A stretch of DNA of 64,000 nucleotides from Promethearchaeota archaeon (GTDB lineage: Archaea; Asgardarchaeota; Lokiarchaeia; Sigyniarchaeales; SOKP01): NCBI GenBank assembly GCA_019058445.1, contig JAHPZA010000006.1, positions 992,001 to 1,056,000 on the forward strand, in the 5' to 3' direction. The position numbers and the translations under genes were made by a program. The notes beneath the pieces are model-generated. The model saw only the letters and a list, made by a program, of their open reading frames with translations, was not told where the DNA came from and did no database searches. How positions within the stretch are numbered: the first letter of the stretch is position 1; every line of letters starts with the position of its first letter. Positions 1 to 64,000 of this stretch are shown one piece after another.

Positions 1-564
1 CCTTTTACGGCTCTTATCGGGAAGAGGGGTTTCAAGATAACCTTTTTTCTTCTTTTCGATGTATTCAGGATTATTTTTTATAAACTCTTCTGGATAAAGG
101 AGGGGCATTTCTTTTTCTATCCACTCTTCAGGAGTCTTAGTGGTTTTTCCCGCTAAAAAATCAGTAATTGCTACTGGAGCAAATATAGATCTAGATCCTC
201 CACAATGCGTTCCAGAGAGAATAAGTTTATCAACTTTATTGGGATGATTAAGGACAAGTTCTTGGGCTATCATACCTCCCATTGATAACCCTAATATATG
301 TGCGCGTTCAATCTTTAGAGCTTCCATTAATCCGACCGTGTCATCGGCCATCATGGGAATTGTATAGTCATAATCTGGTTTATCCGTTCTCCCCGCTCCT
401 CTATTATCAAAAATGATTGTTTTAAAATGCTTTGAGACGCCATCTATTAAAAAAGGTGACCAAAACTTAGCAGTACCTGTAAATCCCATTATCAAAACAA
501 GTGGATACCCTTCCCCGTGAATTTCATAATACATATTTAGATCATTCACTTTAACTTTTGGCAA
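1..564 (-). CDS. alpha/beta hydrolase (partial, runs off window start)
   Basis: Not in ORF track. Manual translation from TTG at 564: MPKVKVNDLNMYYEIHGEGYPLVLIMG...FDNRGAGRTDKP...GLSMGGMIAQ, with a GxSxG nucleophile elbow. Confidence 0.9.
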   Translation of the reverse strand, partial: MPKVKVNDLNMYYEIHGEGYPLVLIMGFTGTAKFWSPFLIDGVSKHFKTIIFDNRGAGRTDKPDYDYTIPMMADDTVGLMEALKIERAHILGLSMGGMIAQELVLNHPNKVDKLILSGTHCGGSRSIFAPVAITDFLAGKTTKTPEEWIEKEMPLLYPEEFIKNNPEYIEKKKKGYLETPLPDKSRKR

Positions 565-636
565 TTTCAGCTAACCTAATTATATTTTATTCTATGATTT
601 ATGTGGTTACTATAAAAATTAAAAAATGTTACTAAC

Positions 637-1470
637 TTATTCTAAAGGGAAAAACTTTGGTAAGTCGCCCGGTACTTTCGTTTCCCACTTTGGTTTTTTT
701 TTTTGGATGAAAGACATTACCCCTTCTCTTGCTTCAGGTTGCTTTCCCGTCCATGCATAATATTTATGATCAATTCTTTCAGCCTTATCAATATCAGTTT
801 CGGAGAGGAATTGATAGAGCATTCGTTTTGTGAGAGATACACATACAGGACCACACAATAAGATTTCTTCGGCTATTTCTTTAGCAGTATCCATTAGCTT
901 ATCATCCGGTACGACCCGACTGACAAGTCCATATTCTAAAGCTTCCCTAGCATTAAGAATTCTCCCTGTATACATTAATTCGGCTGCTTTACTGATTCCA
1001 ATGAGGCGAGGTAAAATCCAAGGACATGCAATTTCAGGTACGATACCACGTCGATTAAAGTTGATTCCTATTCGTGCACTTTCAGAAGCTATTCGAATAT
1101 CGAATGGCAGAATCATGGTCACTCCTACTCCAACAGCAGGTCCGTTTATTGCAACTATCACAGGTTTTTTCAGTAAAAAATACCGCTTGATCAAACTACT
1201 TTCACGTTGAATATTTTCTTCATATTCTTTGGGTCGATTTGATCCATCAAAAGTGGTGGCTCCGCCCGATAAATCTGCACCCGCGCAAAATCCTCTGCCT
1301 GCGCCGGTAACTATCAATACTCTAAGATTCGGATCATTTTCTACTTTCATAATTGCATCCCAGAACTCTATTGCCATCTGATAAGTATATGCATTAAGTT
1401 TTTCCGGTCTGTTTAGAGTGATAGTTGCTATTTGATTTGAGCTCTCAAAAATAATTTGTTCGTATTCCAT
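637..1470 (-). CDS. enoyl-CoA hydratase/isomerase (crotonase) family
   Basis: ITLNRPEKLNA, GRGFCAGADL and AINGPAVGVG motifs. Confidence 0.95.
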   Translation of the reverse strand: MEYEQIIFESSNQIATITLNRPEKLNAYTYQMAIEFWDAIMKVENDPNLRVLIVTGAGRGFCAGADLSGGATTFDGSNRPKEYEENIQRESSLIKRYFLLKKPVIVAINGPAVGVGVTMILPFDIRIASESARIGINFNRRGIVPEIACPWILPRLIGISKAAELMYTGRILNAREALEYGLVSRVVPDDKLMDTAKEIAEEILLCGPVCVSLTKRMLYQFLSETDIDKAERIDHKYYAWTGKQPEAREGVMSFIQKKKPKWETKVPGDLPKFFPLE

Positions 1471-1748
1471 TTCTAATATTAACCTCCTATTTTTGAAAAT
1501 TTAATTACTTTAAATTGAATTTATTAGAGATATTTATTCTATTTTGTATAAATATTTTGTTTTGTATTGGAAAAGAGTTTGAACTTAAAACAGCTGGATT
1601 TTATATATAAATGTACAATTTAGAAATTCTTTTAAATGAACCTTCTTTAACTAAAAATTGCCAAGGAATTGTTCATTGAACATTGAACGATTCATGAGAT
1701 CTCTATAAAAAACATATATTTAATAAACCTATCAAAAGGTAATATTAG

Positions 1749-2801
1749 ATGGTAATTGAAACCAAAATTACTGAAATGTTAGGGATTAAACATCCCATCA
1801 TTGCTGCGCCAATGGGTCCTTTTTATACAACCGATTTAACTATTGCAGTTTCAGAAGCCGGTGGTCTTGGGGTATTAAGTCATACCGCGTTATATACCGA
1901 CTATGAAGCGGGAAGGACTCCAATTGAAATAATGAAAAAAAACATGGAATATGTTGTTGAGCATACAGATAAACCTTTCGGGTTTAACATTCGAACTTCA
2001 AGGGTGCAAACAGATGCTCCAGCGCTAGTGAAAGAAATTCCAGAATTCATCATGAATAATCCAAAACTAAAAGAACAATGTGTGTATGCCATTACCAGCG
2101 CAGGATCCTCAAAAACGCTACCGGAATCAAAATCTTTCCAGAAATTAAAAGAGAGTGGCTCGAATATAAAACATTTTCATGTAGCACCAGCTCTTTGGTT
2201 GGCAGATAAATGCATGGCAACAGGAGTGGACGGTATGGTTATAACCGGTAATGAAGGAGGAGGACATCAATCCTATGAAAAAGTTAGCACTCTAGTTTTA
2301 TTACAGCAAGTTGTCCAAAAATATCCAGATATGCCATTAGTAGCATGCGGAGGATTTGCTACAGGTCAAGGTCTTGCAGCCGCCTTATCCATCGGTGCTG
2401 GAGCGATTGCGATGGGCTCGAGATTCATTGCATCAAAAGAAAGTGAATTCAATGAAGCTTATAAGAATGTTGTACCTCCCGCGAAAGCACAAGATACCAT
2501 TATGGTAACTGGGTCTTTAGGTCCAATTAGGCTCTGGAAAAATAAATACTCACTCTCGCGTGGATTGATTGCGGATAAATCAGAGAAAATGGCAGAAGAG
2601 TCCAAAATGACGATGCAAGATACCATAAACGAATTAAAAAAAGGGGAAATGGCTTATAAAGGAAATATCACTGATGGTGCTGTACTTTTAGGTCAGAGTA
2701 TTGGAACTATCAATAGTGTAGAAAAAGTTAGCAAAATCATCGAAAATATAGTTAAGGATGCTGAAAATTATATAAAAAATGCTTCTGCTCAAATTAAATA
2801 A
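1749..2801 (+). CDS. nitronate monooxygenase / FabK-like FMN-dependent enoyl reductase
   Basis: LGIKHPIIAAPMG, VSEAGGLG, GNEGGGH and GAIAMGSRF motifs. Confidence 0.9.
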   Translation: MVIETKITEMLGIKHPIIAAPMGPFYTTDLTIAVSEAGGLGVLSHTALYTDYEAGRTPIEIMKKNMEYVVEHTDKPFGFNIRTSRVQTDAPALVKEIPEFIMNNPKLKEQCVYAITSAGSSKTLPESKSFQKLKESGSNIKHFHVAPALWLADKCMATGVDGMVITGNEGGGHQSYEKVSTLVLLQQVVQKYPDMPLVACGGFATGQGLAAALSIGAGAIAMGSRFIASKESEFNEAYKNVVPPAKAQDTIMVTGSLGPIRLWKNKYSLSRGLIADKSEKMAEESKMTMQDTINELKKGEMAYKGNITDGAVLLGQSIGTINSVEKVSKIIENIVKDAENYIKNASAQIK

Positions 2802-2866
2802 ATCTTCACATTGAAAAATACAAATGATTAAAGGTATCAAAGAAAAGGTAAGAGAAAAAGCTTACT

Positions 2867-4696
2867 CTAAAATTTATATTTCTTTTTTTTTATATTTTCA
2901 TAGATATCTTTTGTTAAAGGGCGGTATTCTGATTCATTGGGCAACATAACATACAAGGGATCGTTTATATTATGAAAGTCAAAGCCCTCCTTTTTCAAAG
3001 TTATTTTCTTAAGTTTAAATGTGGGAGTGATTGCCAGGTTTGCTTTGAAACGTAAAAAAATTGGTATAGCATATGGTGCCAGATCTTTCCTAAATTTATC
3101 AGCTAGTGCATTAAAATTGAATTTTTCCATAGAACAGCTTGGCATAATGGCGGCCATACCTGCACGACCCTCAGTACCAGGTATCTGAACTCCATAGGCC
3201 GATGATATTAAGACTTGATCAAACACATTGAGCACTTCTTCTACCTCTGTCGTAGATACGTTATGCCCTTTCCAGCGAAAGGTATCTCCGAGCCGGTCCA
3301 CAAATTGGGCATGATCACAGCCGAGATCTCTGAGTAAATCGCCTGTATTAAACCAAATATCCCCTTCTTTAAAGACATTATAGAGTAATTTTGCCTCAGT
3401 AGCCTTTTTGTCTGTATATCCGCGGAATTCAGTCATACCCTTACACTCAAAAATGCATAAACCGGTCTCACCAAGCCCAACCCTCTGCATATAACCGTCT
3501 TCTTCTCTAATTGGCTTTTCTGCTTCAGGATCGAATTTAACAATAGCATAAGGAGCGACGCAAGTACCAATAGTACAATCAAAATTAAATAAATTCGCGA
3601 AACCTGCCACATTTTCACTAGCTCCGTATGCTTCGGCAACAATTTCGATGCCAAATCGTTCCTTAAAATCTTTCCATATTTCGGGACGAAGACCGTTCCC
3701 GATAATCGCTCTTATGGAATTTTTTTTGTTATCAGGCATTATAGGTTGATTCATTAAATAACGACAAAATTCTCCGACATATGTAAAGATCGTAGCGTTG
3801 TATTTGCGAATTTCATCCCAGAAACGGCTAGCACTAAATTTTCGGCTTATTGCTAAAGCAGCTCCACTAGCAAATGCAGGGGCCCACCCTAACCACACAG
3901 CAGTTGCATGGTAAAAAGGGAGAGCAACATATACAGTATCATCGGTGGTCGCCTCCGTTATCAAAAGTCCGACGGCATGGCCATTAAAAACTAAAGAGTG
4001 GTGGATTACTGTGGCTGCTTTATATAAACCAGTAGTTCCAGAAGTAAAGAAATACACTATTGGGTCATTAGTTTTAACATTACAAGTAGTAGTAGGATTG
4101 CGGGGCGGATAATCCTTAATTATAAGACTGAGATCGATAAAGCCATCTGGAAGAGGCTTAGAATCTCGATCGGGTGAAAATAATAATATTTGATCGTTCG
4201 ATAAATTGAGCTCGGATTTAACCTTTGTAAATTCATCAATTAACTCCGAGCCAACTATAATGAGTTTTCCTGGAGTAAGGTTCAAGCAATATGCAAGGGT
4301 TTTTTCGCGCAGTTCAGTGTTAATTAATGAGTTTATTGCTCCGATTTTCCCGATCGCGGTAAATGCTATCAATAATTCCGGTCGATTTGTCATAAAGATC
4401 TCAACAATATCACCCTTTTTCAAACCTAAAGAGATAAAATAGTGAGCATAGCGATTAACCTGTTCATTAAATTCTTTATAAGTCAATAAAATATCTTCAA
4501 ATTTGATGGCTATTTTATCAGAATACTCCCGCGCATTCCTCTCAACAATGGTCCCCCATGAGATTTTGTTTTCAATTCCTAGCTTCATAAGGTATTGAAA
4601 GAGGTGACTGTGTTTTCGAAAAAATTCTTTCCTTCTTTTTCTATACTCTTTCTTATCAATAAGATCCTTTCCTTTCAGTTCTGAGTTTTCTGACAA
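2867..4696 (-). CDS. long-chain acyl-CoA synthetase, FATP/VLACS (SLC27/FadD6-like)
   Basis: FTSGTTGLYKAA AMP-binding loop, YGASE, and FATP signature DRLGDTFRWKGHNVST. Confidence 0.93.
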   Translation of the reverse strand: MSENSELKGKDLIDKKEYRKRRKEFFRKHSHLFQYLMKLGIENKISWGTIVERNAREYSDKIAIKFEDILLTYKEFNEQVNRYAHYFISLGLKKGDIVEIFMTNRPELLIAFTAIGKIGAINSLINTELREKTLAYCLNLTPGKLIIVGSELIDEFTKVKSELNLSNDQILLFSPDRDSKPLPDGFIDLSLIIKDYPPRNPTTTCNVKTNDPIVYFFTSGTTGLYKAATVIHHSLVFNGHAVGLLITEATTDDTVYVALPFYHATAVWLGWAPAFASGAALAISRKFSASRFWDEIRKYNATIFTYVGEFCRYLMNQPIMPDNKKNSIRAIIGNGLRPEIWKDFKERFGIEIVAEAYGASENVAGFANLFNFDCTIGTCVAPYAIVKFDPEAEKPIREEDGYMQRVGLGETGLCIFECKGMTEFRGYTDKKATEAKLLYNVFKEGDIWFNTGDLLRDLGCDHAQFVDRLGDTFRWKGHNVSTTEVEEVLNVFDQVLISSAYGVQIPGTEGRAGMAAIMPSCSMEKFNFNALADKFRKDLAPYAIPIFLRFKANLAITPTFKLKKITLKKEGFDFHNINDPLYVMLPNESEYRPLTKDIYENIKKKKYKF

Positions 4697-4778
4697 ATAA
4701 TGCTCCTTACTCTTAATTTATAATACCAAATACAAAGTTTTAAATTCGTCTTAAATAAAAAAAAGTTTTGCTAACAAA

Positions 4779-6599
4779 TTAGAATTTATATTGTCCTTTT
4801 TGAATATTCTCATAGATATCCTTTGTTAATGACTTATATTCTGATTCAAGTGGTGTCAATACGTATATGTGATCCTCGATTTTTTCTATGTCAAAGCCTT
4901 CCTTTTTCAATTGACCTTTTTTAAGTTTAAATGTTGATGTGGTGGATAATTGGGATTTCATTCTGAGAAAAATAGGGACTCCATAAGGAGGGAGGTTTTG
5001 TATTAGTTGTTCTGTGAGTCCCTTTAAGTCAAAATCCCCAACAGAGGAGCTGGGTACAATGGCAGCCATTCCAGCTCGGCCATCAGTACCTGGTATTTGG
5101 ACACCATATACAGTAGATAACATAACCTGCTCAAAACTATTCAGGATTTTTTCTACTTCCGTAGTAGAGATATTATGTCCCTTCCAACGGAATGTATCTC
5201 CAAGGCGATCGACAAATTGGGCATGATCATTTCCAATATCTCTCATTAAATCTCCGGTGTTGAACCACATATCTCCCTTTTCAAAGACATCATGAAAGAC
5301 TTTCGCTTCAGTTGCCTCTTTATCTGTATAACCCCTAAATTCAACATTACCAACAATCTGAAATAATAATAATCCTGATTCGCCAAGACTGACCCTTTCC
5401 ATAAATCCTTCATTGTTCTTGATTGGTGCTTCTACGTCGTGATCATATTTAACTATTGCATAAGAACTTAAACAGCACCCTACAGTACGGTCGAAATTCA
5501 GTAGGTTGGCAAATGATCCTACTGCTTCGGTTGCTGAGTAGTATTCGCCAACTTTTTGGATATTGAACCTTTCTTTAAATTTTGTCCAAATTTCTGGACG
5601 AAGTCCTAAACCAATGACTATTCTCACGGGATTATCAGCATCATCGGGTTTGGGAGGTTGATTCATTAAATATCGGCATATCTCTCCGACATAATTAAAA
5701 GCAGTAGCATTAGATTTGCGAATATCATCCCAAAAATGGTTAATGCTGAATTTTCGTGCAATTGCTAAAGCAGCACCGCCCGCAAATGCAGATGAACAAC
5801 CTACTGCTAATGTATTTGAATGAAATAGCGGAAGTGAAACATACATCGTATCTTCAGAGGTAAATTCCCCAATTGATTCTCCAAATCCATAATAGGCACC
5901 CACTAAAGTGGCATGAGCAAACTTAGTAGCTTTAGGAAATCCGGTTGTGCCAGAAGTAAAGATGTAAGTAATGATGTCTGACGGTTTAACGTCCTTCGTG
6001 GTTAAAGGATTTTCTGTGGGAAATTTCTTGACTTCTTGGGAAAGATCAATAAAATTCTCTGGAATTGATATCAATCCTTGGTCTGGCACAAAATAAAGGA
6101 TTTGATCTTCTGACAAGTCCAATTCAGATTGAACGGCACTAAAACTTTCATAACAATTTTCATCAACAATAATAAGCTTGCCAGGAGTAAGGTTTAAACA
6201 ATGTGCCAATGATTGTTCGCGTAGATCAATATTGATTAAGGATGTAATTGCTCCAATTTTCCCTAGAGCATATACTATCATTAAATATTCTGGACGATTG
6301 GTCATCATTAATTCTACTACATCCCCTTTTTTCATGCCTAAAGAGATGAAATAATGCGCATACCGATTTACCCATTCATTAAATTCTTTATAAGTATATG
6401 TTATATCTTCAAATTTAATAAGAATATTATCAACATATTCTTGCGCATTCCTTTCTATAATAGTTCCCCATGAAATCTTATTCTCCTCTCTAATTTTCAG
6501 TATTTCTGCTAAAGTATTCGCATGTTTTCTAATAAACCTCATACGCCTTTTTCTATACTCTTTATTTGGAATAAGGTCCAAGTCTTTATCTTCTATCAT
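4779..6599 (-). CDS. long-chain acyl-CoA synthetase, FATP/VLACS
   Basis: YIFTSGTTGFPKA and DRLGDTFRWKGHNIST. Start moved to MIEDK (6599) by alignment with the paralogs. Confidence 0.93.
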   Translation of the reverse strand: MIEDKDLDLIPNKEYRKRRMRFIRKHANTLAEILKIREENKISWGTIIERNAQEYVDNILIKFEDITYTYKEFNEWVNRYAHYFISLGMKKGDVVELMMTNRPEYLMIVYALGKIGAITSLINIDLREQSLAHCLNLTPGKLIIVDENCYESFSAVQSELDLSEDQILYFVPDQGLISIPENFIDLSQEVKKFPTENPLTTKDVKPSDIITYIFTSGTTGFPKATKFAHATLVGAYYGFGESIGEFTSEDTMYVSLPLFHSNTLAVGCSSAFAGGAALAIARKFSINHFWDDIRKSNATAFNYVGEICRYLMNQPPKPDDADNPVRIVIGLGLRPEIWTKFKERFNIQKVGEYYSATEAVGSFANLLNFDRTVGCCLSSYAIVKYDHDVEAPIKNNEGFMERVSLGESGLLLFQIVGNVEFRGYTDKEATEAKVFHDVFEKGDMWFNTGDLMRDIGNDHAQFVDRLGDTFRWKGHNISTTEVEKILNSFEQVMLSTVYGVQIPGTDGRAGMAAIVPSSSVGDFDLKGLTEQLIQNLPPYGVPIFLRMKSQLSTTSTFKLKKGQLKKEGFDIEKIEDHIYVLTPLESEYKSLTKDIYENIQKGQYKF

Positions 6600-6696
6600 A
6601 GTTATTACTCCATTAGTTTTGATATTCAAATTTAAATATGTGCTTAGATCCGATTTATTCAAAAAAAATGGTTAGATTTACTATCTCTTTTTCTAA

Positions 6697-6711
6697 TTAT
6701 AAATCTTACAT
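6697..6711 (-). promoter_or_regulatory. BRE-TATA promoter ATGTAAGATTTATAA
   Basis: Exact 15-mer also at 7600-7614 and 9623-9637, each upstream of a minus-strand gene; variant at 16312-16325 upstream of adk. Confidence 0.65.
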
Positions 6712-6822
6712 TCGATGAAATATCCAGAATTAAAGTTTTTGAAACAATCTTTTTGGAAATAGGGAATAATTTGAAAACTTCAAAAAAACTATAAAAGTGG
6801 TTTTTATACAACTTTTATAAAT

Positions 6823-7554
6823 TCATTTCATCTTGGGAATTTGATTACTTTCTAAAAAGGATTTAAGACCCTCTTCTAATTGAACTCCAAAAGAATTAAT
6901 AGCCATAGCTAACATATTATAATTTCCAACAGTAAAGACCAGGTCCATGATCTGGTGCATATTATAGCGTTCAGCCAACGCATTCCATGTTTTATCAGTA
7001 ATAAAAGTGTCTATATAGAGCTCGTCCACCGCTCGGAGTAATGTGGCATCAAAAAGATCCCACCCCACGGCGTCCGGCCCTTCCATAATTCGGTTGATTT
7101 CATCATCAGAGAGAAGCCCATTGTGCTTTGCGCCACGGGCATGCCAACTCCATTCATATTTCGAATAGCAGTGCCATGCGATCCGAAGAATGAGAATCTC
7201 TTTATCTCGTAGGGGTAATGTTGATAAAAATCTCGTATGAATATTGAATGTTGTATATCGCAAATAGAAATCCCTATGTCTAGCCAATGTCTTAACAACA
7301 TTGATTGATGTTTTTTCCCCTAAAATGGGGGTCATCATTTTTTCTCTCTCTGAGAGCAGTTTTGCTAATTTAGCTACATCTGATTTATTAATCGTTGATA
7401 TTGCTGATATTGCTATTTTTCGCTCTTTATCCCTGACTTTAATGAGTTTTTCTCCTTCCAAGGGAGCTATTCTGGGCGTTAAAAGTCGCACACGCTTACC
7501 CAACTCTAATTTTCTTAGATTTTGCTTTTTTTGATTACTCATTACATATTTCAA
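6823..7554 (-). CDS. carboxymuconolactone decarboxylase (CMD/AhpD-like) family protein
   Basis: LPLRDKEILILRIAWHCYSKYEWSWH and LVFTVGNYNMLA; paralog of 13551..14294. Confidence 0.85.
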   Translation of the reverse strand: MKYVMSNQKKQNLRKLELGKRVRLLTPRIAPLEGEKLIKVRDKERKIAISAISTINKSDVAKLAKLLSEREKMMTPILGEKTSINVVKTLARHRDFYLRYTTFNIHTRFLSTLPLRDKEILILRIAWHCYSKYEWSWHARGAKHNGLLSDDEINRIMEGPDAVGWDLFDATLLRAVDELYIDTFITDKTWNALAERYNMHQIMDLVFTVGNYNMLAMAINSFGVQLEEGLKSFLESNQIPKMK

Positions 7555-7690
7555 CTTTTAATTTATCCTTTATTATTTTTTAATTATTGATCACGCAATT
7601 TATAAATCTTACATCCATTTAGATATGAATTGAGAATTCAAGTAAATAAAAATTTAAAAAGAATTAAATAAAAACAATCGAAATTATTAA

Positions 7691-9520
7691 TTAAAACTTA
7701 TATTGTCCATTTAGTATATTATCATAGATCTCCTTTGTCAAAGGTACGTATTCTGCCTTACTTGGCAACATAACATACAAGGGGTCATCTATCATCTCAA
7801 GATCAAAGCCCTCTTTTTTTAACTCCACTTTTTTAAATTTAAATGTCGGGGTGATCGAGAGATTCGATTTAAATCTTAGAAAAATTGGCATAGCATAGGG
7901 AGGGAGATTAATTCTAAAATGATTAGTCAATCCACTAAAATCAAAATGCTCAATTTTAATACTAATTACCACGGAAGCCATTCCTGCCCGTCCATCAGTA
8001 CCCGGTATTTTCACACCATACACAGATGACATTAAAACTGGTTCAAAAACGTTGAGGACTTCTTCTACCTCGGTCGTGGATACATTTTGCGCTTTCCAAC
8101 GAAAAGTATCTCCGATTCGATCAATAAATTGAACATGATTACACCCTTGATCTCTCATTAAATCACCAGTATTGAACCAAGCATCTCCTTCTTTGAAGAC
8201 ATTTCGCAAAATTTTTTTTTCCGTCGCGTTTTTATCAGTATAGCCAACAAAGACAAATTCATTTTGAAGGCCCCAAAGAAGCAAACCCGTATCACCAGGT
8301 TTAACTTTTTGCATGAATCCGTTCTCATTTCTTATTGGCTGTTCTTCATCGAAATCATATGTGACAACCGCATAAGGATTTGAACAATAACCAACAGTAC
8401 AGTCAAAGTTTAAATAATTGGCAAATACAGTACCTGTTTCTGATGCTCCATATATTTCTCCTATCTTATTGATGCCGAATCGTTTTTTAAAATCCATCCA
8501 TATATCCGGGCGGAGACCATTGCCCAAGATCGTTCTCACAGGATTATTTGCATCATCAGGATTGGAAGGCCGATTAATCAGATAACGGCACAATTCTCCG
8601 ACATAACTAAATGCAGATGCATTATATTTACGAATATCATCCCAGAAGTGAGAAACGCTAAATTTACTTCGTATAGCCGTAGCTGCACCGACTCCAAAAG
8701 CTGCTGCCCAAGCTACGCATAATCCGGTAGTATGATATAAAGGAAGTGCAATATACATAGTATCTTCGGGTGTTAATTCCCCCAATAACAGACCAAATAA
8801 ATAATGACTGCCTACCATACGTAAATGGATTAATATTGAAGCTTTCGGTAAACCTGTCGTACCTGATGTGAATACATAAGCAAGTGGATCGGAACCCTTA
8901 ATATTGGAGGTCATTGAAGGATTTTCAGCAGAAAAATCCTTGACAACTTGGCTAAGATCAAGAAATCCATCTGGAATGGGCATTCCACATTGATCTGGTA
9001 AAAAAAGGAGATTCTGCCCTTTTCGTAAATTAAGATCAGGTTTAACATTATTAAAGGCATTAAAACAGTCTTCATCAACTATAAAAACATTTGAGGGATT
9101 AAGTTTTAAAGAATGTGCCAGAGTTCTCTCACGCTGTTCGGTATTGATTAATGAACTAATTGCCCCAATTTTCCCAAGGGCACTAAGGGTGATTAAAAAT
9201 TCAGGGCGATTCATCATCATAAGCTCTACAACATCACCTTTTTTTAAGCCTAATGAAATAAAATAATTCGCATAGCGATTTACCCATTCATTAAATTCTT
9301 TAAAAGTTAACATATTATCTTCAAATTTGATGGCGACATCTTCGGCATATTTTTCTGCATTTCTTTCTACAACTTTTCCCCAGGAAACCTTGTTTTCGGC
9401 AACTATTTTGACGATCTCGGCAACTTCATGGGCATGTTTTTTATTAAATTCCCTCAATTTTTTTCTAAATACTTTCTTATCAATAAGATCCGGTTCTTTC
9501 TGGTTTGGTTCTTCTAACAT
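7691..9520 (-). CDS. long-chain acyl-CoA synthetase, FATP/VLACS
   Basis: YVFTSGTTGLPKAS, YGASE and DRIGDTFRWKAQNVST. Confidence 0.93.
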   Translation of the reverse strand: MLEEPNQKEPDLIDKKVFRKKLREFNKKHAHEVAEIVKIVAENKVSWGKVVERNAEKYAEDVAIKFEDNMLTFKEFNEWVNRYANYFISLGLKKGDVVELMMMNRPEFLITLSALGKIGAISSLINTEQRERTLAHSLKLNPSNVFIVDEDCFNAFNNVKPDLNLRKGQNLLFLPDQCGMPIPDGFLDLSQVVKDFSAENPSMTSNIKGSDPLAYVFTSGTTGLPKASILIHLRMVGSHYLFGLLLGELTPEDTMYIALPLYHTTGLCVAWAAAFGVGAATAIRSKFSVSHFWDDIRKYNASAFSYVGELCRYLINRPSNPDDANNPVRTILGNGLRPDIWMDFKKRFGINKIGEIYGASETGTVFANYLNFDCTVGYCSNPYAVVTYDFDEEQPIRNENGFMQKVKPGDTGLLLWGLQNEFVFVGYTDKNATEKKILRNVFKEGDAWFNTGDLMRDQGCNHVQFIDRIGDTFRWKAQNVSTTEVEEVLNVFEPVLMSSVYGVKIPGTDGRAGMASVVISIKIEHFDFSGLTNHFRINLPPYAMPIFLRFKSNLSITPTFKFKKVELKKEGFDLEMIDDPLYVMLPSKAEYVPLTKEIYDNILNGQYKF

Positions 9521-9690
9521 ATTAAATCCCCTTCTATTTTTTAGTTATTTAAAACAAAATAAATCATTCGATTTCTTAGAATAAAAGAAAATTTTGTTAG
9601 AAAATAAGTAAGAAAATTCCATTTATAAATCTTACATTCATGTTAAAATTCGAATCCAAAATTTTTCAAGAAATTATCTTAAAATGGAGT

Positions 9691-9753
9691 AAATTTGTTC
9701 TAAATAAAATAATGAGAATAAACAAAGTTATAATCTGATTATTTTGTTATGTC
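9691..9753 (-). repeat. degenerate copy of adk 3' end plus terminator
   Basis: aaatttgttctaaataaaataatgagaataaacaaagttataatctgattattttgttatgtc aligns with 14461-14505, 13437-13484 and 15551-15611. Confidence 0.65.
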
Positions 9754-9765
9754 ATTTTTTATTTT

Positions 9766-10380
9766 TCATTCTTGCCCTTGAATAATGAATATGAGCAACC
9801 TCGTTAAAAATTCAATTAATTCATCTTCCGTTTCAAATATAGGCATGATAAACAGATGTCGATGTATTATTGCTTCAAGAAAGGAAAAGAGAAGCATTGA
9901 TTTCTTTAGTATTTTTTCTTGAGGAATATTTTTAAAAAAGTCTAATTTGTGTAATTTAATAACTGAACCTTCCATCATTTCCCTAACTATCTTCTCTTGA
10001 TTGCTAAAAAGTTCTTTATTTGACATCCTAGCTTGATCAAAAGCTTTATATAGTTCAAGATTTTCTCTGTGAGAATTTAAATGGTTTTTTACAATTATTT
10101 TGAATAGCTTAATGGGATTATCTTCCTCAATTTCAGCTAACTGATTGAGATCTAAGATTTTATCGATTGTAAAGTTATAGAATACACTTGCTATTGAGGG
10201 CATTCCTTTAGGAAAATAACGATATATTGTTCCAACACTTATTTGAGCTTTTTTAGCTATATGTCTCGTGCTTACATTGCTATATCCGTATTTATTAATA
10301 AGATCAATGAAAGTTTGGAAAATTCGTTTAATTTTCTCCTCCTTATTTCTAAGAGGTTTCTTCTTTTTTTCTAACATCAA
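9766..10380 (-). CDS. TetR/AcrR family transcriptional regulator
   Basis: N-terminal HTH: GYSNVSTRHIAKKAQISVGTIYRYF. Confidence 0.93.
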   Translation of the reverse strand: MMLEKKKKPLRNKEEKIKRIFQTFIDLINKYGYSNVSTRHIAKKAQISVGTIYRYFPKGMPSIASVFYNFTIDKILDLNQLAEIEEDNPIKLFKIIVKNHLNSHRENLELYKAFDQARMSNKELFSNQEKIVREMMEGSVIKLHKLDFFKNIPQEKILKKSMLLFSFLEAIIHRHLFIMPIFETEDELIEFLTRLLIFIIQGQE

Positions 10381-10389
10381 TTATATATA

Positions 10390-10430
10390 ATGAACAAAGT
10401 TCATAAACTTTTTATATGAACAAAGTTCAT
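10390..10430. promoter_or_regulatory. two identical palindromic operators ATGAAC-AAA-GTTCAT (10390-10404, 10416-10430)
   Basis: Perfect repeats in the 77-bp divergent intergenic region between TetR and a membrane protein gene, overlapping TATA-like elements. Confidence 0.8.
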
Positions 10431-10457
10431 TAACTGTTATAGTCTAAAAATGAAAAA

Positions 10458-10913
10458 GTGTTGAAAAAGAAAAGTATGATTCTCCAACCTCCTATAAAAG
10501 AAAACCCATTGGGACTTCTAGCTGTGTTTTCTTTCATGTTATTCCTTGTAAGCATTACTACAGGATTCATATTATGGTTAATGACTAAGAAAAAGTTTGC
10601 AAAATGGTATACAGATCATAATATTAAAAAAAAAACCATCCTAAAGCTACATTGTTATGCATCTTATATTGCAGTAATTCTCGGTATCTTACATGGAATT
10701 GTAGAATATCAAGAATGCGAAACTTTATGGAGTATTAAATGGATTGCGGTTTATATAATGGGTGTCCTATGTTTTACTGGGGCGTTATTTCCTAAATTAA
10801 GTGAAATTTTACCTAATATAAGCAGGAAAAGAAAGATGACCGTATTGAGAATAATTCATTTTAGTTTACAAATTATAGTATTGGTTATTATAATTGACTT
10901 TTTATGGTTATAA
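10458..10913 (+). CDS. 4-TM membrane protein with His residues in TM helices (cytochrome b/DUF4405-like)
   Basis: Four hydrophobic segments; LH...LHG and IIH histidines. Confidence 0.6.
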   Translation: MLKKKSMILQPPIKENPLGLLAVFSFMLFLVSITTGFILWLMTKKKFAKWYTDHNIKKKTILKLHCYASYIAVILGILHGIVEYQECETLWSIKWIAVYIMGVLCFTGALFPKLSEILPNISRKRKMTVLRIIHFSLQIIVLVIIIDFLWL

Positions 10914-10945
10914 TGAGATATAAAATGGTTATAATGGGATATAAA
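10904..10945 (+). repeat. 21-bp tandem repeat x2 (atggttataatgrgatataaa)
   Basis: Units 10904-10924 and 10925-10945 differ by one base; they share the GGTTATAAT core with the adk-end repeat. Confidence 0.8.
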
Positions 10946-10948
10946 ATC

Positions 10949-10990
10949 AAAAAAAGAGAAAAAAGAAGGTTATAATCCGATTATTTTTTT
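10949..10990 (-). repeat. 42-bp direct repeat (adk 3' end plus terminator copy)
   Basis: Identical to 13437-13478. Confidence 0.9.
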
Positions 10991-10996
10991 AAAGTG

Positions 10997-11635
10997 CTAG
11001 TTTGTTTTAAGCAATAACCATTGCCTCTTAAAAAAGAGAGCCAAAACTAATATTGATCCCGAAGCCGTAATCATCCATGGTGAAGCTATAAGGAGTAAAG
11101 CAATGGAGAAAGTAGGGTAGAAATACACCAGAGAAATTATGGGGGTCATTAATGCATGAGCTAAAAAAAATCTTCTAACCCACCTTTCCATTCCCTGCTT
11201 GGCAAACACAGGAATTGCAAATAAACTCGCTAAACCCATGAATATATACCCCAATGCGTCAACATCCCAGAAAAGTGAATGTGGTGTTTGATCTAGAACT
11301 TTAATCTCATCATAATTACCACTTAGAATCATAGGGATAACAGTTGCCATTTGAACAACATAGTTCAGAATAACATAAGTTGCATATATAGCGGAAAAAA
11401 GAACAGCTGCATGAGCCCAAATCATCTTATCTTCGGGTGCTGAATGATAAAGCGCAAGCATAGCAAGTATAAAAGGTACAGGAATTCCAAGTGAAAATCC
11501 ATAAATTAGAATCGCATCTAAAGGAAATTTAATAGAACCTAGAAGTTGCAGAATCTGTGCTATATCAAACCCCACACTTGCTATAAAAGCCATAAGTGCC
11601 GACCAATAACCAATCTTATAAATATTTTCATCCAT
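10997..11635 (-). CDS. multi-pass membrane protein, unknown function
   Basis: About 6 hydrophobic helices. Confidence 0.75.
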   Translation of the reverse strand: MDENIYKIGYWSALMAFIASVGFDIAQILQLLGSIKFPLDAILIYGFSLGIPVPFILAMLALYHSAPEDKMIWAHAAVLFSAIYATYVILNYVVQMATVIPMILSGNYDEIKVLDQTPHSLFWDVDALGYIFMGLASLFAIPVFAKQGMERWVRRFFLAHALMTPIISLVYFYPTFSIALLLIASPWMITASGSILVLALFFKRQWLLLKTN

Positions 11636-11876
11636 ATTTTATTTATTTTAGCTTGGTTTTTTTTATTGTATTTCATCCAATTTTTTTAAAAAATTCTTGG
11701 ACAAAATTTAATAGAGACATATTATATTTAAACCTTTTGTTTTTTATCTAATAAATAGCATTTCTTGTTGGATATTATCTAGTAAAAAAGATCTTTCATT
11801 AGAATATATATAGATAATCAGAGATTTATTAAATATTATACAAAAAATTTAAATCTTTAAAAAGTATTATTTAATT

Positions 11877-12326
11877 ATGGACGATTTAGATCATCAAATT
11901 CTTGAGAAATTACAGGAAAACGATAAATTATCATACAAAAAAATTGGTAAAGCTTTAAAAAAACCAGCAAGCACCATCCATTTTAGAGTTAAAAAGATGA
12001 TTGATGAAAAAATAATTATTAAATTTAGTGCAATCGTAGATATGGAAAAATTAGGTTATAATACAGTAGGATGGCTTGGATTGACAATAGATCCTTTGAT
12101 GAGAGATGAAATTATTAAAAAACTTGCCTCGTATAAATTAATAAAAATGATTTCTTCTACTACAGGAGATTATAATTTAATTCTACATATACTTGCTGAA
12201 AATGAGAAAAAATTATGGAGTTTTATTAGAGACAATATCCAAATAATCGAAGGGGTTCATGATGTTCATGTAAGTTCCTCTTTAAAAATATATAAATGGG
12301 AAACTGCTTATTTTTTAAAATTATAA
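11877..12326 (+). CDS. Lrp/AsnC family regulator
   Basis: MDDLDHQILEKLQEN HTH; TTGDYNL ligand-binding domain. Confidence 0.93.
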   Translation: MDDLDHQILEKLQENDKLSYKKIGKALKKPASTIHFRVKKMIDEKIIIKFSAIVDMEKLGYNTVGWLGLTIDPLMRDEIIKKLASYKLIKMISSTTGDYNLILHILAENEKKLWSFIRDNIQIIEGVHDVHVSSSLKIYKWETAYFLKL

Positions 12327-12332
12327 AAATTT

Positions 12333-13151
12333 CTAAAATAATTCATCAAGGCTGAATCCACTTTCTAATAATTTTCCAAGTCGGGAAATAAACCTCGTTG
12401 CAGGAGCACCATCAACAATATCGTGATTTAATAAAACAGTCATAGTCAAGTATTCCCGAATTTCAATCCGATCATTAATGACTCCTGGTTTTTTGTTAAT
12501 TCCTCCTATCCCAAACGCTAATGGATGAGCCGTAGTCGGAATAGGCCATCCAAATAGATTACCGAACATTCCAACAGCAGTCACAACGATAGTTCCCATA
12601 AGCTGTTTGACTTTAATGGGGTTTTTAAGTGTATGTTTTAATAGAAATCTTCTAATAAATTTTGGCAAAGATACATAAAGATTCATCTTTTTATCAAGAT
12701 TACCACTACCTAATACAGCAGCACGATTTACTTTTTCAGATTGAGCAGCTCTTATTTCATCATGAATCTCCTTAATACTTTTTCCATTTGTTTTTCTAAT
12801 CAAAAGAGGTAAGGGTACTTTAATTCCATTAACATCTCTTTCAACTATCGTTGAAATATCAACATCTTCAAATCTAATTATTCTTTTACTTCCCTTCATT
12901 ATAGAATGGACCTCTTTATGTTCACTTGCAGCTTGTCCTATACATTTCAAAAGCCATGCTGTAAAAGATATTTTAACACCAGTATCTTTTTCATATTTCC
13001 GAATAAATTCTCGACCTCTCGTAACATCAACTTCAATTAATCCTTTTACATAATGAACTTTATCTCCCTGTGCAAGAAAATCAAGAGTAGGAATTCTTGC
13101 TTTTGGAAACTTTATAACTTCATAAGATCCAACATTTAGTTCTTTTTTCAC
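12333..13151 (-). CDS. 2-oxoacid dehydrogenase E2 catalytic-domain-only protein
   Basis: NHDIVDGAPATRF (HxxxDG); no lipoyl domain. Confidence 0.88.
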   Translation of the reverse strand: MKKELNVGSYEVIKFPKARIPTLDFLAQGDKVHYVKGLIEVDVTRGREFIRKYEKDTGVKISFTAWLLKCIGQAASEHKEVHSIMKGSKRIIRFEDVDISTIVERDVNGIKVPLPLLIRKTNGKSIKEIHDEIRAAQSEKVNRAAVLGSGNLDKKMNLYVSLPKFIRRFLLKHTLKNPIKVKQLMGTIVVTAVGMFGNLFGWPIPTTAHPLAFGIGGINKKPGVINDRIEIREYLTMTVLLNHDIVDGAPATRFISRLGKLLESGFSLDELF

Positions 13152-13436
13152 TCTGTATTAACATCTCTTCTTTTTTAAGGAAAATATAATAATAGATTTC
13201 TAGAGCTTTAATTATTCTCTATAAAAGGAATAATACAATTTAGATCTATTTAAATTGGAAATAGTTAAAAAAAATTTAAATACATTATTAATAAATCTTA
13301 ATTTTATATTTGTAAAAGTTGGATTAAGGAATCTGGTTCCCTTTAACTCCATTATTTATTTGCAAATTCAGAGTATTCTCAAAGGTGTGTAAAGAAAAAA
13401 AAAATTTCGGTGCATTAATCATTTCTAAATATCTTA

Positions 13437-13532
13437 AAAAAAAGAGAAAAAAGAAGGTTATAATCCGATTATTTTTTTGATGTCGTCTTCGGTTAAGGCA
13501 AGCGTGTTTTCCGCATCGACCTTTTTCAGCAA
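13437..13532 (-). repeat. displaced adk 3' end (25 codons incl. stop) plus T-tract terminator
   Basis: 13458-13532 encodes LLKKVDAENTLALTEDDIKKIIGL*; 67/75 nt identical to adk 15585-15659. Confidence 0.95.
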
Positions 13533-13550
13533 TTTTTTCTTTTTAGAAAT

Positions 13551-14294
13551 TCATATCATCTTGGGAATTTTAAGCTTTTGTGTCAGTGTTTTAAGACCTT
13601 CTTCTTGCTGAACGCCAAAGGAATTAAGTGCCATAGCATACATATTGTAGAATCCCACAGTGAAGACCAGATCTATAAGCTGGTCTGTATTATACCGCTC
13701 AGCTAGAGAATTCCAAGTCTCATCTGTAATAAAGGTGTCTAAATAGAGTTCGTCCACCGCACGGAGCAATGTGGCATTAAAAGTATCCCACTCCTCGGCG
13801 TCTGGTCCTTCCATAATACGGTTGATTTCATTATCGGAGAGGTGCCCACCCGCCTTTGCACTAAGAGTATGATGCCCCCATTCATATTTCGAATAGCACA
13901 GCCATCCGATGCGAAGAATAAGAAGCTCTCTATCCCGGTCGGGGAGTGACGAAGAAAGTAAATGATGTTTGAGCGTCGCAAGTCGTACATATAAATCTCT
14001 ATTATTTGCCATTGTCGAATCATGATTGAAGATTGGAAAATACTTCGGAGCTTCGTCTATACTTCCTCCTAAAAACGGAATTAGTGGTTTATACGCTTCA
14101 ATGCCCCTTTGAACTGCTTTGTCAAATTCTGATTTATCCATCGCTGATTTTAGAACTTCCGTCGCCTTTACTCTTATTTTAATATATTCATCTTTTTCCA
14201 TGAGAGGGATTCTGGGCTTGGAAAGCCGTACATGTTTACGTGGCTCTATTTTTCTTATCACTTCTCCTTCTTGATTACTCATTACATATTTCAC
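13551..14294 (-). CDS. CMD/AhpD-like family protein
   Basis: LPDRDRELLILRIGWLCYSKYEWGHH; shares upstream and downstream DNA with 6823..7554. Confidence 0.85.
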   Translation of the reverse strand: MKYVMSNQEGEVIRKIEPRKHVRLSKPRIPLMEKDEYIKIRVKATEVLKSAMDKSEFDKAVQRGIEAYKPLIPFLGGSIDEAPKYFPIFNHDSTMANNRDLYVRLATLKHHLLSSSLPDRDRELLILRIGWLCYSKYEWGHHTLSAKAGGHLSDNEINRIMEGPDAEEWDTFNATLLRAVDELYLDTFITDETWNSLAERYNTDQLIDLVFTVGFYNMYAMALNSFGVQQEEGLKTLTQKLKIPKMI

Positions 14295-14460
14295 CCTTTA
14301 ATTTTGCTTTTTTATTATTTTAATTGTTGATTTTTCTAATTTATACAATATTGTGAAAAAATTTCGTTATACGAAATAGGTTTATTTTATTAATAAAATT
14401 TACATTTCTGTAAATTTGCTTATTCAAAATTATTCAAAAATTTTTCTTAAAATTGATGAA

Positions 14461-14505
14461 ATTTGCTCGAAATAAAAAAAAGAGAATAAAGAAGGTTATA
14501 ATCCG
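14461..14505 (-). repeat. copy of adk stop codon/terminator region
   Basis: tttgctcgaaataaaaaaaagagaataaagaaggttataatccg matches 15551-15590 and 13437-13466. Confidence 0.8.
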
Positions 14506-14542
14506 TCTAACCTGTTTTTTATGGAATAACTTTAAATCACAA

Positions 14543-15517
14543 TTAAGTTGTTAAATGATTAATCTTATCAATTGCATTTTTTTTAATTTTTTTTATAATG
14601 CAATTTTTTAAAGTAATAGTACCCGCTAATTTTTTAAAAGTTTTGAGGATCTGAATATCCGAATTTTCAATGATAACATCTTTAGATGCTCCGAATTTAA
14701 GAATATTTGTGCTAATACTCTTCATTTTTATATCTGAGCAAAATTTTAAATTGATATATTCCGAAAAACTACAATTTTCGAAGATTATGTGTTGAGAATC
14801 TATTAATTTAACATATTTTAATTTAAAATTTTTAAAAATTAGAAAATGTCTATTCTTAATAATTTTTCGTAGGTCAAACTCTTGGTTATTTTGATCAAAA
14901 TAATCAAAAATTGCCGGATCTGCTTTAGTTCCATTTCCCTTACATATTAATTCTGTTAATAAACCGAGACCTCCTACAGAAAATGTTTTATAATTCTCTA
15001 ATAGTGGTTTTTGGATGATTTTGCTATCGTATTCATACCGCCTATGGACTTGATTATTTTCAAATATATTTCCTCTACTTAAATGAAGTATATCCCAAAA
15101 GATGTTCCAAATTTCACAATTTTTGAAAACATTATTAAAGCATTTGTATAATTGAAACCACTCTTGGGATCTTGAATCTTCAAAAGAACAATTATGGCAA
15201 ACAATGAACAACACTGAATCACACCTAATTTTTTGAATTTTTATATAAGAACAATAACAAAGGTTTAAAATTTCAAATGTGGTATTTTCGATTGTAATAT
15301 TTTTTGAATATAATAAATTGACATACTTAAGGGTACAATCTTTTATTAGAATATATAAATCTGATTCCATAATATCAAAATCAGTAGGCAATCTCAAGAA
15401 CGAGTCAATAACTAAAGGATCTTCTTTTGATCCACTCCCCTTACAATTTATTTCGAATTCTTCAATTTTCGCAAAATTTCTCCATCTACTATAATTTCTT
15501 CTTAAAGTAAGTTTCAT
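14543..15517 (-). CDS. right-handed parallel beta-helix repeat protein
   Basis: Two GxGxKxDPxI caps followed by IxIxNCxF repeats. Start re-assigned to MKLTLRR (15517), because the longer ORF overlaps the adk terminator. Confidence 0.7.
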   Translation of the reverse strand: MKLTLRRNYSRWRNFAKIEEFEINCKGSGSKEDPLVIDSFLRLPTDFDIMESDLYILIKDCTLKYVNLLYSKNITIENTTFEILNLCYCSYIKIQKIRCDSVLFIVCHNCSFEDSRSQEWFQLYKCFNNVFKNCEIWNIFWDILHLSRGNIFENNQVHRRYEYDSKIIQKPLLENYKTFSVGGLGLLTELICKGNGTKADPAIFDYFDQNNQEFDLRKIIKNRHFLIFKNFKLKYVKLIDSQHIIFENCSFSEYINLKFCSDIKMKSISTNILKFGASKDVIIENSDIQILKTFKKLAGTITLKNCIIKKIKKNAIDKINHLTT

Positions 15518-15584
15518 CTTACATCCATAATATATTTCAATATAAACTTCTTTGCTCCAAATAGAAAAAAAAAGAAAAAAAAGG

Positions 15585-16253
15585 TTATATTCCAATTATT
15601 TTTTTGATGTCGTCTTCGGTTAGTGCAAGCGTGTTTTCCGCGTCGACTTTTTTCACTAATCCTTTTTTTTCATAGTATTCGATTACGGGTTTGGCATTTT
15701 TTTCATAGGTGTCTAACCGGTTTTTAAGGGTTTCTTCGGTGTCATCGCTTCTCTGAATAAACTCTATTTCAGCTCCACATTTATCGCACTTCCATTTGTT
15801 CTCCCCTATTTGGACTTTAGGCTGGAGTGTGTATTTGTTGTAAATCTCGCCGCACTCAGGGCAGCCGAACCTTCCGAGGATCCTTTTTGTGATTATATCT
15901 CTGCCAATTTCCAGCAAGAGCAATATATCTACTTCAGATATTGTTGATAATGCTTCACTTTGCGCTAAGGTTCTTGGAAAACCATCTAGCAAAAATCCAT
16001 GCTGCTTAACATCATCCTGATTTAACCTATCCCGCACCATATCAATCACTACATCATCCGGAACGAGTTCGCCTTTATCCATGTACCCTTTAGCTTTTAG
16101 ACCTAAAGGTGTTTGATTCTTTAAATTTTCGCGAAAAATATCGCCAGTGCTTATATGAGCAATGTTTGGTAATACTCGTTTGATTTGCCCCGAAAAGGTC
16201 CCTTTACCCGCGCCAGGGGGGCCAAATAATATTAATTTTTTCATATCTATCAT
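15585..16253 (-). CDS. adk: adenylate kinase, bacterial/eukaryotic type with Zn-binding LID
   Basis: GPPGAGKGT, HISTGDIFR, LLDGFPRT, CPECG...CDKCG, QRSDD. Confidence 0.96.
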   Translation of the reverse strand: MIDMKKLILFGPPGAGKGTFSGQIKRVLPNIAHISTGDIFRENLKNQTPLGLKAKGYMDKGELVPDDVVIDMVRDRLNQDDVKQHGFLLDGFPRTLAQSEALSTISEVDILLLLEIGRDIITKRILGRFGCPECGEIYNKYTLQPKVQIGENKWKCDKCGAEIEFIQRSDDTEETLKNRLDTYEKNAKPVIEYYEKKGLVKKVDAENTLALTEDDIKKIIGI

Positions 16254-16442
16254 TCAAATCTAATTTAAGTTATAAAATTAGTATCATTTAATTGTCAAAA
16301 AGATTTAAAATTTATAATCTTACATCCTACTATTCATCAATTTTTTTTTTAGAAAAATAAACCGTAAAATCGGAAAAATAAATTAAAATTTAGTTTGAGA
16401 AATGATTTAATCTATTATTTTTATTGAATAAACTTTCCGAAG

Positions 16443-17360
16443 TCACACCGAAAGCAATAAGGAGGGGGCATGTGGATAACGTAAGAGAAATTCGATAAAT
16501 TTCGATAAATTTTTGACATTTTGATAAACATTTTCATTTTTTATTTTAAAATACTCGAAAAAATCATCTATGCTATTTTTTTTATCGGATGGGGCTTCAG
16601 AAATGATTTTTTTTACCTCCTCAAAATCGAACGAATTTAGCAATTTAAAATTATAATTATTAGCATATTCAGATAACAGGAAAAGATAATAAACGCTTAC
16701 ATCCCAAGGATTTAAAAATAGAGAAGGTTTATTCCCATCTTCTGCATTTTCCCCTCTAGTTAAAAATGTATCTGTTGTTTGTGGGACCACCATATTGAAA
16801 GTAATATTGTCTTTTTTAAACTCCTTAGTGAGTGCTTTCATCAATCCAACTAACCCATACTCTGCTATAATATATGGTAGACGGAAAGGTCTGGTAATTG
16901 CCATGGTGGCTAAAAAATACATACTTCCTGTTAAGACGAATCTAGCTTTATCTTTTTTATCATCAATTTTTAAATAAGGATATGAAGCTCTAAAAGTATA
17001 ATAAACACCCATAATATGGACATCTAAAATTTTCCGGAATACATTAAGATCATAGGTTAATGAAGGCTGGGTATCATGCCATCCTGCATTTGCTACAACT
17101 CCATTTAAAGGCCCGAGGTCTTCATGAAAATTCTTAAAAATAGTTTTAACTTGTACAAGGTCAGTAATATCTCCCTCATGAACAGAAATCTTAACTCCAG
17201 TATTTATTTTTTCAATTTCATTCTTGACCTTATTTAAGTCACCTAAGGTACGTGAAGTTAATCCAATATTCGCACCTTCTTTAGCGCACAATAATGCAAT
17301 ATATTTACCGATTCCTCGGCCTGAACCTGTTATAGCGATATTTTTATTTTCTAATAACAT
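16443..17360 (-). CDS. SDR family oxidoreductase (atypical active site)
   Basis: TGSGRGIG and NAG motifs; YxxxK appears as YIIAE. Confidence 0.85.
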   Translation of the reverse strand: MLLENKNIAITGSGRGIGKYIALLCAKEGANIGLTSRTLGDLNKVKNEIEKINTGVKISVHEGDITDLVQVKTIFKNFHEDLGPLNGVVANAGWHDTQPSLTYDLNVFRKILDVHIMGVYYTFRASYPYLKIDDKKDKARFVLTGSMYFLATMAITRPFRLPYIIAEYGLVGLMKALTKEFKKDNITFNMVVPQTTDTFLTRGENAEDGNKPSLFLNPWDVSVYYLFLLSEYANNYNFKLLNSFDFEEVKKIISEAPSDKKNSIDDFFEYFKIKNENVYQNVKNLSKFIEFLLRYPHAPSLLLSV

Positions 17361-17582
17361 ATTATTTCCTTATTTTTTTCATTCTTTTGAATTTCTTAGA
17401 TAAATAATCTGTTTGATTATTTATAGATTTGCGAGTATAATAAAATTTAAAATTGAATTAAGCTCCAAAAACTGATCCCAAATTTATAATCTAATATCTA
17501 ATTATAATTCAACAACAAAAAATAAGGATTATTTATTGAGATTAACGGAGATTAAGATTTTTTTACCAAAAACAGGTATCTT

Positions 17583-18371
17583 ATGAAGGTAAATAAAAGA
17601 CAAGAAGTATATAAAACTCATCGCAAAAAGGAGCTTTATATCTATATTTTTGAATCTGAAAAGCGAAATGGAAATGAACTTTTATCCGCTATCGTGTTTT
17701 TTCATGGCGGCGGTTGGTTTAGCGGAAGCCCTATGCAGTTTTTCCCGCATTGCGAGTATTTCGCCAAACGAGGTATGATCGCTTTTTCGGCAGAATATCG
17801 TATAAGAAGTAAACATAGAACATCACCAATAGAAAGCGTAATCGACGGAAAATCAGTTATTTGCTGGATTCGGAATCATTCATTAGAGTTAGGAATTGAT
17901 TCGAATAAAATTATCGCAGCAGGAGGATCAGCAGGAGGACATGTAGCCTTATGTAGTGCAATAATTGAAGGATATGAGCCAGAGTCTATTGATTGCCCTA
18001 TGGGTTCAAAGCCAAATGCTCTAGTATTATTTAATCCCGTAGTCGATACGGTGTCAGATCCACGAATAGCGGGTTTAATTAAAGGAGATGCTATGGATAT
18101 ATCACCCATACATCATATCAAAAAAGATCTCCCACCAATTATCATATTTCATGGAACCAGTGATAAAATTATCCCCTTTAAGGATGTGGAACTCTTTAGT
18201 ACCAAAGTGAAGGAAATGGGGAATTTCTGCGAACTTGTAGCATTTGAGAGAAAAGGACATGCATTTTTTAATTATGGTGTGTACAAGAATAAACCTTATT
18301 ACGAGACAGTCCGAGCAACTGACAAATTTCTTAGTGTTTTAGGTTACTTAAAGAGTGAACCCGTAATATAG
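17583..18371 (+). CDS. alpha/beta hydrolase (HSL-type esterase/lipase)
   Basis: FFHGGGW, GGSAGGH, FHGTSD and GHAF motifs. Confidence 0.92.
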   Translation: MKVNKRQEVYKTHRKKELYIYIFESEKRNGNELLSAIVFFHGGGWFSGSPMQFFPHCEYFAKRGMIAFSAEYRIRSKHRTSPIESVIDGKSVICWIRNHSLELGIDSNKIIAAGGSAGGHVALCSAIIEGYEPESIDCPMGSKPNALVLFNPVVDTVSDPRIAGLIKGDAMDISPIHHIKKDLPPIIIFHGTSDKIIPFKDVELFSTKVKEMGNFCELVAFERKGHAFFNYGVYKNKPYYETVRATDKFLSVLGYLKSEPVI

Positions 18372-18450
18372 CATTCAATTGTAGGATTAAAAAATATAAC
18401 AACAATAAAGGAAAAAAAAGGAAGTTTAAGATTTTTTTATTATATTTTAA

Positions 18451-18780
18451 TTATTCGGGCATTTTCATACCAATCATTTCCAAGGCTTCTACTGCTTTAG
18501 CACGAACTTCAATGTTATAACTATATCCTCCACCTATATCATGGAACTTTGTCATATATTTTTGTATTATTTGCAGAAATTTACCTAAATTGCTTTCTTC
18601 TACATCATCCACACTTACAACTTCTATATAGTCTTTTCTTGCCTTTACTGCATTTGGAATGAGTTCTTTTCTCAATCCTCTTACTTGGGAATTGTATTCT
18701 TTAACGGTACTAACCCAAATTTTTGCAGATTCAGCAGCCTTATTATAAGGAAGATATGAAGTTACAAATACATATGGCAT
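18451..18780 (-). CDS. small hypothetical protein, paralog of 19019..19345
   Basis: MPYV...GMKMPE; GAGGTG RBS before ATG at 18780. Confidence 0.8.
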   Translation of the reverse strand: MPYVFVTSYLPYNKAAESAKIWVSTVKEYNSQVRGLRKELIPNAVKARKDYIEVVSVDDVEESNLGKFLQIIQKYMTKFHDIGGGYSYNIEVRAKAVEALEMIGMKMPE

Positions 18781-19018
18781 ACTTTTCACCTCTTCTTTAA
18801 TTTTGAATTTACTACAGATGGATTTCGTAGTGATAGACAATATGATAGTATGGTATTTATATTTTATATTTTCGTTAATTATTCACAAAAACAAATTTCT
18901 TATAACTTAAGACTATAAAGATGATAGATAAGAATAAAAGTAGTTTTTGGTTTAAGACATTATTAAAACTTAAAAAAAAGGAAATTTTAGTTTATGAAAT
19001 TACTCTATGATTTTTTAA

Positions 19019-19345
19019 TTATTCTGGCATTTTCAATCCCACTAAATTTAGGGCTTCTGTTACAGTAAATCGAACTTCCGATGTATGTTGAAATCCTTCA
19101 ATACCGTGATAATTCAGCATTAATTTTCCATGAAATAATAAAAATTCATCCAATTTACCCTCTTTTACCTCAAGAACACTTGTGGCTTCTATACCTTCCA
19201 TACTTACCTTTAAAGCATTAGGTACGACTTCCTTTGCTAAAGGTTTTAACTGGGTTCTATATTCTTTGTAAGATTCAAGATAGGCTTTCGCAACTTCGTC
19301 TGTTTTATTTAGTGGATATCTAACATAAGATAATACATATGGCAT
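19019..19345 (-). CDS. small hypothetical protein, paralog of 18451..18780
   Basis: MPYV...GLKMPE; same RBS and leader as the paralog. Confidence 0.8.
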   Translation of the reverse strand: MPYVLSYVRYPLNKTDEVAKAYLESYKEYRTQLKPLAKEVVPNALKVSMEGIEATSVLEVKEGKLDEFLLFHGKLMLNYHGIEGFQHTSEVRFTVTEALNLVGLKMPE

Positions 19346-19509
19346 ACTTTTCACCTCTTATTTAATTTTTAATTTACTACAAATGGATTTCGTAGTGAGA
19401 TACAATTCATTTTTTTATTATTTAAGGTTTTACATTTGTGTCAATGGTTTTCATACATTTCTAATACCTAAAAAGAATTAAAAGAAGAAGAATAAAAAAG
19501 CTGTAAAAT

Positions 19510-20466
19510 TTAAGACTTAAAATTCAAAAACTTCTCGGCATTTTTCCCTAATAAATTTTTTATTTCCCTTTGTTTGAACTTTAATCCAAATTCCTTCGCT
19601 GATTCAGGAATATTTTTAATCCATTCGACCCAATTCTTTTGATCCATGAATGACTCTAGATAAGGCCAATCCGTTCCGAACATAAGTCTATCCTTAACCG
19701 CAGGTCCTAAGAAAGCGGGAGTATCGAAAACATACCTTAGTGTTTTAAGAAAGTTATCAGGCATTATGAGAGCTTGGGCTTGATATCCTGAAATTTCAGC
19801 GTAAATATTAGGTCTTGAGACCATAATTTCGACACATTTCATGGTATAGCTTAAGCTCCCGAAATGAATTAATAAAATTTTCAAATCCGGGAATTTTGCT
19901 GCAAGAGTATCAAGATATATTGGATCCGCGTATTTAGACATGAAGGGAGCAGTGATAAGCGTAGCAGTATGGGAACATACGGGAACATCTAATTCAATGC
20001 ATTTTTCATAAAGCGGAAAAAAGGCTGGGTCATCAGGATAATAACCAGCCGTGGGATGGAATTTTACTCCTTTCATACTCCATTTCGTTACTGCTTTTTC
20101 AACTAATTTAACGGCCTTTTCACCTCTTCGAGGATCAACTGCACAGAGGGTATATAATTTATCAGGATATTGTGCTGCTTCTTTGGCAACCCATTCATTA
20201 ATTTCCTCTATTGTCCATTTTGCCTCTCCAACATCGGAGTTCATACCCCAGTCAACCGCCATAATAAGAGATTTATCTATCCTCGCTTCTTCCATCGCCT
20301 GCACGTGAGCTTCAGCATTGCAGGCATAAACTAATGGGAGTACTTTTTCATAGACTACTTCTTTGGTGAGATTCATCGCTTTTGAAAATAAATTTGCATA
20401 ATATTCATAACACTTATCGGAACTACAATTTTTATGAATAATATGTCCATGAGTGCTTATTATCAT
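19510..20466 (-). CDS. amidohydrolase_2 family protein
   Basis: THGH, GVKFHP, HFG and MFGTDWP motifs. Confidence 0.9.
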   Translation of the reverse strand: MIISTHGHIIHKNCSSDKCYEYYANLFSKAMNLTKEVVYEKVLPLVYACNAEAHVQAMEEARIDKSLIMAVDWGMNSDVGEAKWTIEEINEWVAKEAAQYPDKLYTLCAVDPRRGEKAVKLVEKAVTKWSMKGVKFHPTAGYYPDDPAFFPLYEKCIELDVPVCSHTATLITAPFMSKYADPIYLDTLAAKFPDLKILLIHFGSLSYTMKCVEIMVSRPNIYAEISGYQAQALIMPDNFLKTLRYVFDTPAFLGPAVKDRLMFGTDWPYLESFMDQKNWVEWIKNIPESAKEFGLKFKQREIKNLLGKNAEKFLNFKS

Positions 20467-20503
20467 AACAAATCACTATTACTTTAACATTTAGTAAAAT
20501 AAA

Positions 20504-22321
20504 CTATTCAATTACAGGTATATCAATATAAGATGCGTGAAATTTATTTCTTTTTATATTATATGTAGGGATACCTTCCTCAGGATAGCGGTTAAAAGTA
20601 TCCTTATCTGCTCCTGCTATTGCAACTCGTATTCTATGCCCTTTTCGGATTAAAACCGAAGTTGGTAAAAATCCAAAAGAGATTTGCATAATTTCTTCTG
20701 GTACTACGGGTTTTGCATCCTTCTTTCTAAATGAGTGATGTGGAACTGTAATTTTATAAGGAGGTTCTTCTGTAGAGATTTTTCGATGAATAAGGCGTAA
20801 TTGTCCTTCAGTGATATAAATCACTTTGCCTTTCTCATCAACATCTTCTAAATAAGCAAAGATTGCGCCATCATCGTGGGTAGAAGTCATATATAAGGTA
20901 ATGATTGCGTGTCCAGTTATTTCTATATTATTATCTAAGGGGATACTTGTTAAGGTTAGTAATTTCTCATCAATTTTAGCTCTATCTGGCATCTTTAACT
21001 TCTGGTCATAATGCACATGCCAACGATTCCCCGTCCCGGTGGATACATCAAAATCTACTTTATAGGTATTCTCCCCTACTTCGCTCTGAGGTTTCTTTTG
21101 CGATAACTCATTATTATCAGAGAAATACCATCTTTCCATAGTATGTCCTGCAGGAGGCCAAATTCCTGTTCGTTTCCATTTTTCTTCCCCCATGGTATAA
21201 TAATATAAGGCTTTTTCGGTAAATTTATCGTTAATACATAGCTCAAAGAAATCAAGCCGAGCCTTTTGCTGGACTGTTTGATCCATAGGGAGTTTATATT
21301 TTTTATAAAAGAAGGGATTTGTTTTTCGGATAATTTCATGATCCCAATCACCGATAATTGCCCTCATGGGATTGTTATACGTCATGAAACGTTTAATGAT
21401 ATGATCTGAGACAGCAGCATCCAACCAGCCACCCCATACACAAAAGGGGACATTATATCTTTCTATTTTCTTCTTTTGAGTAAATACACTGACAGCATCA
21501 ATTGTATCCCTATAGTTGACTTCAAGTTCAACTTCATGAACATAGATATTTTTTTCATGTTCTTTCACGGCTTCTTTTAGGAGTTTTTTTCCTTTATCAG
21601 ATTCTACGGGCTTCACTCCTTTTGCCAAATAAAAAAGAGGAGGATGCAGGGTAAGAAAACTTTTACTTTTATTTTGGTCCAAACCTTTATCAAGTTCTCC
21701 CCAATCTGTCATAAAATAATGATTATATACCCCTCCAGGGAGTCCAACTTCTAAATAAGTGTCCCATTGGCTGCTCATTGGAAGCACTCCTTTTAAACAG
21801 CCATTTGTGTGTTTTAAGGTTGCTAAATATTCAGCAGCAGTTCCTAAATAGGATACTCCCATTGATACTATATTTCCATTTGACCATGGTTGTTGAATTA
21901 TCCAATCAGTTATTTCTCGACCATCTTTTACCTCATTTGCGGACCAAGGCCACGGTCTGGTACCGAATGAGGCTCCAGTGCCCCTCACATCTACTTTAAC
22001 AAAAGCATAACCCCGTTCTATACCGAGTTTATGAAGGTGTTTACTATACCCAAAGCTATAGTCATTCATAAACCATTTGAAAGGAATTCTCAAATCATAA
22101 TCCCTCCAATACCGAGTTTGTAATAAGATAGCAGGAAGCTTATCTTTAACTGAGAGATTTTTGGGTAAGAGAACTTCGACGGCAATTTTTACACCGTCCC
22201 TCATTGTTAGATAATAAGAACTTTTTTTTATCCCCTTAAAGTTTACTTCTCGTCGAGGAACATTTTCAAAATAAAAAGGATTGACTTCCATATAATCGCC
22301 AATAATTTTCTTTAGAATCAA
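20504..22321 (-). CDS. CocE/NonD family hydrolase
   Basis: MRDGVKIA, DVRGTGASFG, GVSYLG and IGDWDH motifs. Confidence 0.92.
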   Translation of the reverse strand: MILKKIIGDYMEVNPFYFENVPRREVNFKGIKKSSYYLTMRDGVKIAVEVLLPKNLSVKDKLPAILLQTRYWRDYDLRIPFKWFMNDYSFGYSKHLHKLGIERGYAFVKVDVRGTGASFGTRPWPWSANEVKDGREITDWIIQQPWSNGNIVSMGVSYLGTAAEYLATLKHTNGCLKGVLPMSSQWDTYLEVGLPGGVYNHYFMTDWGELDKGLDQNKSKSFLTLHPPLFYLAKGVKPVESDKGKKLLKEAVKEHEKNIYVHEVELEVNYRDTIDAVSVFTQKKKIERYNVPFCVWGGWLDAAVSDHIIKRFMTYNNPMRAIIGDWDHEIIRKTNPFFYKKYKLPMDQTVQQKARLDFFELCINDKFTEKALYYYTMGEEKWKRTGIWPPAGHTMERWYFSDNNELSQKKPQSEVGENTYKVDFDVSTGTGNRWHVHYDQKLKMPDRAKIDEKLLTLTSIPLDNNIEITGHAIITLYMTSTHDDGAIFAYLEDVDEKGKVIYITEGQLRLIHRKISTEEPPYKITVPHHSFRKKDAKPVVPEEIMQISFGFLPTSVLIRKGHRIRVAIAGADKDTFNRYPEEGIPTYNIKRNKFHASYIDIPVIE

Positions 22322-22397
22322 TATAATGATATTTAAAATCTATTGAGTTAAAATGTGTTAAAGACATTTATATAAATTTGGAATAAAGATTATTTTG

Positions 22398-23624
22398 TTA
22401 AGAAGTAATGCCAAAATGAAAATCGGCAAAATCAAGGTATCTTTCCCAGTCGTAATTAAGTACATCATGACCTCCTTCCCGGATATGATACCCTATTGTG
22501 GAGAGAATTGGTTGATGAATTCCCGGCATTTCATTAGTGTTAAGACCATCAGTTCCTAGCACTTTATAAACTAAATCCGCGTATTTAGCCGAGAGAAATT
22601 CACCTCGTGGATCAGACCAAAGATCTTTTTCAGCACTCGCAACATAAACAGGTCTTGGAGCTATCAAAGAAAGCAACATATGCTGATCCACAGGGAGTTG
22701 TTCTTCATTATCGTTATATCGTTTAAAATGCTCACAGAACCAATGAGGAAATTGATAATTGATATGCGATATAGTTTCCCCGAATTTTCGACGGTATAAT
22801 GCAGCACCCCCACATCCCGAATTATTAGAAATTACAATTGCAAATCGCGGATCATTTGCTCCCGCCCATAATGCGGTTTTTCCTAGTCGCGAATGGCCCA
22901 TCACAATTACACGCCTATTATCTATATCATCATCATTTTCAAAATAGTCCATTGCTCGTTGTAGACCCCAGGCCCATGCGCCGATTGTGCCCCACTCATC
23001 AGCAGCTGGCTTGGTTTGTCTTTTTGTATAAAATAAGGGATGTACTCCGTTTTGAAACCCGTCATCAAAATCCGGGTCAATATCACCACAATATATGGTA
23101 GATAGCCCATATCCTCGGTCAATGATAAATTCAATGGGCCATTTAGAGGAACGAACTCCTCGTGATTTTTCTGTAGCTCTATGTTTTACGATTCCAAGAG
23201 CAATTTTTGTAGGCATCCACTGCTTTGATAAAGAAATATTTGGATCGTGATAAATGGAATGATTTCCAAAAAAATTTAACCCAATAAAGGTGGAAATTGG
23301 TTTTGGTTGAACATTAGGAAGATACATGAGCATGTCCATTTGCAACTCGAGGTGATTATTTTCCAAAACGATAGCAATTTCCTTACGAGTTGCCTTACCC
23401 TTAAGCGCATTTTTATCTATGGATGTAATCTTAAACGATATCTTTTCGGGTTTTCCAGGCATTTTTCCGTACATATGCTGCTCAAATAATTCAAGAAGTT
23501 CGGGTCTTCGTTTCTCGAACCATAGTCTTTCGTCATCGATTTTTGTCCCATCAATACAAGTAAGAGGATCAGGAAGACCATACTCTGGAACGTTAGTTTC
23601 TTTAAAATTTACATCTAATCCCAA
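22398..23624 (-). CDS. CE15 glucuronoyl-esterase-like hydrolase
   Basis: WGTIGAWAWG, GHSRLGKTA (G-x-S-R-x-G-K), LPVDQH, IAPRP and GGHD motifs. Confidence 0.88.
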   Translation of the reverse strand: MGLDVNFKETNVPEYGLPDPLTCIDGTKIDDERLWFEKRRPELLELFEQHMYGKMPGKPEKISFKITSIDKNALKGKATRKEIAIVLENNHLELQMDMLMYLPNVQPKPISTFIGLNFFGNHSIYHDPNISLSKQWMPTKIALGIVKHRATEKSRGVRSSKWPIEFIIDRGYGLSTIYCGDIDPDFDDGFQNGVHPLFYTKRQTKPAADEWGTIGAWAWGLQRAMDYFENDDDIDNRRVIVMGHSRLGKTALWAGANDPRFAIVISNNSGCGGAALYRRKFGETISHINYQFPHWFCEHFKRYNDNEEQLPVDQHMLLSLIAPRPVYVASAEKDLWSDPRGEFLSAKYADLVYKVLGTDGLNTNEMPGIHQPILSTIGYHIREGGHDVLNYDWERYLDFADFHFGITS

Positions 23625-23701
23625 GTTATATCCCCTAAGAAAGCAATCTATAATTTAATAAATTTCCTCAATAGTTATTATTTATCTAATATTTCTAATA
23701 A

Positions 23702-24148
23702 TTGCTTGGTTTTATAAAAAATTTTAATAAAAGGGAAAAGTATATGAAAGTAAACCTCCATCATGCCCATTTATTCGCATCAAACTTAGATGAAAGCCTC
23801 CGATTTTATAAAAATATGTTCGGAGCAGAAATACTCTTCGATTTAGAAGTGGCAGGTGCTCGGAATGTAATGATATCGATAGGGACTTCTAAAATTAATT
23901 TCTATGATCAACCACCGAAAGACAAGGAGCGCGGTGTGGTTCATCACTTAGGGATTGAGACCAATGATTTAGAAGCTTTGGTAGCGCATATGAAGAGTAA
24001 AGGATTTGAGTTCAGAAAGTCGATTAAAAATCTAGGAATGTTAAAATATGTCATGGCGGAGGGCCCCGATCATGTACTCTTTGAACTTTTTGAAGTAATA
24101 AAAGATAAACTATCTGAGGATCAATATAAATTAATTTCTACTTTCTGA
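23702..24148 (+). CDS. VOC/glyoxalase family protein
   Basis: LHHAHL, HHLGI and GPDHVLFEL; likely start MKVNLHH. Confidence 0.88.
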   Translation: MLGFIKNFNKREKYMKVNLHHAHLFASNLDESLRFYKNMFGAEILFDLEVAGARNVMISIGTSKINFYDQPPKDKERGVVHHLGIETNDLEALVAHMKSKGFEFRKSIKNLGMLKYVMAEGPDHVLFELFEVIKDKLSEDQYKLISTF

Positions 24149-24154
24149 TAAAGA

Positions 24155-24766
24155 TTAAAGCTGGGTTGCATACCCGTTATCCACTCTTTTTAATAAATAT
24201 CTTACAGAACGCTTCTCTTTTAAGGTAAAAAATGTAGCAAAATTGCGTGTTATAGTAGATCCATAATAAGAATTTCCAAAAAAGGTATCTACACTCTTGA
24301 TAGTGTTTAACATATATTTTTTATTTCCTTGATGGAGGTATATTGAAATGTCATTAATTATCAAAATAGAAGTAGGATTTTCATTAAATATTTCCAAAAC
24401 TTCATGAGCTTTCTTATAATTAAGGAGGGCATTTTGATATAGTTCTTTCTTATTATGTGCATTTAAGCGGGGTGGTATGATTTCCCCTTCAAAAGATATA
24501 TTATTACACTCACTTGATCTATCATAAAAATCTTCAATTTTACCTCCGATTTTTAAATTCTTGATTATACTTAATTTGGGAGCAAAATCTAAAATAGTAA
24601 TCTCTTTTGGATTAAGGTTTTTCGATTCTATGAGGAATTCAATAAATTTTGCGGTAAAATAGGTCTTTTTTGTATTCGTTTCGCCATATAAAATCGTCGA
24701 ATATCCAATAAATCGGTTTAAATCCAAATCCTCATGGAATATCATAAAAATTACAAAAAAAATCAA
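24155..24766 (-). CDS. P-loop NTPase-like protein with degenerate Walker A
   Basis: ILYGETNTKKT; ILIIND is Walker-B-like. Confidence 0.6.
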   Translation of the reverse strand: MIFFVIFMIFHEDLDLNRFIGYSTILYGETNTKKTYFTAKFIEFLIESKNLNPKEITILDFAPKLSIIKNLKIGGKIEDFYDRSSECNNISFEGEIIPPRLNAHNKKELYQNALLNYKKAHEVLEIFNENPTSILIINDISIYLHQGNKKYMLNTIKSVDTFFGNSYYGSTITRNFATFFTLKEKRSVRYLLKRVDNGYATQL

Positions 24767-24776
24767 ATTTTAATAT

Positions 24777-25328
24777 TTAAAAATAATCTTCCCAAGAAAT
24801 TCCTGCCCTTCTTAGGATTTTAAGCATAATAAATCCTAGGATACACCCAGGAATACAACTCGCAGCGAATAAGCCCCAGTAAATAAACAATCCTTCAATA
24901 CCACCTATTGGTGCGATAAGTTGTGCGATAGTTCCACCGATAAATACCGTTCCGATGGGCTCAGTTAAAGCAGCAAATTCTACTTTTTCAGGTTTCTTTT
25001 TTCTCAAAATATATGCTGATGTTCCAACTACCACCGCACCAGAAATACCGCCATGGAAAGCGTGAATTGTGCCAATTCCGAATGCAAACCTTAAGATAGC
25101 TATACCTAAAGCAACTATACAAGAGAAAGTGAGTCCTATTAAGACTCCTGTTAACGCATTGATGAAATGTACAAAAGGATTAATTTTGGTTCCGAATAGG
25201 AAAAAATAGGCAAATGGGTTTAGAAAACTCAGTACTAACCCGACAGCTATGAAAATCCCCGCAGTTGCTACTCGTTTCGTCAACTCATTTTGGATCATTG
25301 CTTTTTTTTCGGTGCTTTCATCATTCAA
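24777..25328 (-). CDS. thiW: ECF transporter S component ThiW
   Basis: NPFVHFINAL.G, ILRF.FGIGT..AF.GG and EPIGTVFIG match the ThiW pattern. Confidence 0.8.
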   Translation of the reverse strand: MNDESTEKKAMIQNELTKRVATAGIFIAVGLVLSFLNPFAYFFLFGTKINPFVHFINALTGVLIGLTFSCIVALGIAILRFAFGIGTIHAFHGGISGAVVVGTSAYILRKKKPEKVEFAALTEPIGTVFIGGTIAQLIAPIGGIEGLFIYWGLFAASCIPGCILGFIMLKILRRAGISWEDYF

Positions 25329-25523
25329 CTTTTTATACCTCAGATCTTTTTCGCATATCCAGTAATTTTGATTTTTCGGTCATATTTACTTTATTCGTTG
25401 AATTAAAGATCAATAAATTGTAATCATTAATTAAATTAATGAAATTGCGTTTACTTTATTATTATTGCCGATTAAAATGAAGATTTTATGTAAGTAGTAT
25501 TGTTCATAATGGTGAATGGATAC

Positions 25524-26201
25524 ATGATAAAAATAGGAGATAAAACCATAAATCCCACCAAAATTATTTGTGTGGGCACAAATTATATGGATCATATCGA
25601 AGAGACTAAATTGCCAGTACCTAAAGAGCCGGTTCTTTTTCCTAAGACTTTAAACTGCTTAATAAGTGATGGAGACCCTATAATTTATCCAAAATTATTG
25701 TTTAACAATCGTAGGTTAAAAAGGGTAGATTTTGAAGTTGAGCTCGCGTTTATAATAAAGGATAAGTGCAAAGATGTGCCTAAAGATGAGACTTATGAGC
25801 ATGTCCTGGGATATTCCGTTTTTAATGATGTTACGGCTCGTAAAATGCAAACAAAGGATATAGTTTCTCAATTACCCTGGTTTCGCTCAAAATCGCTTGA
25901 TACTTTTGGTCCCATTGGTCCAAGGATCGCGTCTGTTGATGAAATACAAGATCCTCACAATTTAAAGATCGATTTAAAAGTAAATGGAGAAGTAAAGCAA
26001 TCATCTAATACGAGACACTTATTGTTTAAAATTCCGGACTTAATGGAATATATTTCTAGTTTATTTACTATGGAACCAGGGGATATTGTTGCAACAGGTA
26101 CTCCATCTGGGATTAGCCCTGTGTTACCCGGTGATGTAATTGAAGCTACTATTGAGAAAATAGGAACTCTTACAAATAAGGTTTTATTAGAGGGAGATTG
26201 A
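25524..26201 (+). CDS. fumarylacetoacetate hydrolase family
   Basis: KIICVGTNYMDH, DFEVELA, NDVTAR and ATGTPSG. Confidence 0.93.
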   Translation: MIKIGDKTINPTKIICVGTNYMDHIEETKLPVPKEPVLFPKTLNCLISDGDPIIYPKLLFNNRRLKRVDFEVELAFIIKDKCKDVPKDETYEHVLGYSVFNDVTARKMQTKDIVSQLPWFRSKSLDTFGPIGPRIASVDEIQDPHNLKIDLKVNGEVKQSSNTRHLLFKIPDLMEYISSLFTMEPGDIVATGTPSGISPVLPGDVIEATIEKIGTLTNKVLLEGD

Positions 26202-26210
26202 CTGTATTAT

Positions 26211-26882
26211 ATGAAAATTGGAGACCTTGAGATTTTTCCGACGAAAATTATTTGCTTAGGGCGTAATTACGCTGAACATGCCAAAGAGATGAATTCTCAA
26301 GTACCCCCAGAACCTATTTTTTTTGGTAAAACCATTAACTGTCTAATTAAAAACAAGGAACCTATTATTTATCCTCGAATTTTATATGAGAATCCTGAGA
26401 TCAATCGCGTGGATCATGAAGTTGAGCTAGCTTTCATAATAAAAAAGAAATGCAAAAATATCAACCCGGAAGAGTATGAAGATTTTATCCTTGGATATAC
26501 TATTTTTCTCGATATTACGGCTCGAAAGATGCAAAAAAAAGATAGAGGAATTAATCTACCATGGTACCGGTCTAAAAATTTCGATACTTTTGGCCCAATC
26601 GGTCCACAAATAATTGAAGAATGTGAGAATCCTCATAATCTAAAAATTGAATTAAAAGTAAATGGAGAGGTCAAACAGTCATCTAATACAAAGTTTATGA
26701 TATTTAAAATTCCAGAAATCATTGCATATATCTCAAAATATCTTACATTAGACCCAGGAGACATAATTGCTACAGGCACTCCAAGTGGAGTTGGTCCCAT
26801 CCTCCCTGGAGATGTTCTCGAGGCCTCAATTGATAAAATAGGTACCCTAACAAATAAAGTTATATTAGAAGATTCAGATTGA
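26211..26882 (+). CDS. fumarylacetoacetate hydrolase family (tandem paralog)
   Basis: KIICLGRNYAEH, DHEVELA and ATGTPSGVG. Confidence 0.93.
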   Translation: MKIGDLEIFPTKIICLGRNYAEHAKEMNSQVPPEPIFFGKTINCLIKNKEPIIYPRILYENPEINRVDHEVELAFIIKKKCKNINPEEYEDFILGYTIFLDITARKMQKKDRGINLPWYRSKNFDTFGPIGPQIIEECENPHNLKIELKVNGEVKQSSNTKFMIFKIPEIIAYISKYLTLDPGDIIATGTPSGVGPILPGDVLEASIDKIGTLTNKVILEDSD

Positions 26883-26996
26883 AAAAGTCATATACCATTT
26901 TTTTGAATTTTATTAAATCTTTATAAGGAATTCTGCTAAATCTTTATTATTAATTGAATTCTATGTTTAAATATAAATTTATTTAGGAAAAATTAT

Positions 26997-28064
26997 ATGT
27001 CAGACGAGCCATATATAAAATTACGAGAACATTTGAATGAATTCCCTATTGGTTTTCCCGAAACATCTACGGGAATTGAAATTAAAATCTTAAAACGACT
27101 TTTTACAGAGGAGGAAGCAGAGATTGCTGTATTACTAAACCCTTTACCTGATACTGCTGCTAGAATTGCTAAACGAGCAAAAATGGACAAGAAAGAAATG
27201 GAAGAAAAATTAGAGACAATGTCAAAAAAAGGGCTCATATTTCGAGTTCGAAGGGAAGGAAAAACGTTCTATAATGCTGCTCCATTCATGATTGGGCTGT
27301 ATGAATATTCGGTAAATAAAATTGATAAAGATTTAGCAAAAATGTTTAAAGAGTACTATGATTTAGCTATGGTGGATGAAATGGGAGCAAGTGATGTACC
27401 TGGTTTCAAAGTACTTCCCGTAGATGAGACAATTGAAGCTAATACTGTACTCTATCCGTACCATGAACTTAAGAAAAGTATAAAAAATGCCAGAAAAATT
27501 GCGGTGTATGATTGCATTTGTCGAAAGGAGGCCCGATTATTAGGTCATGGATGTGATTATCCAATGGAAGACACTTGTTTGGCATTCGGAGCTGCAGCTG
27601 AATATTATATTGAAAATGGGATAGCACGAGAAATCACACCTGAAGAATGTATAGAAATTATTGAAAAAACTGATAAAGCAGGCTTGGTTCATGCGGGAGT
27701 GAATTCTAAACACTTGTCGAATATTTGCAATTGTTGCCCCTGCTGTTGTGCTACTATGAAAGGAATTACTAAAAAGGGATACGATAAACATAGATACTTA
27801 AATGCTTTGTTTGAATCTAAAATTGATCAAGAATTATGTATTGGATGTGGCAATTGTGTTGAAACTTGTCCTGTGGATGCGATTACTTTAGATGATATAG
27901 CTGTAGTGAATAGAGAGTTGTGTCTTGGATGTGGATTATGTGCTGGTACCTGTCCGGAAGAGGCTATCACATTACATCTAAGAGATGATGGTGAGGAGCC
28001 GTTTGAGAGGGTAATTGAGCTAGGAAAAGCAATATATGAAGGTAAAAGGAAGATTTCCGATTAA
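26997..28064 (+). CDS. 4Fe-4S binding protein with N-terminal wHTH
   Basis: CICR...C, ICNCCPCCC and two CxxCxxCxxxCP motifs. Confidence 0.9.
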   Translation: MSDEPYIKLREHLNEFPIGFPETSTGIEIKILKRLFTEEEAEIAVLLNPLPDTAARIAKRAKMDKKEMEEKLETMSKKGLIFRVRREGKTFYNAAPFMIGLYEYSVNKIDKDLAKMFKEYYDLAMVDEMGASDVPGFKVLPVDETIEANTVLYPYHELKKSIKNARKIAVYDCICRKEARLLGHGCDYPMEDTCLAFGAAAEYYIENGIAREITPEECIEIIEKTDKAGLVHAGVNSKHLSNICNCCPCCCATMKGITKKGYDKHRYLNALFESKIDQELCIGCGNCVETCPVDAITLDDIAVVNRELCLGCGLCAGTCPEEAITLHLRDDGEEPFERVIELGKAIYEGKRKISD

Positions 28065-28125
28065 TAAATATACCTTCTAAAACTTAAACTAAAAATTAAA
28101 AAAGAGAAAAAATATCTACAACATA

Positions 28126-28311
28126 ATGACAGAAGAAGTGAGTGAAGAAATTAAAAAAGAAATTTTTGAATTAATTTCGATGCCTGGAGTAGAGATTCAA
28201 GATATTGCAGAAAAATTGAATCTTGACTATGAAAAAGTAATGAATGTTCTTTCTGATGAATATTTGAAACATAATCTCGATTATGGGCGCAGAATGTGCT
28301 GTAGATTTTAA
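28126..28311 (+). CDS. small HTH-like hypothetical protein
   Basis: IQDIAEKLNLDYEKV HTH-like segment; C-terminal CCRF. Confidence 0.6.
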   Translation: MTEEVSEEIKKEIFELISMPGVEIQDIAEKLNLDYEKVMNVLSDEYLKHNLDYGRRMCCRF

Positions 28312-28341
28312 ATTTTTAAAATAAAAAAAAGTGTTTTATTT

Positions 28342-29082
28342 TTATTCTTTGACTATCCAGTTTGCAATACGTTCTGGCATAGTCCAACCAATATAATTTA
28401 AGATGGAAGCTGTAATCAATAAAAGTCTTGTTATAACTAAAGATATTGGATTTAATGGAATTGCCGTATCTAGAATACTACCAATGAGGAATACAATAAA
28501 ACCAAGAAAGATAAATTTCCCCTTCCATCGGTTTCTTGCATCTTCTGATTGTAAAGATCTATGCAAGAAGATTATTTGTGTAACTAAAGAAACTACAAGT
28601 ATAAGTAAAATATACCACGTAACAAAGTTTCTAGTTTCAGAGTCAAATCGAGTAACTCTAATAACCAGAAATGAGGGATCAACTACAAGAAAGTACATGA
28701 AAAATATAGTATATAAAATGCCGATTGCTAGCCATATGGAAAAAATTTTCCATTTTGATTTTGGATATATAAGATACGCAAAGGAAAACACCCAAAAGAT
28801 GGTTGTTAATGACAAAAATCCAAAACTTATAAAAACATATAAAGAATCGGATAATTCTAAATCAAAAAATGCGTATAAAATAAACGCAAGGGAAGAGCCC
28901 CACCAACCTGAAGTAACAAATGTCATCATAAGTCCTATTGTAAGGAGCTCAGTTTTTTTATGGGTAAAATACTTTGAAGTAATCTTAAATCCTATAAAAA
29001 TTGAAATTACTACGCTCAGCATAGTTAAAATACCTTGTAATAATTCTAATTGTGTTAAACCTTCTAAGCCCATAAATATCAC
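28342..29082 (-). CDS. stand-alone 7-TM membrane protein
   Basis: About 7 TM helices; paralog of 29264..30004 (ELLT.G, RW.GKF, Y.GW..P). Confidence 0.8.
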   Translation of the reverse strand: MIFMGLEGLTQLELLQGILTMLSVVISIFIGFKITSKYFTHKKTELLTIGLMMTFVTSGWWGSSLAFILYAFFDLELSDSLYVFISFGFLSLTTIFWVFSFAYLIYPKSKWKIFSIWLAIGILYTIFFMYFLVVDPSFLVIRVTRFDSETRNFVTWYILLILVVSLVTQIIFLHRSLQSEDARNRWKGKFIFLGFIVFLIGSILDTAIPLNPISLVITRLLLITASILNYIGWTMPERIANWIVKE

Positions 29083-29263
29083 TTTTTTTGAAGCGAAATA
29101 AATTAGTAATAATAAAATAAATTTTCTATTTATAAATCTGTTTAATTAAATAAGTGCTGTCATATCCTTACAGCTCTTTGCGAACCTTATCATATCGTTG
29201 ATTTTTCTGTAATATTGTAAATTTCAAAAATATGGGAAAAAAAATAAATAAATTACAAAATTT

Positions 29264-30004
29264 TTAGATTTCTTGCTGCTCTTTTATTACCAATTTAGCG
29301 ATACTTTTCGGTAAAAGCCATCCAAAATAGCTGATTATAGAAGATATAACCCGAAGAGTTCTCGTAAGAATTATAATTAATGCTGTATCTGGAAGAAACA
29401 TACCTATTAACCCAGAAACGGCTCCTATAATCATAGAAATTAGTAAAAACTTTCCTCTCCATTTTATTTTCGGATCTTGTGAACGGAAGCATCTATGTAT
29501 AAAGATTGACATTGTAATTAAAAGTGCCACAACAACAAATAATAAGAAACTGCTAATATATAGAAATGCCTCACCAGTAATTTTTCCCGTTCTACGTCCT
29601 AAACTTTCTGGGTCGGTAAGTAAAAAATACAACAGGAAAATGTCGTATAAAGCACTAATTATTCCAAATATCAGCATAATTTTTTTCACCGATTTTGGAT
29701 AAACTAAAATGGCGAATGAGTACATCCAAAAAAGCAATCCAAGCGGTACTAAGAGATGAAATGATAAATGAAAGACTAGTCCAGGCTCGTAATTATAGAG
29801 AATAATCAAAAAAAAAGTGATTGAACTTGACCAGTACACCACGGACCCGAAAGCTAAACTAATACCTACTGTTAGAAGTTCCCTGCGCTTATATTCTACA
29901 TATTTCCAAGCTATTATTATCCCCACAAATATACCGATTAAATTCGCTAAGGTTGTAAAGATACCATTTATAATGTCTAAATTTGATAAATCGCTTAATG
30001 CCAA
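29264..30004 (-). CDS. stand-alone 7-TM membrane protein
   Basis: Same length (246 aa) and motifs as the neighbouring gene. Confidence 0.8.
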   Translation of the reverse strand: MALSDLSNLDIINGIFTTLANLIGIFVGIIIAWKYVEYKRRELLTVGISLAFGSVVYWSSSITFFLIILYNYEPGLVFHLSFHLLVPLGLLFWMYSFAILVYPKSVKKIMLIFGIISALYDIFLLYFLLTDPESLGRRTGKITGEAFLYISSFLLFVVVALLITMSIFIHRCFRSQDPKIKWRGKFLLISMIIGAVSGLIGMFLPDTALIIILTRTLRVISSIISYFGWLLPKSIAKLVIKEQQEI

Positions 30005-30409
30005 AATAATCCCTTGTTAGTTATTTATTCGTTTAAAAAATTTTTAGGTATATAAATATTGTAGGACGCTAATTTAATATTTATTATTTAAAATATTCCT
30101 TAATACTAGTAGATCTATTTATGTTTATTGTTTATTCGCGAATGTGGCGATATTCGGCGATTCACTTACCTCTCTACACCAGAAAAAGAATATATCGAGC
30201 GAATAATACTACATAAGGAGGGAAAATTGATTTGTAAGGATGTTGATTTCTTTAAATTACACTCAGAAAGAAAATTGCGAAAAAGAGCGGAAAAAAGTGA
30301 AATTGTCTATCGAAAGCATGTGATGAAAATAAAGGATTTTTATCAGGGATTCATAAAATTTTTTAATTTTGCTTTATTTTAAAACACACTAAGTTCAAAA
30401 CATATTTTT

Positions 30410-30511
30410 AAGGAACTTAGGACGCAATTTAATGCGGTTTCAATATACTCAAGATATTGGAATGATATAAAAATATCATAATAAACCTGTGTATTGCGTT
30501 CTTTATTCTTT
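30410..30511 (+). promoter_or_regulatory. putative structured RNA leader upstream of rpl11
   Basis: Nested complementarity AGGACGCAAT/ATTGCGTTCT and GGTTT/AAACC, with internal hairpins CAATAT/ATATTG and ATGATAT/ATATCAT. Confidence 0.55.
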
Positions 30512-30558
30512 AGGAATAGATTTTGAATTAATTTAATAAAAAAAATTGTTAGATCAAC

Positions 30559-31056
30559 ATGAGCGAGAGAGGTAAAATAGTTGTTCGTGCCATGGTAACG
30601 GGGGGTGCTGCATCAGGAGGACCTCCAATTGGACCAGCCGTGGGGCCAACAGGAATAAACATCAAAGACGTTGTTGATGAAATTAATGCGCAGACTATGG
30701 TCTTTAAGGGGTTAACAGTCCCAGTTAGGATTGAATGTGATGCTGAGACAAAGCAATTTGAAATATTCATTGAAACTCCGTCCACAGCCTCGCTATTATT
30801 AAAAGAGGCGGGATTAGAAAAAGGTTCGAGCAATGCAGGTGAAGAAAAAATCAGTGATGTTACATTTGAACAGATAAAAAATGTAGCCAAAGCGAAGAGA
30901 GACATCTTCTTAGACAAAACATTTAAGGCGTGTGTGAAAACTGTATTAGGTACGGCGTTATCTGTAGGAGTAACTGTTGATGGAGAAGATCCACGAGTGA
31001 TTCAAGAACGGATTGACAATGGAGACTATGATGATATGATAAAGGAGGATACGTAA
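30559..31056 (+). CDS. rpl11: 50S ribosomal protein uL11
   Basis: GGAASGGPPIGPAVGPTG and PSTASLL. Confidence 0.97.
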   Translation: MSERGKIVVRAMVTGGAASGGPPIGPAVGPTGINIKDVVDEINAQTMVFKGLTVPVRIECDAETKQFEIFIETPSTASLLLKEAGLEKGSSNAGEEKISDVTFEQIKNVAKAKRDIFLDKTFKACVKTVLGTALSVGVTVDGEDPRVIQERIDNGDYDDMIKEDT

Positions 31057-31057
31057 A

Positions 31058-31786
31058 ATGAAAGTAGATGATAAATTATTAAAAAGGTCGCTTAATGCTG
31101 CGATTGATTTTTCAGTGAAGAAAAAGGAAGGATTTAGCGAGAAAGTGCGTAAATTTGACGAGACCATTGATTTTATAATTAATCTGAAAGATATAAATCT
31201 CAAAGATCCGAAAAGTAGAATTGATAAGGAATTAATATTACCTAATGACGTCATAGCAAAGGATAGTCCTAATATTTGTGTAATTGCGTCTGATGAGATA
31301 TTATTAGAAGCAAAAAGAATTAATGTTGACACATTAGATGCGGATAGCCTAGCTGGGCTAGATCGGGAAGAGAAAAAAGATAAGAAAAAATTTGTCAAAA
31401 AATACGATTTTTTTATTGTCGAAGATAAACTAATGCGAGATGTTGCCAGATATTTAGCGCGATTTTTAGGACCAGTTGGAAAAATGCCTAAACCATTTCC
31501 TACTGGCTATGGGATAATTTCTAGTGTAGAAGATTTAAAAAATGCCTTTGAAAGATATAAAAAAATCATTCGAATACAAGTTAAGAAACATCCAATTGTG
31601 CAGGTCAAAGTGGGGAAGAAATCTATGGAAATTGATAAGATTTTTGAAAATATAAAAGCCATCGTTGACTATATAGCCGATTTAATGCCTCATAAGTATA
31701 ATAACTTTAAATCCATGTTTATTAAAACGACTATGGGTAAATCTATTAAAATTGACGAGGTTTTCTTAAAAAATATAGGTGTATGA
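31058..31786 (+). CDS. rpl1: 50S ribosomal protein uL1
   Basis: RKFDETID, LGPVGKMPKP and KTTMGK. Confidence 0.97.
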   Translation: MKVDDKLLKRSLNAAIDFSVKKKEGFSEKVRKFDETIDFIINLKDINLKDPKSRIDKELILPNDVIAKDSPNICVIASDEILLEAKRINVDTLDADSLAGLDREEKKDKKKFVKKYDFFIVEDKLMRDVARYLARFLGPVGKMPKPFPTGYGIISSVEDLKNAFERYKKIIRIQVKKHPIVQVKVGKKSMEIDKIFENIKAIVDYIADLMPHKYNNFKSMFIKTTMGKSIKIDEVFLKNIGV

Positions 31787-32762
31787 AAAAATGATTAAAC
31801 AGCATGATATTCCGCAATGGAAATTGGATGAAATTAGTCTATTGGTTGATTTATTTAATAAATACAAAAATGTGGGAGTAATTGAAGTCGGACACATACA
31901 CGATCAACAAATTCAAGCAACTCGAAAGCTTCTGAGAGATAAAGCGATAATTCGAATGTCAAAAAAATCCTTACAAACACGTGCAATCGAAGTATTTGAA
32001 AAAGAATCAAAGAAAAAAAATCTACAAGAGCTTGCCAGTAAGATTCCCGGACAATCGAGTCTGGTGTTTACAAATACCGATATCTTTGAATTAAAGAAGT
32101 TATTTTTAGAAAATGAGTGGATGGTACCAGCTAAACCTAATGAAATCACCCCTGTAGATATTTGGGTGCCAGCTGGGGATACAGGACTCCCAACAGGTCA
32201 GGTAATAAGCGAGTTAAATATGACTTTGCGTTTACCTACGCGAATACAAAATGATACGATTTGGATAAGAGAGGATACGAGAACTCATAAGGCAGGGGAA
32301 CTAGTGGATGTAAAACAAGCGGCTGTTTTGAAAAAATTGGGAATTAGACCTATAGAGTCGTTGATTAGAATTCACTTTGCTTGGTGTGATGGCGAGGTTT
32401 ATCCAGAAGAAGTATTATATATGGATATAGAGCAATTTCAACAAGATGTTGCGTCTTGTTATTACACTGCCCAAACCCTTGCACTTGAACTAGGTATTAT
32501 TGATGAGGCAACAATAAAGCCATTGATTCAAAAAGCTAATAGAGAAGCATTAGGTATCCTATTTGAACTGGGGATTTTTGATGAGAGTATGGTTGAAGAT
32601 TACATAAAGAAAGCAGCTTTAAACGCTAACATTGTGAATTCATTGGTATTTGGAACTGGTATATCTGCACCGATAAAAGGAAAAACCCCTGAACCAAAGA
32701 AAGAAGAATCTGAAGATGATGATTCCGAGGAAGAAGCCACGGGCATCGGATCGTTATTTTAA
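31779..32762 (+). CDS. rpl10: ribosomal stalk protein uL10/P0
   Basis: IPQWK, PAGDTGLP and an acidic tail ending GIGSLF. Confidence 0.96.
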   Translation: MYEKMIKQHDIPQWKLDEISLLVDLFNKYKNVGVIEVGHIHDQQIQATRKLLRDKAIIRMSKKSLQTRAIEVFEKESKKKNLQELASKIPGQSSLVFTNTDIFELKKLFLENEWMVPAKPNEITPVDIWVPAGDTGLPTGQVISELNMTLRLPTRIQNDTIWIREDTRTHKAGELVDVKQAAVLKKLGIRPIESLIRIHFAWCDGEVYPEEVLYMDIEQFQQDVASCYYTAQTLALELGIIDEATIKPLIQKANREALGILFELGIFDESMVEDYIKKAALNANIVNSLVFGTGISAPIKGKTPEPKKEESEDDDSEEEATGIGSLF

Positions 32763-32843
32763 CTAATTAGGATGATTTTTTTAAAGTCCAAATTCAAAAT
32801 TATGAAATAAAAATTAAAATCAAAAAAAAAAGAGGAAAAAAAA

Positions 32844-33143
32844 ATGGAAAGTGTATACGCTGCACTCTTACTTCATAAAGCTTCTAAAAAGATTACTGAA
32901 GCTGCGATTGAAAAGATTTTAACTGCTGCTGGAGTTAAAGCAGATAAAAGTCAAATAACTAAGCTGGTTGCTGGGTTAAAAGACACTGATATTGATACAA
33001 TTTTAGCCTCAGCAACGGCAGCTCCTATAATGGCAGCTCCTGCTGCTGGTGGAGGAGCTCCTGCAGCATCTGGAGCCGAAGAAGAAAAGAAAGAGGAAGA
33101 AGAGGAAGAAGAGGAGCCTACAGGAATCGGGAGTTTGTTTTAA
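32844..33143 (+). CDS. rpl12: ribosomal stalk protein P1 (aL12)
   Basis: MESVYAALLLH, Ala/Gly hinge and acidic tail ending GIGSLF. Confidence 0.97.
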   Translation: MESVYAALLLHKASKKITEAAIEKILTAAGVKADKSQITKLVAGLKDTDIDTILASATAAPIMAAPAAGGGAPAASGAEEEKKEEEEEEEEPTGIGSLF

Positions 33144-33361
33144 ATTAACATATCAATTCGTATTTTTTTAATTATTTTTTTCTATTTTTATGAATGTGTA
33201 AACAGAAAATTATAGGGAATATGGATTCATATCATAATTTGATAGAATATTATTAATGTTTTATTTTCTAAATTGTGTAAACTTTTTATAGATTGAAATA
33301 ATTAAATTGATTTATAATTCAATTTAACAAAAAAGTATTATTCAGTCTATAGTGGTTATAA

Positions 33362-36300
33362 ATGAAATTCAATTTAAAAAAACTTACATCATTAATAGAT
33401 GAACATAGGAAAACAACAACAATAGGTATATTTGTTTTAATAGTATCAGCGGGTATCCTTGTATTTTTAGCACCTGCCTTGTTTGATTATTATTACGAAG
33501 AACCTTTGGATGAAGAAGATAATGATATAGATTCAGTATTGTGGAGGTTTGGTAAAGGAATGCCTGGTACGGGAGCAACAATGCAACCCGAAAAAGTATC
33601 TTTTATAAGCGGAGGAGAAGAGTATATTGTAGTCGGAACTGACGGAGGGATTGCTACTCTTACATTAGATGGAATTATAAGTATGAGTTATATGACTTTT
33701 GGTGATGTAATTTCGTTTGAGTTAATCGAAGATATCTCAGGGGATGGTCAAAAAGATATTGTTTTAATTGTCTATGATAGAGACCATGCTAATGTTATTG
33801 CTATTGCTTCGAGTAACGGAGAAGAGATATGGAAGTATGATCCACGAGTCAAAGGTTATGATTCCGAAACCTTTGCCACTCGAGAATTTATTACATATAC
33901 CTGGGATCTTGTAGTAATAGATGATATTGATGATGATGGTACAGATGATGTCGTTATTTCCTCTTGGAATAGAATTATTGCCTTAGAGGGGGATGAGGGA
34001 GATGAGATTTGGATAAATAATGATGCTTGTACAAATGATATTTGGAATATTGAGGTTTTAGATGATAAAATTATTGCTGGTTCAGAAGCAGGAGAATTAG
34101 TGGCAGTTGATATGGAGGATGGTAAACTTGAATGGGTTTCAGAAATAGAACCAACGACAACTATATTACTTCGAAGTATGGCAGTCGTTGTAGAGAGGGA
34201 AATAGCAAGCTCTATTAACGATATCATCATAGACGGAGACAATATTATTGTTTCTGCGGATAATGGATATATCTATCTTGTTTCAGGAGATGATGGAGAT
34301 GAACTAGATGACTATGAGGTTCATGAGATTGATGAATATGAGGATTATGTGGGTGATACCTCAGACGCTCTTACATCTCCTTATAGCTGTGAGAGAAGGA
34401 TCTTTCAGCGTGCTGGGTTAAAATTATTTGAGATCAAAGACATAAATAACGACGGTTCCAATGAATATATGGCAATTTCTTTCCACCTTGAATATTCTGA
34501 AGAAGATTTTCATGATATAGAAGATCTTGAGTTTGAGGGATTTATTTTTAAATGTGATGATGATGAGATTGATGATACGTTAGGTGGTGATTTTAGTTAT
34601 GATGAAACACTATACACCGCTTCTTATCCAGAATTCATTAGGGTAGATTCCGAAGTTAGATGCTATTTTTTTAGAAATAATTTTGAAGGCACTACGGGTG
34701 GTGAAAGTAATTATCAAGGAATTTACTATAACGATTATGTTACTGACTCTTTAAACCCTACTAGATCTACAAGAGTCGTAAAAACTGGAGATGAATGGGA
34801 AGATGAGGCGAATGACGATGATACTAGGGGAAAATACTTATTAAATGTAGGAGATGTTAACGAGGATGGCAGTGATGATTTGTTTGCAATAAGTGATGAT
34901 GGAAAATATTTGCTTATTGATACAAAAAACAGTCAGACTATTTGGTCGAGATCTAAAGCAGCTGGAGGTTCAGAACTCATCCCAATTGAAGATATTGATA
35001 ATGATGGAGTAAGAGACTTTTTATTTAAGAAATATAGTGATTTTGAGCCTACATGGAGGGAATACTCTGGTGAAGATATAGATGTTCCTAGTTGGAATTA
35101 TTATGGAACAGAAGAAGGAGATCCCGCAGAGGATCAAATTATAATCTCCGAATTTTTAACCATTAGTGCCAGAACAGGCAGAGTAATATGGGAATTTAGC
35201 GTACCTGATCCTGCTTATTACGAGGGATTAAGGGAAGTGATTAATATTGGAGATGTCGATGGCGATAATATTGATGACTATGCTGGCTGGATAATTCCCT
35301 CTGATTACCCTCCGGAAGTCCTAAATCACATCCGGGATATATCAGGAGGAACTTCTGTATCAACAACAACTTATGGACCTGAAAGAAATAATTACGTTGA
35401 AGAAGCGATTAATAGAGCATTGTTAGTAGGGTACACACGATTTCTGGCTATCAATGGATCAAACGGTTTAATTTTCTGGAATACTCCTCTAATCGATTTC
35501 CCTTATAAATACTATCGAGACTATGAATATGGGGGGAATTATAATGACCCTACTAATCCTCAAGTTAACGCGGGAGAGATTTATCATAGAACATACGATC
35601 GTATCCCTCTTAACTGGACTAACTACGCATCCGATAGCGATCGGGATCATATTCTATGGACAAATCCATGGGACAGTTCAACTTTAATGCATGCAACGAA
35701 CCTTGGACGTGAATCAGGAACAACAAGTGATTCACTTTTCGATCTTTGGGGAGATAATGGAAAAAACCATACGATTACATCTTATAATTCGTCGGCATTG
35801 GCACTAATCGGTAATCCTCAAACTAGCTCTTCAGAAGAAACTAAAGAACAAGATAATTATAATTGGGTTGTGGATTCAGAATCCTCTAGTGGAAGCCAAA
35901 AAATATCGCTTGAAATGTCATTTAATCAATCTCTAGAAATTCAGAGCGATTCAGATTACCTTATGATAGATTATGCTGGAAATCTTACAACAAAAGTTGC
36001 TCAAATTGAACTATTTATCTATAATTTCTCAGATGATAATTGGATTAAAATAAGTCCGAAATCTATAAATTCCACATCTTTTACAACCATGCAAAAAACC
36101 TTTGAAGATATTCAAGATATTGTCAAAGCTGCTGATAATAATCGAGTTAAAATCAAAATTGAAGCAACTGATTCGAATAGTTTTTCTCTCTCGATTGATG
36201 AATTAGTTGTTAACTATATATATGAGCTCGGAAATTATACCCTGAAAGCAGAGCAAGCAGGAAGCACTTGGGTGACTTCAATCAATTTAACTATTCCTTT

Positions 36301-38650
36301 ACAATTTGGAACAGATTATCATGAACTTGCTCAGATCGACAGAATATCCGCTTTTAAAATGCAAACTAAAGCATTAATTGATCTTACAGGTCCTGAAGAA
36401 TGGAGGTCATTTAACTTTATATATGAAATTCTTAATTCTACTTCCGGTCAATGGTCTCCATTTTATATTAATGCAAGTAGCCGTTATCTGAATAAGGATC
36501 ACCCCATGAATGCTTGGTATGGGGGCTATAAAAATAGTTCAACAGGTGGATTTAGGCATAATGCTACAAGTTTCGAGTTATCTGATGTCTTGAGGTATGA
36601 TATGATGTATATAATTCGACGGGGTACCTATAATCCATCAGGTTTATGGGGGATAGACGATGGCATAGATTTTGATGGTGAAAATAGAACCATTATGTGG
36701 CCATTTATTGATGCAAACAATAATGTGAAAATTCGCATAAATATCACAAATACCAATAAACCTTTTAATTTAACAATTGATAGTTTTGGACTGGGCGTGT
36801 TCTACTGGGGAGTATTTGGTAATGATTGGGATAGTAGCTATGTCTATAATTTGGAAACTGATGAATGGGACGAAAATTTAGATAATATTTTAAATCTAAA
36901 AATTTTAGACTTTAAAGCAATAAACGGTACGGGTAATGATTCTTTCGATGTAGTAGTTGTCGCCGGATTTGAAACAAGTGGTAGTTGGAGCTCTAGATTA
37001 ATTCTATTTAACGTTAAAAATCAAACTATAAACGCTCAATGGGATCGCAATAGTAGGGATATAGTCCCGTATAATATTGTGAGTATTACATATTTGAATA
37101 ATACTCAAAACGGTTGGCTATTAAGCGGTACATTTAACGATCCCTCTACTCTATTTTCTCATAAATACATTCAAAATGCGAACTGGGATAACACAATAAC
37201 TAATTACGATAACTATACTGATCCAACGATAACTTATAAAGCTACTTCTATAGATATAACAAATCAATGGTCTCAATTCTATGAAGTTCCTGGAACAGTC
37301 GAATACAGATGGGGAAAATTGGGTATCATTCTAGGGCAATACGGCGATTATAATGATTACCATGAAAAAATTAAAATTATTAATCCAGATACTTTAGCAA
37401 CTATTTGTATTATTAATCCGACTAATTTGGACTATTTAGGAAGGTCACAATATTGGACTACCAGAAGAAATGATTTTAGTATGGAAGGTGCCGGATATAA
37501 AATAAGATTTTCATACGCGGACTTTACCGGAGATGGTTATTTTGAGCACGTAGCTTTGGCTGAAGGAGGTCGGGTCATTAAAATTTTCAGCGGTACAACC
37601 GTCGATCCAGGTGATGCATTTGTCAGTATTGACCTTGAAGAATTAATTGAAGAAGGGGAAGTTAGCGACAAATACAATGAGTGGTCAGAAGAAGTTGACA
37701 CTTCTTTCAATTTGCCATTCGCATCATGCGGAGATATTAACGATGATCATCGTGAAGATGGAATAGTTGGAATGCAAATGGCCAAGCAAGAATGGGATGA
37801 AAGACTGTATTCAAAGGGAGCTGCAGTTCTATGTTTGGACATTACTTCCAGTTCTGGGACCGATTTAGAACTTATTGAATTTGAAAATAGTGGTGATGAC
37901 AACGATGATGATGATGAGCGAGGTTTTGATAAAGATGCGTGGCAATTAGAGACCTATGATTATGAGTATGAATGGTCTGATGATAGATATGAATATGTCG
38001 ACTTTATGGAAAATATCGGAGATTTCAATGATGATGGTGAAGATGACATTATTTGCGGTCATCGTACATATACACGTGCCGAAGGTGCCTATATAACCGG
38101 TTATATTACCGACTTATTGGATGTCTATAATCAAGAATTGTTATATAGGTTTAATTTAGAGAGCGTTGAAGCAATTTATCCTGTTGGTGATATTACAGGA
38201 GATGGAAACAACGAATTCATACTCGCAAGCGGTGAGTCATTTTTCTGCATAAATTCGGAATTTGAAGTCGAATTTAAAAACATTGATGATGATGATGAAA
38301 TGTCATCGAGTAGATTCACGATCGAATGGGAGACGGAAGGTGATTACGATTATTTTGAGCTAGTGATTAATGATAATAGTTATTGTATTACGGAGTATAC
38401 GGAATGCAAAGTTTCTCTTGGTCAAGGTGAGAAAAAAGTTCAAATTTTTATGTACGATAAAAGCGGAGTCGTCATAGCTGTAGACGAGGTAAACATTACG
38501 GTCCCTGCAGATTATTCAATGTGGGTGTTGACTGTTATAATAGCAGGTATATCTGCAGCCCTTGTGGTAACTTATCGACGGATGAAAAATAAGAATAAGG
38601 GGATTGTTCTAATCGATAAAGATAAAAAAATGGAGGAGTTAAAGATATGA
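33362..38650 (+). CDS. giant membrane-anchored FG-GAP/PQQ-like beta-propeller surface protein
   Basis: N-terminal TM; ~10 DxxxDGxxD Ca-binding loops; G..IW propeller motifs; many NxS/T sequons; C-terminal Ig-like domain, TM and basic tail. Confidence 0.8.
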   Translation: MKFNLKKLTSLIDEHRKTTTIGIFVLIVSAGILVFLAPALFDYYYEEPLDEEDNDIDSVLWRFGKGMPGTGATMQPEKVSFISGGEEYIVVGTDGGIATLTLDGIISMSYMTFGDVISFELIEDISGDGQKDIVLIVYDRDHANVIAIASSNGEEIWKYDPRVKGYDSETFATREFITYTWDLVVIDDIDDDGTDDVVISSWNRIIALEGDEGDEIWINNDACTNDIWNIEVLDDKIIAGSEAGELVAVDMEDGKLEWVSEIEPTTTILLRSMAVVVEREIASSINDIIIDGDNIIVSADNGYIYLVSGDDGDELDDYEVHEIDEYEDYVGDTSDALTSPYSCERRIFQRAGLKLFEIKDINNDGSNEYMAISFHLEYSEEDFHDIEDLEFEGFIFKCDDDEIDDTLGGDFSYDETLYTASYPEFIRVDSEVRCYFFRNNFEGTTGGESNYQGIYYNDYVTDSLNPTRSTRVVKTGDEWEDEANDDDTRGKYLLNVGDVNEDGSDDLFAISDDGKYLLIDTKNSQTIWSRSKAAGGSELIPIEDIDNDGVRDFLFKKYSDFEPTWREYSGEDIDVPSWNYYGTEEGDPAEDQIIISEFLTISARTGRVIWEFSVPDPAYYEGLREVINIGDVDGDNIDDYAGWIIPSDYPPEVLNHIRDISGGTSVSTTTYGPERNNYVEEAINRALLVGYTRFLAINGSNGLIFWNTPLIDFPYKYYRDYEYGGNYNDPTNPQVNAGEIYHRTYDRIPLNWTNYASDSDRDHILWTNPWDSSTLMHATNLGRESGTTSDSLFDLWGDNGKNHTITSYNSSALALIGNPQTSSSEETKEQDNYNWVVDSESSSGSQKISLEMSFNQSLEIQSDSDYLMIDYAGNLTTKVAQIELFIYNFSDDNWIKISPKSINSTSFTTMQKTFEDIQDIVKAADNNRVKIKIEATDSNSFSLSIDELVVNYIYELGNYTLKAEQAGSTWVTSINLTIPLQFGTDYHELAQIDRISAFKMQTKALIDLTGPEEWRSFNFIYEILNSTSGQWSPFYINASSRYLNKDHPMNAWYGGYKNSSTGGFRHNATSFELSDVLRYDMMYIIRRGTYNPSGLWGIDDGIDFDGENRTIMWPFIDANNNVKIRINITNTNKPFNLTIDSFGLGVFYWGVFGNDWDSSYVYNLETDEWDENLDNILNLKILDFKAINGTGNDSFDVVVVAGFETSGSWSSRLILFNVKNQTINAQWDRNSRDIVPYNIVSITYLNNTQNGWLLSGTFNDPSTLFSHKYIQNANWDNTITNYDNYTDPTITYKATSIDITNQWSQFYEVPGTVEYRWGKLGIILGQYGDYNDYHEKIKIINPDTLATICIINPTNLDYLGRSQYWTTRRNDFSMEGAGYKIRFSYADFTGDGYFEHVALAEGGRVIKIFSGTTVDPGDAFVSIDLEELIEEGEVSDKYNEWSEEVDTSFNLPFASCGDINDDHREDGIVGMQMAKQEWDERLYSKGAAVLCLDITSSSGTDLELIEFENSGDDNDDDDERGFDKDAWQLETYDYEYEWSDDRYEYVDFMENIGDFNDDGEDDIICGHRTYTRAEGAYITGYITDLLDVYNQELLYRFNLESVEAIYPVGDITGDGNNEFILASGESFFCINSEFEVEFKNIDDDDEMSSSRFTIEWETEGDYDYFELVINDNSYCITEYTECKVSLGQGEKKVQIFMYDKSGVVIAVDEVNITVPADYSMWVLTVIIAGISAALVVTYRRMKNKNKGIVLIDKDKKMEELKI

Positions 38651-39627
38651 TTAAAAAAGAGAAGGTTACGGAGAGGAAAACAGATTTTAAATACGAAATC
38701 TGGAGTAATGAACTCCAAAAAATCTACGGGAAGAAGGATAAAGCATTTGAAGCTGTAAAAAAAATAAATCTCCGTGTAGAACCCGGAATTCACGGTTTTT
38801 TAGGGCCTAACGGAGCAGGTAAAACAACAACCATGAGTATGCTGGTTGGAGCTATTTCTATAACCTCTGGTGAGGCTAAAATAAGAAATGAAGATGCAGG
38901 AAGCGTTGCTGCGAGGCGGTTATTTGGGTTCTTACCCCAAGATCCTGTTTTTTACAATCATATGACGGGAGAGGATTACCTAATTTACATGGGAAAGCTA
39001 GGAGGATTGCATAAAACAGAAGCAAGGAAGAGAGCTCAAGAGCTATGTGCGTATTTTGATATTTTCGACGATAGAGTCCGGCCTATAGGGGAATATTCTG
39101 GGGGTATGAAACAAAAAATCGGGATTGCAGCGGCACTTATTCACAAACCAAAATTATTAATTTTAGATGAACCAACGGCCAATTTGGATCCAATAGGACG
39201 TGCAAGTATAATAGAAAAAATCAAGGAAATTTCTAAAACAGTAAGTGTATTTGTATCTAGCCACATACTATCCGAAATTGAACAGATGTGCGATCGGGTA
39301 ACTATGATTAATAACGGTGAAATCGTTATTTCAGATACGTTAAAAAATATCAAGAAGAAATATATCGGAAACACTTATCAATTAGACACTAATAAAAACC
39401 AGGAAATTTTACAATCCCTAGAAAAGAAGGATTATGTGCAAAAAGCCTGGATAAAAGAGGAAGACGAAACAGTTCAAGTAATTCCTAAAGATGCTGACAG
39501 ACTACAGACGGAGATACCTAAGTTAATATTAGATAATAAAGCGATAATGTATAGTTTCCATATACCCGAGGTGTCACTACAGGATATATTTATGGAAGTA
39601 TATGCTTTGGGAGGGAGTAAAAAATGA
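38647..39627 (+). CDS. ABC-2 type transporter ATP-binding protein
   Basis: GPNGAGKTT, YSGGMKQK, LILDEPT and SSH motifs. Confidence 0.95.
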   Translation: MIKKEKVTERKTDFKYEIWSNELQKIYGKKDKAFEAVKKINLRVEPGIHGFLGPNGAGKTTTMSMLVGAISITSGEAKIRNEDAGSVAARRLFGFLPQDPVFYNHMTGEDYLIYMGKLGGLHKTEARKRAQELCAYFDIFDDRVRPIGEYSGGMKQKIGIAAALIHKPKLLILDEPTANLDPIGRASIIEKIKEISKTVSVFVSSHILSEIEQMCDRVTMINNGEIVISDTLKNIKKKYIGNTYQLDTNKNQEILQSLEKKDYVQKAWIKEEDETVQVIPKDADRLQTEIPKLILDNKAIMYSFHIPEVSLQDIFMEVYALGGSKK

Positions 39628-40628
39628 GCTTAGAAACGATTAAAAAAAAGACAAAATCTCTATTCTTAAGAGTAAAATCAGAAACTGTGGAGAATGAAGC
39701 ATTCAGAAATATGCTAATATTAACTATAAAGACCTATCAAGATTTAACATCACTTAAGAAATTTTTAATTTCGTTAGTTGGGATGATGTTATTTCCGATC
39801 ATCTTCCTTTCATTCGAAACGACCATTGATTATAATTCAATTTCTGTTCAACACGCTGCAGCAGCCATAAGCATCCAAATAATATTCCCTATGTTCTTTT
39901 GGACTTTAGGAATCGCTTTCATCTGCATTATTGGTACTAGCGGAGCGTCTCTTATTGCAGAAGAGGTTCATTCGGGAACCATGTTGATTTTAGTAAGTAA
40001 GCCAATTCGCCGAATAAAAATATTTCTGGGAAAATTTCTTGGATTATTCTTATATGGGGCAGTTTTAAGTTTTTGTGCGGTATTTCTATTAGGTTGGATA
40101 GCTGTGCTGAGATATTCTGCCAATCTACTTCACTTTTTTGCATTGATGCCATTTTTATTGGCATCCTATCTATATTCATTAGTTCTTTTGCTTATATTTT
40201 GTAGTATTACACTGGCTCTTTCATCAATCATGGATCGCCCAAGAAATGCTGCATTAGGGGTTTTATTCTTGGTTATTTTTTCTTTCATAGGAATGATGGT
40301 TCTTAAGATGTTCATTGCAGATTATTACGAAGATTATTATTTATATCATATCGATCTCGGTTATCATTTATCAAACATCTATATATCCTTTTTAGAGGCA
40401 TTTAATGCAATTCCTTTAGTAGCAGAGTGGCAGCAGTGGTTTGCTATGACGACTGGCGTATATGAAACTGCGTCACCTACGGATCCCGATCAAGATATAA
40501 ATCCTGGGGGAATGATAAGGACAGATTATTATCTACCGATCTTCTCCTTACTAATATGGATTGGTATTGCTATTGGTCTTTTAGCTTATGGCTTGTTTAG
40601 TTTAAAGAACAGAGAGATTTCGGTTTAA
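39624..40628 (+). CDS. ABC-2 type permease
   Basis: IAEEVHSGTMLILVSKPIRR...GKF signature; 6 TM. Confidence 0.9.
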   Translation: MSLETIKKKTKSLFLRVKSETVENEAFRNMLILTIKTYQDLTSLKKFLISLVGMMLFPIIFLSFETTIDYNSISVQHAAAAISIQIIFPMFFWTLGIAFICIIGTSGASLIAEEVHSGTMLILVSKPIRRIKIFLGKFLGLFLYGAVLSFCAVFLLGWIAVLRYSANLLHFFALMPFLLASYLYSLVLLLIFCSITLALSSIMDRPRNAALGVLFLVIFSFIGMMVLKMFIADYYEDYYLYHIDLGYHLSNIYISFLEAFNAIPLVAEWQQWFAMTTGVYETASPTDPDQDINPGGMIRTDYYLPIFSLLIWIGIAIGLLAYGLFSLKNREISV

Positions 40629-40727
40629 AACGGAAAAATTCTAAATTTAATAAATATCCTTTTTTTTTTATTATTTCTTATATTCAAGCAATAAGAGCTC
40701 TTTTTATTAAATCAAATATTAAAGATA

Positions 40728-41930
40728 TTGATGATTAGCCATAAAGATGAAAGGTCATATGTTCAAAAAAGGTTGTACATTTATCATTTCTTAAATGACG
40801 GGATTACCTTTGTATTACCAGTTCTAATGGTTAGTTTATATTTTGAATTTAACTTAAATTGGTTCCAAATTGGGTTAATTTTTGCCTTTAATTCTCTGGC
40901 GACAATAATCTTTCAATTAATTGTGGGTTATTTCACAGATCAAAATAATAATAAAACTTTAATGTTATTTGGGTTGTTTTTATTAGCTTTATCATCCTTT
41001 TTAATGATAATTTCATTTGATTTTGTTAGTTTACTGATTTTTGCCACTATATCTGGAATTGCTTTGGCTTTTCAGCATTCTATCGCCTATGCGACGACGA
41101 GTAGAATGTATCAAGAGAAAAATGATATTATGATTGGTCGTCAAGGAGCAGCGGGAGATTTGGGCAAGTGCATTGCGGTTTTTTCATCTGCTTTACTTTT
41201 AATCTTCTTTAGTTCATGGAAATTAGTGTTGTTAATTTGGGCATTCATCTGTTTGCTGATTTTCATAGTTATTACGATTAATTTCCGTAATATAACCTTT
41301 GAAGAATATTATAATCATGATAGTGTGAATGAGATCAAGGTACCTAATAAAGTTGAGAAAGAACTCCGGAAAATATTAGTTATTTTGGTATTTATTATCT
41401 ATATCCTCTTTTTGGCAATATATTCATTGTTAATAATTAATCTGGCAATCTATTTAAGAGTAGAAAAAACGGGCATCGTTTCGGAATACTCTGGATTAAT
41501 TATGGGATATACCTTAATTTTCGGTGTCATTGGGGCGTATTTTTCAGGTAGTATGAAAAAGAAATATGGAATGACAAATTCTCTAATTTTTTTCAGTATT
41601 TTAATGATAGGGGTGGTAATAATATACATCCTTTTAGATACAAGTGATTTGATAATAAATTTATTATTTTATGCTCTGCTTGGATTTTTATTATTTTTGC
41701 TATATCCCCAATTACTTGCTGCCATAAATGATTGTTTTCATCATAAAAAAATTGGATTTGGATATGGCATAGTTCTAAGTTGTGGATGGCTTGGAAATTT
41801 TATTGGATTCTTAATTGGTGGATATTTCGCTAATCTTTATTCAGCTAATATGTTTTTCATCATTAGTATTATTTTTTTTGTCATGGTAATTGTTTTATCC
41901 CTAATAATAAAGATAAATCATAAGATATAA
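40728..41930 (+). CDS. MFS transporter
   Basis: About 12 TM; HFLND and GYFTD motifs. Confidence 0.88.
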   Translation: MMISHKDERSYVQKRLYIYHFLNDGITFVLPVLMVSLYFEFNLNWFQIGLIFAFNSLATIIFQLIVGYFTDQNNNKTLMLFGLFLLALSSFLMIISFDFVSLLIFATISGIALAFQHSIAYATTSRMYQEKNDIMIGRQGAAGDLGKCIAVFSSALLLIFFSSWKLVLLIWAFICLLIFIVITINFRNITFEEYYNHDSVNEIKVPNKVEKELRKILVILVFIIYILFLAIYSLLIINLAIYLRVEKTGIVSEYSGLIMGYTLIFGVIGAYFSGSMKKKYGMTNSLIFFSILMIGVVIIYILLDTSDLIINLLFYALLGFLLFLLYPQLLAAINDCFHHKKIGFGYGIVLSCGWLGNFIGFLIGGYFANLYSANMFFIISIIFFVMVIVLSLIIKINHKI

Positions 41931-42077
41931 TTCCTTAAATTATACCATGTGTGCAAATGCATCTATTATCATTATTTATATGATCAATTATATGGCATTT
42001 CTTAAAGTTTGCCGTATTTATCATTATTAATAAAAGTTAATTTCAAATAACAAAAAAAGAAAACAAAAAGCGATTTT

Positions 42078-42863
42078 ATGAGACAAAAACTAGATTTAAA
42101 CATTCCTAAATATAAGATATTTGATTTTCATAGGCATATATCAAATTTGAGCGAATTCGAACAAAATTTAACTGAATTTAATATAGATAAATTTTGTTTA
42201 ATGCCCACTACGATAGAAAACGATTTTGAAAATATTTCTTCTTATATTGAAAATATTAAACCGTATTATGAAAAATACAAAGATAGAGCGCTGATTTTTG
42301 GAGCATTAGATTTCTCAAATGATTACAATTATAATAGAGAGCTATTAGAAAAACAAAAAAAAAATATAAATATAAGAGGTATAAAACTGCACCCTGACCA
42401 AGGATTTGAGCTAACTAAGAAATTTTTAAAACCGTACTTCCACGCAATATCTGATGTATTTGGTTATAAGATACCCATTTATGTTCATACGGATTGGCCA
42501 TTGAAAGAAGAACAGAGGTATGCTCCAGATAGTATAAAAAATACTTTTGACAAAATAGTTGCTAATTTTTCAGATTTTAACTTTATAATGGGACATGCAG
42601 GAGGTTCAGGTGCGTACTTAAACGTGTGGAAAAGCTGTAAAAAATTTCCTAATGTGTATCTGGAAACTTCAATGTCTCCAGTAACCTCACCTTTGGAGGA
42701 AGTTATATGGAAAATAGGTCCCCAAAAATTGCTATTTGGGAGTAATTACCCTTATTGCGCAACAAGCATAGAACTTGTAAAATTACAAAGTCTCTATAAA
42801 ATATCCGAAGAAGATATAAGGATGGCTCTAGAATCAAATGCGGAGGTGTTATTTTCAAAATGA
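42078..42863 (+). CDS. amidohydrolase_2 family protein
   Basis: DFHRH, GIKLHP, GHAGG and LFGSNYP. Confidence 0.88.
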   Translation: MRQKLDLNIPKYKIFDFHRHISNLSEFEQNLTEFNIDKFCLMPTTIENDFENISSYIENIKPYYEKYKDRALIFGALDFSNDYNYNRELLEKQKKNINIRGIKLHPDQGFELTKKFLKPYFHAISDVFGYKIPIYVHTDWPLKEEQRYAPDSIKNTFDKIVANFSDFNFIMGHAGGSGAYLNVWKSCKKFPNVYLETSMSPVTSPLEEVIWKIGPQKLLFGSNYPYCATSIELVKLQSLYKISEEDIRMALESNAEVLFSK

Positions 42864-43720
42864 TAATCTATAAAGATGAGGAATACCGTTTATGGGATGC
42901 CCATTCTCACTTTTCCAATTTGGTGGCAAGACCATTGAAATCTTTTCTGAAAGCTTTAGCAATCTATGAGATAATGGATTTAATTTTCGCGAATTGGCAA
43001 AGGTTCAAAAGCATATCTGAGGACAGAACAGAGAAGAACGTGTATCTATATAAGTTAATATTAGATTTTTATCAAATTGATAAGGCAATTCACTTACCCG
43101 TTTTTAAAATGGATAGAAAACTAAGTTATAGAATGAACGAGTTATTTCCCCAAAAACTTTTTGGATTTGGTTATATTAATCCGAGGTCAAAAAAACTTGA
43201 TCAGGACCTTCAAGATCTTGTTGATCATAAGGTATATGGCATTAAAATACACCCAGATATTATGAAATTTACTTTTAAGACAGCTCAAGAAGAACTTATA
43301 AAAATTCTTCGATTTTGTGGCGAAAATAAAATTATCGTATTATCTCATACAGGGAGTCATTCAACACTTAAGAACTTAACACCCATTTTAAAGAAAAGTG
43401 AAGAATCGGTTTTTATTATAGGGCATTCAGGATTATGTCCTCAAGTTTCAGATGCTCTTCAAGTGGCAAAGGAGTGTCCTAATTCGTATTTAGAAATGTC
43501 GGGTAATCCATATACTTACAAATTCATAGAAGCCATAAAAGATCCTGACATCGGTGTGGAAAGAATATTGTTTGGCACAGATATTCCTAGCTTACATCCT
43601 AGGGTTGAAATTCAGAAAGTCTTAGCACTTCCAATCTCAACAGAAGAAAAACGACTTATATTCTCCTACAATCTAGAAAGAGTAATGAGAGATTTCTTAA
43701 AGGATAAGTTTAAAATATAA
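42860..43720 (+). CDS. amidohydrolase_2 family protein
   Basis: DAHSH, GIKIHP, GHSG and LFGTDIP. Confidence 0.88.
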   Translation: MIIYKDEEYRLWDAHSHFSNLVARPLKSFLKALAIYEIMDLIFANWQRFKSISEDRTEKNVYLYKLILDFYQIDKAIHLPVFKMDRKLSYRMNELFPQKLFGFGYINPRSKKLDQDLQDLVDHKVYGIKIHPDIMKFTFKTAQEELIKILRFCGENKIIVLSHTGSHSTLKNLTPILKKSEESVFIIGHSGLCPQVSDALQVAKECPNSYLEMSGNPYTYKFIEAIKDPDIGVERILFGTDIPSLHPRVEIQKVLALPISTEEKRLIFSYNLERVMRDFLKDKFKI

Positions 43721-43753
43721 CAACTAACAAAAAATAAAAAAAAGGATAAAAAT

Positions 43754-45148
43754 TTATAGCCCTAATTCGGCTAATTTTTCTTTATTTATTCTTACTTTTT
43801 CGTTGTTGAGGTCATATAATTTCCAAAAGGTCAAAGTTGATATGAGAATGAAGATCATTGGAAATAAGGCAAGATGCATTTGTATTCCCCAAATGGCCTC
43901 GGCAGATTGCACTTCCACATTCTCATTAAATCCTGTGAGAGTATGCACAATTGCAAAGGTTAATGCTTGCGCAACTATAGAAAAACGGCCAAAAAAGGCT
44001 CTCACTCCATAGGTTATGCCTTCAGATCGTTTCCCAGTTCGTATGACTTGCTCATCAATGACATCCCCTAATACCGGATCCAGCAATATCCAAAAGCCTC
44101 CGAGACCAAAACCCCATATAAGGATTGCAAATACAAACAAATAATAATCCGTAATAAAAATGAGGGGTGCAGTAACTACGGTCATTATGGCCCCTGCAAG
44201 AATAATCGATTTTCGGTTATCATTAATTTTGTGTCCAATAACTATCCATACTGGGAAAGAGATTAGTGAACCGACAAGAAAGCCTACCATTACTAATGTT
44301 ATGGCTTCAGCTTCCATTCTAAAAATATAACGCACTAAATAGGGAATAGAAGCAATCATGCAGGCCGTCATGGATTGATATAATACAAAGGCAATGAAAT
44401 AGGCTACAAAATTCTTTTGTTTGATCTGTGTTATCATCGTCTTGAAAAAGGGGTCCCTCTCTGGTTCCTCTAACGTTTTTGCAAGGTAAAGATCAACGTA
44501 GACTTGATCATCTCGAACGCCAGGGATTGCTAAAGATAATGCAATTAATCCTATTATTATGACAACAATAGCTTGTATGAAGTAGGAATTTACATCGCCA
44601 AATGTTATAAATAAAGGTGGTATAACAGCTCCTAATACAATGCCAAAAACAGAGATCATGATTCCTAGTCCTGCAGCAGTTCTGCGTTCCTTAACTGAAC
44701 GAAACTTATCTGGAAACAGTGCGTAGAAATTGACCATATAAATGGATTGGAAAGTATCATACAAACATGTTGCGAGTAGTATCCACAAAAATATCAACAA
44801 CGCTCCTTTTACTGGATCTTGATTTGGGGGAGTATATAAGAGAATATAACAAATAATCCATGGAATCCCTCCAAAAAGAATAAATGGAAAGCGTCGACCC
44901 CATTTCTTAGTAAACTTAAATGGTCTATCTGTGAGGTAGCCAATAATGGGATCATTAATCGCATTATATATGGCAAAAATTATGAATCCAAGTCCAATTA
45001 ACCATACATTCAATTTAATTTCAGTTTCGTAAAAAAAGAACACGTACGCTCCAAACGCCATAGTCAAAAACTCATCATTAAACCGTCCAAACCCGTTCGA
45101 AAAATAGACGAGTTTAGAGTGTTTTACTTCAGTTTCGGATTTATTCAT
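43754..45148 (-). CDS. MFS transporter, GPH/MelB-like
   Basis: NAINDPIIGYLTDR...WGRRFP and GKRSEG. Confidence 0.92.
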   Translation of the reverse strand: MNKSETEVKHSKLVYFSNGFGRFNDEFLTMAFGAYVFFFYETEIKLNVWLIGLGFIIFAIYNAINDPIIGYLTDRPFKFTKKWGRRFPFILFGGIPWIICYILLYTPPNQDPVKGALLIFLWILLATCLYDTFQSIYMVNFYALFPDKFRSVKERRTAAGLGIMISVFGIVLGAVIPPLFITFGDVNSYFIQAIVVIIIGLIALSLAIPGVRDDQVYVDLYLAKTLEEPERDPFFKTMITQIKQKNFVAYFIAFVLYQSMTACMIASIPYLVRYIFRMEAEAITLVMVGFLVGSLISFPVWIVIGHKINDNRKSIILAGAIMTVVTAPLIFITDYYLFVFAILIWGFGLGGFWILLDPVLGDVIDEQVIRTGKRSEGITYGVRAFFGRFSIVAQALTFAIVHTLTGFNENVEVQSAEAIWGIQMHLALFPMIFILISTLTFWKLYDLNNEKVRINKEKLAELGL

Positions 45149-45449
45149 TTTTAAGACCGTGTTATTTTAGTTTTGACTAAAATTTGTAGTAATTTAATTT
45201 TAATATTGAATATTCTAACTTATATAATTTATTTAAAATTCATGTTGAAACATCATATTTTATGAAGAGAGATGGTAATATAGACTCAAAATGGATCAAG
45301 AATATTTAAATGAATAATTCATAGGAATAAGCTCTTATAGAAATACTTAAAAAAATTAAAAATCAAATTTTTTTCATTATTTTTGAACTTTATTCGAGTA
45401 ATAAGCTATTAATCAAATTTATATAGTTTTTATTCACATAATTATATAT

Positions 45450-45908
45450 ATGGTTCAATTAGATGACAAAGATAGAGAAATTCTTACCATTCTACAAGAA
45501 AACTATAGAATTTCTTACAAAGATTTAGGTCGAAAGGTGAATATGGCAGCCAGTTCAGTGCATAACAGGGTTCAAAACATGATCAAATCAGGAGTAATAA
45601 AAGAGTTTGATACAATTATTGATCCCTTTAAAGTTGGTTTCGACACCATTGCTATCATAGGCCTTTCTGTGGATCCTTTAAAATTGAATGAAATTGCCGA
45701 AAAAATTGCCACTTATGATGAAGTTCAATTAGTCGCTACAACTACGGGAGATCATGATATTATAGTAAGAGTGATTGAAAAAAACGAGAAGGATCTGTGG
45801 CGATTTATAAATAATAATATCAAAACCATAGAAGGAGTAAGATCCCAAATGGATGCATCAAGCTATATAGACGTTTTTAAAATGACCCATAAGATAAGTC
45901 TAAAGTAG
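45450..45908 (+). CDS. Lrp/AsnC family regulator
   Basis: LDDKDREIL HTH; TTGDHD. Confidence 0.93.
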   Translation: MVQLDDKDREILTILQENYRISYKDLGRKVNMAASSVHNRVQNMIKSGVIKEFDTIIDPFKVGFDTIAIIGLSVDPLKLNEIAEKIATYDEVQLVATTTGDHDIIVRVIEKNEKDLWRFINNNIKTIEGVRSQMDASSYIDVFKMTHKISLK

Positions 45909-45989
45909 GATAAGTTATGAAATTTTAATTTAAATCAATTTTTATAGGGAGAATAATAGTTTTAAAAAAAAGTTCGGAGGGAGTGATGA

Positions 45990-46739
45990 ATTATTCTTTA
46001 TTGGATTATTTTTTTTAGTATTTTAGGGAGTATTGGGGCAATATTAGCAGCAGTAGCTTTCATTGAACTAGGGGAGTTTGTTCAAAAATCACTTGTTTCA
46101 ATTTTGGTTGCCTATGCAACGGGAACTTTACTAGCAGCAGCTACACTCGGAATGCTCCCTACAGCAATAACAAGAGCTAAGGATGGGCTACAAATAGTAA
46201 TGATATTTTTCTTAGGAGGTATTTTGTTTTTCTTCATCTTGGAGAAATTAGTTATATGGCGTCACTGTCATGATATTGAATGTGAGGTTACCCATTCTGC
46301 TGCTGGACCTATAATTCTTATTGGAGATGCATTCCATAATCTTATTGATGGCGTTGTAATTGCCGCAGCCTTTCTTGTTAATTTTCATATTGGTATTGCT
46401 GTAAGTTTATCTGTAATTGCTCATGAGATTCCCCAAGAAATAGGCGATCTTGCTGTCCTTATCGATAAAGGTTATTCGAAAAAGAAAGCCTTTTTCTATA
46501 ACTCCTTATCTGGTTCAACAACGATCCCGGCAGCCATTCTTGGTTATTTTATTTTAGATATTATCTCTGAAGCTATACCTTTTGTGTTGGCAATTTCTGC
46601 TGCAAGTTTTATTTATATTGCTTTATCAGATTTAACTCCAGAACTTCATCAGAAAGTAGGATTGAAATATAGCTTAAGACAATTATTTTTAATTTTAGCT
46701 GGAATTGGAACTATGCTATTTATATTTTCATTAAAATAA
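45990..46739 (+). CDS. ZIP family metal transporter (N-terminus lacks an in-frame ATG)
   Basis: HCH loop, GDAFHNLIDG and AHEIPQEIGD. The frame is open from ATT at 45990 and encodes TM1 (IILYWIIFFSILGS). Confidence 0.88.
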   Translation: MILYWIIFFSILGSIGAILAAVAFIELGEFVQKSLVSILVAYATGTLLAAATLGMLPTAITRAKDGLQIVMIFFLGGILFFFILEKLVIWRHCHDIECEVTHSAAGPIILIGDAFHNLIDGVVIAAAFLVNFHIGIAVSLSVIAHEIPQEIGDLAVLIDKGYSKKKAFFYNSLSGSTTIPAAILGYFILDIISEAIPFVLAISAASFIYIALSDLTPELHQKVGLKYSLRQLFLILAGIGTMLFIFSLK

Positions 46740-46897
46740 CAAGTATATTACCTTCAATTTTTTTTACTATATATATTCTAAATATGAGTTCTAGTAAAAT
46801 TGGGAGTATGAATATTATTCTTAGATGAAGTGTTGTCTCGAATATTCATCAGATATAATAATTAATCCTAGAATGATATTCGACAGATTTATATGCG

Positions 46898-46917
46898 ATT
46901 ATTCATATATGAATAAT
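46898..46917. promoter_or_regulatory. perfect 20-bp palindrome ATTATTCATATATGAATAAT
   Basis: Read directly from the sequence, upstream of the NifU-like gene. Confidence 0.55.
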
Positions 46918-47154
46918 GGAAATTACCCATTTATTGTTAATATTGAAGAATAGTTAAATTGAATCCTGTTCGATAGAATGAATAGCTATCATAAGGAAAT
47001 AAATATGGAAGAATTTTCGGAAAAAATTCTTGAAAAAAATGAAAATTTAGATTCTAATAATTGCCAAAGGGTGCAAAATTTTGGCAATAGACTTCGAAAT
47101 TATTTTTATGGGTAAACTTCCTTCTGAACCAAAGATAGGTCAACAGGGTGCAAA

Positions 47155-47592
47155 ATGGTCAAGAATCAATTTAATAAATTTGTAGATAACCTTCAAAAAG
47201 AAGTTATAGAAAAAGAAATTGAAGATTATAATGAATATATTGTGCAATTATTTCATAATCCAAAGAACTGGGGGAGGCTACCTGAGAATGAAATCTCTAT
47301 TTCGCAATCTTATACAGGGCCCTGTAGAGATACAATGTGGTTTTTCTTGAATATTAACGATGGAGTAATTGAAAAAGCAAATTTCATTACTGACGGCTGT
47401 GGGGCTTCGGTCGCAACAGCCAGCCAAACTACATTACTAATTGAGGGTAAATCCTTGGAATTTGCAGAAAAACTAAAATCTAAAGATATAGACGAAGCTC
47501 TAAAAGGATTACCAGAAGATCATAAACATTGTGCAGAATTGGCAGTAAGAACTTTAAAGCGCGCAATTAAGAAATATAAAGATAAGATATAA
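47155..47592 (+). CDS. NifU/IscU-like Fe-S scaffold protein
   Basis: NPKNWG, GPCRD, DGCGAS and KHCAELA. Confidence 0.9.
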   Translation: MVKNQFNKFVDNLQKEVIEKEIEDYNEYIVQLFHNPKNWGRLPENEISISQSYTGPCRDTMWFFLNINDGVIEKANFITDGCGASVATASQTTLLIEGKSLEFAEKLKSKDIDEALKGLPEDHKHCAELAVRTLKRAIKKYKDKI

Positions 47593-47723
47593 TACTTAAG
47601 TTATAAAAAGATGAAAAATCAATGCCAATGAGCTGTTGTCATTATAGTTATTACCCAATCATAATAAAAAGTGATAATAAAAAGAACATTAATCAAAAAA
47701 ATAAGAAGAGGTCATAGTTAAAG

Positions 47724-47960
47724 ATGAAGTTCTGTCCAGATTGTGAGAATATTTTACTACCTAAAGGTGATAAGCTCTACTGTAAAATTTGTGATTTATA
47801 TTTTAAGTTAGATTTTATTGATAAAGATGATTATGTCTTGGAAAAAATAATATGCCATAATGAAAAAGAATTTACTCCTCTTATAACTAAAGCCCCGTTA
47901 GAAGAAGACCGGATTACTGATGAAGATAGAAAGGCTCATGAAGATTATTTTACTTCCTGA
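47724..47960 (+). CDS. RpoM/TFS/Rpb9-like N-terminal zinc ribbon protein
   Basis: MKFCPDCENILLP...LYCKIC; no C-terminal ribbon. Confidence 0.7.
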   Translation: MKFCPDCENILLPKGDKLYCKICDLYFKLDFIDKDDYVLEKIICHNEKEFTPLITKAPLEEDRITDEDRKAHEDYFTS

Positions 47961-48308
47961 AAATGGTTAAGCATATAAAATTTAATAAATATTGTCAGAG
48001 TTCAGAATTATTTGAGTAATAAGAGTTTATATTATTATGGAATCAATGGTTCTAAGAAGGGCAAAATTATTGTTGACCTATCTTCTAAATGATGAAAGTG
48101 GTGCGAATTACTCTATATAATCTTAGAGAAATTTCGAGATGATGGTGTAATAGACTTAAAACAAATTAATTTCGATGAAAATTGCAAACTAGCTAAGGAT
48201 GAATGTATTTTAAAATGAACTAAAAGAAATAAGAACACCAAAAATCCAACAATAAACGATGTTTTGATTATTAACCATTGTCTTTTTGATTTTTATTAAT
48301 ACTTGGAA

Positions 48309-48488
48309 CTACTTTCTGACTATTTTTGTTCCACATTTTGGACAAGTCTGTTGATAACACGGCATTCCGATTTGATGTTTAACTTCCTTACCACAATTTG
48401 GACAGACACATAATCCATCGGGTCCTGCAGCTTTAGAACCCCCCATTCTTCCTCTTCCTCCACCACTTCTTCTACCTCGACCACTCAA
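48309..48488 (-). CDS. 59-aa Gly/Arg-rich double CxxC small metal-binding protein
   Basis: Not in ORF track. MSGRGRRSGGGRGRMGGSKAAGPDGLCVCPNCGKEVKHQIGMPCYQQTCPKCGTKIVRK; GGAGGT RBS upstream. Confidence 0.85.
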   Translation of the reverse strand: MSGRGRRSGGGRGRMGGSKAAGPDGLCVCPNCGKEVKHQIGMPCYQQTCPKCGTKIVRK

Positions 48489-48698
48489 AACTTAATACCT
48501 CCAATCATGATTTTTTTTTATTTAATATATATTTATTACATAGTCTCTTTCCTGATTTCGTTTATCTTATCAGACCTATCAGGTAAGTTGATATCTTATT
48601 CTTAATTTGTGTATTCTACAAGTAATTCGCGAATGCTGATGGTATAAAATTTTCCCTTTTAATACAGTATTTTTTAGCAAATAATCAGATAAAATCAA

Positions 48699-49283
48699 TT
48701 ACAGAATGATCCAATCTTGATTATTCATTTTTTGTGTCTGACTTAGACTAATAATTTGTTTACTAAGTCTTTGAACATTTTTCAAGGCTTCTTCATCCTT
48801 TGAAACATCATTTTCATGGAAACCAAATCCGAGGACTCCTGCTAATTTATTCATTTTTAGTCTTGATAAATATCCTTCCATCTCGTTTAGTCCAGAGCCA
48901 ATATCACGTCGCCCAACAATAATATAACTTCCTATTTTATCTTTTAGTTGCCCTTTTCTTAAATGCCAAGTTCTTTCCATAAAAGCTCTCATTAATGAAG
49001 TTACACCCCCCATAAAGATAGGACTCGATAAAATAATCACCTGGGCCTCCCTAAGCTTATCATAGAGAATTTGCATGTCGTCTTTAATGGAACAGGCATC
49101 GTTATCCATACAATAATAACATTCTTTGCAAGAGTTTATGGTGTAATCTTTTAAAAAAATTTTCTCTATTTTAAAATTATCTTTTAGCAAATCTAAAAGC
49201 TTATTTGTTAAAAATGCTGTATTTCCGTTTTCTCTCGGTGATCCAATAATTGCAAATACGTTATTCTTTTCCATATTACTCAT
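48699..49283 (-). CDS. iron-sulfur flavoprotein / flavodoxin family
   Basis: GSPRENGNT, CKECYYC...CSIKDDM and SPIFMG. Confidence 0.92.
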   Translation of the reverse strand: MSNMEKNNVFAIIGSPRENGNTAFLTNKLLDLLKDNFKIEKIFLKDYTINSCKECYYCMDNDACSIKDDMQILYDKLREAQVIILSSPIFMGGVTSLMRAFMERTWHLRKGQLKDKIGSYIIVGRRDIGSGLNEMEGYLSRLKMNKLAGVLGFGFHENDVSKDEEALKNVQRLSKQIISLSQTQKMNNQDWIIL

Positions 49284-49434
49284 AGATTTTTTTATTTTAT
49301 TTTGAATAATTATTCACTACTAGATGATCAATTATTAGATATAAATATACTATTTAAGCATTATGAATAATCATCCAGTATATTCGTTTGTATCTTCCTC
49401 ATATTGTTTAGTTGTTATGTCAATCATAATTTAC

Positions 49435-49590
49435 TTAACTTCTAATAATTTCTACGTTTACATACTTCTTCTCTTCAGGAACACCCTTTAGAACATCTAT
49501 AAAACCTAGTATGATATTATTGAGTACATTACTCATTATTTCATTTAATGGGACCTCTTTATCATCAACCAATAACTTTACTTTTTGCAT
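49435..49590 (-). CDS. 51-aa protein resembling a stand-alone MobB C-terminal domain
   Basis: Not in ORF track. MQKVKLLVDDKEVPLNEIMSNVLNNIILGFIDVLKGVPEEKKYVNVEIIRS. Confidence 0.65.
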   Translation of the reverse strand: MQKVKLLVDDKEVPLNEIMSNVLNNIILGFIDVLKGVPEEKKYVNVEIIRS

Positions 49591-50153
49591 TATTATCAAT
49601 TCCTTATTTTTTATTATCTAAGTAGAAATAAATAATGGGAGTAAATAAAAGAGCATTATATTTTTATGACCACTTTTATTTACTCTCTTTCTTTCTATAA
49701 TTTCCTAATGGATCACTAAAACGTTTAGCTCTCCTAGGGGATACTCTAGCGTAATAATTAGTATTGAAAAAAGATTGCAGTTACTCGCTGAATTAGAAGA
49801 AAACGAGTATATAGAAATAAAGAAATGTTGACAGATTAGATATACTCATCTCAAATTCAGAAAAAAAACATTAAAAGAAATCTAATTTCAAGAATTGAAA
49901 TATTTTAAATTTTTTTTTTATGCTTTTTATATTTGCAATTATGAATGAAGCAAGCCAAACGTTAAATTTGTAAATGAACGAAAAAAAATAAGTTCTAAAC
50001 AGTTCATTAAGGTAAGTGATAAAACTATTAGGTCCTTTTATAAAAAATATTTCAATATGTTGGTTTCACATTGTAAAAAAGCGTAATCTTTTTTTTGTAA
50101 TTTGAATTTTTGTTAAATATTCGATAAAATAAAAATTCTATTAATTAATATTT

Positions 50154-51620
50154 ATGCCGAGTAATTTTCTGAAGTTCTTCTCTCCGTTTGTTAGAGTTAT
50201 GCCGGAAATCAAAAATCCGCAGAGAGAAGTATCTTTCAAAGAAAAGTTTGTTTGGACTGCCATTGTACTCGTAATTTATTTGATTATGTCCAATATCCCT
50301 TTATATGGTGTTGAACTCCAAAATTCAACAGATTATTTTTATTGGCTAAGAGTAATTCTGGCAAGCCAGAGAGGAACTTTAACCGAATTGGGAATAGGAC
50401 CAATTGTGACTTCCGGATTAATCATGCAGTTGCTACTTGGTTCCAAAATGATTAATGTTGACATGAGCGACCCCTATGACCGGTCATTGTTCAGTGGAAC
50501 TCAAAAAGTCGTATCAATTTTCCTAACAGCTTTTAACACGATTGCTTATTTGCTTGGGGGAGCATTTGGACCTCCTGAGACTTTAGGGTTAGAAAATATG
50601 GTTCTCATTTTTCTCCAACTAATGTTCGCTGGAGTAATAATTGTCTTACTTGATGAGCTACTCCAAAAAGGATGGGGGCTCGGTAGTGGAGTTTCTTTGT
50701 TTATTGCTGCCGGGGTTGCGGGTCAAATCTTTTGGAACACGTTTAGCTTTATTGAAGCTCCTGATGAGGCTCGCTTGCCAAGAGGTATAATTATTGCCAT
50801 ATTTTATGTACTATTCGATGATGATCCTGACACGAATATACAGGATCTCTGGGTTCGGGGACAATTACCAAGTATATTAGGATTAATTACTACATTCATT
50901 ATTTTTTCATTAGCTGTATGGTTCGAGGCGACACGTGTGGAGATACCGTTACAATATAAAGGTTATAGAGGCTTCAAAGGTAAATATCCAATGAAATTAA
51001 TGTATGTTTCTAATATTCCAGTTATTTTAGTAAACGCTCTATATGCCAACATCCTTTTCTTTGGTCAAATCCTAGCTGGACCTGACTCACAATTGCGAGG
51101 ACAAGGATATGACTTTTGGTTGGATTTAATTGGAACATTTGAATATCAAAGTACCGGAAGTACAGGAGGATATCTTGTCCCATCTTCAGGATTGATTTAC
51201 ATTCTCTCGCCGCCTCAAGGTATAGAAGCCCTTTTGGATGATCCGTTGCGAGCAGTTATATATCTTTTTATATTGATAATACTCTGTATATATCTGGGAA
51301 AAATATGGGTCGAAGTCTCGGGTCTAGCACCTAGAGATATAGCAGATCAAATTATAGACTCAGGAATGCAAGTACCTGGTTTTAGAAGTTCTTCAAAGAT
51401 TATTGAACGTATATTAAAAAGATATATACCTACCCTTACTATTCTTAACGGGATAATAATTGCAATTTTAAGTTTCACAGCCGACAGTTTGGGTGCATTG
51501 ACATCAGGTACCGGACTTCTTATTTCGATAGGAATTACTCATCAGTATGCTGAAACGATTTCGAAAGAGGTTGCCGCTGAGCAATATCCCTCAATGAGAG
51601 GCTTCCTTGGCTTAGATTAA
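50154..51620 (+). CDS. secY: protein translocase subunit SecY/Sec61alpha
   Basis: LTELGIGPIVTSGLIMQLL, GWGLGSGVSLFI, YVSNIPVIL and GTGLL. Confidence 0.98.
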   Translation: MPSNFLKFFSPFVRVMPEIKNPQREVSFKEKFVWTAIVLVIYLIMSNIPLYGVELQNSTDYFYWLRVILASQRGTLTELGIGPIVTSGLIMQLLLGSKMINVDMSDPYDRSLFSGTQKVVSIFLTAFNTIAYLLGGAFGPPETLGLENMVLIFLQLMFAGVIIVLLDELLQKGWGLGSGVSLFIAAGVAGQIFWNTFSFIEAPDEARLPRGIIIAIFYVLFDDDPDTNIQDLWVRGQLPSILGLITTFIIFSLAVWFEATRVEIPLQYKGYRGFKGKYPMKLMYVSNIPVILVNALYANILFFGQILAGPDSQLRGQGYDFWLDLIGTFEYQSTGSTGGYLVPSSGLIYILSPPQGIEALLDDPLRAVIYLFILIILCIYLGKIWVEVSGLAPRDIADQIIDSGMQVPGFRSSSKIIERILKRYIPTLTILNGIIIAILSFTADSLGALTSGTGLLISIGITHQYAETISKEVAAEQYPSMRGFLGLD

Positions 51621-51712
51621 GGATTCGAACGTCCTAATATAAGTTTTAAATTTTTCTTTTATTTAATTGTAAATTATAATCGATCAAGATTTAGATATTA
51701 ATTCAATCAGAA

Positions 51713-52260
51713 TTAACATACATAAAAAATCAATTTGGCGAAAAAATAATATATTGGTTTAAAAAAGTAATTTTCCTTAAACATTAAATTCGTAATCAAG
51801 AATTTTTCTTGAGTTGCTTCATAATCTAAACTAATGATGCCCGAATATTTATCATACATGAATTCATCAGTGTTGAAGATAGTAAATTCTCTCTGCTCTA
51901 TATTATGCACCATAGTCTGTGAGGCAACTCCATACATGGAACCAAAAATAGGGATACCTTGTAAATATGCATATTCATCATCGGTCTGGAACTCCTCTCC
52001 TAAATCTTTGCAAGAAATCAGGTATGCTTTTATTACGGGGATGTCATATGAATGGAATGGGTGCTATATTTAGGCAATAACGGAATGTCTGAACCCTCAT
52101 CAGCCCAGATTTTAAAAATGGTATGATATTCATCCTTTAACCTGCTCTAATAGGCTTCTTCGGACACGATAATCGGGTAATCCTCATAAAATTCGGGAAT
52201 CGGGGTGTGTATATCAGAACTGGTGAACGTGAGGATCGGATAATATATTACTTTTCCAAA
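51713..52260 (-). pseudogene. probable degraded gene fragment
   Basis: Coding-like stretches (GKVIYYPILTFTSS...; SYDIPVIKAYLIS...MYGVASQ) broken by stops and frameshifts. Confidence 0.4.
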
Positions 52261-52457
52261 CTATTAAAAAAAAAGAGATAAAAATAGATCCAAGATTATC
52301 CATTTTCTGCCTTAGTCTTAAAATCAATTTTTAACCGTAAATAATCTGAAGTCTATTTACTCGATTTTATAAAGTCAATACTTTTAAAAAAGTGTAAAAA
52401 ATTTATTAAGCAAAAGTTAATATAATAACACATAAAGTTGTTTAAATTCATAAATAG

Positions 52458-53102
52458 TTGAAGGTTAATAAAATGGGTTTGTTAGTGGTCTTTCAAGATT
52501 CGGGTTGGATGAATACTCCTCCAGGTTCAATGTGGTTTATCTTATTATTATCTTTAATTATTTCTATTGTAAGTGTTATCCTTACGAAGTTATTAATTGA
52601 TACAAAAGAAATGGATAGAAAGCAAAAGCAGATAAAAGCTCATAATGAAGAGAAGAAAAAAATCATAGAACTCGCAAAGATAGATGTAGACAGATACCGT
52701 AAAGCTCGGAAAAAATGGGAAAGAAGAGATGTCATGTTGAAAAAAACCCAACAGGGGATGGCAATGGACAGAATGAAACCTACATTAATTACGTTTTTGC
52801 CCATGATCATAATTTTTGCAGTTCTGAGAGGAATTTATACGAATGCCCCTGTGGCTGCCACACCGATGAATCCTTTATTTTACGGTCTTTTACAATGGCC
52901 AATTGGTATGGGAATAGCAGATGAAAGTTTATGGATTGGCGACGCAGCTTGGCTTAATTTTACTGCATGGTATTTTATTTGTTCATTAGGTATTAATACG
53001 CTACTTCAGAGAATATTAGGATTACAAACTCAAGCCTCAGGTGGAATGGAACAAATGTTTACAGGACAACAAACTGCAACATCGGAGTTTCCAGATGTTT
53101 AA
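52458..53102 (+). CDS. EMC3/TMCO1 (DUF106) Oxa1-superfamily insertase
   Basis: TM, coiled coil, MKPTLITFLP and WYFICS; located next to secY. Confidence 0.9.
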   Translation: MKVNKMGLLVVFQDSGWMNTPPGSMWFILLLSLIISIVSVILTKLLIDTKEMDRKQKQIKAHNEEKKKIIELAKIDVDRYRKARKKWERRDVMLKKTQQGMAMDRMKPTLITFLPMIIIFAVLRGIYTNAPVAATPMNPLFYGLLQWPIGMGIADESLWIGDAAWLNFTAWYFICSLGINTLLQRILGLQTQASGGMEQMFTGQQTATSEFPDV

Positions 53103-53244
53103 TCGTCGGCAACTGCTGAATAAAATAACCTAATCAATTTTTTCTACATTATTTATTTTATATACAATAATTTTTTATGTTCAATTTTTTTTTAGATCAC
53201 CAGCATTATTGAAGAGTACCTCTTTTAAGAAACGGTGGATATAA

Positions 53245-53742
53245 ATGGATTTAAACTGGTCCGATATTAAATCAAAGACGATGTCTATTAATGATTATTT
53301 AAAGATTTTTAAAGAAAAGACCGAAATCATTAAAAATTATGAGAAATATAAACCAAAGACGAAACATCTAGAACATATTAAAGATTTTATAGCAAAAAAG
53401 CATATAAAATTGAAAATCTTGGCAATGGGAGCAGATTGGTGTCATGATTGTGCTGAACAAGTACCGAATATGATAAAAATAGTAAAAAAATTAGGAAATG
53501 AGCACATTAATATGTTTATTTTATACGGAATAAAAGTCAATGCCTTTCGAAAAAAAGGTGAAATCTTATGGGATAAGCGACATTCTCCTCCAGAAGCAGT
53601 AGATCCTAATTTTAGTTTAGACGCGATTCCCACGTTCTTCATTTTCAAAGAAAATGAACTAATTGGTCGTATTGTAGAGCATCCAAAAAAGTTTTCTACG
53701 CTTGAAAGAGATCTCTGTAATATTTTAAGGAAGTGCTTATAG
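53245..53742 (+). CDS. thioredoxin-like protein
   Basis: ADWCHDC, IPTF and GRIVEHP. Confidence 0.88.
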   Translation: MDLNWSDIKSKTMSINDYLKIFKEKTEIIKNYEKYKPKTKHLEHIKDFIAKKHIKLKILAMGADWCHDCAEQVPNMIKIVKKLGNEHINMFILYGIKVNAFRKKGEILWDKRHSPPEAVDPNFSLDAIPTFFIFKENELIGRIVEHPKKFSTLERDLCNILRKCL

Positions 53743-53945
53743 AAACTTTTTATAACCTTTTTTAAACTCATTCATAATCTACTTTCACTTAATCCATAAA
53801 TGTTTACCGATGTAACTCTCTATTTTTTTCTCTCATTAAAAGTTCTTGAAGCGAATGAGAGGATAGTTCAAATCTCAGTGAGGTTTTAATAGGCATTTTT
53901 AAAAATATAATTACTATTTGAAAGAAATTTTCTTGTTGGATTACT

Positions 53946-54110
53946 ATGGTAAGGTGTAATAAATGTAAGAAAGAAATTAAGAAAAACCAAATAAATAAGG
54001 TTTTTCAGTTAGTATTAGGGAATATGGATAACGGCAATTTTTATGGAAGTGAAATTCTCTTTTACCACGTTAAAGAATTAACTAACCCATATTCAATGAG
54101 GACGAAGTAA
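53946..54110 (+). CDS. 54-aa putative zinc-binding small protein
   Basis: Not in ORF track. MVRCNKCKKEI...FYHVKE. Confidence 0.5.
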   Translation: MVRCNKCKKEIKKNQINKVFQLVLGNMDNGNFYGSEILFYHVKELTNPYSMRTK

Positions 54111-54195
54111 ATTACCCATAACAAAATTTTTTTTTTGTTATCTTAATTTTTAAGAAAGCACTCTTTTTTCTAATGAATTATGTTAAGTATAAGAG

Positions 54196-54327
54196 CGCAA
54201 CGGGAGGGAATTTCGTATTCCAAGAAAATTGGAACAATACTTCGAACCCCCGAGTGCGAAGCACACCAGCTTTCTGGGAGAGAATTCCACTCCAAGCTGG
54301 CGCCGTACCAGGCTAGGCTACCGTTGC
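54196..54327 (-). tRNA. tRNA-Ser(GGA) with introns at 37/38 (54272-54289) and 59/60 (54210-54240)
   Basis: Acceptor GCAACGG/CCGTTGC, G73, long variable arm, anticodon stem CCAGC/GCTGG; BHB geometry at both introns. Confidence 0.92.
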
Positions 54328-54381
54328 TTAATAAATAAAAAAATAAAAATATTGTTAACTTATAGAAGTTGTTCTATAAAG

Positions 54382-54654
54382 TTATTTTAGAGGGATTGAA
54401 ACAGTTTGATTCATTATTTTAGCTTTTTTAGCTTTTTTAATGGCCGCTTCAACTGCGCTATGGTCAGCACCTTTTTGAATTTCTATTACGTCTGTCGTTG
54501 GTTCGATGTGTTTATAGTTAACTCTTCTTCGTCGAACAGTTAATCCATCGACAAGCAAATAATTTTTATCAATCACGTCAACAATGACGCAGTAGCTTCC
54601 TGCTTCGCGTCCCATGGTTTTTATACATATCCTTCCTATATCGTAAATACTCAT
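54382..54654 (-). CDS. rpl14e: ribosomal protein eL14
   Basis: IGRICIKTMGREAG and RRRVNYKHIEPT. Confidence 0.96.
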   Translation of the reverse strand: MSIYDIGRICIKTMGREAGSYCVIVDVIDKNYLLVDGLTVRRRRVNYKHIEPTTDVIEIQKGADHSAVEAAIKKAKKAKIMNQTVSIPLK

Positions 54655-54783
54655 AATTTGTCACCAAATTATTTTTAGTGAATTTATCCTTGCTGAATTT
54701 TTTAAAGAGTCCAGTAAAGATAAATGAAATATGTTAGATTAAAGAAATTAAACTAAAAATAAATTTTTTGTGATTTTCACAAA

Positions 54784-55332
54784 TTAGCTTTTTTTCAAAT
54801 TTTTATCTTTGATGATTTGAAGGAGATTTTGTAAAACTTGTTCAATAGTAAGTCCTTCAGTGCCTAGAATGATATCATGAATTTCTTTAATATTTGTAAA
54901 ATTACTTAAATCAATATTATAGAGAAGTTTAAATCGTTCTAGCTCAGATGTTTCCCTTAAAATGGTTTCTTTCATGCTTTCTTCAAATGGTCTCTCATCC
55001 CTTGAAGCGATTCTTTTCACTCGGGTTTCAAGTGGGCATGTAAGGTGTATTCTAAGATCTGCGATACCCTTAAGTAAATGTCCGCTCAATTGACTATCAA
55101 TAATTACATTTCCTTCTTTTGCAACTTCTACCACTTTATCATCTAAGGCGTTATCAATTTCAGGGTGATCTTCAACGTATTTAGTAAACTCTTCTAAGGT
55201 CATATCCATTTCGATTGCCAGATCTCGAAAAGCTTGGCCAGTTGAGTAGTATTTAATCCCAAGGGCTTCAGCAATTAATTTAGCTATAGTGGATTTACCA
55301 GTACCATGTAGACCAGAAATGCTTAAAATCAT
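54784..55332 (-). CDS. cmk: cytidylate kinase (archaeal type)
   Basis: ISGLHGTGKST and GQAFRDLA; lies between eL34 and eL14. Confidence 0.93.
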   Translation of the reverse strand: MILSISGLHGTGKSTIAKLIAEALGIKYYSTGQAFRDLAIEMDMTLEEFTKYVEDHPEIDNALDDKVVEVAKEGNVIIDSQLSGHLLKGIADLRIHLTCPLETRVKRIASRDERPFEESMKETILRETSELERFKLLYNIDLSNFTNIKEIHDIILGTEGLTIEQVLQNLLQIIKDKNLKKS

Positions 55333-55444
55333 AGGTTTAATTAATCCTTTATTGATTAAAATTATGATGATAAATATTAAATAAAAACATATAGAATCTA
55401 GTAAAATGTAATGAATTAACAGTGATATAACAAGTTTTAAAATC

Positions 55445-55714
55445 TTATTGATTCCAAATCGATTCTCTTATTAAGTTTCTAAGGCATATCGCACAATAAC
55501 GTCCACTTTCTAATCTGTTAGGTCTTCGAGACGCCTTGTTAGTGTTCCTTATTTTAGCAGGTCTAAGTCTTGGGATTGAAGAAATGGGTTTTTTACATAT
55601 AGCACAATGGCTTTTTTTAGGTTTTCTTCTGGAATAATGTGTATTATTGATATTCCCTGGCGTTCTTATTGTTTTTCGTGCTTGAGAATGGGATCTTAAA
55701 CCTGGTCGCGGCAT
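55445..55714 (-). CDS. rpl34e: ribosomal protein eL34
   Basis: MPRPGLRS, RTPG, CAIC and RRPNR. Confidence 0.95.
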   Translation of the reverse strand: MPRPGLRSHSQARKTIRTPGNINNTHYSRRKPKKSHCAICKKPISSIPRLRPAKIRNTNKASRRPNRLESGRYCAICLRNLIRESIWNQ

Positions 55715-55815
55715 AAAAATTTATACTCCATGAGGTAAACTTAATTTTAATAGAATTGTTTGCTAAAGTAATATTTCTTAAAAGAATAAACAAAATATTA
55801 ATTTTATGATTTTAC

Positions 55816-56457
55816 CTACGGATTTAGATTTAACTTGCGTTGAAATTCTTTGAAGATGTGATATAGTTTATCTCCTATAATCTCTCTAAATTTTTTATTT
55901 TTGATAAGATTTTGGGGATTTTTAATGACATGATCATAAATTTCATTAATTTCAAATCGGATCGTATCTAAACCCGGAAATCTCTTTATATTACCTTTTA
56001 ATTCTTTAAACAGTTTTAAAATTAAGTCCCTACTAGTAAGCCCTTCCAATTTTAGGGCATCCATTAAAGTAATAAAAGAAGTGGTTATTTCTGAAGTGAT
56101 TCCGGGTAATTCTAATATTGAATCCCTCAGATGATTATTAAAATGAGAGATTTTTTCACTCCCAATCTCAAGAATCTCTTCTGAAGAACTAAAATCATAG
56201 ATTTCATTAAATATTTTAACTGCTCTGTTATATTGCTCTATAAAGTTCATATAGATTAATACTTCAGAGAGGGAGATCTTTTTTTCATTAAAATATAACT
56301 TGATTTTTAAGAGCCCTTTCATTGCGTTTTTGATGGCTTTTCTAAAGAAATTCTCATTTATAATACCTTCTAGATATTTTTCATAGAGGTTATTTATTGA
56401 AGTGACTAATGCATATAATTCAGATTCTATATCAGAAAGTTTCGTATTATTGTCCAT
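55816..56457 (-). CDS. vps28: Vps28-like ESCRT-I subunit
   Basis: N-terminal SELYALVTSINNLYEKYLEGII and C-terminal SEITTSFITLMDALKL match the Vps28 conserved blocks. Confidence 0.8.
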   Translation of the reverse strand: MDNNTKLSDIESELYALVTSINNLYEKYLEGIINENFFRKAIKNAMKGLLKIKLYFNEKKISLSEVLIYMNFIEQYNRAVKIFNEIYDFSSSEEILEIGSEKISHFNNHLRDSILELPGITSEITTSFITLMDALKLEGLTSRDLILKLFKELKGNIKRFPGLDTIRFEINEIYDHVIKNPQNLIKNKKFREIIGDKLYHIFKEFQRKLNLNP

Positions 56458-56526
56458 TAATATAAGTAGTATTTTGAGATTAAAATAACAAAATATTATT
56501 TGAATATTAAGATGAAAAAGGCAAGT

Positions 56527-57480
56527 TTATATTCCAAACAAAGTAGGCCGTAAAAAGTAGAAAAATATAGAAACAATGATTCCAATCGCTAAGGACGATA
56601 CTAATACTCGAGTTGTAGATGAGTTGCTGAGTTCTCTAATACCTATTGTCATTAAAATAGGCACCCATACTGCAATTGTAATTGCATCTATCACATCTAA
56701 CACCGCCCACACAGGGGAACTGAACATCGCATTGAAAATCGAGTCATCAAACTCAGAACTATCGATATCTACCTCTACCGTAGGAAATGCGACTAGAATT
56801 ATTAGGATTTTTATAAGATTTACTAATAAGAATGGCGCAAAAGCACACATGAGCATTTTATATTTATATGCCGCTTGTTTTTGTAATAACGTGCCACTTT
56901 TATAGATACTAAATGGACTCATATCTGATTCTTTGTATTTCTCTTTTTTCTCTTTTCCAAATCGATCTTCTAATTTTTCTGAAAACCCGACAGCATAATT
57001 AGCTGCGAAAGTAAATAGCCAGATTAGAATGATATAAAAAACTGCTTGAAATAGAAAACCAAATATTAAGAAAGTTAAAAAAGTGGCAAAACCATAAGGA
57101 AATAATAAAGGTGAATAGGGATTAATGGGGTCTCCATCAATAGAAACGAATCTAAAATGAGAGAGGAAAGCCAATCCCATAAGTCCCCAAAGGATAGAGT
57201 TGAAAAGTAATATATAATAGCCTGGAGCTCGAGACCTCTTATGATTAATATCCCAGAAGGCTCGAGATGGATCTATGAAAAGGTATATGATATTTAAATA
57301 CCATGGATTGGGACTGACCCATTCGCTTTCAATTCTTTGGAAAATCTTTTGAAAATATGGAAGATTTTCGATTTTTTCAATTCTTAATCTTTTTCCACAG
57401 AAGGAACATGAAAATGCTTCAGCTCTATTTTCATTACCGCATCGAGGACATTTTATTAAGCTTTCAGCCATTTTTATCAA
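56527..57480 (-). CDS. zinc-ribbon plus Yip1-domain membrane protein
   Basis: CPRCG...CSFCG; LFIDPSRAFWDI followed by 5 TM helices. Confidence 0.75.
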   Translation of the reverse strand: MIKMAESLIKCPRCGNENRAEAFSCSFCGKRLRIEKIENLPYFQKIFQRIESEWVSPNPWYLNIIYLFIDPSRAFWDINHKRSRAPGYYILLFNSILWGLMGLAFLSHFRFVSIDGDPINPYSPLLFPYGFATFLTFLIFGFLFQAVFYIILIWLFTFAANYAVGFSEKLEDRFGKEKKEKYKESDMSPFSIYKSGTLLQKQAAYKYKMLMCAFAPFLLVNLIKILIILVAFPTVEVDIDSSEFDDSIFNAMFSSPVWAVLDVIDAITIAVWVPILMTIGIRELSNSSTTRVLVSSLAIGIIVSIFFYFLRPTLFGI

Positions 57481-57599
57481 TCCTATTTAAATCCAATAAC
57501 TAGTTTTCTAGTTTTTTAGTAATAATAACATAACACAGAATTTATTTAAAAATTGGTATTAGTTTTCAATTTTTAACATAATAATAATTCAAGATAAAC

Positions 57600-58667
57600 T
57601 TAAAAATATTCTATTATAAAGCCATTTTTTTCTTTTACAATTCTATATTCTCGATTGGCAAATAATTGAATTAATTCTAAATTAGTTCTTGTATGGCTAG
57701 TAATTTCTAGTACCTTTATACTTGAAGGCGCTCCGATATAGGCCATTAACGGGATTAGTTGATCACTGAGATAATTATCGACAGGAATATTGTGTTGAAT
57801 ATATTTTACAATTTCATTTGCAGCCATACCACCGAGTTTTTCTGAAGTTAATCCTTTTTCACCTAATAGAGTTCCTGTAGAGATTATGGCCCCTGTATCA
57901 GATTCTGACCACAAGGAGAGCCCAATTCCAGGACTTGTTGAATTTACCCAGGAATATTTGATGTCTGTATCAATCCTTAATTTTCTTTTAAGTGATTGAT
58001 TTATTGCTTTTCTAATCCTTACAGCAATATTATCTCTGTTACGCCTTAATTGGTTGGTAATTATTATTTCACCTCGGATAAGATCTACATCCCCTAATTC
58101 AGTTAAATTCAAAGCTTTTAATTTTATATTTGGAGGTTTTATCCTACATTTAACTCGAGCTCCGCCTTTCGGATACCACCCGTGTTTTTGAATATCGATA
58201 TCAATCATAAGCCCAGCTTTAGCAAAAATGGGATAAGTGACTTTTTGAAGATAATTCAAACTAGGTGCCCATTTTCCAAAAGTTCCACCTCCACTAAGAG
58301 ATATTTCAATTTGCCCAGTCTCTCTTAAACATAAGCTTGCTATTTGGATGGGTTGAAGTAGCAAACCTATACTGGCAGCTGTGCTAATATTTAAATGAAT
58401 ATCTCTCTTCGCATTTTTTTTAGGAATAAATGACAATTCGGTAGTGCCTACTTTACAATTACTTAGAGTACTATTGGTTAATTCTGATAACGTTTCTAGT
58501 CCCAGGAGATGCTGTAATCGTAATCCTGGTTTAGGACGATTCGCGCGTATATTCTTGATTTTGATGGGGATATTGAATAAAATAGAACATCCTGCAGATA
58601 ATCGCAATATGGCTCCCCCTCCCTCACCAAAAGCACCATCAATTTCTAAAAATGTCGTATCATTCAT
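57600..58667 (-). CDS. rtcA: RNA 3'-terminal phosphate cyclase
   Basis: IDGAFGEGGG..LR, RPKPGL..QH, GWYPKGG, YLSDQL and SHTRTN. Confidence 0.95.
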   Translation of the reverse strand: MNDTTFLEIDGAFGEGGGAILRLSAGCSILFNIPIKIKNIRANRPKPGLRLQHLLGLETLSELTNSTLSNCKVGTTELSFIPKKNAKRDIHLNISTAASIGLLLQPIQIASLCLRETGQIEISLSGGGTFGKWAPSLNYLQKVTYPIFAKAGLMIDIDIQKHGWYPKGGARVKCRIKPPNIKLKALNLTELGDVDLIRGEIIITNQLRRNRDNIAVRIRKAINQSLKRKLRIDTDIKYSWVNSTSPGIGLSLWSESDTGAIISTGTLLGEKGLTSEKLGGMAANEIVKYIQHNIPVDNYLSDQLIPLMAYIGAPSSIKVLEITSHTRTNLELIQLFANREYRIVKEKNGFIIEYF

Positions 58668-59809
58668 GCCTCTTCCCGGATTTCATATAACGTTTGTATT
58701 CTTTCAATGCCCTTAAATTTTATCATCAAATTAGCGACTTCTTTTGGAACTAAACTGGTCCAATTTTTCTTTTCTTTACTAATTAGTTTTCTTACATTAC
58801 TGGCATTATATTTCTTTTTAAATATTCCCAATTTTTTGCCAACTAAATAACCTTTATTTTGAAATAATTGTCGTACCCAATCGCTATTTGAATAAATCAC
58901 ATCAAAATCTCCTACTATCGAAACCACATGATCTACCCATTTTTGAGCATTAAATATATCAGGAATTTCATAGATTTTATATCTATTTTTAGAAATTTTT
59001 CTTTTTTCAAAAGCACTGGTAATGAATTTGATTCGTTCTTCGCTGGTGAAAGGATCATTTTTGGTTTTTGATAACTGTGAACTACCTATTCCTATCTTCA
59101 GTTTTTTATGCGATTCTAAAATCCTATATATTACATAGATATGTCCGTGGTGTAAGGGCTGAAATCGCCCTATAAATAAGGCAATATCTTGAGAACCATT
59201 CATTTTTAAATTTTGATTATTTTTAAAAAGAGAAATAATGTCTTTTTGTATTAAATAATTCCAGATCTCTTTTGAATAATCTACAGAATTTTTATTACTA
59301 AGTATGTTTTTAAGCTCTTTCTTGGAATAAAATCTACTTCCATTAACTTCCAACTCTTTAGAATCAGGATTCAATTTCACACCATAATCAACAAGTCCCA
59401 AAAAAATATAAGCTATCTCCGTAGTAAGATTATCTTGTTCTGTACTTAATTTATGAAAAATGATATTTTTTATGCTATTTGGGGTGATGCCAAATTCCTC
59501 TTCGAGCTCCCTAATTGCATTTTCTTTTATATCATTAAGTTCCAAATTTGGACTGTAAATTACATGTCCTGAGGCAGAATCCGTAAAATATTCGGGATAA
59601 CTCTTTTTGTTTTTTCCCCTTTTTTGGACGAGATACATGATTTCATTGTCCGGTGTAATTGCCATTATAAAGAAACGTATTATCAAATGACTTATTTGCC
59701 TTTTATGTGCTTCAGATCTTTCTAATGGAAAAATATATTTCGATATCTGCCCTGAATGTAAATATTTAATATTATTATCCTCAATGCAGGCTAAAATCTC
59801 TTTTTCCAT
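58664..59809 (-). CDS. Nudix domain fused to NMN adenylyltransferase (NadM)
   Basis: SASGHV...AIRELEEEFG Nudix box; FIGRFQPLHHGH and NDPFTSEER. Confidence 0.9.
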   Translation of the reverse strand: MEKEILACIEDNNIKYLHSGQISKYIFPLERSEAHKRQISHLIIRFFIMAITPDNEIMYLVQKRGKNKKSYPEYFTDSASGHVIYSPNLELNDIKENAIRELEEEFGITPNSIKNIIFHKLSTEQDNLTTEIAYIFLGLVDYGVKLNPDSKELEVNGSRFYSKKELKNILSNKNSVDYSKEIWNYLIQKDIISLFKNNQNLKMNGSQDIALFIGRFQPLHHGHIYVIYRILESHKKLKIGIGSSQLSKTKNDPFTSEERIKFITSAFEKRKISKNRYKIYEIPDIFNAQKWVDHVVSIVGDFDVIYSNSDWVRQLFQNKGYLVGKKLGIFKKKYNASNVRKLISKEKKNWTSLVPKEVANLMIKFKGIERIQTLYEIREEA

Positions 59810-59834
59810 TTTTTATTCCTCTATCCTTTAAACC

Positions 59835-60689
59835 TTACTTTTCTAAAATTATAGTAATGAGATCTCCTAATTTAAAACCTATTTGCTCTGCTGCATTTCC
59901 TTGATTAATAGCAATTTCGAGATACCCACTCGATCCTTTCATAAATAAAAATGACCCCTTGGGCACTTTAGTGAAGTGAGAAGAATAGGTCCCTTCATAC
60001 TCTTGATTATTAAGTGTCATTTTAAGGGTATCTCCTTGCTTGATTTTGAGGGATGTTCCAGTAATAGTCTCATTTTCCAGAGGAATATTCGTAGTCCCAT
60101 TCCCAAAAGAATCTATATACTGTATAGTACAATTAATTAGCTTTTTATCTTCTAAAACCTCAAATAAAATGGTATAGTCTATAAAATTATCTGGATCGAA
60201 TGGTTCTCCAAAATTTCTCAAAGGAACGCCATTTACAATATGAGCTCCTACAGGTGCCATTATATCCCTTCCATGAAACGTATTGGAAACCGGCTTAATA
60301 AAGTAATTCTCATTAGTAACTATTACACATTCTTTAATATCAGTTTTGTTAAATAAATTAAAAAAGATTCCATTGTTGGGACCCACAAAGAAAAAATTTG
60401 ATGCAGTTTCAAAAGCTAAAATCTCTCTTGAACTTCCAACTCCGGGATCTACAACTATAATAAACACAGTATATTCTGGAAAATATTTATACGTTGCCTT
60501 TATTAAATATGACGCTTCTAAAATGGAATAGGAAGAGATATTATGGGAGATATCAATTATTTTAATATTGGGATTGATTTTCAGTATAACTCCTTTCATA
60601 CTCGCAATATAATGCTGACCTAAGGGACCAAAATCTGTTAAAAGAGCAACAACATCTTGATATAATTCAGTCACGATCTCATCAAACAC
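59835..60689 (-). CDS. SAM hydroxide adenosyltransferase (DUF62)
   Basis: LLTDFG, VVDPGVG, TFHGRDI, DSFGN and LEIAINQG. Confidence 0.93.
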   Translation of the reverse strand: MFDEIVTELYQDVVALLTDFGPLGQHYIASMKGVILKINPNIKIIDISHNISSYSILEASYLIKATYKYFPEYTVFIIVVDPGVGSSREILAFETASNFFFVGPNNGIFFNLFNKTDIKECVIVTNENYFIKPVSNTFHGRDIMAPVGAHIVNGVPLRNFGEPFDPDNFIDYTILFEVLEDKKLINCTIQYIDSFGNGTTNIPLENETITGTSLKIKQGDTLKMTLNNQEYEGTYSSHFTKVPKGSFLFMKGSSGYLEIAINQGNAAEQIGFKLGDLITIILEK

Positions 60690-60731
60690 AATTAATTAAA
60701 TTTAGAAATAAAAAAGTGATAGGTTAGAAAT

Positions 60732-61631
60732 TTACTTTTTTGTTTTCATTCGTTCTTCAAATAAATATATGTCTTGGAGAGCTTTGGATTTTAAGCTATA
60801 TTCCTCCTCTTTCTCAGGTTGCATCAATTCCTTTGAGAGTTCTGCTGCTCGAAGATAAAATATATATGCAGAATGAAAATTCTCATTTCTGAGTGCGCTT
60901 CTTGCTTCTTTTACTATATTGTCTCGTTTTTTCGTTAAATCTGGAATATTAAAAGATAATTTGGCCCTCTCATTTAATGATTTCGCAAGTTCTTTTTCTA
61001 AAAGTTCTTCCGCAGCTTCTGCTGCTTTTTTATACTGTTTTGAAGCTTTTTCATAATCCAAGTCCTTTAAAGCATCTTCCGCAGATTGATAATAATAAGT
61101 AATTTTCGTATGGTCATTATTTTCAATTTTCTCTAATAATTCTTGAGCAATTCTTCTTTCTTTTTTACCTCCGCTTAGCATTTCTTTAGTTCGGTTAATT
61201 ATACTTTCTTTTAGGGCTTCAGGGTCTAGAATATCTGTCAATGTTTCCAAAAACTCATGGTAAATTTCCTTTAATTTGGGTTGAAATTCTTCTTTAGTCA
61301 TATCAAGCAGGTTAATCTGTTCTAAAGCTACCGCAGTATTCTTTAAAGGTGTTCTTAGTTTTTCGGGATCATCACTTTCACTTAATAATATACCAACTAT
61401 AAGTCCAAGAGCTTTTCGACTTAATTTTCCTTTGAATTTATGAATATATGAAACTAAATGATGATCTTTTAATTTTAATATCGTATATTCATTTTTTGAA
61501 TGGTCTAAATTTAGTCTCAAGTATAAATCGCTTGTAATGTTAAAGTCTGATGTACTTTCCTTAAAGTAATAACCTAACACATTATATTCAGATTCACTAT
61601 TGAGTAATATTACAAAACATCCAACTGGCAT
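60732..61631 (-). CDS. hypothetical protein: alpha/beta (longin/uDENN-like) N-domain plus TPR-like helical repeats
   Basis: Beta-rich N-terminus; two A..A.....Y..A...Y..AAE repeats. Confidence 0.55.
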   Translation of the reverse strand: MPVGCFVILLNSESEYNVLGYYFKESTSDFNITSDLYLRLNLDHSKNEYTILKLKDHHLVSYIHKFKGKLSRKALGLIVGILLSESDDPEKLRTPLKNTAVALEQINLLDMTKEEFQPKLKEIYHEFLETLTDILDPEALKESIINRTKEMLSGGKKERRIAQELLEKIENNDHTKITYYYQSAEDALKDLDYEKASKQYKKAAEAAEELLEKELAKSLNERAKLSFNIPDLTKKRDNIVKEARSALRNENFHSAYIFYLRAAELSKELMQPEKEEEYSLKSKALQDIYLFEERMKTKK

Positions 61632-61699
61632 TTAAAATATCACCTTGAATAGTAATACGATCTACAAATATATTAAGAGTTAAAAAGAAAATATTAATG

Positions 61700-62119
61700 T
61701 TATTTTCTACTTAATAAAATACGATTAGTTTCCTCTCTTATAGAACGGATAATAGAAAGTAATTGAGCATAATATAGATTGTTAGCAACTGATTTTTCTC
61801 CTTCTCGAATTTTATCAATTGCTTCCTTTTCTTGCTTTAAAATTGCCTCGACCGATTTTTTAGTCCAGAGTTCTTCGATTTTTTCACCCACTTCTTTCGA
61901 AAGCTCATTTATCGATTTGGATGATTGCACTCTAAATTGTTTTAGGATTTCCACTATGAGTCGTATGTTCTCCGTTAAGCTTACTATTTCTTCGCTAAAT
62001 CTTAGGCTCATCGAGTTAATGGAGGTATTCATGTTCTGTAGCTGTGCAATAGTTCCATCTAAAGATTGAGTAATTGCGTTTATCTTCTGTATCATCTCTT
62101 CCAATAACACCTCGGCCAT
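61700..62119 (-). CDS. coiled-coil hypothetical protein
   Basis: Continuous heptad pattern over 139 aa. Confidence 0.7.
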   Translation of the reverse strand: MAEVLLEEMIQKINAITQSLDGTIAQLQNMNTSINSMSLRFSEEIVSLTENIRLIVEILKQFRVQSSKSINELSKEVGEKIEELWTKKSVEAILKQEKEAIDKIREGEKSVANNLYYAQLLSIIRSIREETNRILLSRK

Positions 62120-62121
62120 TT

Positions 62122-62562
62122 TCAGCCACTCACCTCCTCCTTTTCTTCGGTCTCTACTTGAGTAAGAGACTCTTTCATCTGTTTTACAGAGTCAATAGCC
62201 TCAGAGAGTAATAAATTTACAGTGTCTTGATTTAATACCTCCTGTGCTAATTTTTCAAAATTTTGGAGATTTTTTAGTATATTTTCAAAAGAATCAAGAG
62301 CAAGTCCTTTCTTGACCTTTTCCAACTCGTGAGTAACCCCTTCTCCTATTTCCTTGATCGCATCAATATGAATTGTTTGAGTCACATTTATCTCATTTGA
62401 AAAATCTGATATTCTTTCATTCAAATTAGATATTTTAGTCTCTATATTCTGATTTAATTCATCTAAGGAGGTTTTTAAAGCCTGAATGGCTTGTCCTAAT
62501 TGTGCGATTCGCTGATAAATAGATTGAAGCAAGTCTTGAAGCATTTCAGCCGTTGTAAACAC
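62122..62562 (-). CDS. coiled-coil hypothetical protein
   Basis: Continuous heptad pattern over 146 aa; 2 nt from the next gene. Confidence 0.7.
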   Translation of the reverse strand: MFTTAEMLQDLLQSIYQRIAQLGQAIQALKTSLDELNQNIETKISNLNERISDFSNEINVTQTIHIDAIKEIGEGVTHELEKVKKGLALDSFENILKNLQNFEKLAQEVLNQDTVNLLLSEAIDSVKQMKESLTQVETEEKEEVSG

Positions 62563-62754
62563 CTTTTTTTATTCTATTTAGAGATAATTTTAAGCTATAG
62601 TATTAATCTAATTTAAAACACTAATGTTTTTATTAAATTTAAATGTATCTTGACTCTAAATATAAAAAAATTTTTATTTTTTTTATCCTTTTGAGTTTTA
62701 AAGATATAATTAATTATATCATTTATTGAATATAATTAAGCTTACAATAGATTA

Positions 62755-62917
62755 GCTCCCGTAGCTCAGCTTGGTTAAAGCGCGGGTCTTATAAGGCCCT
62801 ATAGACATACATAGAATTTAAAGAAGATTTTCGTGTCTATACTGCATAAACGCCCGAGATCGGGGGTTCGAATGGGTTTTTTGATTTAAAGAAACCCCGA
62901 TATTCCCCCCGGGAGCA
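62755..62917 (+). tRNA. tRNA-Ile(UAU) with introns at 38/39 (62795-62851) and 59/60 (62873-62903)
   Basis: Acceptor GCTCCCG/CGGGAGC, A73, anticodon arm CGGGT-CTTATAA-GCCCG, T arm GGGGG-TTCGAAT-CCCCC after splicing. Confidence 0.85.
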
Positions 62918-62971
62918 GTTATTATTCCTATAATTTGAATAAATATTTTTTTTTTGGTTACTTTAGTGATT

Positions 62972-63475
62972 TTATGTTTTAAGATGCTTTTTAAAAATGA
63001 CTTTGGGGTTATTTATTTTATAATAATTAAGGGTTACTGGAATTCCATCAATTTCTCCATCTCCGGGTTCAATTATGAATCCTAACCTAACATGAAATTT
63101 AATTGAATCTTTATTTATAGGAGATGTAGCTGCATGAATAACTGTACGATTGTTGAGATTACATAGATTAAAAAACTTCTTATAAAGAGAGAGGCCTAGA
63201 CCCTTTTTTCGGAAATGGGGATGAATTCCTATAAAATGAATATATGCTTCATTTGAAAAATATTGTGAAAAAAAACCAATTAAAAATCCAACAATTTCTC
63301 CACCTTTCTCTGCGATAAAAATAGTATCTCTAAAATGAATGAAAAATATTTTTAGAATTAAGCTAGTTAAATCACGGCCATTCCACCATAATGGTTGTAC
63401 TTTAATTATTTTTTCAAAATCCAATGGATTTCCATTACGAATGGTAATATCATTAAGATTTGAATCTTGATTCAT
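62972..63475 (-). CDS. GNAT family acetyltransferase
   Basis: HFIGIHPHFRKKGLG and NKDSIKFH.LGF. Confidence 0.92.
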   Translation of the reverse strand: MNQDSNLNDITIRNGNPLDFEKIIKVQPLWWNGRDLTSLILKIFFIHFRDTIFIAEKGGEIVGFLIGFFSQYFSNEAYIHFIGIHPHFRKKGLGLSLYKKFFNLCNLNNRTVIHAATSPINKDSIKFHVRLGFIIEPGDGEIDGIPVTLNYYKINNPKVIFKKHLKT

Positions 63476-63564
63476 AAATTAAATAAAATACTGTGAAATT
63501 AGTAAGTTTTCATTTCGTAATTGGACGAAAATTAAAACTTTAGAATAGGATAATTGAGAGGTAT

Positions 63565-64000
63565 TTATTTTTCCAAATTCACAGAAATTAAATTCAGAAG
63601 CCATTTTTTAATTTGCATTAAATTCTTTAATAAACCGGGTTGAAAATTTTCAGGGAAGTTTTTCTCTTGTTCTAAATTCTGAGTGGTAGTCATCCATTTA
63701 TTCAATGCTAATTGGACTAAACTGGCGCCTTCTGCTTCCATGAACATTGGGACTACGGCAGCAGATTCTCTTGCGTCACCTATAGCGAAATAGATTTTTC
63801 TATTAATTCCTTTAAGCATAACTAAATTGGCACATTCATCAATTTTACGCTCTACTAAAATTGATTTTAGAATCTGAGTTTTTTGATCTTTTTCTTTCGC
63901 AGAATAAATTAATTTTCTTGTTTCAAGGGCTGGTTTAATCTCGTTTATTAATTTATCTCCGGTATTTCCCTCGGCAAAATATTTCCTTAATACAATATGA
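63565..64000 (-). CDS. hypothetical protein, C-terminal part (starts beyond window)
   Basis: Frame stays open from 63819 to the window end (HIVLRKYFAEG...MLKGINRK...). Confidence 0.75.
   Translation of the reverse strand, partial: HIVLRKYFAEGNTGDKLINEIKPALETRKLIYSAKEKDQKTQILKSILVERKIDECANLVMLKGINRKIYFAIGDARESAAVVPMFMEAEGASLVQLALNKWMTTTQNLEQEKNFPENFQPGLLKNLMQIKKWLLNLISVNLEK

Follow-up and report, generated by a model that had tools for sequence, protein, structure and literature searches.

The window, a 64,000-nt stretch of the genome of an uncultured Promethearchaeota archaeon, carries on its minus strand an intact copy of the essential adenylate kinase gene, adk (15585..16253; Pfam ADK, 1.4e-48), with 219-aa homologues that are 90-93% identical. 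Gene callers place the adk start 9 nt later, which likewise gives 219 aa. The end of this gene is repeated downstream. We identified a 36-nt core, made up of the last four adk codons, the stop codon, and a T-rich tail, in five direct copies: adk's own end, R0 (15563-15598), then R1 (14474-14509), R2 (13436-13471), R3 (10948-10983), and R4 (9706-9741), the last of which is degenerate with 6 mismatches. The sequence-only reading had counted four downstream recurrences of the adk tail, and a repeat search, a 22-mer search, and a core scan all bear this out. With up to 3 mismatches allowed, the 22-mer gave 4 matches, compared to 0.00 expected from 100 shuffles. Between the repeats lie blocks of 1.0-2.5 kb that hold accessory genes.

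All five repeats lie on the minus strand. R0 (15551..15670) is the functional adk tail, containing the core and 12 nt of shared downstream sequence. It is followed by cassette 1 (14543..15517, minus strand, GC 25%), a single gene for a 324-aa protein with no Pfam family. R1 (14384..14509) has no adk arm, and its core is joined to ~90 nt of shared downstream (terminator-to-promoter) sequence that precedes cassette 2, a CMD-family gene (13551..14294, minus strand, GC 41%, Pfam). R2 (13435..13543) has an in-frame adk arm of 73-87 nt attached to the core, and its homology ends exactly where the T run ends. Cassette 3 (10997..13151) holds three genes on mixed strands: a gene with a 2-oxoacid dehydrogenase acyltransferase domain (12333-13151, minus, Pfam), an Lrp/AsnC regulator (11877-12326, plus, Pfam), and a 212-aa membrane protein with no family (10997-11635, minus). 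R3 (10948..10995) consists of the core and ~11 nt on the left, with flanks that are neither adk-like nor native. Cassette 4 (9766..10913) holds two genes with Pfam assignments, again on mixed strands, for a DUF4405 membrane protein (10458-10913, plus) and a TetR regulator (9766-10380, minus). R4 (9616..9753) joins its core to shared downstream sequence leading to the first FATP-type acyl-CoA ligase gene (AMP-binding; 7691..9520, minus, Pfam). This ligase is older island content, since the same type of gene lies directly after adk in several relatives. The island from adk to aroD spans ~24.5 kb in this genome, with aroD beyond the window. Most of the gene content named in the sequence-only reading was recovered by Pfam (AMP-binding/FATP, TetR, DUF4405, Lrp/AsnC, acyltransferase, CMD, and ADK). 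A right-handed beta-helix for the cassette 1 protein is a weak lead that comes solely from a language model, with a fairly high score. Cassette genes occur in both orientations, and many cassettes carry promoter-like sequence.

Each unit of the array comprises one to three accessory genes and ends in a spare adk tail, in which a variable length of adk coding sequence is joined to the constant core and often to the next 100 nt up to the following gene. R0 and R2 are similar over 109 nt (85% identity), R2 and R3 are the same across 42 nt, and R1 and R4 have ~100 nt past the core in common. In the last 75 coding nucleotides of adk, R0 and R2 differ at 8 positions, including V/L and I/L changes, and both are in frame. 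These figures, together with the 42-bp identity, are as first reported. Across all loci compared, the copies retain from 0 to >130 nt of adk coding sequence, and the right edge of the repeat falls at the T run or 12, 30, or ~100 nt farther. A core of 32-36 nt is shared at each adk junction, while entire repeats range from 42-47 nt up to >300 nt. At least four cassettes, mutually unrelated, begin precisely at the end of the T run. By hand count of the pseudo-copies, an unbiased set, the core had 12 changes in 252 positions, compared to 39 in 343 for the adk arms. The repeats flanking cassette 1 have ~46 nt in common at ~80% identity and are not mosaic. BLAST of the repeat against the whole 4.6-Mb genome returned the adk locus only, so the repeat is not a generic terminator scattered genome-wide.

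The orphan tails look like genuine adk alleles, because the R2 arm is in frame and is closer to the functional adk ends of relatives (90-97% identity) than to the adk end of its own genome (85%). Its allele type is that of the relatives G003 and G008. An earlier proposal that these tails are displaced, functional adk ends therefore stands as far as their allele-like character goes, but displacement of a resident end is not needed; the tails may have arrived with cassettes from other lineages. We do not take the mosaic adk of L062 to prove that a 3' end was replaced. Its p value ran from 0.002 to 0.3 depending on the pair, and the signal is suggestive at most since the last 75 nt are conserved even in comparison to genomes without the repeat.

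We found the core behind adk on ~19 related contigs, nine of which have 2-5 copies. The cassette sets and their orders differ among G003, G008, L130, L141, L072, L063, and L056, and orthologues of the CMD gene follow adk in G003 and L072. In G003, only a 63-aa tail of FATP is left, adjoining a repeat copy, and in L133 FATP is frameshifted. In more distant relatives (L138 and the P0026 contig), adk sits directly beside aroD with no core, and this arrangement is the empty site. Nine further distant genomes (G005, G006, G009, G010, G011, G016, and G021-G023) had no repeated adk tail of their own. Repeated entry of DNA at this site, as the sequence-only reading had it, is supported because the content and order after adk vary between close relatives and metagenome contigs, and because an empty site exists. 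By these comparisons, the region just behind adk is an insertion hot spot whose content varies between strains.

Exchange between lineages has left its mark here too. The sequences flanking the locus agree at 97-98% between L130 and L141, yet adk and R0 are only 82.7% identical, and two L130 cassettes are missing from L141. The near-identical block does not begin in the core but ~105 nt rightward of it, so this one recent exchange started outside the core, which all copies share although the edges of the repeats vary. The pattern is that of a homologous exchange tract, visible at the adk locus in the alignment.

The same scar occurs at other genes of this genome. The 3' part of a tRNA gene is present three times between small integrase-less blocks, with duplications of 31-79 nt; this tRNA contains an intron, was missed by ARAGORN and Rfam, and was recognized from its acceptor, D, and T arms. 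The tail of a P-type ATPase gene is duplicated over 196 nt (179 nt identical) around a 0.74-kb insert, and the site is empty in G003, G008, and G005. An enoyl-CoA hydratase tail is duplicated over 163 nt around a 1.4-kb insert, and that site is empty in G003 and G007. Both of these duplications end at the stop codon. At three loci besides adk and the tRNA gene, the duplications measure 106-196 nt. No sequence in common was seen between the tRNA, ATPase, and hydratase loci and the adk core. Since the same scar is found at all three, a single site-specific enzyme cannot account for all of them.

Searches for a recombinase agreed with the earlier statement that the region encodes none. Pfam scanning gave no PF00589 match within the window and no recombinase among the scanned open reading frames of ~30 cassettes on ~19 repeat-bearing contigs. 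The whole genome has two PF00589 genes, XerA at C9:114213 and an integrase at C6:26666-27571, and no PF00239 gene. The C6 integrase belongs to another mobile element, ~980 kb off on the same contig. Homologues occur in G003, itself repeat-bearing, and none was found in the incomplete genomes of G008 and G007. We rejected a tie between this integrase and the repeat, as neither it nor the G003 homologues had flanking repeats, a tRNA, or core-like sequence beside them. Two scans of viral contigs for an attP carrying the core gave nothing or chance coding matches, and matches outside archaea in genome and metagenome scans were chance only. When six repeat copies were folded as DNA on either strand, z ranged from -1.0 to +1.2 relative to shuffles, with no hairpin or palindrome. 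By eye, the core has an inner palindrome of just 4-5 nt with a 5-nt spacer and lacks the 11-6-11 layout of a Xer site, taken here as the generic layout and not the host's own dif. A de novo scan gave one strong, perfect 11-6-11 palindrome, C6:972295, which we rejected as dif because it is absent from 40 relatives. Aloposons, being giant-protein elements at tRNAs, are unrelated.

We favor, with roughly even confidence, an explanation in which host recombination drives serial insertion with long target duplication and lineages later exchange segments by homologous recombination. New DNA would enter at the end of the gene through the cell's recombination and repair, the target stretch would be duplicated, and no dedicated integrase would be involved. 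The survivors would be only those events that kept adk whole, which would explain why each repeat reaches the end of adk while its start within the gene varies. Existing copies could then supply homology for further pop-in, pop-out, and whole-segment exchange between lineages, so that the site would reinforce itself. The enzymology and the circular intermediates of such a route are what we infer. We lean toward host-driven insertion on the lack of a recombinase in the cassettes, the variable repeat length, the scars at unrelated sequences, the L130/L141 exchange, the lack of a hairpin or palindrome in the repeat, and documented bacterial precedent. The sequence-only reading had offered both a recombinase acting in trans and homology-facilitated entry. 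Because the same scar occurs at unrelated genes and an exchange tract lies at adk, homology and host recombination are favored and a trans-acting enzyme less so. Some observations count against host-driven insertion. The repeats around cassette 1 are a poor substrate for homologous recombination unless they later diverged or were trimmed, and cassette starts at the end of the T run together with core conservation would also fit a specific recognition site. Use of a single site over and over by many lineages is what site-specific systems more often show, and an array of tRNA tails is a classic integrase footprint.

The main rival, which we consider unlikely though the best placed of the alternatives, is that the core is a true attachment site where a site-specific recombinase encoded elsewhere integrates and excises circles of one cassette each. 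This enzyme could be XerA, the C6 integrase, or one supplied by a helper virus or plasmid. The locus would then resemble integron cassettes in integrase-less arrays, or islands mobilized in cis or trans. The presence of the core at all junctions of all arrays fits this proposal, as do the several unrelated cassettes that start right after the T run, the better conservation of the core than of the arms in pseudo-copies, and the shuffling of cassette order among genomes. The R3 junction, with neither flank native, is as expected of two tandem elements; the short, divergent, non-mosaic repeats bounding cassette 1 and the C6 integrase homologues in the repeat-bearing G003 also agree. However, neither an integrase nor a remnant of one was found in ~30 cassettes, and the core has no inverted-repeat binding-site layout and no fold. 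No attP turned up on the viral contigs scanned, no core-like sequence lies by the integrases, and the C6 integrase was not found in the incomplete G008 and G007 genomes. Repeat extents vary widely, the recent L130/L141 crossover was not in the core, and scars at unrelated genes would need several enzymes, and the genome has two tyrosine recombinases.

It is doubtful, but conceivable, that the core is the site of a dedicated and so far unrecognized Asgard cassette-capture system, functionally comparable to the integron but with a non-hairpin site. Its recombinase, encoded elsewhere or of an unknown family, would carry circles of single genes from one genome to another. We regard it as very unlikely that each cassette is what decay has left of a larger integrative element formerly equipped with an integrase of its own, i.e., accretion followed by deletion along the bacterial CIME route. 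This three-step route is known from bacteria (PMC5704250), and island deletions do happen, as the truncated FATP of G003 and the frameshifted one of L133 attest. Yet integrase fragments are absent from all arrays, cassette genes are intact and cassette sizes stay within 0.8-2.5 kb throughout, and the ATPase insert, recent by its 179 identical nucleotides, could at its size never have accommodated an integrase. That the array is a mis-assembly stringing strain variants together at the repeat is highly improbable: although independent k=31 contigs of the source sample break in the 42-nt stretch where R2 and R3 are identical, and sister samples contain just 21-45% of the words of the region, which hints at strain variants, those contigs cover adk, R0, cassette 1, R1, and the CMD gene and cross all remaining junctions, one independent Logan contig spans the R2-to-R3 stretch exactly, the other repeat pairs share <31 identical nucleotides, unrelated assemblies from other studies contain such multi-copy arrays too, and the contig with the array measures 1.28 Mb, the whole genome being in 10 contigs. 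Assembly error in this metagenome-assembled genome does not account for the array.

To our knowledge, few Asgard mobile elements are known, and how Asgard archaea gain genes bears on how the ancestors of eukaryotes built mixed gene sets. At this locus, many related lineages have piled up accessory metabolic and regulatory genes beside one housekeeping gene, rearranged them, and lost some, with no visible integrase. If host recombination is responsible, duplicated gene or tRNA tails would be no proof of integrases in these genomes, and insertion with long target duplication would no longer be confined to bacterial restriction-modification genes and single events but would include ordinary archaeal genes and arrays. 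Should the core instead serve a trans-acting enzyme, the cassette system would be a new one. In both cases, the locus offers a compact natural test bed, where independent events are numerous, empty sites are known, and junctions are short and defined.

Among known systems, integrons are recognized by attC sites, imperfect inverted repeats that fold into a single-strand hairpin. Integrons and integrase-less attC clusters (CALINs) share with the adk array small, mostly one-gene cassettes, a recurring site, strain-variable content, and often no integrase nearby. In the adk array, however, the recurring site is a housekeeping gene tail without an attC-type hairpin, there is no IntI and no attI, gene orientation is mixed, and promoter-like sequence comes with many cassettes. 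The array is not an integron, and the term integron-like, used for it before, holds as an analogy only. Xer-dependent modules (IMEX elements and the pdif modules of Acinetobacter plasmids) are small, lack a recombinase, and use that of the host. The adk cassettes could likewise use the host's housekeeping recombinase, but the core does not show the 11-6-11 layout of such sites (by eye, with the host dif not identified). CALINs have been reported in Asgard archaea (PMC9668308).

We also compared the array with 3'-end accretion and CIMEs (PMC5704250), tycheposon islands at tRNA genes (bioRxiv 10.1101/2020.12.28.424599), and the tandem ssrA islands of Dehalococcoides (PMC3146451). In these systems as at adk, tandem units are split by partial 3' copies of a target gene that stays intact, older units are pushed outward by newer ones, and content varies by strain. 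The direct repeats at adk are indeed the 3' part of the target gene. The accretion systems differ in having site-specific integrases in at least some units, which are several kb or larger, while the adk units are 0.8-2.5 kb. No integrase of matching specificity was found in the ~30 cassettes on ~19 contigs, nor a core-like site near the integrases of the genome.

The closest likeness is to insertion with long target duplication, a variable-length event with no mobility gene documented in bacteria (Nobusato et al. 2000, cited in Furuta et al. 2010, PMC2853133). As that survey describes these insertions, and as at adk, a gene block is flanked by a direct target duplication of tens to hundreds of bp that often overlaps the 3' end of a gene, varies in length, and occurs nowhere else in the genome, and a relative has the site empty. 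The adk array has >30 bp of contiguous target repeated at variable length, no mobility gene, and an empty, single-copy site in related genomes. The cases presented in the survey are bacterial, each with one insertion of restriction-modification genes, and its repeat-flank screen retained no archaeal case (PMC2853133). The adk array, in contrast, carries metabolic and regulatory cargo in an Asgard archaeon, is serial with up to four junctions per genome, and recurs across lineages at one gene.

The adk gene (15585-16253, minus strand; Pfam ADK, E = 1.4e-48) is followed by repeats made from its own tail. A repeat search and a core scan of the window identified a 36-nt core, TAATCGGATTATAACCTTCTTTTTTCTCTTTTTTTT, which consists of the last four codons of adk, the stop codon, and ~22 nt of T-rich sequence, with direct copies at 14474, 13436, 10948, and 9706. 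With up to three mismatches allowed, the core 22-mer matched four sites in the window against 0.00 expected. We refer to the repeat as R, to the end of adk itself as R0, and to the downstream copies, which separate the cassettes of accessory genes, as R1 to R4. The repeat figures of the sequence-only reading were reproduced: R2 is 85% identical to R0 over 109 nt, the two differ at 8 of 75 coding nucleotides with the reading frame kept in both, and R2 and R3 share 42 identical nt. The gene blocks it had named between the copies were borne out by Pfam, except for a “beta-helix” protein, for which there was a weak lead only, and a 212-aa membrane protein, which had no family. The GC content of cassette genes in the window ranged from 25% to 41%, compared to 31% for the genome. 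Across the 4.6-Mb genome, R was found at the adk locus only. Thus, R is not a generic terminator, one of the outcomes that the same reading had named as refuting it.

Alignment of the window copies with those of relatives resolved R into a left arm, a constant core, and a right arm. The left arm is adk coding sequence (0 to >130 nt), and the right arm, of about 100 to 130 nt, is the native sequence after adk, with a TATA-like motif at its end, before the next gene. R1 and R4 contain the right arm in full; it is cut at +12 in R0, and exactly where the T run ends in R2 and R3. Since R3 lacks both an adk arm and a native right arm, it is the junction of two inserted blocks. No R copy folded better than shuffled sequence.

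Contigs bearing R were gathered in three ways: relatives were searched with the adk protein, metagenomes were scanned for the core, and close homologues of adk were looked up. Those from the metagenome scan were chosen by an exact 21-nt core match; arguments on conservation rest only on contigs found via the adk protein. The host genome is a Promethearchaeota (Asgard) MAG. Among 121 genomes of its family, R was present in only four members of the host's genus, and more distant relatives had a single adk tail. The order after adk in the window is a 324-aa gene, R, CMD, R, acyltransferase with Lrp and a membrane protein, R, DUF4405 with TetR, R, and then FATP and onward, and adk lies 24.5 kb from aroD in this genome. 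The related genome G003 has CMD, R, DUF1326, R, and a FATP tail fragment, followed by further genes, while G008 has a CMD-like gene with FATP, R, and DUF362 with aroD. Among the related contigs, L130 has two alpha/beta hydrolases, R, MFS, R, DUF1326 with CMD and isochorismatase, R, and FATP with GDPD and aroD. The order begins with DUF1326, CMD, isochorismatase, and R in L141, with two CMD genes, R, old-yellow-enzyme, and R in L072, and with a hydrolase, FATP, and R in L063. FATP lies immediately 3′ of adk in L074 and L127. In L138 and one other contig, aroD follows adk after 34 nt, the tail differs, and the core is missing, i.e., an empty site. Signs of island decay were also seen: the FATP fragment of G003 (63 aa; L039:3874-4053) directly follows an R copy, and a frameshift splits the FATP gene at L133:5244-7072. 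In L064:1-6733, an old-yellow-enzyme cassette and its R copy are surrounded by Nmad2/Nmad3, BRCT, and DUF559-fragment genes, and adk is not present within 2 kb. Upstream, the homology between the old-yellow-enzyme copies of L064 and L072 stops exactly in a T run.

Homologous exchange can be seen at this locus. L130 and L141 are 97 to 98% identical upstream of adk and over the three-gene cassette, while identity falls to 82.7% in adk plus R0, and L130 carries two additional cassettes. The block of near identity starts about 105 nt right of the core, within the right arm. This pattern implies that homologous recombination in the flanks exchanged a segment carrying adk and two cassettes; as read from these two contigs (L130:9348-14450 versus L141:3020-4050), the essential adk gene has been replaced along with its adjoining cassettes. 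The R2 arm in the window has the C-terminal adk allele found in G003 and G008 rather than that of its own genome, which fits an origin in another lineage.

A whole-genome scan for local direct repeats revealed the same scar elsewhere, on contigs C2, C4, C6 (which holds the window), and C9. At C4:98730-103000 (L118:4730-8980), an intron-containing tRNA that neither ARAGORN nor Rfam called has its 3′ part repeated three times (79, ~40, and ~31 nt). The blocks between copies (2.4, 0.85, and 0.83 kb) encode two proteins with HNH domains, an unknown protein of 234 aa, and a PNPOx-like one; integrase is absent. At C9:408980-410114 (L144:2481-3615), a 0.74-kb insert with an 85-aa membrane-protein gene is flanked by a duplication of the final 196 nt of a P-type ATPase gene; 179 of the 196 nt are identical, and the repeat extends as far as the stop codon. 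This site is single copy and empty in G003, G008, and G005. G003 also has a copy of the insert (74% identity) at an unrelated position. At C2:88384-90101 (L145), a 1.4-kb insert bearing a geranylgeranyl-reductase-like gene has the final 163 nt of an enoyl-CoA hydratase gene on both sides; in both G003 and G007, this site is empty. Finally, the tail of a gene for a 234-aa zinc-ribbon protein (C6:650747-653814; L146) recurs 2.9 kb downstream (106 nt, 91.5% identity), and another pair of repeats, identical over 35 nt, has similar spacing; a search for an empty site at this locus demonstrated none.

For the adk locus, our preferred reading, held with about as much doubt as belief, is host-driven insertion with long target duplication. 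Insertion would have occurred serially at the end of adk, each time with a long target duplication, followed later by homologous exchange and by pop-in/pop-out between R copies. Selection would keep adk intact, which would explain why every repeat extends to the end of adk while its start varies.

A trans-acting site-specific recombinase that uses the core is unlikely, but it stays a serious rival because of several points against host-driven insertion. The repeats flanking cassette 1 have only ~46 nt in common, at ~80% identity and with no mosaicism, and several unrelated cassettes begin exactly after the T run. By hand count in unbiased pseudo-copies, the core had 12 changes in 252 positions, compared to 39 in 343 for the arms. 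In addition, arrays of tRNA tails are a classic mark of integrases. On the other side, no sequence common to the adk core and the tRNA, ATPase, hydratase, and zinc-ribbon targets was seen, and a single site-specific enzyme cannot account for all of the loci.

The genome has two PF00589 genes and no serine recombinase. The first scores above the XerA model cut-off (239 bits versus 220) and lies ~1.2 kb from a 396-aa gene that looks like an Orc1/Cdc6 initiator. The second (C6:26666-27571) encodes a 301-aa Xer-like integrase among small unknown genes by a PCNA/primase cluster, in a region (C6:26181-33000; L107) that is probably an integrated element. Homologues of this integrase were present in G003; none was found in the incomplete genomes G008 and G007. 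Neither a core-like sequence nor a flanking repeat was found near it or its G003 homologues, no attachment site was found for it, and viral contigs scanned for the core held no attP-like copy. By eye, the core did not resemble an Xer site. A perfect 11-6-11 palindrome (C6:972295-972322), Xer/dif-like and ~35 kb from adk, was kept in 0 of 40 relatives and is probably not dif.

That the cassettes are decayed elements that once bore an integrase seems improbable; about a dozen gene families are carried in cassettes of the window and R-bearing contigs, with no recombinase among them. The array is not an assembly artefact of the MAG, an explanation to which we attach almost no weight: independent k=31 contigs from the source sample crossed R0 and R1 and broke only within the 42-nt identical stretch, and one was exactly cassette 3, from R2 to R3.

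What results at adk resembles an integron or an accreted island. However, the array has no attC fold and no IntI, in contrast to an integron, and no integrase in any unit, in contrast to an accreted island, and so it does not pass the tests that define either one. Bacterial restriction-modification genes provide published cases of insertion with long target duplication: the duplicated stretches are long and vary in length, mobility genes are lacking, and how the insertion works is unknown (PMC2853133). The adk array matches this description, but unlike the published cases it is serial, recurs between lineages, carries metabolic and regulatory genes as cargo, and is archaeal.

Follow-up and report, generated by a model that had tools for sequence, protein, structure and literature searches.

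A conserved Asgard gene cassette pairs a large beta-propeller surface protein with a NosFY-like ABC ATPase and permease

Introduction

What kind of system is encoded where the gene of a very large surface protein runs directly into those of an ABC ATPase and an ABC-2 permease? This arrangement lies on contig JAHPZA010000006.1 of a Promethearchaeota archaeon (assembly GCA_019058445.1), within the 64,000-nucleotide stretch, positions 992,001 to 1,056,000, that was analysed and is here called the window. An earlier note on this DNA had read the large protein as an integrin-alpha-like ectodomain with a dedicated ABC-2 partner. Asgard surface proteins are visible in tomograms, mostly without an assignment, and the cassette supplies a candidate machine of three defined proteins that has its own source of energy.

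Here we establish the anatomy, family assignments and co-inheritance of the cassette, while complex prediction weakly suggests physical contact between the propeller protein and the ABC pair. The literature searched yielded no description of the cassette; the Liu preprint, cited in PMC9258230 for integrin-repeat ESPs, does not use the word "integrin" in its main text, and its supplements may list the family.

Gene layout and co-inheritance

All three open reading frames were re-found, with ATGA at both junctions as originally described:

33362..38650, + strand: large surface glycoprotein, the proposed outer subunit (ORF, 1762 aa)
38647..39627, + strand: ABC ATPase of the DrrA/GldA/NosF type with a C-terminal DrrA1-3_C domain (326 aa)
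39624..40628, + strand: six-helix ABC-2 (type V) permease of the NosY family (334 aa)

The ATGA overlap itself is not conserved, stop-to-start spacing in relatives ranging from -25 to +23 nt. In genome G000 the large protein is single-copy, with no paralogues found. Cassette GC (0.34-0.37, genome mean 0.327) and GC3 (0.26-0.32, genome mean 0.243, s.d. 0.038, the ATPase about 2 s.d. high) speak against a recent foreign origin without being decisive. A sigma-70 promoter scan, whose consensus is not suited to archaea, returned 5 sites against 3.0 in shuffled sequence, and the genome-wide TATA position profile was flat. A tie to the upstream rpl11-1-10-12 operon or the downstream MFS gene was rejected as local only, being present in 0 of 64 loci.

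Those 64 loci, 22 of them cut by contig ends and 42 informative, bear out the dedicated pairing. The ATPase gene stands directly downstream of the propeller gene at 41 of the 42 informative loci, and the permease gene comes next at 38 of these 41; at locus L100 the ORF behind the ATPase has no match to the permease. The trio travels without its surroundings: its nearest neighbours comprise 16 different upstream and 13 different downstream genes, in three genomes (G004, G006 and G009) it lies next to genes that in G000 are neighbours in its absence, and no flanking gene, biosynthetic and cargo genes included, was found conserved across loci. Among 301 genomes, 23 have a strong propeller match, and 22 of these also hold the permease. 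Trees of the three genes agree, sharing 18 and 19 supported splits across 33 cassettes with 1-2 conflicts and patristic correlations of r 0.97-0.99. Congruent trees are to be expected of any long-lived operon, and the loci are not independent of one another.

The homologue set comprises 29 proteins including the large protein itself, and the outer subunit varies from 1160 to 1780 aa across the family. Genomes labelled Wukong and Gerd/Heimdall carry compact forms, whose gene order is unchanged at 22% identity, and the stalk, transmembrane (TM) helix and tail are retained where the ectodomain drops 200-600 residues. A profile search for more compact homologues gave 4 proteins and no new full-length member. 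The distribution is patchy (23 of 301 genomes), and searches of three one-contig genomes from the same order did not find the propeller cassette. The earlier note had named two observations that would count against it, the lack of a propeller fold and ABC genes not linked to homologues elsewhere; since the operon is conserved in other Asgard genomes and the fold was found (below), neither was made.

Architecture of the large protein

Along the 1762 residues, the following features were delineated:

33428..33484, + strand: hydrophobic helix near the N-terminus, residues 23-41, either a signal peptide or a signal anchor (hydropathy)
33533..33553, + strand: isolated strand with conserved W61 (W in at least 90% of rows of two alignments)
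33554..34957, + strand: propeller 1 of eight PQQ/BamB-type blades that carry Ca-type loops, residues ~65-532 (VIA-align, PQQ_2)
34964..35497, + strand: blades 9-10, residues 535-712 (blade-to-blade HH probabilities 80-94)
35519..36871, + strand: sequon-rich insert of one or two beta-sandwich domains, ~residues 720-1170 (compact forms lack it)
35747..36232, + strand: optional jelly-roll (CBM-like fold) nested in the insert, ~residues 796-957 (structure match)
36887..38269, + strand: blades 11-17, residues 1176-1636, membrane-proximal ring (model 2)
38270..38515, + strand: FnIII-like stalk domain, residues 1637-1718 (Z 9.2, rmsd 1.8, 74 aligned to 3pe9)
38516..38572, + strand: C-terminal TM helix (hydropathy)

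The protein is very acidic (329 D+E against 126 K+R) and carries ten Dx[DN]xDG-type loops, nine of which fit a strict pattern that 1000 shuffles matched 0.04 times on average and at most twice. These fall into two clusters, six loops at residues 124-639 and four at 1387-1618, as the earlier note had recognized, but ~750 rather than ~400 residues apart; between them lies a non-propeller insert of ~450 residues (720-1170), the remainder being blades with degenerate loops. The sequon-rich middle is real, residues 698-1284 holding 22 of 23 N-glycosylation sequons, as are the two hydrophobic helices (residues 23-41 and 1719-1737), of which the N-terminal one is poorly conserved in sequence. The supposed FG-GAP-type setting of the loops did not hold, as the large protein has neither GAP nor cage motif and reaches 17.3 bits with Pfam FG-GAP_3, below the cut-off of 26.9; PQQ_2 is over its Pfam cut-off, and compact homologues pass the FG-GAP cut-offs.

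Whether a propeller is present was a test set beforehand, and modelling with Foldseek and VIA-align recovered one, with Z 26 for the eight-bladed ring. The AF2 models are middling (pLDDT 60-62, pTM 0.46); in VIA-align, propeller 1 matches the eight-bladed Tako8 with Z 26.6 (rmsd 3.2, 307 aligned) and BamB with Z 24. Blades 11-17 of model 2 are propeller-like but distorted (Z 8-9.8, rmsd 6-9), and blades 15-17 are homologous to blades 2-10. We count ~17 PQQ/VCBS-type blades, arranged as an eight-bladed ring and a probable second ring, to which blades 9-10 probably belong, some second-ring alignments starting there. The W61 strand may close the last blade in a velcro closure, which would tie the N-terminus to the stalk; it has low pLDDT in the model that misses the last blade, and the last blade has no W strand of its own.

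The nested jelly-roll is missing from 14 of 28 homologues and resembles CBM, P-domain and PNGase-type sandwiches at Z 8-10, a likeness of fold only. Homology between the two insert sandwiches is weak (HH probability 19, E 0.0013, control 0.31), and the ESM Atlas gave leads only for the insert domain (best 0.84). The Ig-like domain anticipated before the TM helix models as the FnIII-like sandwich, aligned in 18 of 18 rows of the alignment.

The ABC pair and its candidate contacts

The ATPase has intact Walker A, signature, Walker B and H-loop motifs and matches the NosF class with E 1.5e-28, its best PDB matches being ABCA lipid transporters and DrrA-like exporters. The permease scores 71.6 bits against PF12679 (cut-off 27.2), and the sole PDB match of its family profile is NosY (7o0y, E 7e-4). 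Judged by sequence, the membrane part has its nearest solved counterpart in NosFY. Sister ATPase-permease pairs of the same family without a propeller gene nearby make up 20 rows, so the core can exist without the propeller protein, at least in cis. The permease trees are quick trees, the second of which omits 26 unlabelled rows, L164 and L047; non-Asgard permease relatives occur in Undinarchaeales, Chloroflexota and Ruminiclostridium, and searches for the gene context of such relatives, mainly among plasmids, found none. Genome G000 holds one member of the permease family and many ORFs larger than the propeller gene.

Two short elements track the partnership, one on each side of it:

40452..40526, + strand: outer loop of the permease carrying the acidic DPDQ motif, a candidate site for docking (motif comparison)
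38573..38647, + strand: cytoplasmic tail, 25 residues, with a basic stretch, IVLI, then Shine-Dalgarno-like GGAGG codons (alignment)
38603-38614, + strand: IVLI hydrophobic run in the tail (tail comparison)

All 23 propeller-linked permeases carry the loop motif, D.[DE][QN], and none of the 20 unlinked ones does, a contrast in which loss of the motif along with loss of the partner amounts to one evolutionary change only. The tail was described earlier as short and basic; its start (RRMKNKNK) is basic, while the conserved part is the hydrophobic run that follows. This run occurs in 38 of 39 distinct tails and is missing only from a copy with no ATPase behind it, a single case that adjoins a full cassette. 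Tail conservation is codon-periodic, and the run is not conserved among compact forms. The GGAGG in the last tail codons is the Shine-Dalgarno-like sequence of the ATPase, and because the run sits at a fixed 41-47 nt before the ATPase start, it may be under a DNA-level constraint.

Multimer prediction, a check proposed at the outset, placed the propeller protein with its ABC partner at a complex score of 0.54 against 0.02 for the best control, above the controls but in a weak band of strength. Among solved pairs 116 of 157 attained the mark, and among mismatched pairs 2 of 215; of those that did, only 18 solved pairs but both mismatches scored 0.60 or less. Runs shared at least 80% of contacts, with partner pLDDT of 76-77. 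Likeness to solved ABC complexes may contribute to the complex score.

Discussion

We consider it likely that the three products form a physical complex and, given that they do, lean towards a motor-like rather than an exporter-like role. The reading as a whole, a NosDFY-kind complex with a propeller outer subunit moved by ATP, we place a little short of an even chance. By analogy, two ATPases and two NosY-family permeases would form a type V ABC core that holds a dedicated outer subunit by the stalk domain, TM helix and tail of the latter. We picture this subunit as a double beta-propeller, glycosylated, stiffened by calcium and optionally extended by jelly-roll domains. As ATP is bound and hydrolysed, the permease dimer would open and close and so move the propellers, and this motion might drive cycles of binding and release of a client outside the cell, rather than the pumping of small solutes. 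Candidate clients, again by analogy, are the surface proteins or glycans of a cell that has no S-layer lattice. There is precedent in NosDF2Y2, for which part of PMC13685413 describes copper hand-over driven by ATP-linked conformational change, and maps in which sulfur transport is not seen.

Most type V systems move lipids or peptides, and the main rival, though unlikely in our judgement, is that the ABC pair truly exports or flops a lipid, glycolipid or peptide in the type V manner, with the propeller as its docking or acceptor subunit, taking up or assembling what is exported. The best PDB matches of the ATPase agree with it, the stand-alone sister pairs suggest a core with a task of its own, and all of the linkage evidence fits it equally; however, that ABCA similarity is generic for this class of nucleotide-binding domain, the permease matches NosY only, and the trio has no conserved neighbour gene for biosynthesis or cargo. 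Decidedly unlikely, in turn, is an adhesin or contact sensor without integrin homology, whose grip and release the ATPase would toggle, for example in surface crawling or partner contact. Part of PMC13716822 describes cultured Asgard cells as wall-less, with surface proteins proposed for contacts and crawling with balanced adhesion, and propeller-plus-fibronectin proteins are listed candidates for Asgard surface densities in a portion of 10.1101/2025.07.22.663070; modular jelly-roll inserts would also suit a receptor. Against this stand the single copy in G000 and a slow, tree-like evolution unlike that of many adhesins; no observation on the cassette singles out adhesion, sensing or contact with syntrophic partners, and since the cassette is patchy and was not found in one-contig relatives, it cannot be a general Asgard adhesion system.

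The ABC pair might instead serve the biogenesis of the large protein (its placing, folding, glycosylation or shedding), binding it only briefly, which we find improbable: 1762 residues with 23 sequons and nested domains make a demanding substrate, inherited strictly one-to-one with the pair, but G000 encodes its many larger ORFs with one member of the permease family, and compact, less glycosylated forms keep the pair. That the genes are merely co-regulated neighbours whose products never touch is more improbable still. The weak complex score, the existence of stand-alone pairs and the fact that operons persist without physical contact all allow it, yet gene order is kept at 22% identity and through many relocations, and both loop and tail features track the partner. 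Descent of the large protein as an archaeal relative of EMC1 or integrin alpha, a eukaryotic signature protein, has a negligible chance. Human EMC1 is the Foldseek top match of the N-terminal model (E 3e-11, TM 0.23) and, in part of PMC7785296, has two propellers with an eight-bladed distal one; integrin heads the match list of the C-terminal model, and compact forms occur in Wukong- and Heimdall-labelled genomes. But BamB, WD40 and designed propellers reach equal or higher scores, neither cage motif nor GFFKR is present, the nearest language-model neighbours are bacterial PQQ/FG-GAP proteins (lead level only, 0.82), and the partner is an ABC permease.

Should the NosDFY-like reading be right, it would add to the few ABC systems in which a partner, and not a cargo, is moved, and would do so in lineages near the origin of eukaryotes. 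The bolder version, an ATP-powered surface receptor of wall-less Asgard cells in which a type V core serves as a motor and tilts a double-propeller head so that substrates or partner cells are gripped and let go, predating the Loki/Wukong/Heimdall split, is quite unlikely; if true, Asgard cells would control a surface protein from the inside out in a way that does not depend on integrins. A compact 1160-aa version is suited to expression and cryo-EM, with two mutable sites in the permease DPDQ loop and the tail run. Calcium-loop propellers in Asgard genomes should not be counted as integrins.

Comparison with known systems

The integrin alpha chain shares with the large protein, as does LINKIN/ITFG1, calcium-type blade loops, a sandwich domain, a single TM helix and a short tail, which in LINKIN is conserved according to part of PMC4275582. 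The likeness to integrin is superficial only, and the layout first proposed has to be given up. In the part of PMC3192720 that treats it, integrin alpha has one N-terminal seven-bladed propeller with a cage motif per blade, followed by thigh and calf domains. The large protein has an eight-bladed N-terminal ring, ~17 blades and PQQ-type docking motifs, and between propeller and TM helix only ~82 residues (1637-1718) with one FnIII-like domain, leaving no thigh, calf-1 or calf-2. Integrin alpha also carries a membrane-proximal GFFKR motif, found in 0 of 49 C-termini here. The strict cage motif occurs once in 35 proteins (0.94 in shuffled sequence) and not in the large protein; relaxed, it occurs 9 times (3.9 +/- 2.0 shuffled), or fewer than 0.3 per protein. 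On these four features, ring, cage motif, thigh/calf domains and GFFKR, we rejected membership. Dx[DN]xDG-type loops are common to many VCBS propellers (PMC8023676) and therefore not diagnostic of integrin alpha. The Foldseek match of the C-terminal half to integrin is weak (E 1.7e-5, query TM 0.16, rmsd 16.8), integrin sequence matches have E 0.05 or worse, and PF00362 (integrin beta) had no match in 5 genomes, the positive control likewise having none. The partner, too, differs, being an ABC transporter.

In EMC1, too, a pair of propellers stands outside the membrane over a C-terminal TM helix, a likeness at fold level with the second ring here poorly modelled, but EMC1 aligns at TM 0.23 with 8-10% identity, and Ca-type loops, jelly-roll inserts, FnIII stalk and ABC partner set the large protein apart. 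No EMC1 family was among the matches listed in the sequence searches, EMC1 was not among the best 60 of 77 matches, and neither EMC1 nor integrin was among the 50 VIA-align matches listed for model 1.

Prokaryotic VCBS/PQQ propellers (BamB, PQQ_2, FG-GAP_3, FAM234-like) share the Asp-rich AB loops and the PQQ-type docking motif, which occurs 146 times in 35 proteins against 5.8 in shuffled sequence; PQQ_2 and FAM234 propeller matches cover 28 of 29 members. The large protein stands out from them by its ~17 blades, its two-ring build with jelly-roll domains nested in it, and its constant pairing with an ABC transporter. PQQ quinoprotein dehydrogenases have a vicinal Cys-Cys motif, and this assignment was rejected (CC in 1 of 49; a match of ~75 residues at 26-28 bits against a cut-off of 480). 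Asgard propeller-fibronectin surface proteins are a known class, discussed without mention of an ABC partner in part of 10.1101/2025.07.22.663070.

Among transport systems, GldA and GldF of Flavobacterium give sub-threshold matches (186 against 402 bits and 21 against 288 bits). GldG is a membrane-anchored accessory subunit beside an ATPase and permease, a layout that the cassette resembles, although its own accessory subunit is unrelated as far as Pfam and NCBIfam show. The closest likeness is to NosDFY (NosD1F2Y2, N2O reductase maturation), with its NosY-family permease, NosF-class ATPase and one co-encoded outer subunit. The cassette departs from it in having a family of outer subunits of 1160-1780 aa and no evident copper client, in replacing the NosD beta-helix with a double propeller on an FnIII stalk, and in a longer outer permease loop that carries DPDQ.

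Organisation and linkage of the cassette

The earlier note's outline of three ORFs with ATGA overlaps, calcium-type loops and terminal helices proved correct on ORF reading and motif counts, the overlap recurring at both junctions of the trio:

33362-38650, + strand: large propeller protein ORF, 1762 aa
38647-39627, + strand: ABC ATPase ORF, 326 aa
39624-40628, + strand: permease ORF, 334 aa

Upstream, across a 218-nt gap, lie the rpl11-rpl1-rpl10-rpl12 genes, and named homologues of the large protein belong to Promethearchaeota/Lokiarchaeia. Three tandem pairs of similar genes occur nearby, encoding fumarylacetoacetate-hydrolase-like ORFs (by eye; 25500-26882), seven-helix-type membrane proteins (28342-30004) and Amidohydro_2 proteins (42078-43720). 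The largest ORFs of this genome are five in tandem, each of about 2650 aa (G000:C9:430337-471657).

Genome and metagenome scans yielded 64 loci, overlapping between collections and not independent, of which 42 were informative (gene 3′ end plus at least 300 nt beyond). The ABC genes are linked to homologues elsewhere, as the earlier note expected: the ATPase lies directly 3′ of the propeller gene in 41/42 informative loci, with the permease next in 38 of these 41. Two others end at contig ends, and in locus L100 the ORF after the ATPase (194 aa) gave no permease match. The sole exception, L077, has a second propeller copy right behind a complete cassette (L077:9761-14476), with neither its own ATPase nor a hydrophobic tail run, which may share the neighbouring ABC pair.

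The flanks are variable, with 16 different nearest upstream genes and 13 downstream, and among the 64 loci compared the ribosomal genes and MFS gene beside this cassette recur in none of the others. Since genes flanking the trio in three congeners adjoin each other without it in the window's genome, the trio relocates as a block. A strong propeller match (E < 1e-100) was found in 23/301 genomes of the phylum, 22 of which also had the permease; in 20 further genomes the permease was matched but the propeller gave no strong match. At L178:3402-9010 (genome G284), stops or frameshifts interrupt all three genes, reflecting decay or assembly error. Three loci in records titled Odinarchaeota or Nanopelagicaceae (L064, L072, L073) share their flanking genes with Promethearchaeota loci and are probably mislabelled bins.

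Architecture of the large protein

Ten loops of the Dx[DN]xDG type are present in the large protein, nine of them strict (mean 0.04, maximum 2 in 1000 shuffles). Six fall within residues 124-639 and the other four within 1387-1618, which leaves about 750 loop-free residues between the clusters and not the ~400 of the earlier note. Sequons are concentrated within residues 698-1284 (22/23), hydrophobic helices span residues 23-41 and 1719-1737, and the tail, previously read as the short RRMKNKNK, comprises 25 residues.

Two AF2 models were built from a 29-row alignment, covering residues 52-1240 (pLDDT 60) and 533-1719 (pLDDT 62), with pTM 0.46. The expected propeller fold was recovered for residues 65-523, modelled as an eight-bladed ring matching Tako8 (Z 26.6, rmsd 3.2, 307 aligned) as well as Fbw7 and BamB (Z 23-25), but not cleanly for residues 1174-1634, which are propeller-like and fit seven-bladed rings poorly (Z 8-9.8, rmsd 6-9). 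Among 17 candidate blades with borders set by eye, blades 2, 3, 4, 6, 8, 9, 10 and 15-17 are interlinked at HH probability 70-96; blades 1, 5, 7, 12 and 13, too divergent, have no HH link to other blades. In the repeat, an Asp-rich AB loop occurs together with a PQQ-type docking motif (146 in 35 proteins versus 5.8 shuffled), and by sequence it is of the VCBS/PQQ supercluster, which includes integrins and many other families (PMC8023676, in part). Blades 9-10 and 11-17 would form a single ring interrupted by the insert, with blade 17 presumably closed by a conserved W61 strand.

Within the insert (residues 720-1170) lies a jelly-roll at residues 802-955, which aligns at Z 8-10 with PNGase F, carbohydrate-binding modules and the furin P domain. 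It is absent from 14/28 homologues, and long forms are interspersed with short ones on the tree. The stretch at residues 1645-1718 resembles FnIII modules (Z 9.2, rmsd 1.8). A 1462-aa form (L060:8965-13353) lacks about 1.5 blades, most of blades 8-9, and keeps its ABC pair.

The ABC pair and signs of physical contact

Walker A, YSGG, Walker B and H-loop motifs are all intact in the ATPase, which also has a DrrA1-3_C domain. The six-helix permease exceeds the PF12679 cut-off, and the only PDB sequence matched by its 36-row profile (E up to 10) was NosY, at E 7e-4; relatives of the permease are also present in Undinarchaeales, Chloroflexota and Ruminiclostridium.

D.[DE][QN] is found in the permease outer loop of 23/23 propeller-linked sequences versus 0/20 unlinked relatives, a pattern picked after viewing the alignment and a difference that the tree counts as a single change. 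A hydrophobic run some ten residues beyond the TM helix is present in 38/39 distinct tails and absent only from the orphan copy at L077. At the second codon positions of the run, T occurs in 35-37 of 37 sequences, against variation at the other positions, a pattern that suggests selection on the protein; the run lies a constant 41-47 nt from the ATPase start, so the stretch may also have a DNA role. Compact forms, shorter homologues without the insert, have tails that differ from those of the long forms.

A complex of two permeases, one NBD and large-protein residues 1632-1762 was predicted with a score of 0.54 versus 0.02 for the best control, lending weak support to the partnership with the permease proposed earlier; runs share at least 80% of contacts, with partner pLDDT 76-77. 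In a benchmark, the mark was reached by 116/157 solved and 2/215 mismatched pairs, at 0.60 or below by only 18 of the 157 solved pairs and both mismatches, counts that are approximate for this job.

Many ATPases of stand-alone sister pairs, which have no propeller gene nearby, have altered ABC signatures (YSEG, YSMG, YSRG; L147, L149, L150, L152, L154, L155-L157, L173, L175, L179), whereas propeller-linked ones mostly keep YSGG. Behind each of three sister pairs (L148:6380-9326, L151:271-3145 and, in genome G292, L153:7627-10371) comes a surface protein of 250-307 aa that ends in SIPFG-TM-basic, and the permease loops of these pairs have a Cys pair in place of DPDQ; judged by sequence, these surface proteins are candidates for another kind of partner, with a loop of its own. 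A more distant pair (L164:7829-10727, genome G064) precedes a membrane-anchored prenyltransferase-fold protein.

Depth and distribution

Compact forms (1156-1199 aa, about 22% identical) lack the insert and retain blades, stalk and TM helix. The gene order, propeller then ATPase then permease, is kept with them in L145, L159, L160, L161, L163, L176 and L181 (cluster names: Wukongarchaeota for L145, Gerd- or Heimdallarchaeota for L161/L176); L182 ends partway through the ATPase, and stop codons interrupt L178. Within the window's order, another family also carries the cassette (L180). FastTree trees of 33 cassettes gave 18 shared supported splits and 2 conflicts for propeller versus ATPase (patristic r 0.97), and 19 and 1 for propeller versus permease (r 0.99). 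The distribution has gaps: in genome G261's class, full-length permease matches are confined to one family (10/12 genomes), and neither propeller gene nor permease was found in three one-contig genomes from the same order as the window.

In Gerd/Heimdall-labelled genomes, surface proteins of a 320-aa family are encoded upstream of the cassette, as two or three paralogues in tandem. Members have hydrophobic helices at both termini and a conserved end GG[ML]K...NFA; those scanned gave no Pfam match over cut-off and no NCBIfam match. They are possible clients of the cassette machine.

Loci with 320-aa paralogues
L159:12928-13899
L160:12843-14893
L161:1340-3968
L163:11123-14147
L176:783-2832
L178:177-3263
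L181
L182

Proposed mechanism and alternatives

The feature is real, and its first reading as an integrin-like adhesion or sensing apparatus is partly supported. Our preferred, still tentative, reading is a NosDFY-like machine that moves its outer propeller subunit by ATP. The ABC core would hold the stalk, TM helix and tail of the large protein, ATP use would move the double propeller, and the movement would amount to bind-and-release cycles with an outside client. An exporter with the large protein as docking subunit seems rather unlikely; a motor is preferred because of the NosY match, the fixed anchor under a variable head, and the flanks of the loci compared, where no cargo or biosynthesis gene is conserved beside the trio. 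These grounds are circumstantial.

An ATP-toggled adhesin is improbable; an adhesion role has been proposed for surface proteins of crawling cells (PMC13716822, in part). Less probable still is that the ABC pair is a biogenesis helper, and co-regulation and nothing more would be quite surprising. Common descent with EMC1 or integrin is barely credible: EMC1 is the top Foldseek match of the N-terminal model, but at TM 0.23, and generic propellers score alike.

Comparison with known systems

GFFKR is the integrin alpha membrane-proximal motif, within the tail motif KxGFFKR. The integrin alpha layout claimed earlier fails on ring size, cage motif, leg domains and GFFKR (other features from PMC3192720, in part), and the supposed FG-GAP-type loops have no GAP or cage motif. 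The likeness to integrin alpha anticipated from Foldseek held weakly for the C-terminal model, whose list an integrin heads; the list of the N-terminal one is headed by EMC1. Integrin chains appear among sequence matches at E 0.05-0.3, and compact forms exceed Pfam FG-GAP cut-offs. Some compact forms, and no other forms, have the TM end KLFFRFKRK (L163, L176, L181, L182), a loose likeness to KxGFFKR with the Gly missing. EMC1 resembles the large protein in having two propellers (PMC7785296, in part).

Lokiarchaeia propeller-fibronectin surface proteins are already a noted class (10.1101/2025.07.22.663070, in part). A literature search at listing level found no paper on this cassette, and a term search found neither "integrin" nor "ABC" in PMC12962969 and PMC13734099. 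Integrin-repeat ESPs are attributed to Liu et al. 2021 by PMC9258230 (in part); the main text of the Liu et al. preprint does not contain "integrin".

According to parts of a 2026 review (PMC13685413), NosDF2Y2 is an ABC-type complex whose conformation is changed by ATP binding, releasing NosL and recruiting N2O reductase; sulfur transport was not seen in its maps. The outer subunit of NosDFY is a beta-helix and that of the cassette is not; the cassette is therefore not NosDFY proper.

What the first reader, a model, noticed from the sequence alone, without database searches (positions are those of the whole stretch)
62755..62917. Eukaryote-like tRNA-Ile(UAU) with two non-canonical introns
Seen: anticodon TAT at 62790-62792. 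A 57-nt intron is best placed at 38/39, where TTAT pairs with intron ATAA and TATAGACA/TGTCTATA forms a stem; a 31-nt intron lies at 59/60. Established: most archaea read AUA with agmatidine-modified tRNA-Ile(CAU) made by TiaS, whereas eukaryotes use intron-containing tRNA-Ile(UAU) with intron-dependent pseudouridylation. Inference: this lineage may decode AUA the eukaryotic way, with the intron guiding anticodon modification.
Basis: partly seen in the sequence, partly recalled or inferred. Interest (0 to 1): 0.75.

Follow-up and report, generated by a model that had tools for sequence, protein, structure and literature searches.

The report
Two-intron Asgard tRNA-Ile(UAU), no TiaS
This is a real isoleucine tRNA gene, hidden from standard finders by two introns, that reads the very common AUA codon directly with a UAU anticodon in a Loki-type Asgard archaeon whose whole class lacks TiaS, the enzyme most archaea need for AUA; other archaea are already known to do this.

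Summary
Observation confirmed. Window 62755-62917 (+) encodes a 75-nt archaeal tRNA with anticodon UAU. ARAGORN and Rfam miss it.

- No TiaS was found in this genome (92.6% complete) or in any of 41 genomes of its order.
- Only two CAU tRNAs were found, initiator and elongator Met.
- AUA is the ninth most used codon and behaves as Ile.
- Fourteen distinct homologues across three families keep the UAU anticodon, and each has an intron beside it.

Across the phylum, 145 of 301 sampled genomes have no TiaS match. Relatives of the TiaS gene in the public genome collection include MAGs labelled Heimdallarchaeota and Thorarchaeota.

The "eukaryotic way" is only a resemblance. The same solution is published for Nanoarchaeum, Korarchaeum and ARMAN. 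No Pus1 orthologue was found, only one TruA-like gene. Anticodon-intron pairing is generic to archaeal splice motifs. No RNA data were available.

This scan has already made the same finding in other Asgard genomes (Odin-, Hel- and Loki-type). I found no paper reporting it for Asgard. Verdict: a new member of a known kind, of moderate interest.

The parts
62755..62917 (+). Whole tRNA-Ile(UAU) gene: three exons and two introns, 163 nt, 75 nt after splicing.
   Evidence: Sequence; own scan; homologues.
62755..62794 (+). Exon 1, tRNA positions 1-38: acceptor 5' strand, D arm, anticodon stem 5' strand, loop CTTATAA.
   Evidence: The stretch is 100% conserved in L002 and near-identical in L004, L005, L037 and L038.
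62790..62792 (+). Anticodon TAT (UAU), positions 34-36, encoded in the genome.
   Evidence: The same CTTATA loop occurs in all 14 distinct homologues.
62795..62851 (+). Intron 1, 57 nt, at 38/39. The bulge-helix-bulge motif is relaxed: the 5' half is well formed and the 3' cut lies in a 2x3 internal loop.
   Evidence: Geometry scored (central helix 4/4). Fold centroid (z -3.0). Only a cut at 38/39 gives the A38 that every relative has.
62852..62872 (+). Exon 2, positions 39-59: anticodon stem 3' strand, variable loop AGATC, T stem 5' strand, TTCGAA.
62873..62903 (+). Intron 2, 31 nt, at 59/60 in the T loop. Its motif has the T stem as outer helix, a 3/4 central helix and a 6-9 bp inner hairpin.
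   Evidence: minimum-energy fold is T stem plus hairpin, z -2.55. The intron is absent from the L004 homologue.
62904..62917 (+). Exon 3, positions 60-73: T60, T stem 3' strand, acceptor 3' strand, discriminator A73. No CCA is encoded.
62726..62741 (+). A/T-rich TATA-like stretch (TTGAATATAATTAAG) about 15-30 nt upstream; a possible archaeal promoter.
   Evidence: Read only. This is inference and was not tested.
62946..62955 (+). Run of 10 T, 29 nt after the discriminator; a likely archaeal transcription stop.
   Evidence: Read only. This is inference.

Best explanation
The gene encodes the only AUA-reading isoleucine tRNA found in this Lokiarchaeia (Asgard) archaeon.

Proposed pathway:
1. It is transcribed as a pre-tRNA of about 165-200 nt.
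2. The archaeal splicing endonuclease cuts the two bulge-helix-bulge motifs, at 38/39 and 59/60. Published work assigns Asgard archaea the (alpha-beta)2 type with a loop that gives broad substrate specificity.
3. A ligase joins the three exons.
4. CCA is added.
5. The resulting 75-nt tRNA, with anticodon UAU and A37, is charged with isoleucine and pairs with AUA by a standard U34-A wobble-position pair.

This replaces the usual archaeal route of tRNA-Ile2(CAU) plus agmatidine made by TiaS, which the whole class appears to have lost.

What is shown: the gene anatomy; its conservation; the failure to find TiaS or a third CAU tRNA; heavy use of AUA with Ile meaning.

What is inferred: expression, the exact cuts, charging, and how misreading of AUG is avoided. 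The last point is unknown; some modification of U34 is likely, but nothing here identifies it.
For: - Gene anatomy: full cloverleaf with conserved U8, A14, GG, U33, A37, TTCGA and A73.
- Both introns sit in motifs with the correct cut geometry and fold better than shuffles.
- Conservation: 14 distinct homologues in three families of the order keep CTTATA. Their acceptor stems differ by compensatory changes, for example GCTCCCG/CGGGAGC, GGTCCAG/CTGGACC, GGGATCG/CGATCCC and GAGCCTA/TAGGCTC.
- TiaS: the TiaS_FLD profile matches 0 of 41 genomes of the order, while the control archaea match. tblastn with three full-length Asgard TiaS proteins finds nothing in this genome; the best hit is E 0.08 over 42 aa.
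- CAU tRNAs: only an initiator (C7:14171-14338) and an elongator Met (C9:575774-575900) were found. tRNA-Ile(GAU) is at C6:1249076-1249179.
- Codon use: AUA is 33 per 1000 codons, 32% of Ile codons and ninth in rank.
- Codon meaning: in three thermosome paralogues AUA aligns with Ile 29, Val 12, AUA 10, Leu 7 and Met 1.
- Splicing enzyme: a catalytic EndA gene is present. Asgard EndA is described as (alpha-beta)2 with the broad-specificity L1 loop (PMC5829648).
Against: - No RNA evidence: no RNA run holding this DNA was on offer, so expression and splice junctions are unverified.
- The 3' cut site of intron 1 is not in a textbook 3-nt bulge. C32 faces C40 if the strict geometry is imposed.
- The assembly is 92.6% complete, and my tRNA scan recovered only about 35 of the roughly 46 tRNAs expected. 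A CAU tRNA with an unusual intron layout could therefore have been missed.
- An unmodified U34 would be expected to misread AUG. An unidentified safeguard is required.
Confidence: 0.85

Rival explanations
1. The anticodon-adjacent intron is retained because it is needed for modification of U34 and/or U36, such as the pseudouridines of eukaryotic tRNA-Ile(UAU). On this view the Asgard system is mechanistically, and perhaps historically, the eukaryotic one.
For: - All 14 distinct homologues keep an intron at 37/38 or 38/39, whereas the 59/60 intron comes and goes.
- Only about a quarter of the tRNA genes I could parse in this genome have an intron in the anticodon loop, and tRNA-Ile(GAU) has none.
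- The ARMAN and Korarchaeum tRNA-Ile(UAU) genes also carry an intron (PMC3239211, PMC6000648).
- In family f1 the start of the intron can also pair with the 5' strand of the anticodon stem, with one covarying change.
Against: - Only one TruA-family gene was found, and it scores as TruA (TIGR00071 139 bits; best solved relative is a TruA at E 6e-27; Pus1 entries only at E 7e-10).
- No guide-RNA family matches the intron, and I saw no C/D boxes by eye.
- Anticodon-intron pairing is a generic part of the splice motif.
- The homologues are related, so shared retention may simply be inheritance.
- MAGs labelled Heimdallarchaeota carry TiaS.
Confidence: 0.12
2. The locus is a decaying or silent tRNA pseudogene, and AUA is read some other way.
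For: Standard tRNA finders do not call it. The D stem has one A.C mismatch. There are no RNA data.
Against: - All four stems are intact.
- Exons are conserved while introns diverge across three families, with compensatory acceptor-stem changes.
- No other candidate AUA reader was found, although AUA makes up 3.3% of codons.
Confidence: 0.03
3. Splicing occurs at other sites, so the mature anticodon is not UAU.
For: The 3' side of the intron 1 motif is relaxed, and the sequence near the 3' end of the intron contains CAT (tgCATaaac).
Against: - The anticodon is contiguous with the 5' strand of the stem in exon 1.
- Alternative registers give 9- or 16-nt loops or lose the central helix; this is my own geometry check on the sequence.
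- Relatives with textbook 37/38 motifs give the same CUUAUAA loop.
Confidence: 0.02
4. TiaS and tRNA-Ile2(CAU) exist but lie in the unassembled 7% of the genome, and the UAU tRNA is an extra.
For: Completeness is 92.6%.
Against: - 0 of 41 genomes of the order have a TiaS match, including several scored 98-100% complete and three single-contig genomes.
- 0 of 91 sampled genomes of the family have one.
Confidence: 0.02

Closest known systems
tRNA-Ile3(UAU) of Nanoarchaeum equitans and Candidatus Korarchaeum cryptofilum (PMC8450103, PMC6000648)
   Same: An archaeal tRNA-Ile with a genomically encoded UAU anticodon that replaces tRNA-Ile2(CAU). The Korarchaeum gene also has an intron.
   Different: The phylum differs (Asgard, Lokiarchaeia). 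Here there are two introns, one shifted to 38/39 and one at 59/60. The trait covers a whole class, not single genomes.
tRNA-Ile(UAU) of the ARMAN-2, -4 and -5 archaea (DPANN) (PMC3239211)
   Same: UAU anticodon, no TiaS homologue, no tRNA-Ile(CAU), and an intron next to the anticodon. The authors already drew the comparison with eukaryotes. A 59/60 intron exists in the same organisms, in tRNA-Cys.
   Different: ARMAN uses an epsilon2 endonuclease and a strict motif at 37/38. Published work assigns Asgard archaea an (alpha-beta)2 enzyme, and the motif here is relaxed and shifted by one base.
Eukaryotic cytosolic tRNA-Ile(UAU). Its intron at 37/38 and its Pus1- and intron-dependent pseudouridines at 34 and 36 are from my own knowledge; the modified anticodon itself is cited in PMC8879553.
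   Same: UAU anticodon reading AUA, with a roughly 60-nt intron beside the anticodon that pairs with it.
   Different: No Pus1 orthologue was found here. The splice motif is the archaeal bulge-helix-bulge. There is a second intron in the T loop. The modification state is unknown.
tRNA-Ile(UAU) of Mycoplasma mobile and other tilS-less bacteria (PMC3575796)
   Same: The C34-modifying enzyme is lost and replaced by a UAU tRNA.
   Different: These are bacteria with no introns, and they have their own published adaptations.
Multi-intron tRNA genes of Asgard archaea (bioRxiv 10.64898/2026.10.13.758758)
   Same: The genes are heavily interrupted, introns sit at bulge-helix-bulge sites, and standard annotators miss many of them.
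   Different: That census never mentions Ile, UAU, AUA or TiaS.

Membership tests
Archaeal elongator tRNA | Cloverleaf with 7-bp acceptor stem, D arm, 5-bp anticodon stem with 7-nt loop, and 5-bp T stem with 7-nt loop, after intron removal. | tested here: met
   All stems are paired apart from one A.C in the D stem. The spliced length is 75 nt.
Archaeal elongator tRNA | Conserved bases U8, A14, G18G19, U33, purine 37 and T54-T55-C56-R57-A58. | tested here: met
   Read: T at 62762, A at 62768, GG at 62773-62774, CT-TAT-AA, TTCGA at 62867-62871.
Archaeal bulge-helix-bulge intron | Two 3-nt bulges separated by a 4-bp helix, each cut after the second bulge base, with flanking helices. | tested here: met
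   Intron 2 (59/60): outer helix is the T stem, central helix 3/4, inner helix 6-9 bp.
Archaeal bulge-helix-bulge intron | The same motif for intron 1 (38/39). | tested here: inconclusive
   The central helix is 4/4, and the 5' bulge and inner helix are present. The 3' cut lies in a 2x3 internal loop, not a clean bulge, so this is a relaxed motif of the published HBh' kind.
TiaS-independent AUA decoding by tRNA-Ile3(UAU) | UAU anticodon encoded in the genome. | tested here: met
   Conserved in 14 distinct homologues.
TiaS-independent AUA decoding by tRNA-Ile3(UAU) | No TiaS gene. | tested here: met
   Not found in this genome (92.6% complete), in 41 genomes of the order, or in 91 sampled genomes of the family.
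TiaS-independent AUA decoding by tRNA-Ile3(UAU) | No tRNA-Ile2(CAU): only initiator and elongator Met carry CAU. | tested here: met
   Searches found two CAU tRNAs. My scan is not exhaustive.
TiaS-independent AUA decoding by tRNA-Ile3(UAU) | AUA is used and means isoleucine. | tested here: met
   (33 per 1000 codons). (AUA aligns with I, V and L, and with M once in 69).
TiaS-independent AUA decoding by tRNA-Ile3(UAU) | The tRNA is charged with isoleucine. | not testable with these tools
   Indirect only: A73, and a T stem identical to that of tRNA-Ile(GAU).
Eukaryote-type tRNA-Ile(UAU) system | A Pus1 orthologue that modifies positions 34 and 36 on the intron-containing precursor. | tested here: not met
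   a single TruA-family gene that scores as TruA.
Eukaryote-type tRNA-Ile(UAU) system | Pseudouridine at positions 34 and 36 of the mature tRNA. | not testable with these tools
   Needs mass spectrometry or chemical mapping of the RNA.
Intron-encoded box C/D guide (as in archaeal tRNA-Trp) | C (RUGAUGA) and D (CUGA) boxes with guide segments inside the intron. | tested here: not met
   No such boxes in 62795-62851. No small-RNA family matched even at E up to 5.

The most novel reading that the evidence does not exclude
The anticodon-adjacent intron of Asgard tRNA-Ile(UAU) may be kept because the precursor, and not the mature tRNA, is the substrate for a modification of U34 and/or U36 that blocks AUG misreading. 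That would be an archaeal counterpart, and possibly the forerunner, of the intron-dependent modification of eukaryotic tRNA-Ile(UAU). The alternative hairpin between the anticodon stem and the start of the intron in family f1 could be part of that recognition.
Probability: 0.1. Interest if true: 0.85.

Novelty: new member of a known kind. Interest (0 to 1): 0.5.

Why it matters
How a cell tells AUA (Ile) from AUG (Met) is a classic problem of the genetic code, with three textbook answers: lysidine, agmatidine, and the eukaryotic UAU tRNA.

This locus shows that a whole class of Asgard archaea has dropped the archaeal answer. The class uses a UAU tRNA for a codon that makes up over 3% of its coding sequence. 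About half of the sampled phylum still has a TiaS match. That gives a dated, clade-level switch that can be placed on the Asgard tree relative to the eukaryotic branch. It also gives cultured relatives in which U34 modification and AUG discrimination can be measured.

Practically, the gene is invisible to ARAGORN and Rfam. Automated annotation of these genomes will therefore report AUA as having no reader.

Tried and rejected
- ARAGORN on the window and Rfam at gathering scores found nothing. Rfam at E up to 5 gave only a 14.9-bit partial tRNA match.
- ARAGORN with intron mode on the genome found 23 tRNAs, several with the wrong anticodon. Rfam tRNA on the genome found 16.
- My first anticodon scan and my first two-intron parser were far too permissive. 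They became usable only after filtering on the G+C content of the spliced product and on flanks and motif geometry.
- The strict D-arm plus anticodon pattern over 301 genomes hit only 18. D arms are often interrupted or variable, so this is not a census.
- A looser pattern on five TiaS-less genomes of other families gave one plausible hit (G041) and was otherwise uninformative.
- No RNA holder was listed for this DNA, so I did not lay reads.
- I looked for C/D boxes in the intron and for a functional link to neighbouring genes. The neighbours are a GNAT acetyltransferase and proteins with only weak Pfam matches. Nothing came of either.
- I considered AUA reassignment to Met and rejected it.
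- I tried to name the anonymised families through TiaS relatives. This gave only group labels (Heimdall, Thor, Baldr, Bathy) and no one-to-one mapping.

Full report
**Observation.** The sequence at window 62755-62917 folds into a complete archaeal tRNA once two inserts are removed.
- Exon 1 (62755-62794) holds the acceptor 5' strand GCTCCCG, U8, a D arm with A14 and GG, the anticodon stem strand CGGGT and the loop CTTATAA. TAT lies at 62790-62792.
- Exon 2 (62852-62872) holds GCCCG, the variable loop AGATC, GGGGG and TTCGAA.
- Exon 3 (62904-62917) holds T60, CCCCC, CGGGAGC and discriminator A.
- The spliced RNA is 75 nt and 61% G+C, in a genome of 31% G+C.

ARAGORN and Rfam do not report the gene. 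At a permissive threshold Rfam gives only a 14.9-bit partial tRNA match. My own scan anchors on a T arm and a complementary acceptor stem and then allows introns.

**The introns.** I scored the bulge-helix-bulge geometry: two 3-nt bulges, each cut after its second base, around a 4-bp helix.
- Intron 2 (62873-62903, 31 nt, 59/60) fits well. The T stem is the outer helix, the central helix has 3 of 4 pairs, and the inner helix GGGTTT/AAACCC extends to 9 bp in the minimum-energy fold (z -2.55).
- Intron 1 (62795-62851, 57 nt) has a perfect central helix, T33-T36 with ATAA at 62846-62849. Its 5' bulge is A37, A38, g. Its inner helix is GC/GC plus TATAGACA/TGTCTATA. The centroid fold shows the anticodon stem plus this hairpin (z -3.0).
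- The 3' cut of intron 1 lies in a 2x3 internal loop rather than a clean bulge, so the motif is of the relaxed kind.
- The canonical 37/38 register does not pair.
- Only a cut at 38/39 yields A38. All relatives have A38, whereas a 37/38 cut would give C38 here.
- Published work assigns Asgard archaea an (alpha-beta)2 endonuclease with the loop that allows relaxed motifs to be cut (PMC5829648). A catalytic EndA gene is present in this genome.

**Relatives.** A DNA search and a pattern search of related genomes gave 14 distinct homologues, laid out.
- Eight are in the window's own family. Their introns are 47-57 nt at 38/39, with the central helix TTAT/ATAA.
- Four are in a second family and two in a third. 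These have textbook 37/38 introns of 28-59 nt with the central helix CTTA/TRRG.
- All keep the loop CTTATA.
- Exons are conserved while introns diverge.
- Acceptor stems differ by compensatory changes.
- The T-loop intron is present in some genomes and absent in others, for example L004.

This rules out a pseudogene or a chance fold.

- The TiaS_FLD profile finds nothing in this genome (92.6% complete) or in any of 41 genomes of the order. It does match four control archaea.
- Three full-length TiaS proteins taken from other Asgard genomes give no significant tblastn match here.
- My tRNA scans find exactly two CAU tRNAs: an initiator (AGCGGGG..., C7:14171-14338) and an elongator Met (C9:575774-575900). 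They also find tRNA-Ile(GAU) and this single UAU tRNA. The scan recovered about 35 tRNAs, so it is not exhaustive.
- AUA is the ninth most frequent codon: 33 per 1000, 32% of Ile codons, and more frequent than AUG.
- In three thermosome paralogues AUA aligns with Ile, Val and Leu, as ATT and ATC do. It aligns with Met once in 69 comparisons. So AUA means Ile.

**Phylum survey.** Among 301 genomes of the phylum that are at least 80% complete, 156 have a TiaS match and 145 do not.
- The split follows families. None of the sampled genomes of the window's class has a match (family f1 0/91, f2 0/9, f4-f7 0/6). The same holds for several other families (f8 0/4, f17 0/14, f18 0/3, f21 0/2, f25 0/2).
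- Other families almost always have it (f12 65/71, f10 24/27, f26 19/19).
- TiaS relatives found in the public genome collection, in a search with four Asgard TiaS proteins (first sequence from family f10), are labelled Heimdallarchaeota, Thorarchaeota, Baldrarchaeota and Bathyarchaeia.
- My strict pattern for the UAU tRNA was too narrow to serve as a census.

**Comparison with what is known.**
- tRNA-Ile(UAU) replacing tRNA-Ile2(CAU) is published for Nanoarchaeum and Korarchaeum (PMC8450103, PMC6000648).
- For ARMAN the same paper notes the lack of TiaS, the 37/38 intron and the likeness to eukaryotes (PMC3239211).
- A recent preprint describes heavily interrupted Asgard tRNA genes but never mentions Ile, UAU or TiaS.
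- No paper in the library combines TiaS with Asgard.
- Earlier reports of this scan reached the same conclusion for Odin-, Hel- and Loki-type genomes. The finding is therefore not new within the scan.

**The intron-guided modification idea.** Nothing I could test supports it.
- The genome has one TruA-family gene, and it scores as TruA rather than Pus1.
- The intron has no guide-RNA match.
- Pairing of anticodon bases with the intron is inherent to the splice motif.

Some points remain suggestive.
- Every homologue keeps the anticodon-side intron, while only about a quarter of the parsed tRNA genes in this genome have one there.
- In the window's family the first bases of the intron (AGGCCC, or AGACC in L005) can pair with GGGUCU of the 5' exon. 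This forms an alternative hairpin, which is the minimum-energy fold.

I leave this idea as the novel case at about 10%.

**Surroundings.** The gene stands alone in a 409-nt gap between two minus-strand genes. One is a GNAT acetyltransferase; the other has only weak Pfam matches. An A/T-rich TATA-like stretch lies upstream and a run of ten T lies 29 nt downstream. The promoter and terminator readings are inference only.

**Verdict.** The core interpretation, AUA read by UAU without TiaS, is supported. The eukaryote-specific mechanism is not supported. This is a new member of a known kind, of moderate interest.

Noticed in passing
window 54196-54327 (-): A second hidden tRNA gene, tRNA-Ser(GGA). 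It has an 18-nt intron at 37/38 and a 31-nt intron in the T loop. ARAGORN and Rfam both miss it.
   Followed up: partly
window 62784-62799 and the same place in L004, L005, L007, L034, L037, L038: The first 5-6 bases of intron 1 (AGGCCC; AGACC in L005) can pair with GGGUCU of the 5' exon. This gives an alternative hairpin with a UAUA tetraloop, and it is the minimum-energy fold. It is kept within family f1, with one covarying change, and is weak or absent in the other two families. Its purpose is unknown.
   Followed up: partly
L030 (G242:C1:387315-387344 region): An intron-less, 73-nt tRNA(UAU)-like gene with an odd D loop (no GG) in an Asgard genome that does have TiaS. It could be an extra, foreign or decaying tRNA.
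   Followed up: no
own genome, e.g. C6:1249076-1249179, C1:26019-26121, C4:172445-172581, C6:580014-580148, C9:721033-721213, C6:1243614-1243744: Introns of 29-31 nt at 59/60 in the T loop recur in at least eight tRNA genes of this genome. Their sequences look unrelated.
   Followed up: no
L008, L010, L011, L017, L031, L033 versus L001-L007, L034, L037, L038: The anticodon-side intron of tRNA-Ile(UAU) sits at 37/38 in two families and one base further (38/39) in the window's family. The central helix shifts from CTTA/TRRG to TTAT/ATAA. This is a one-base slide of an old intron.
   Followed up: partly
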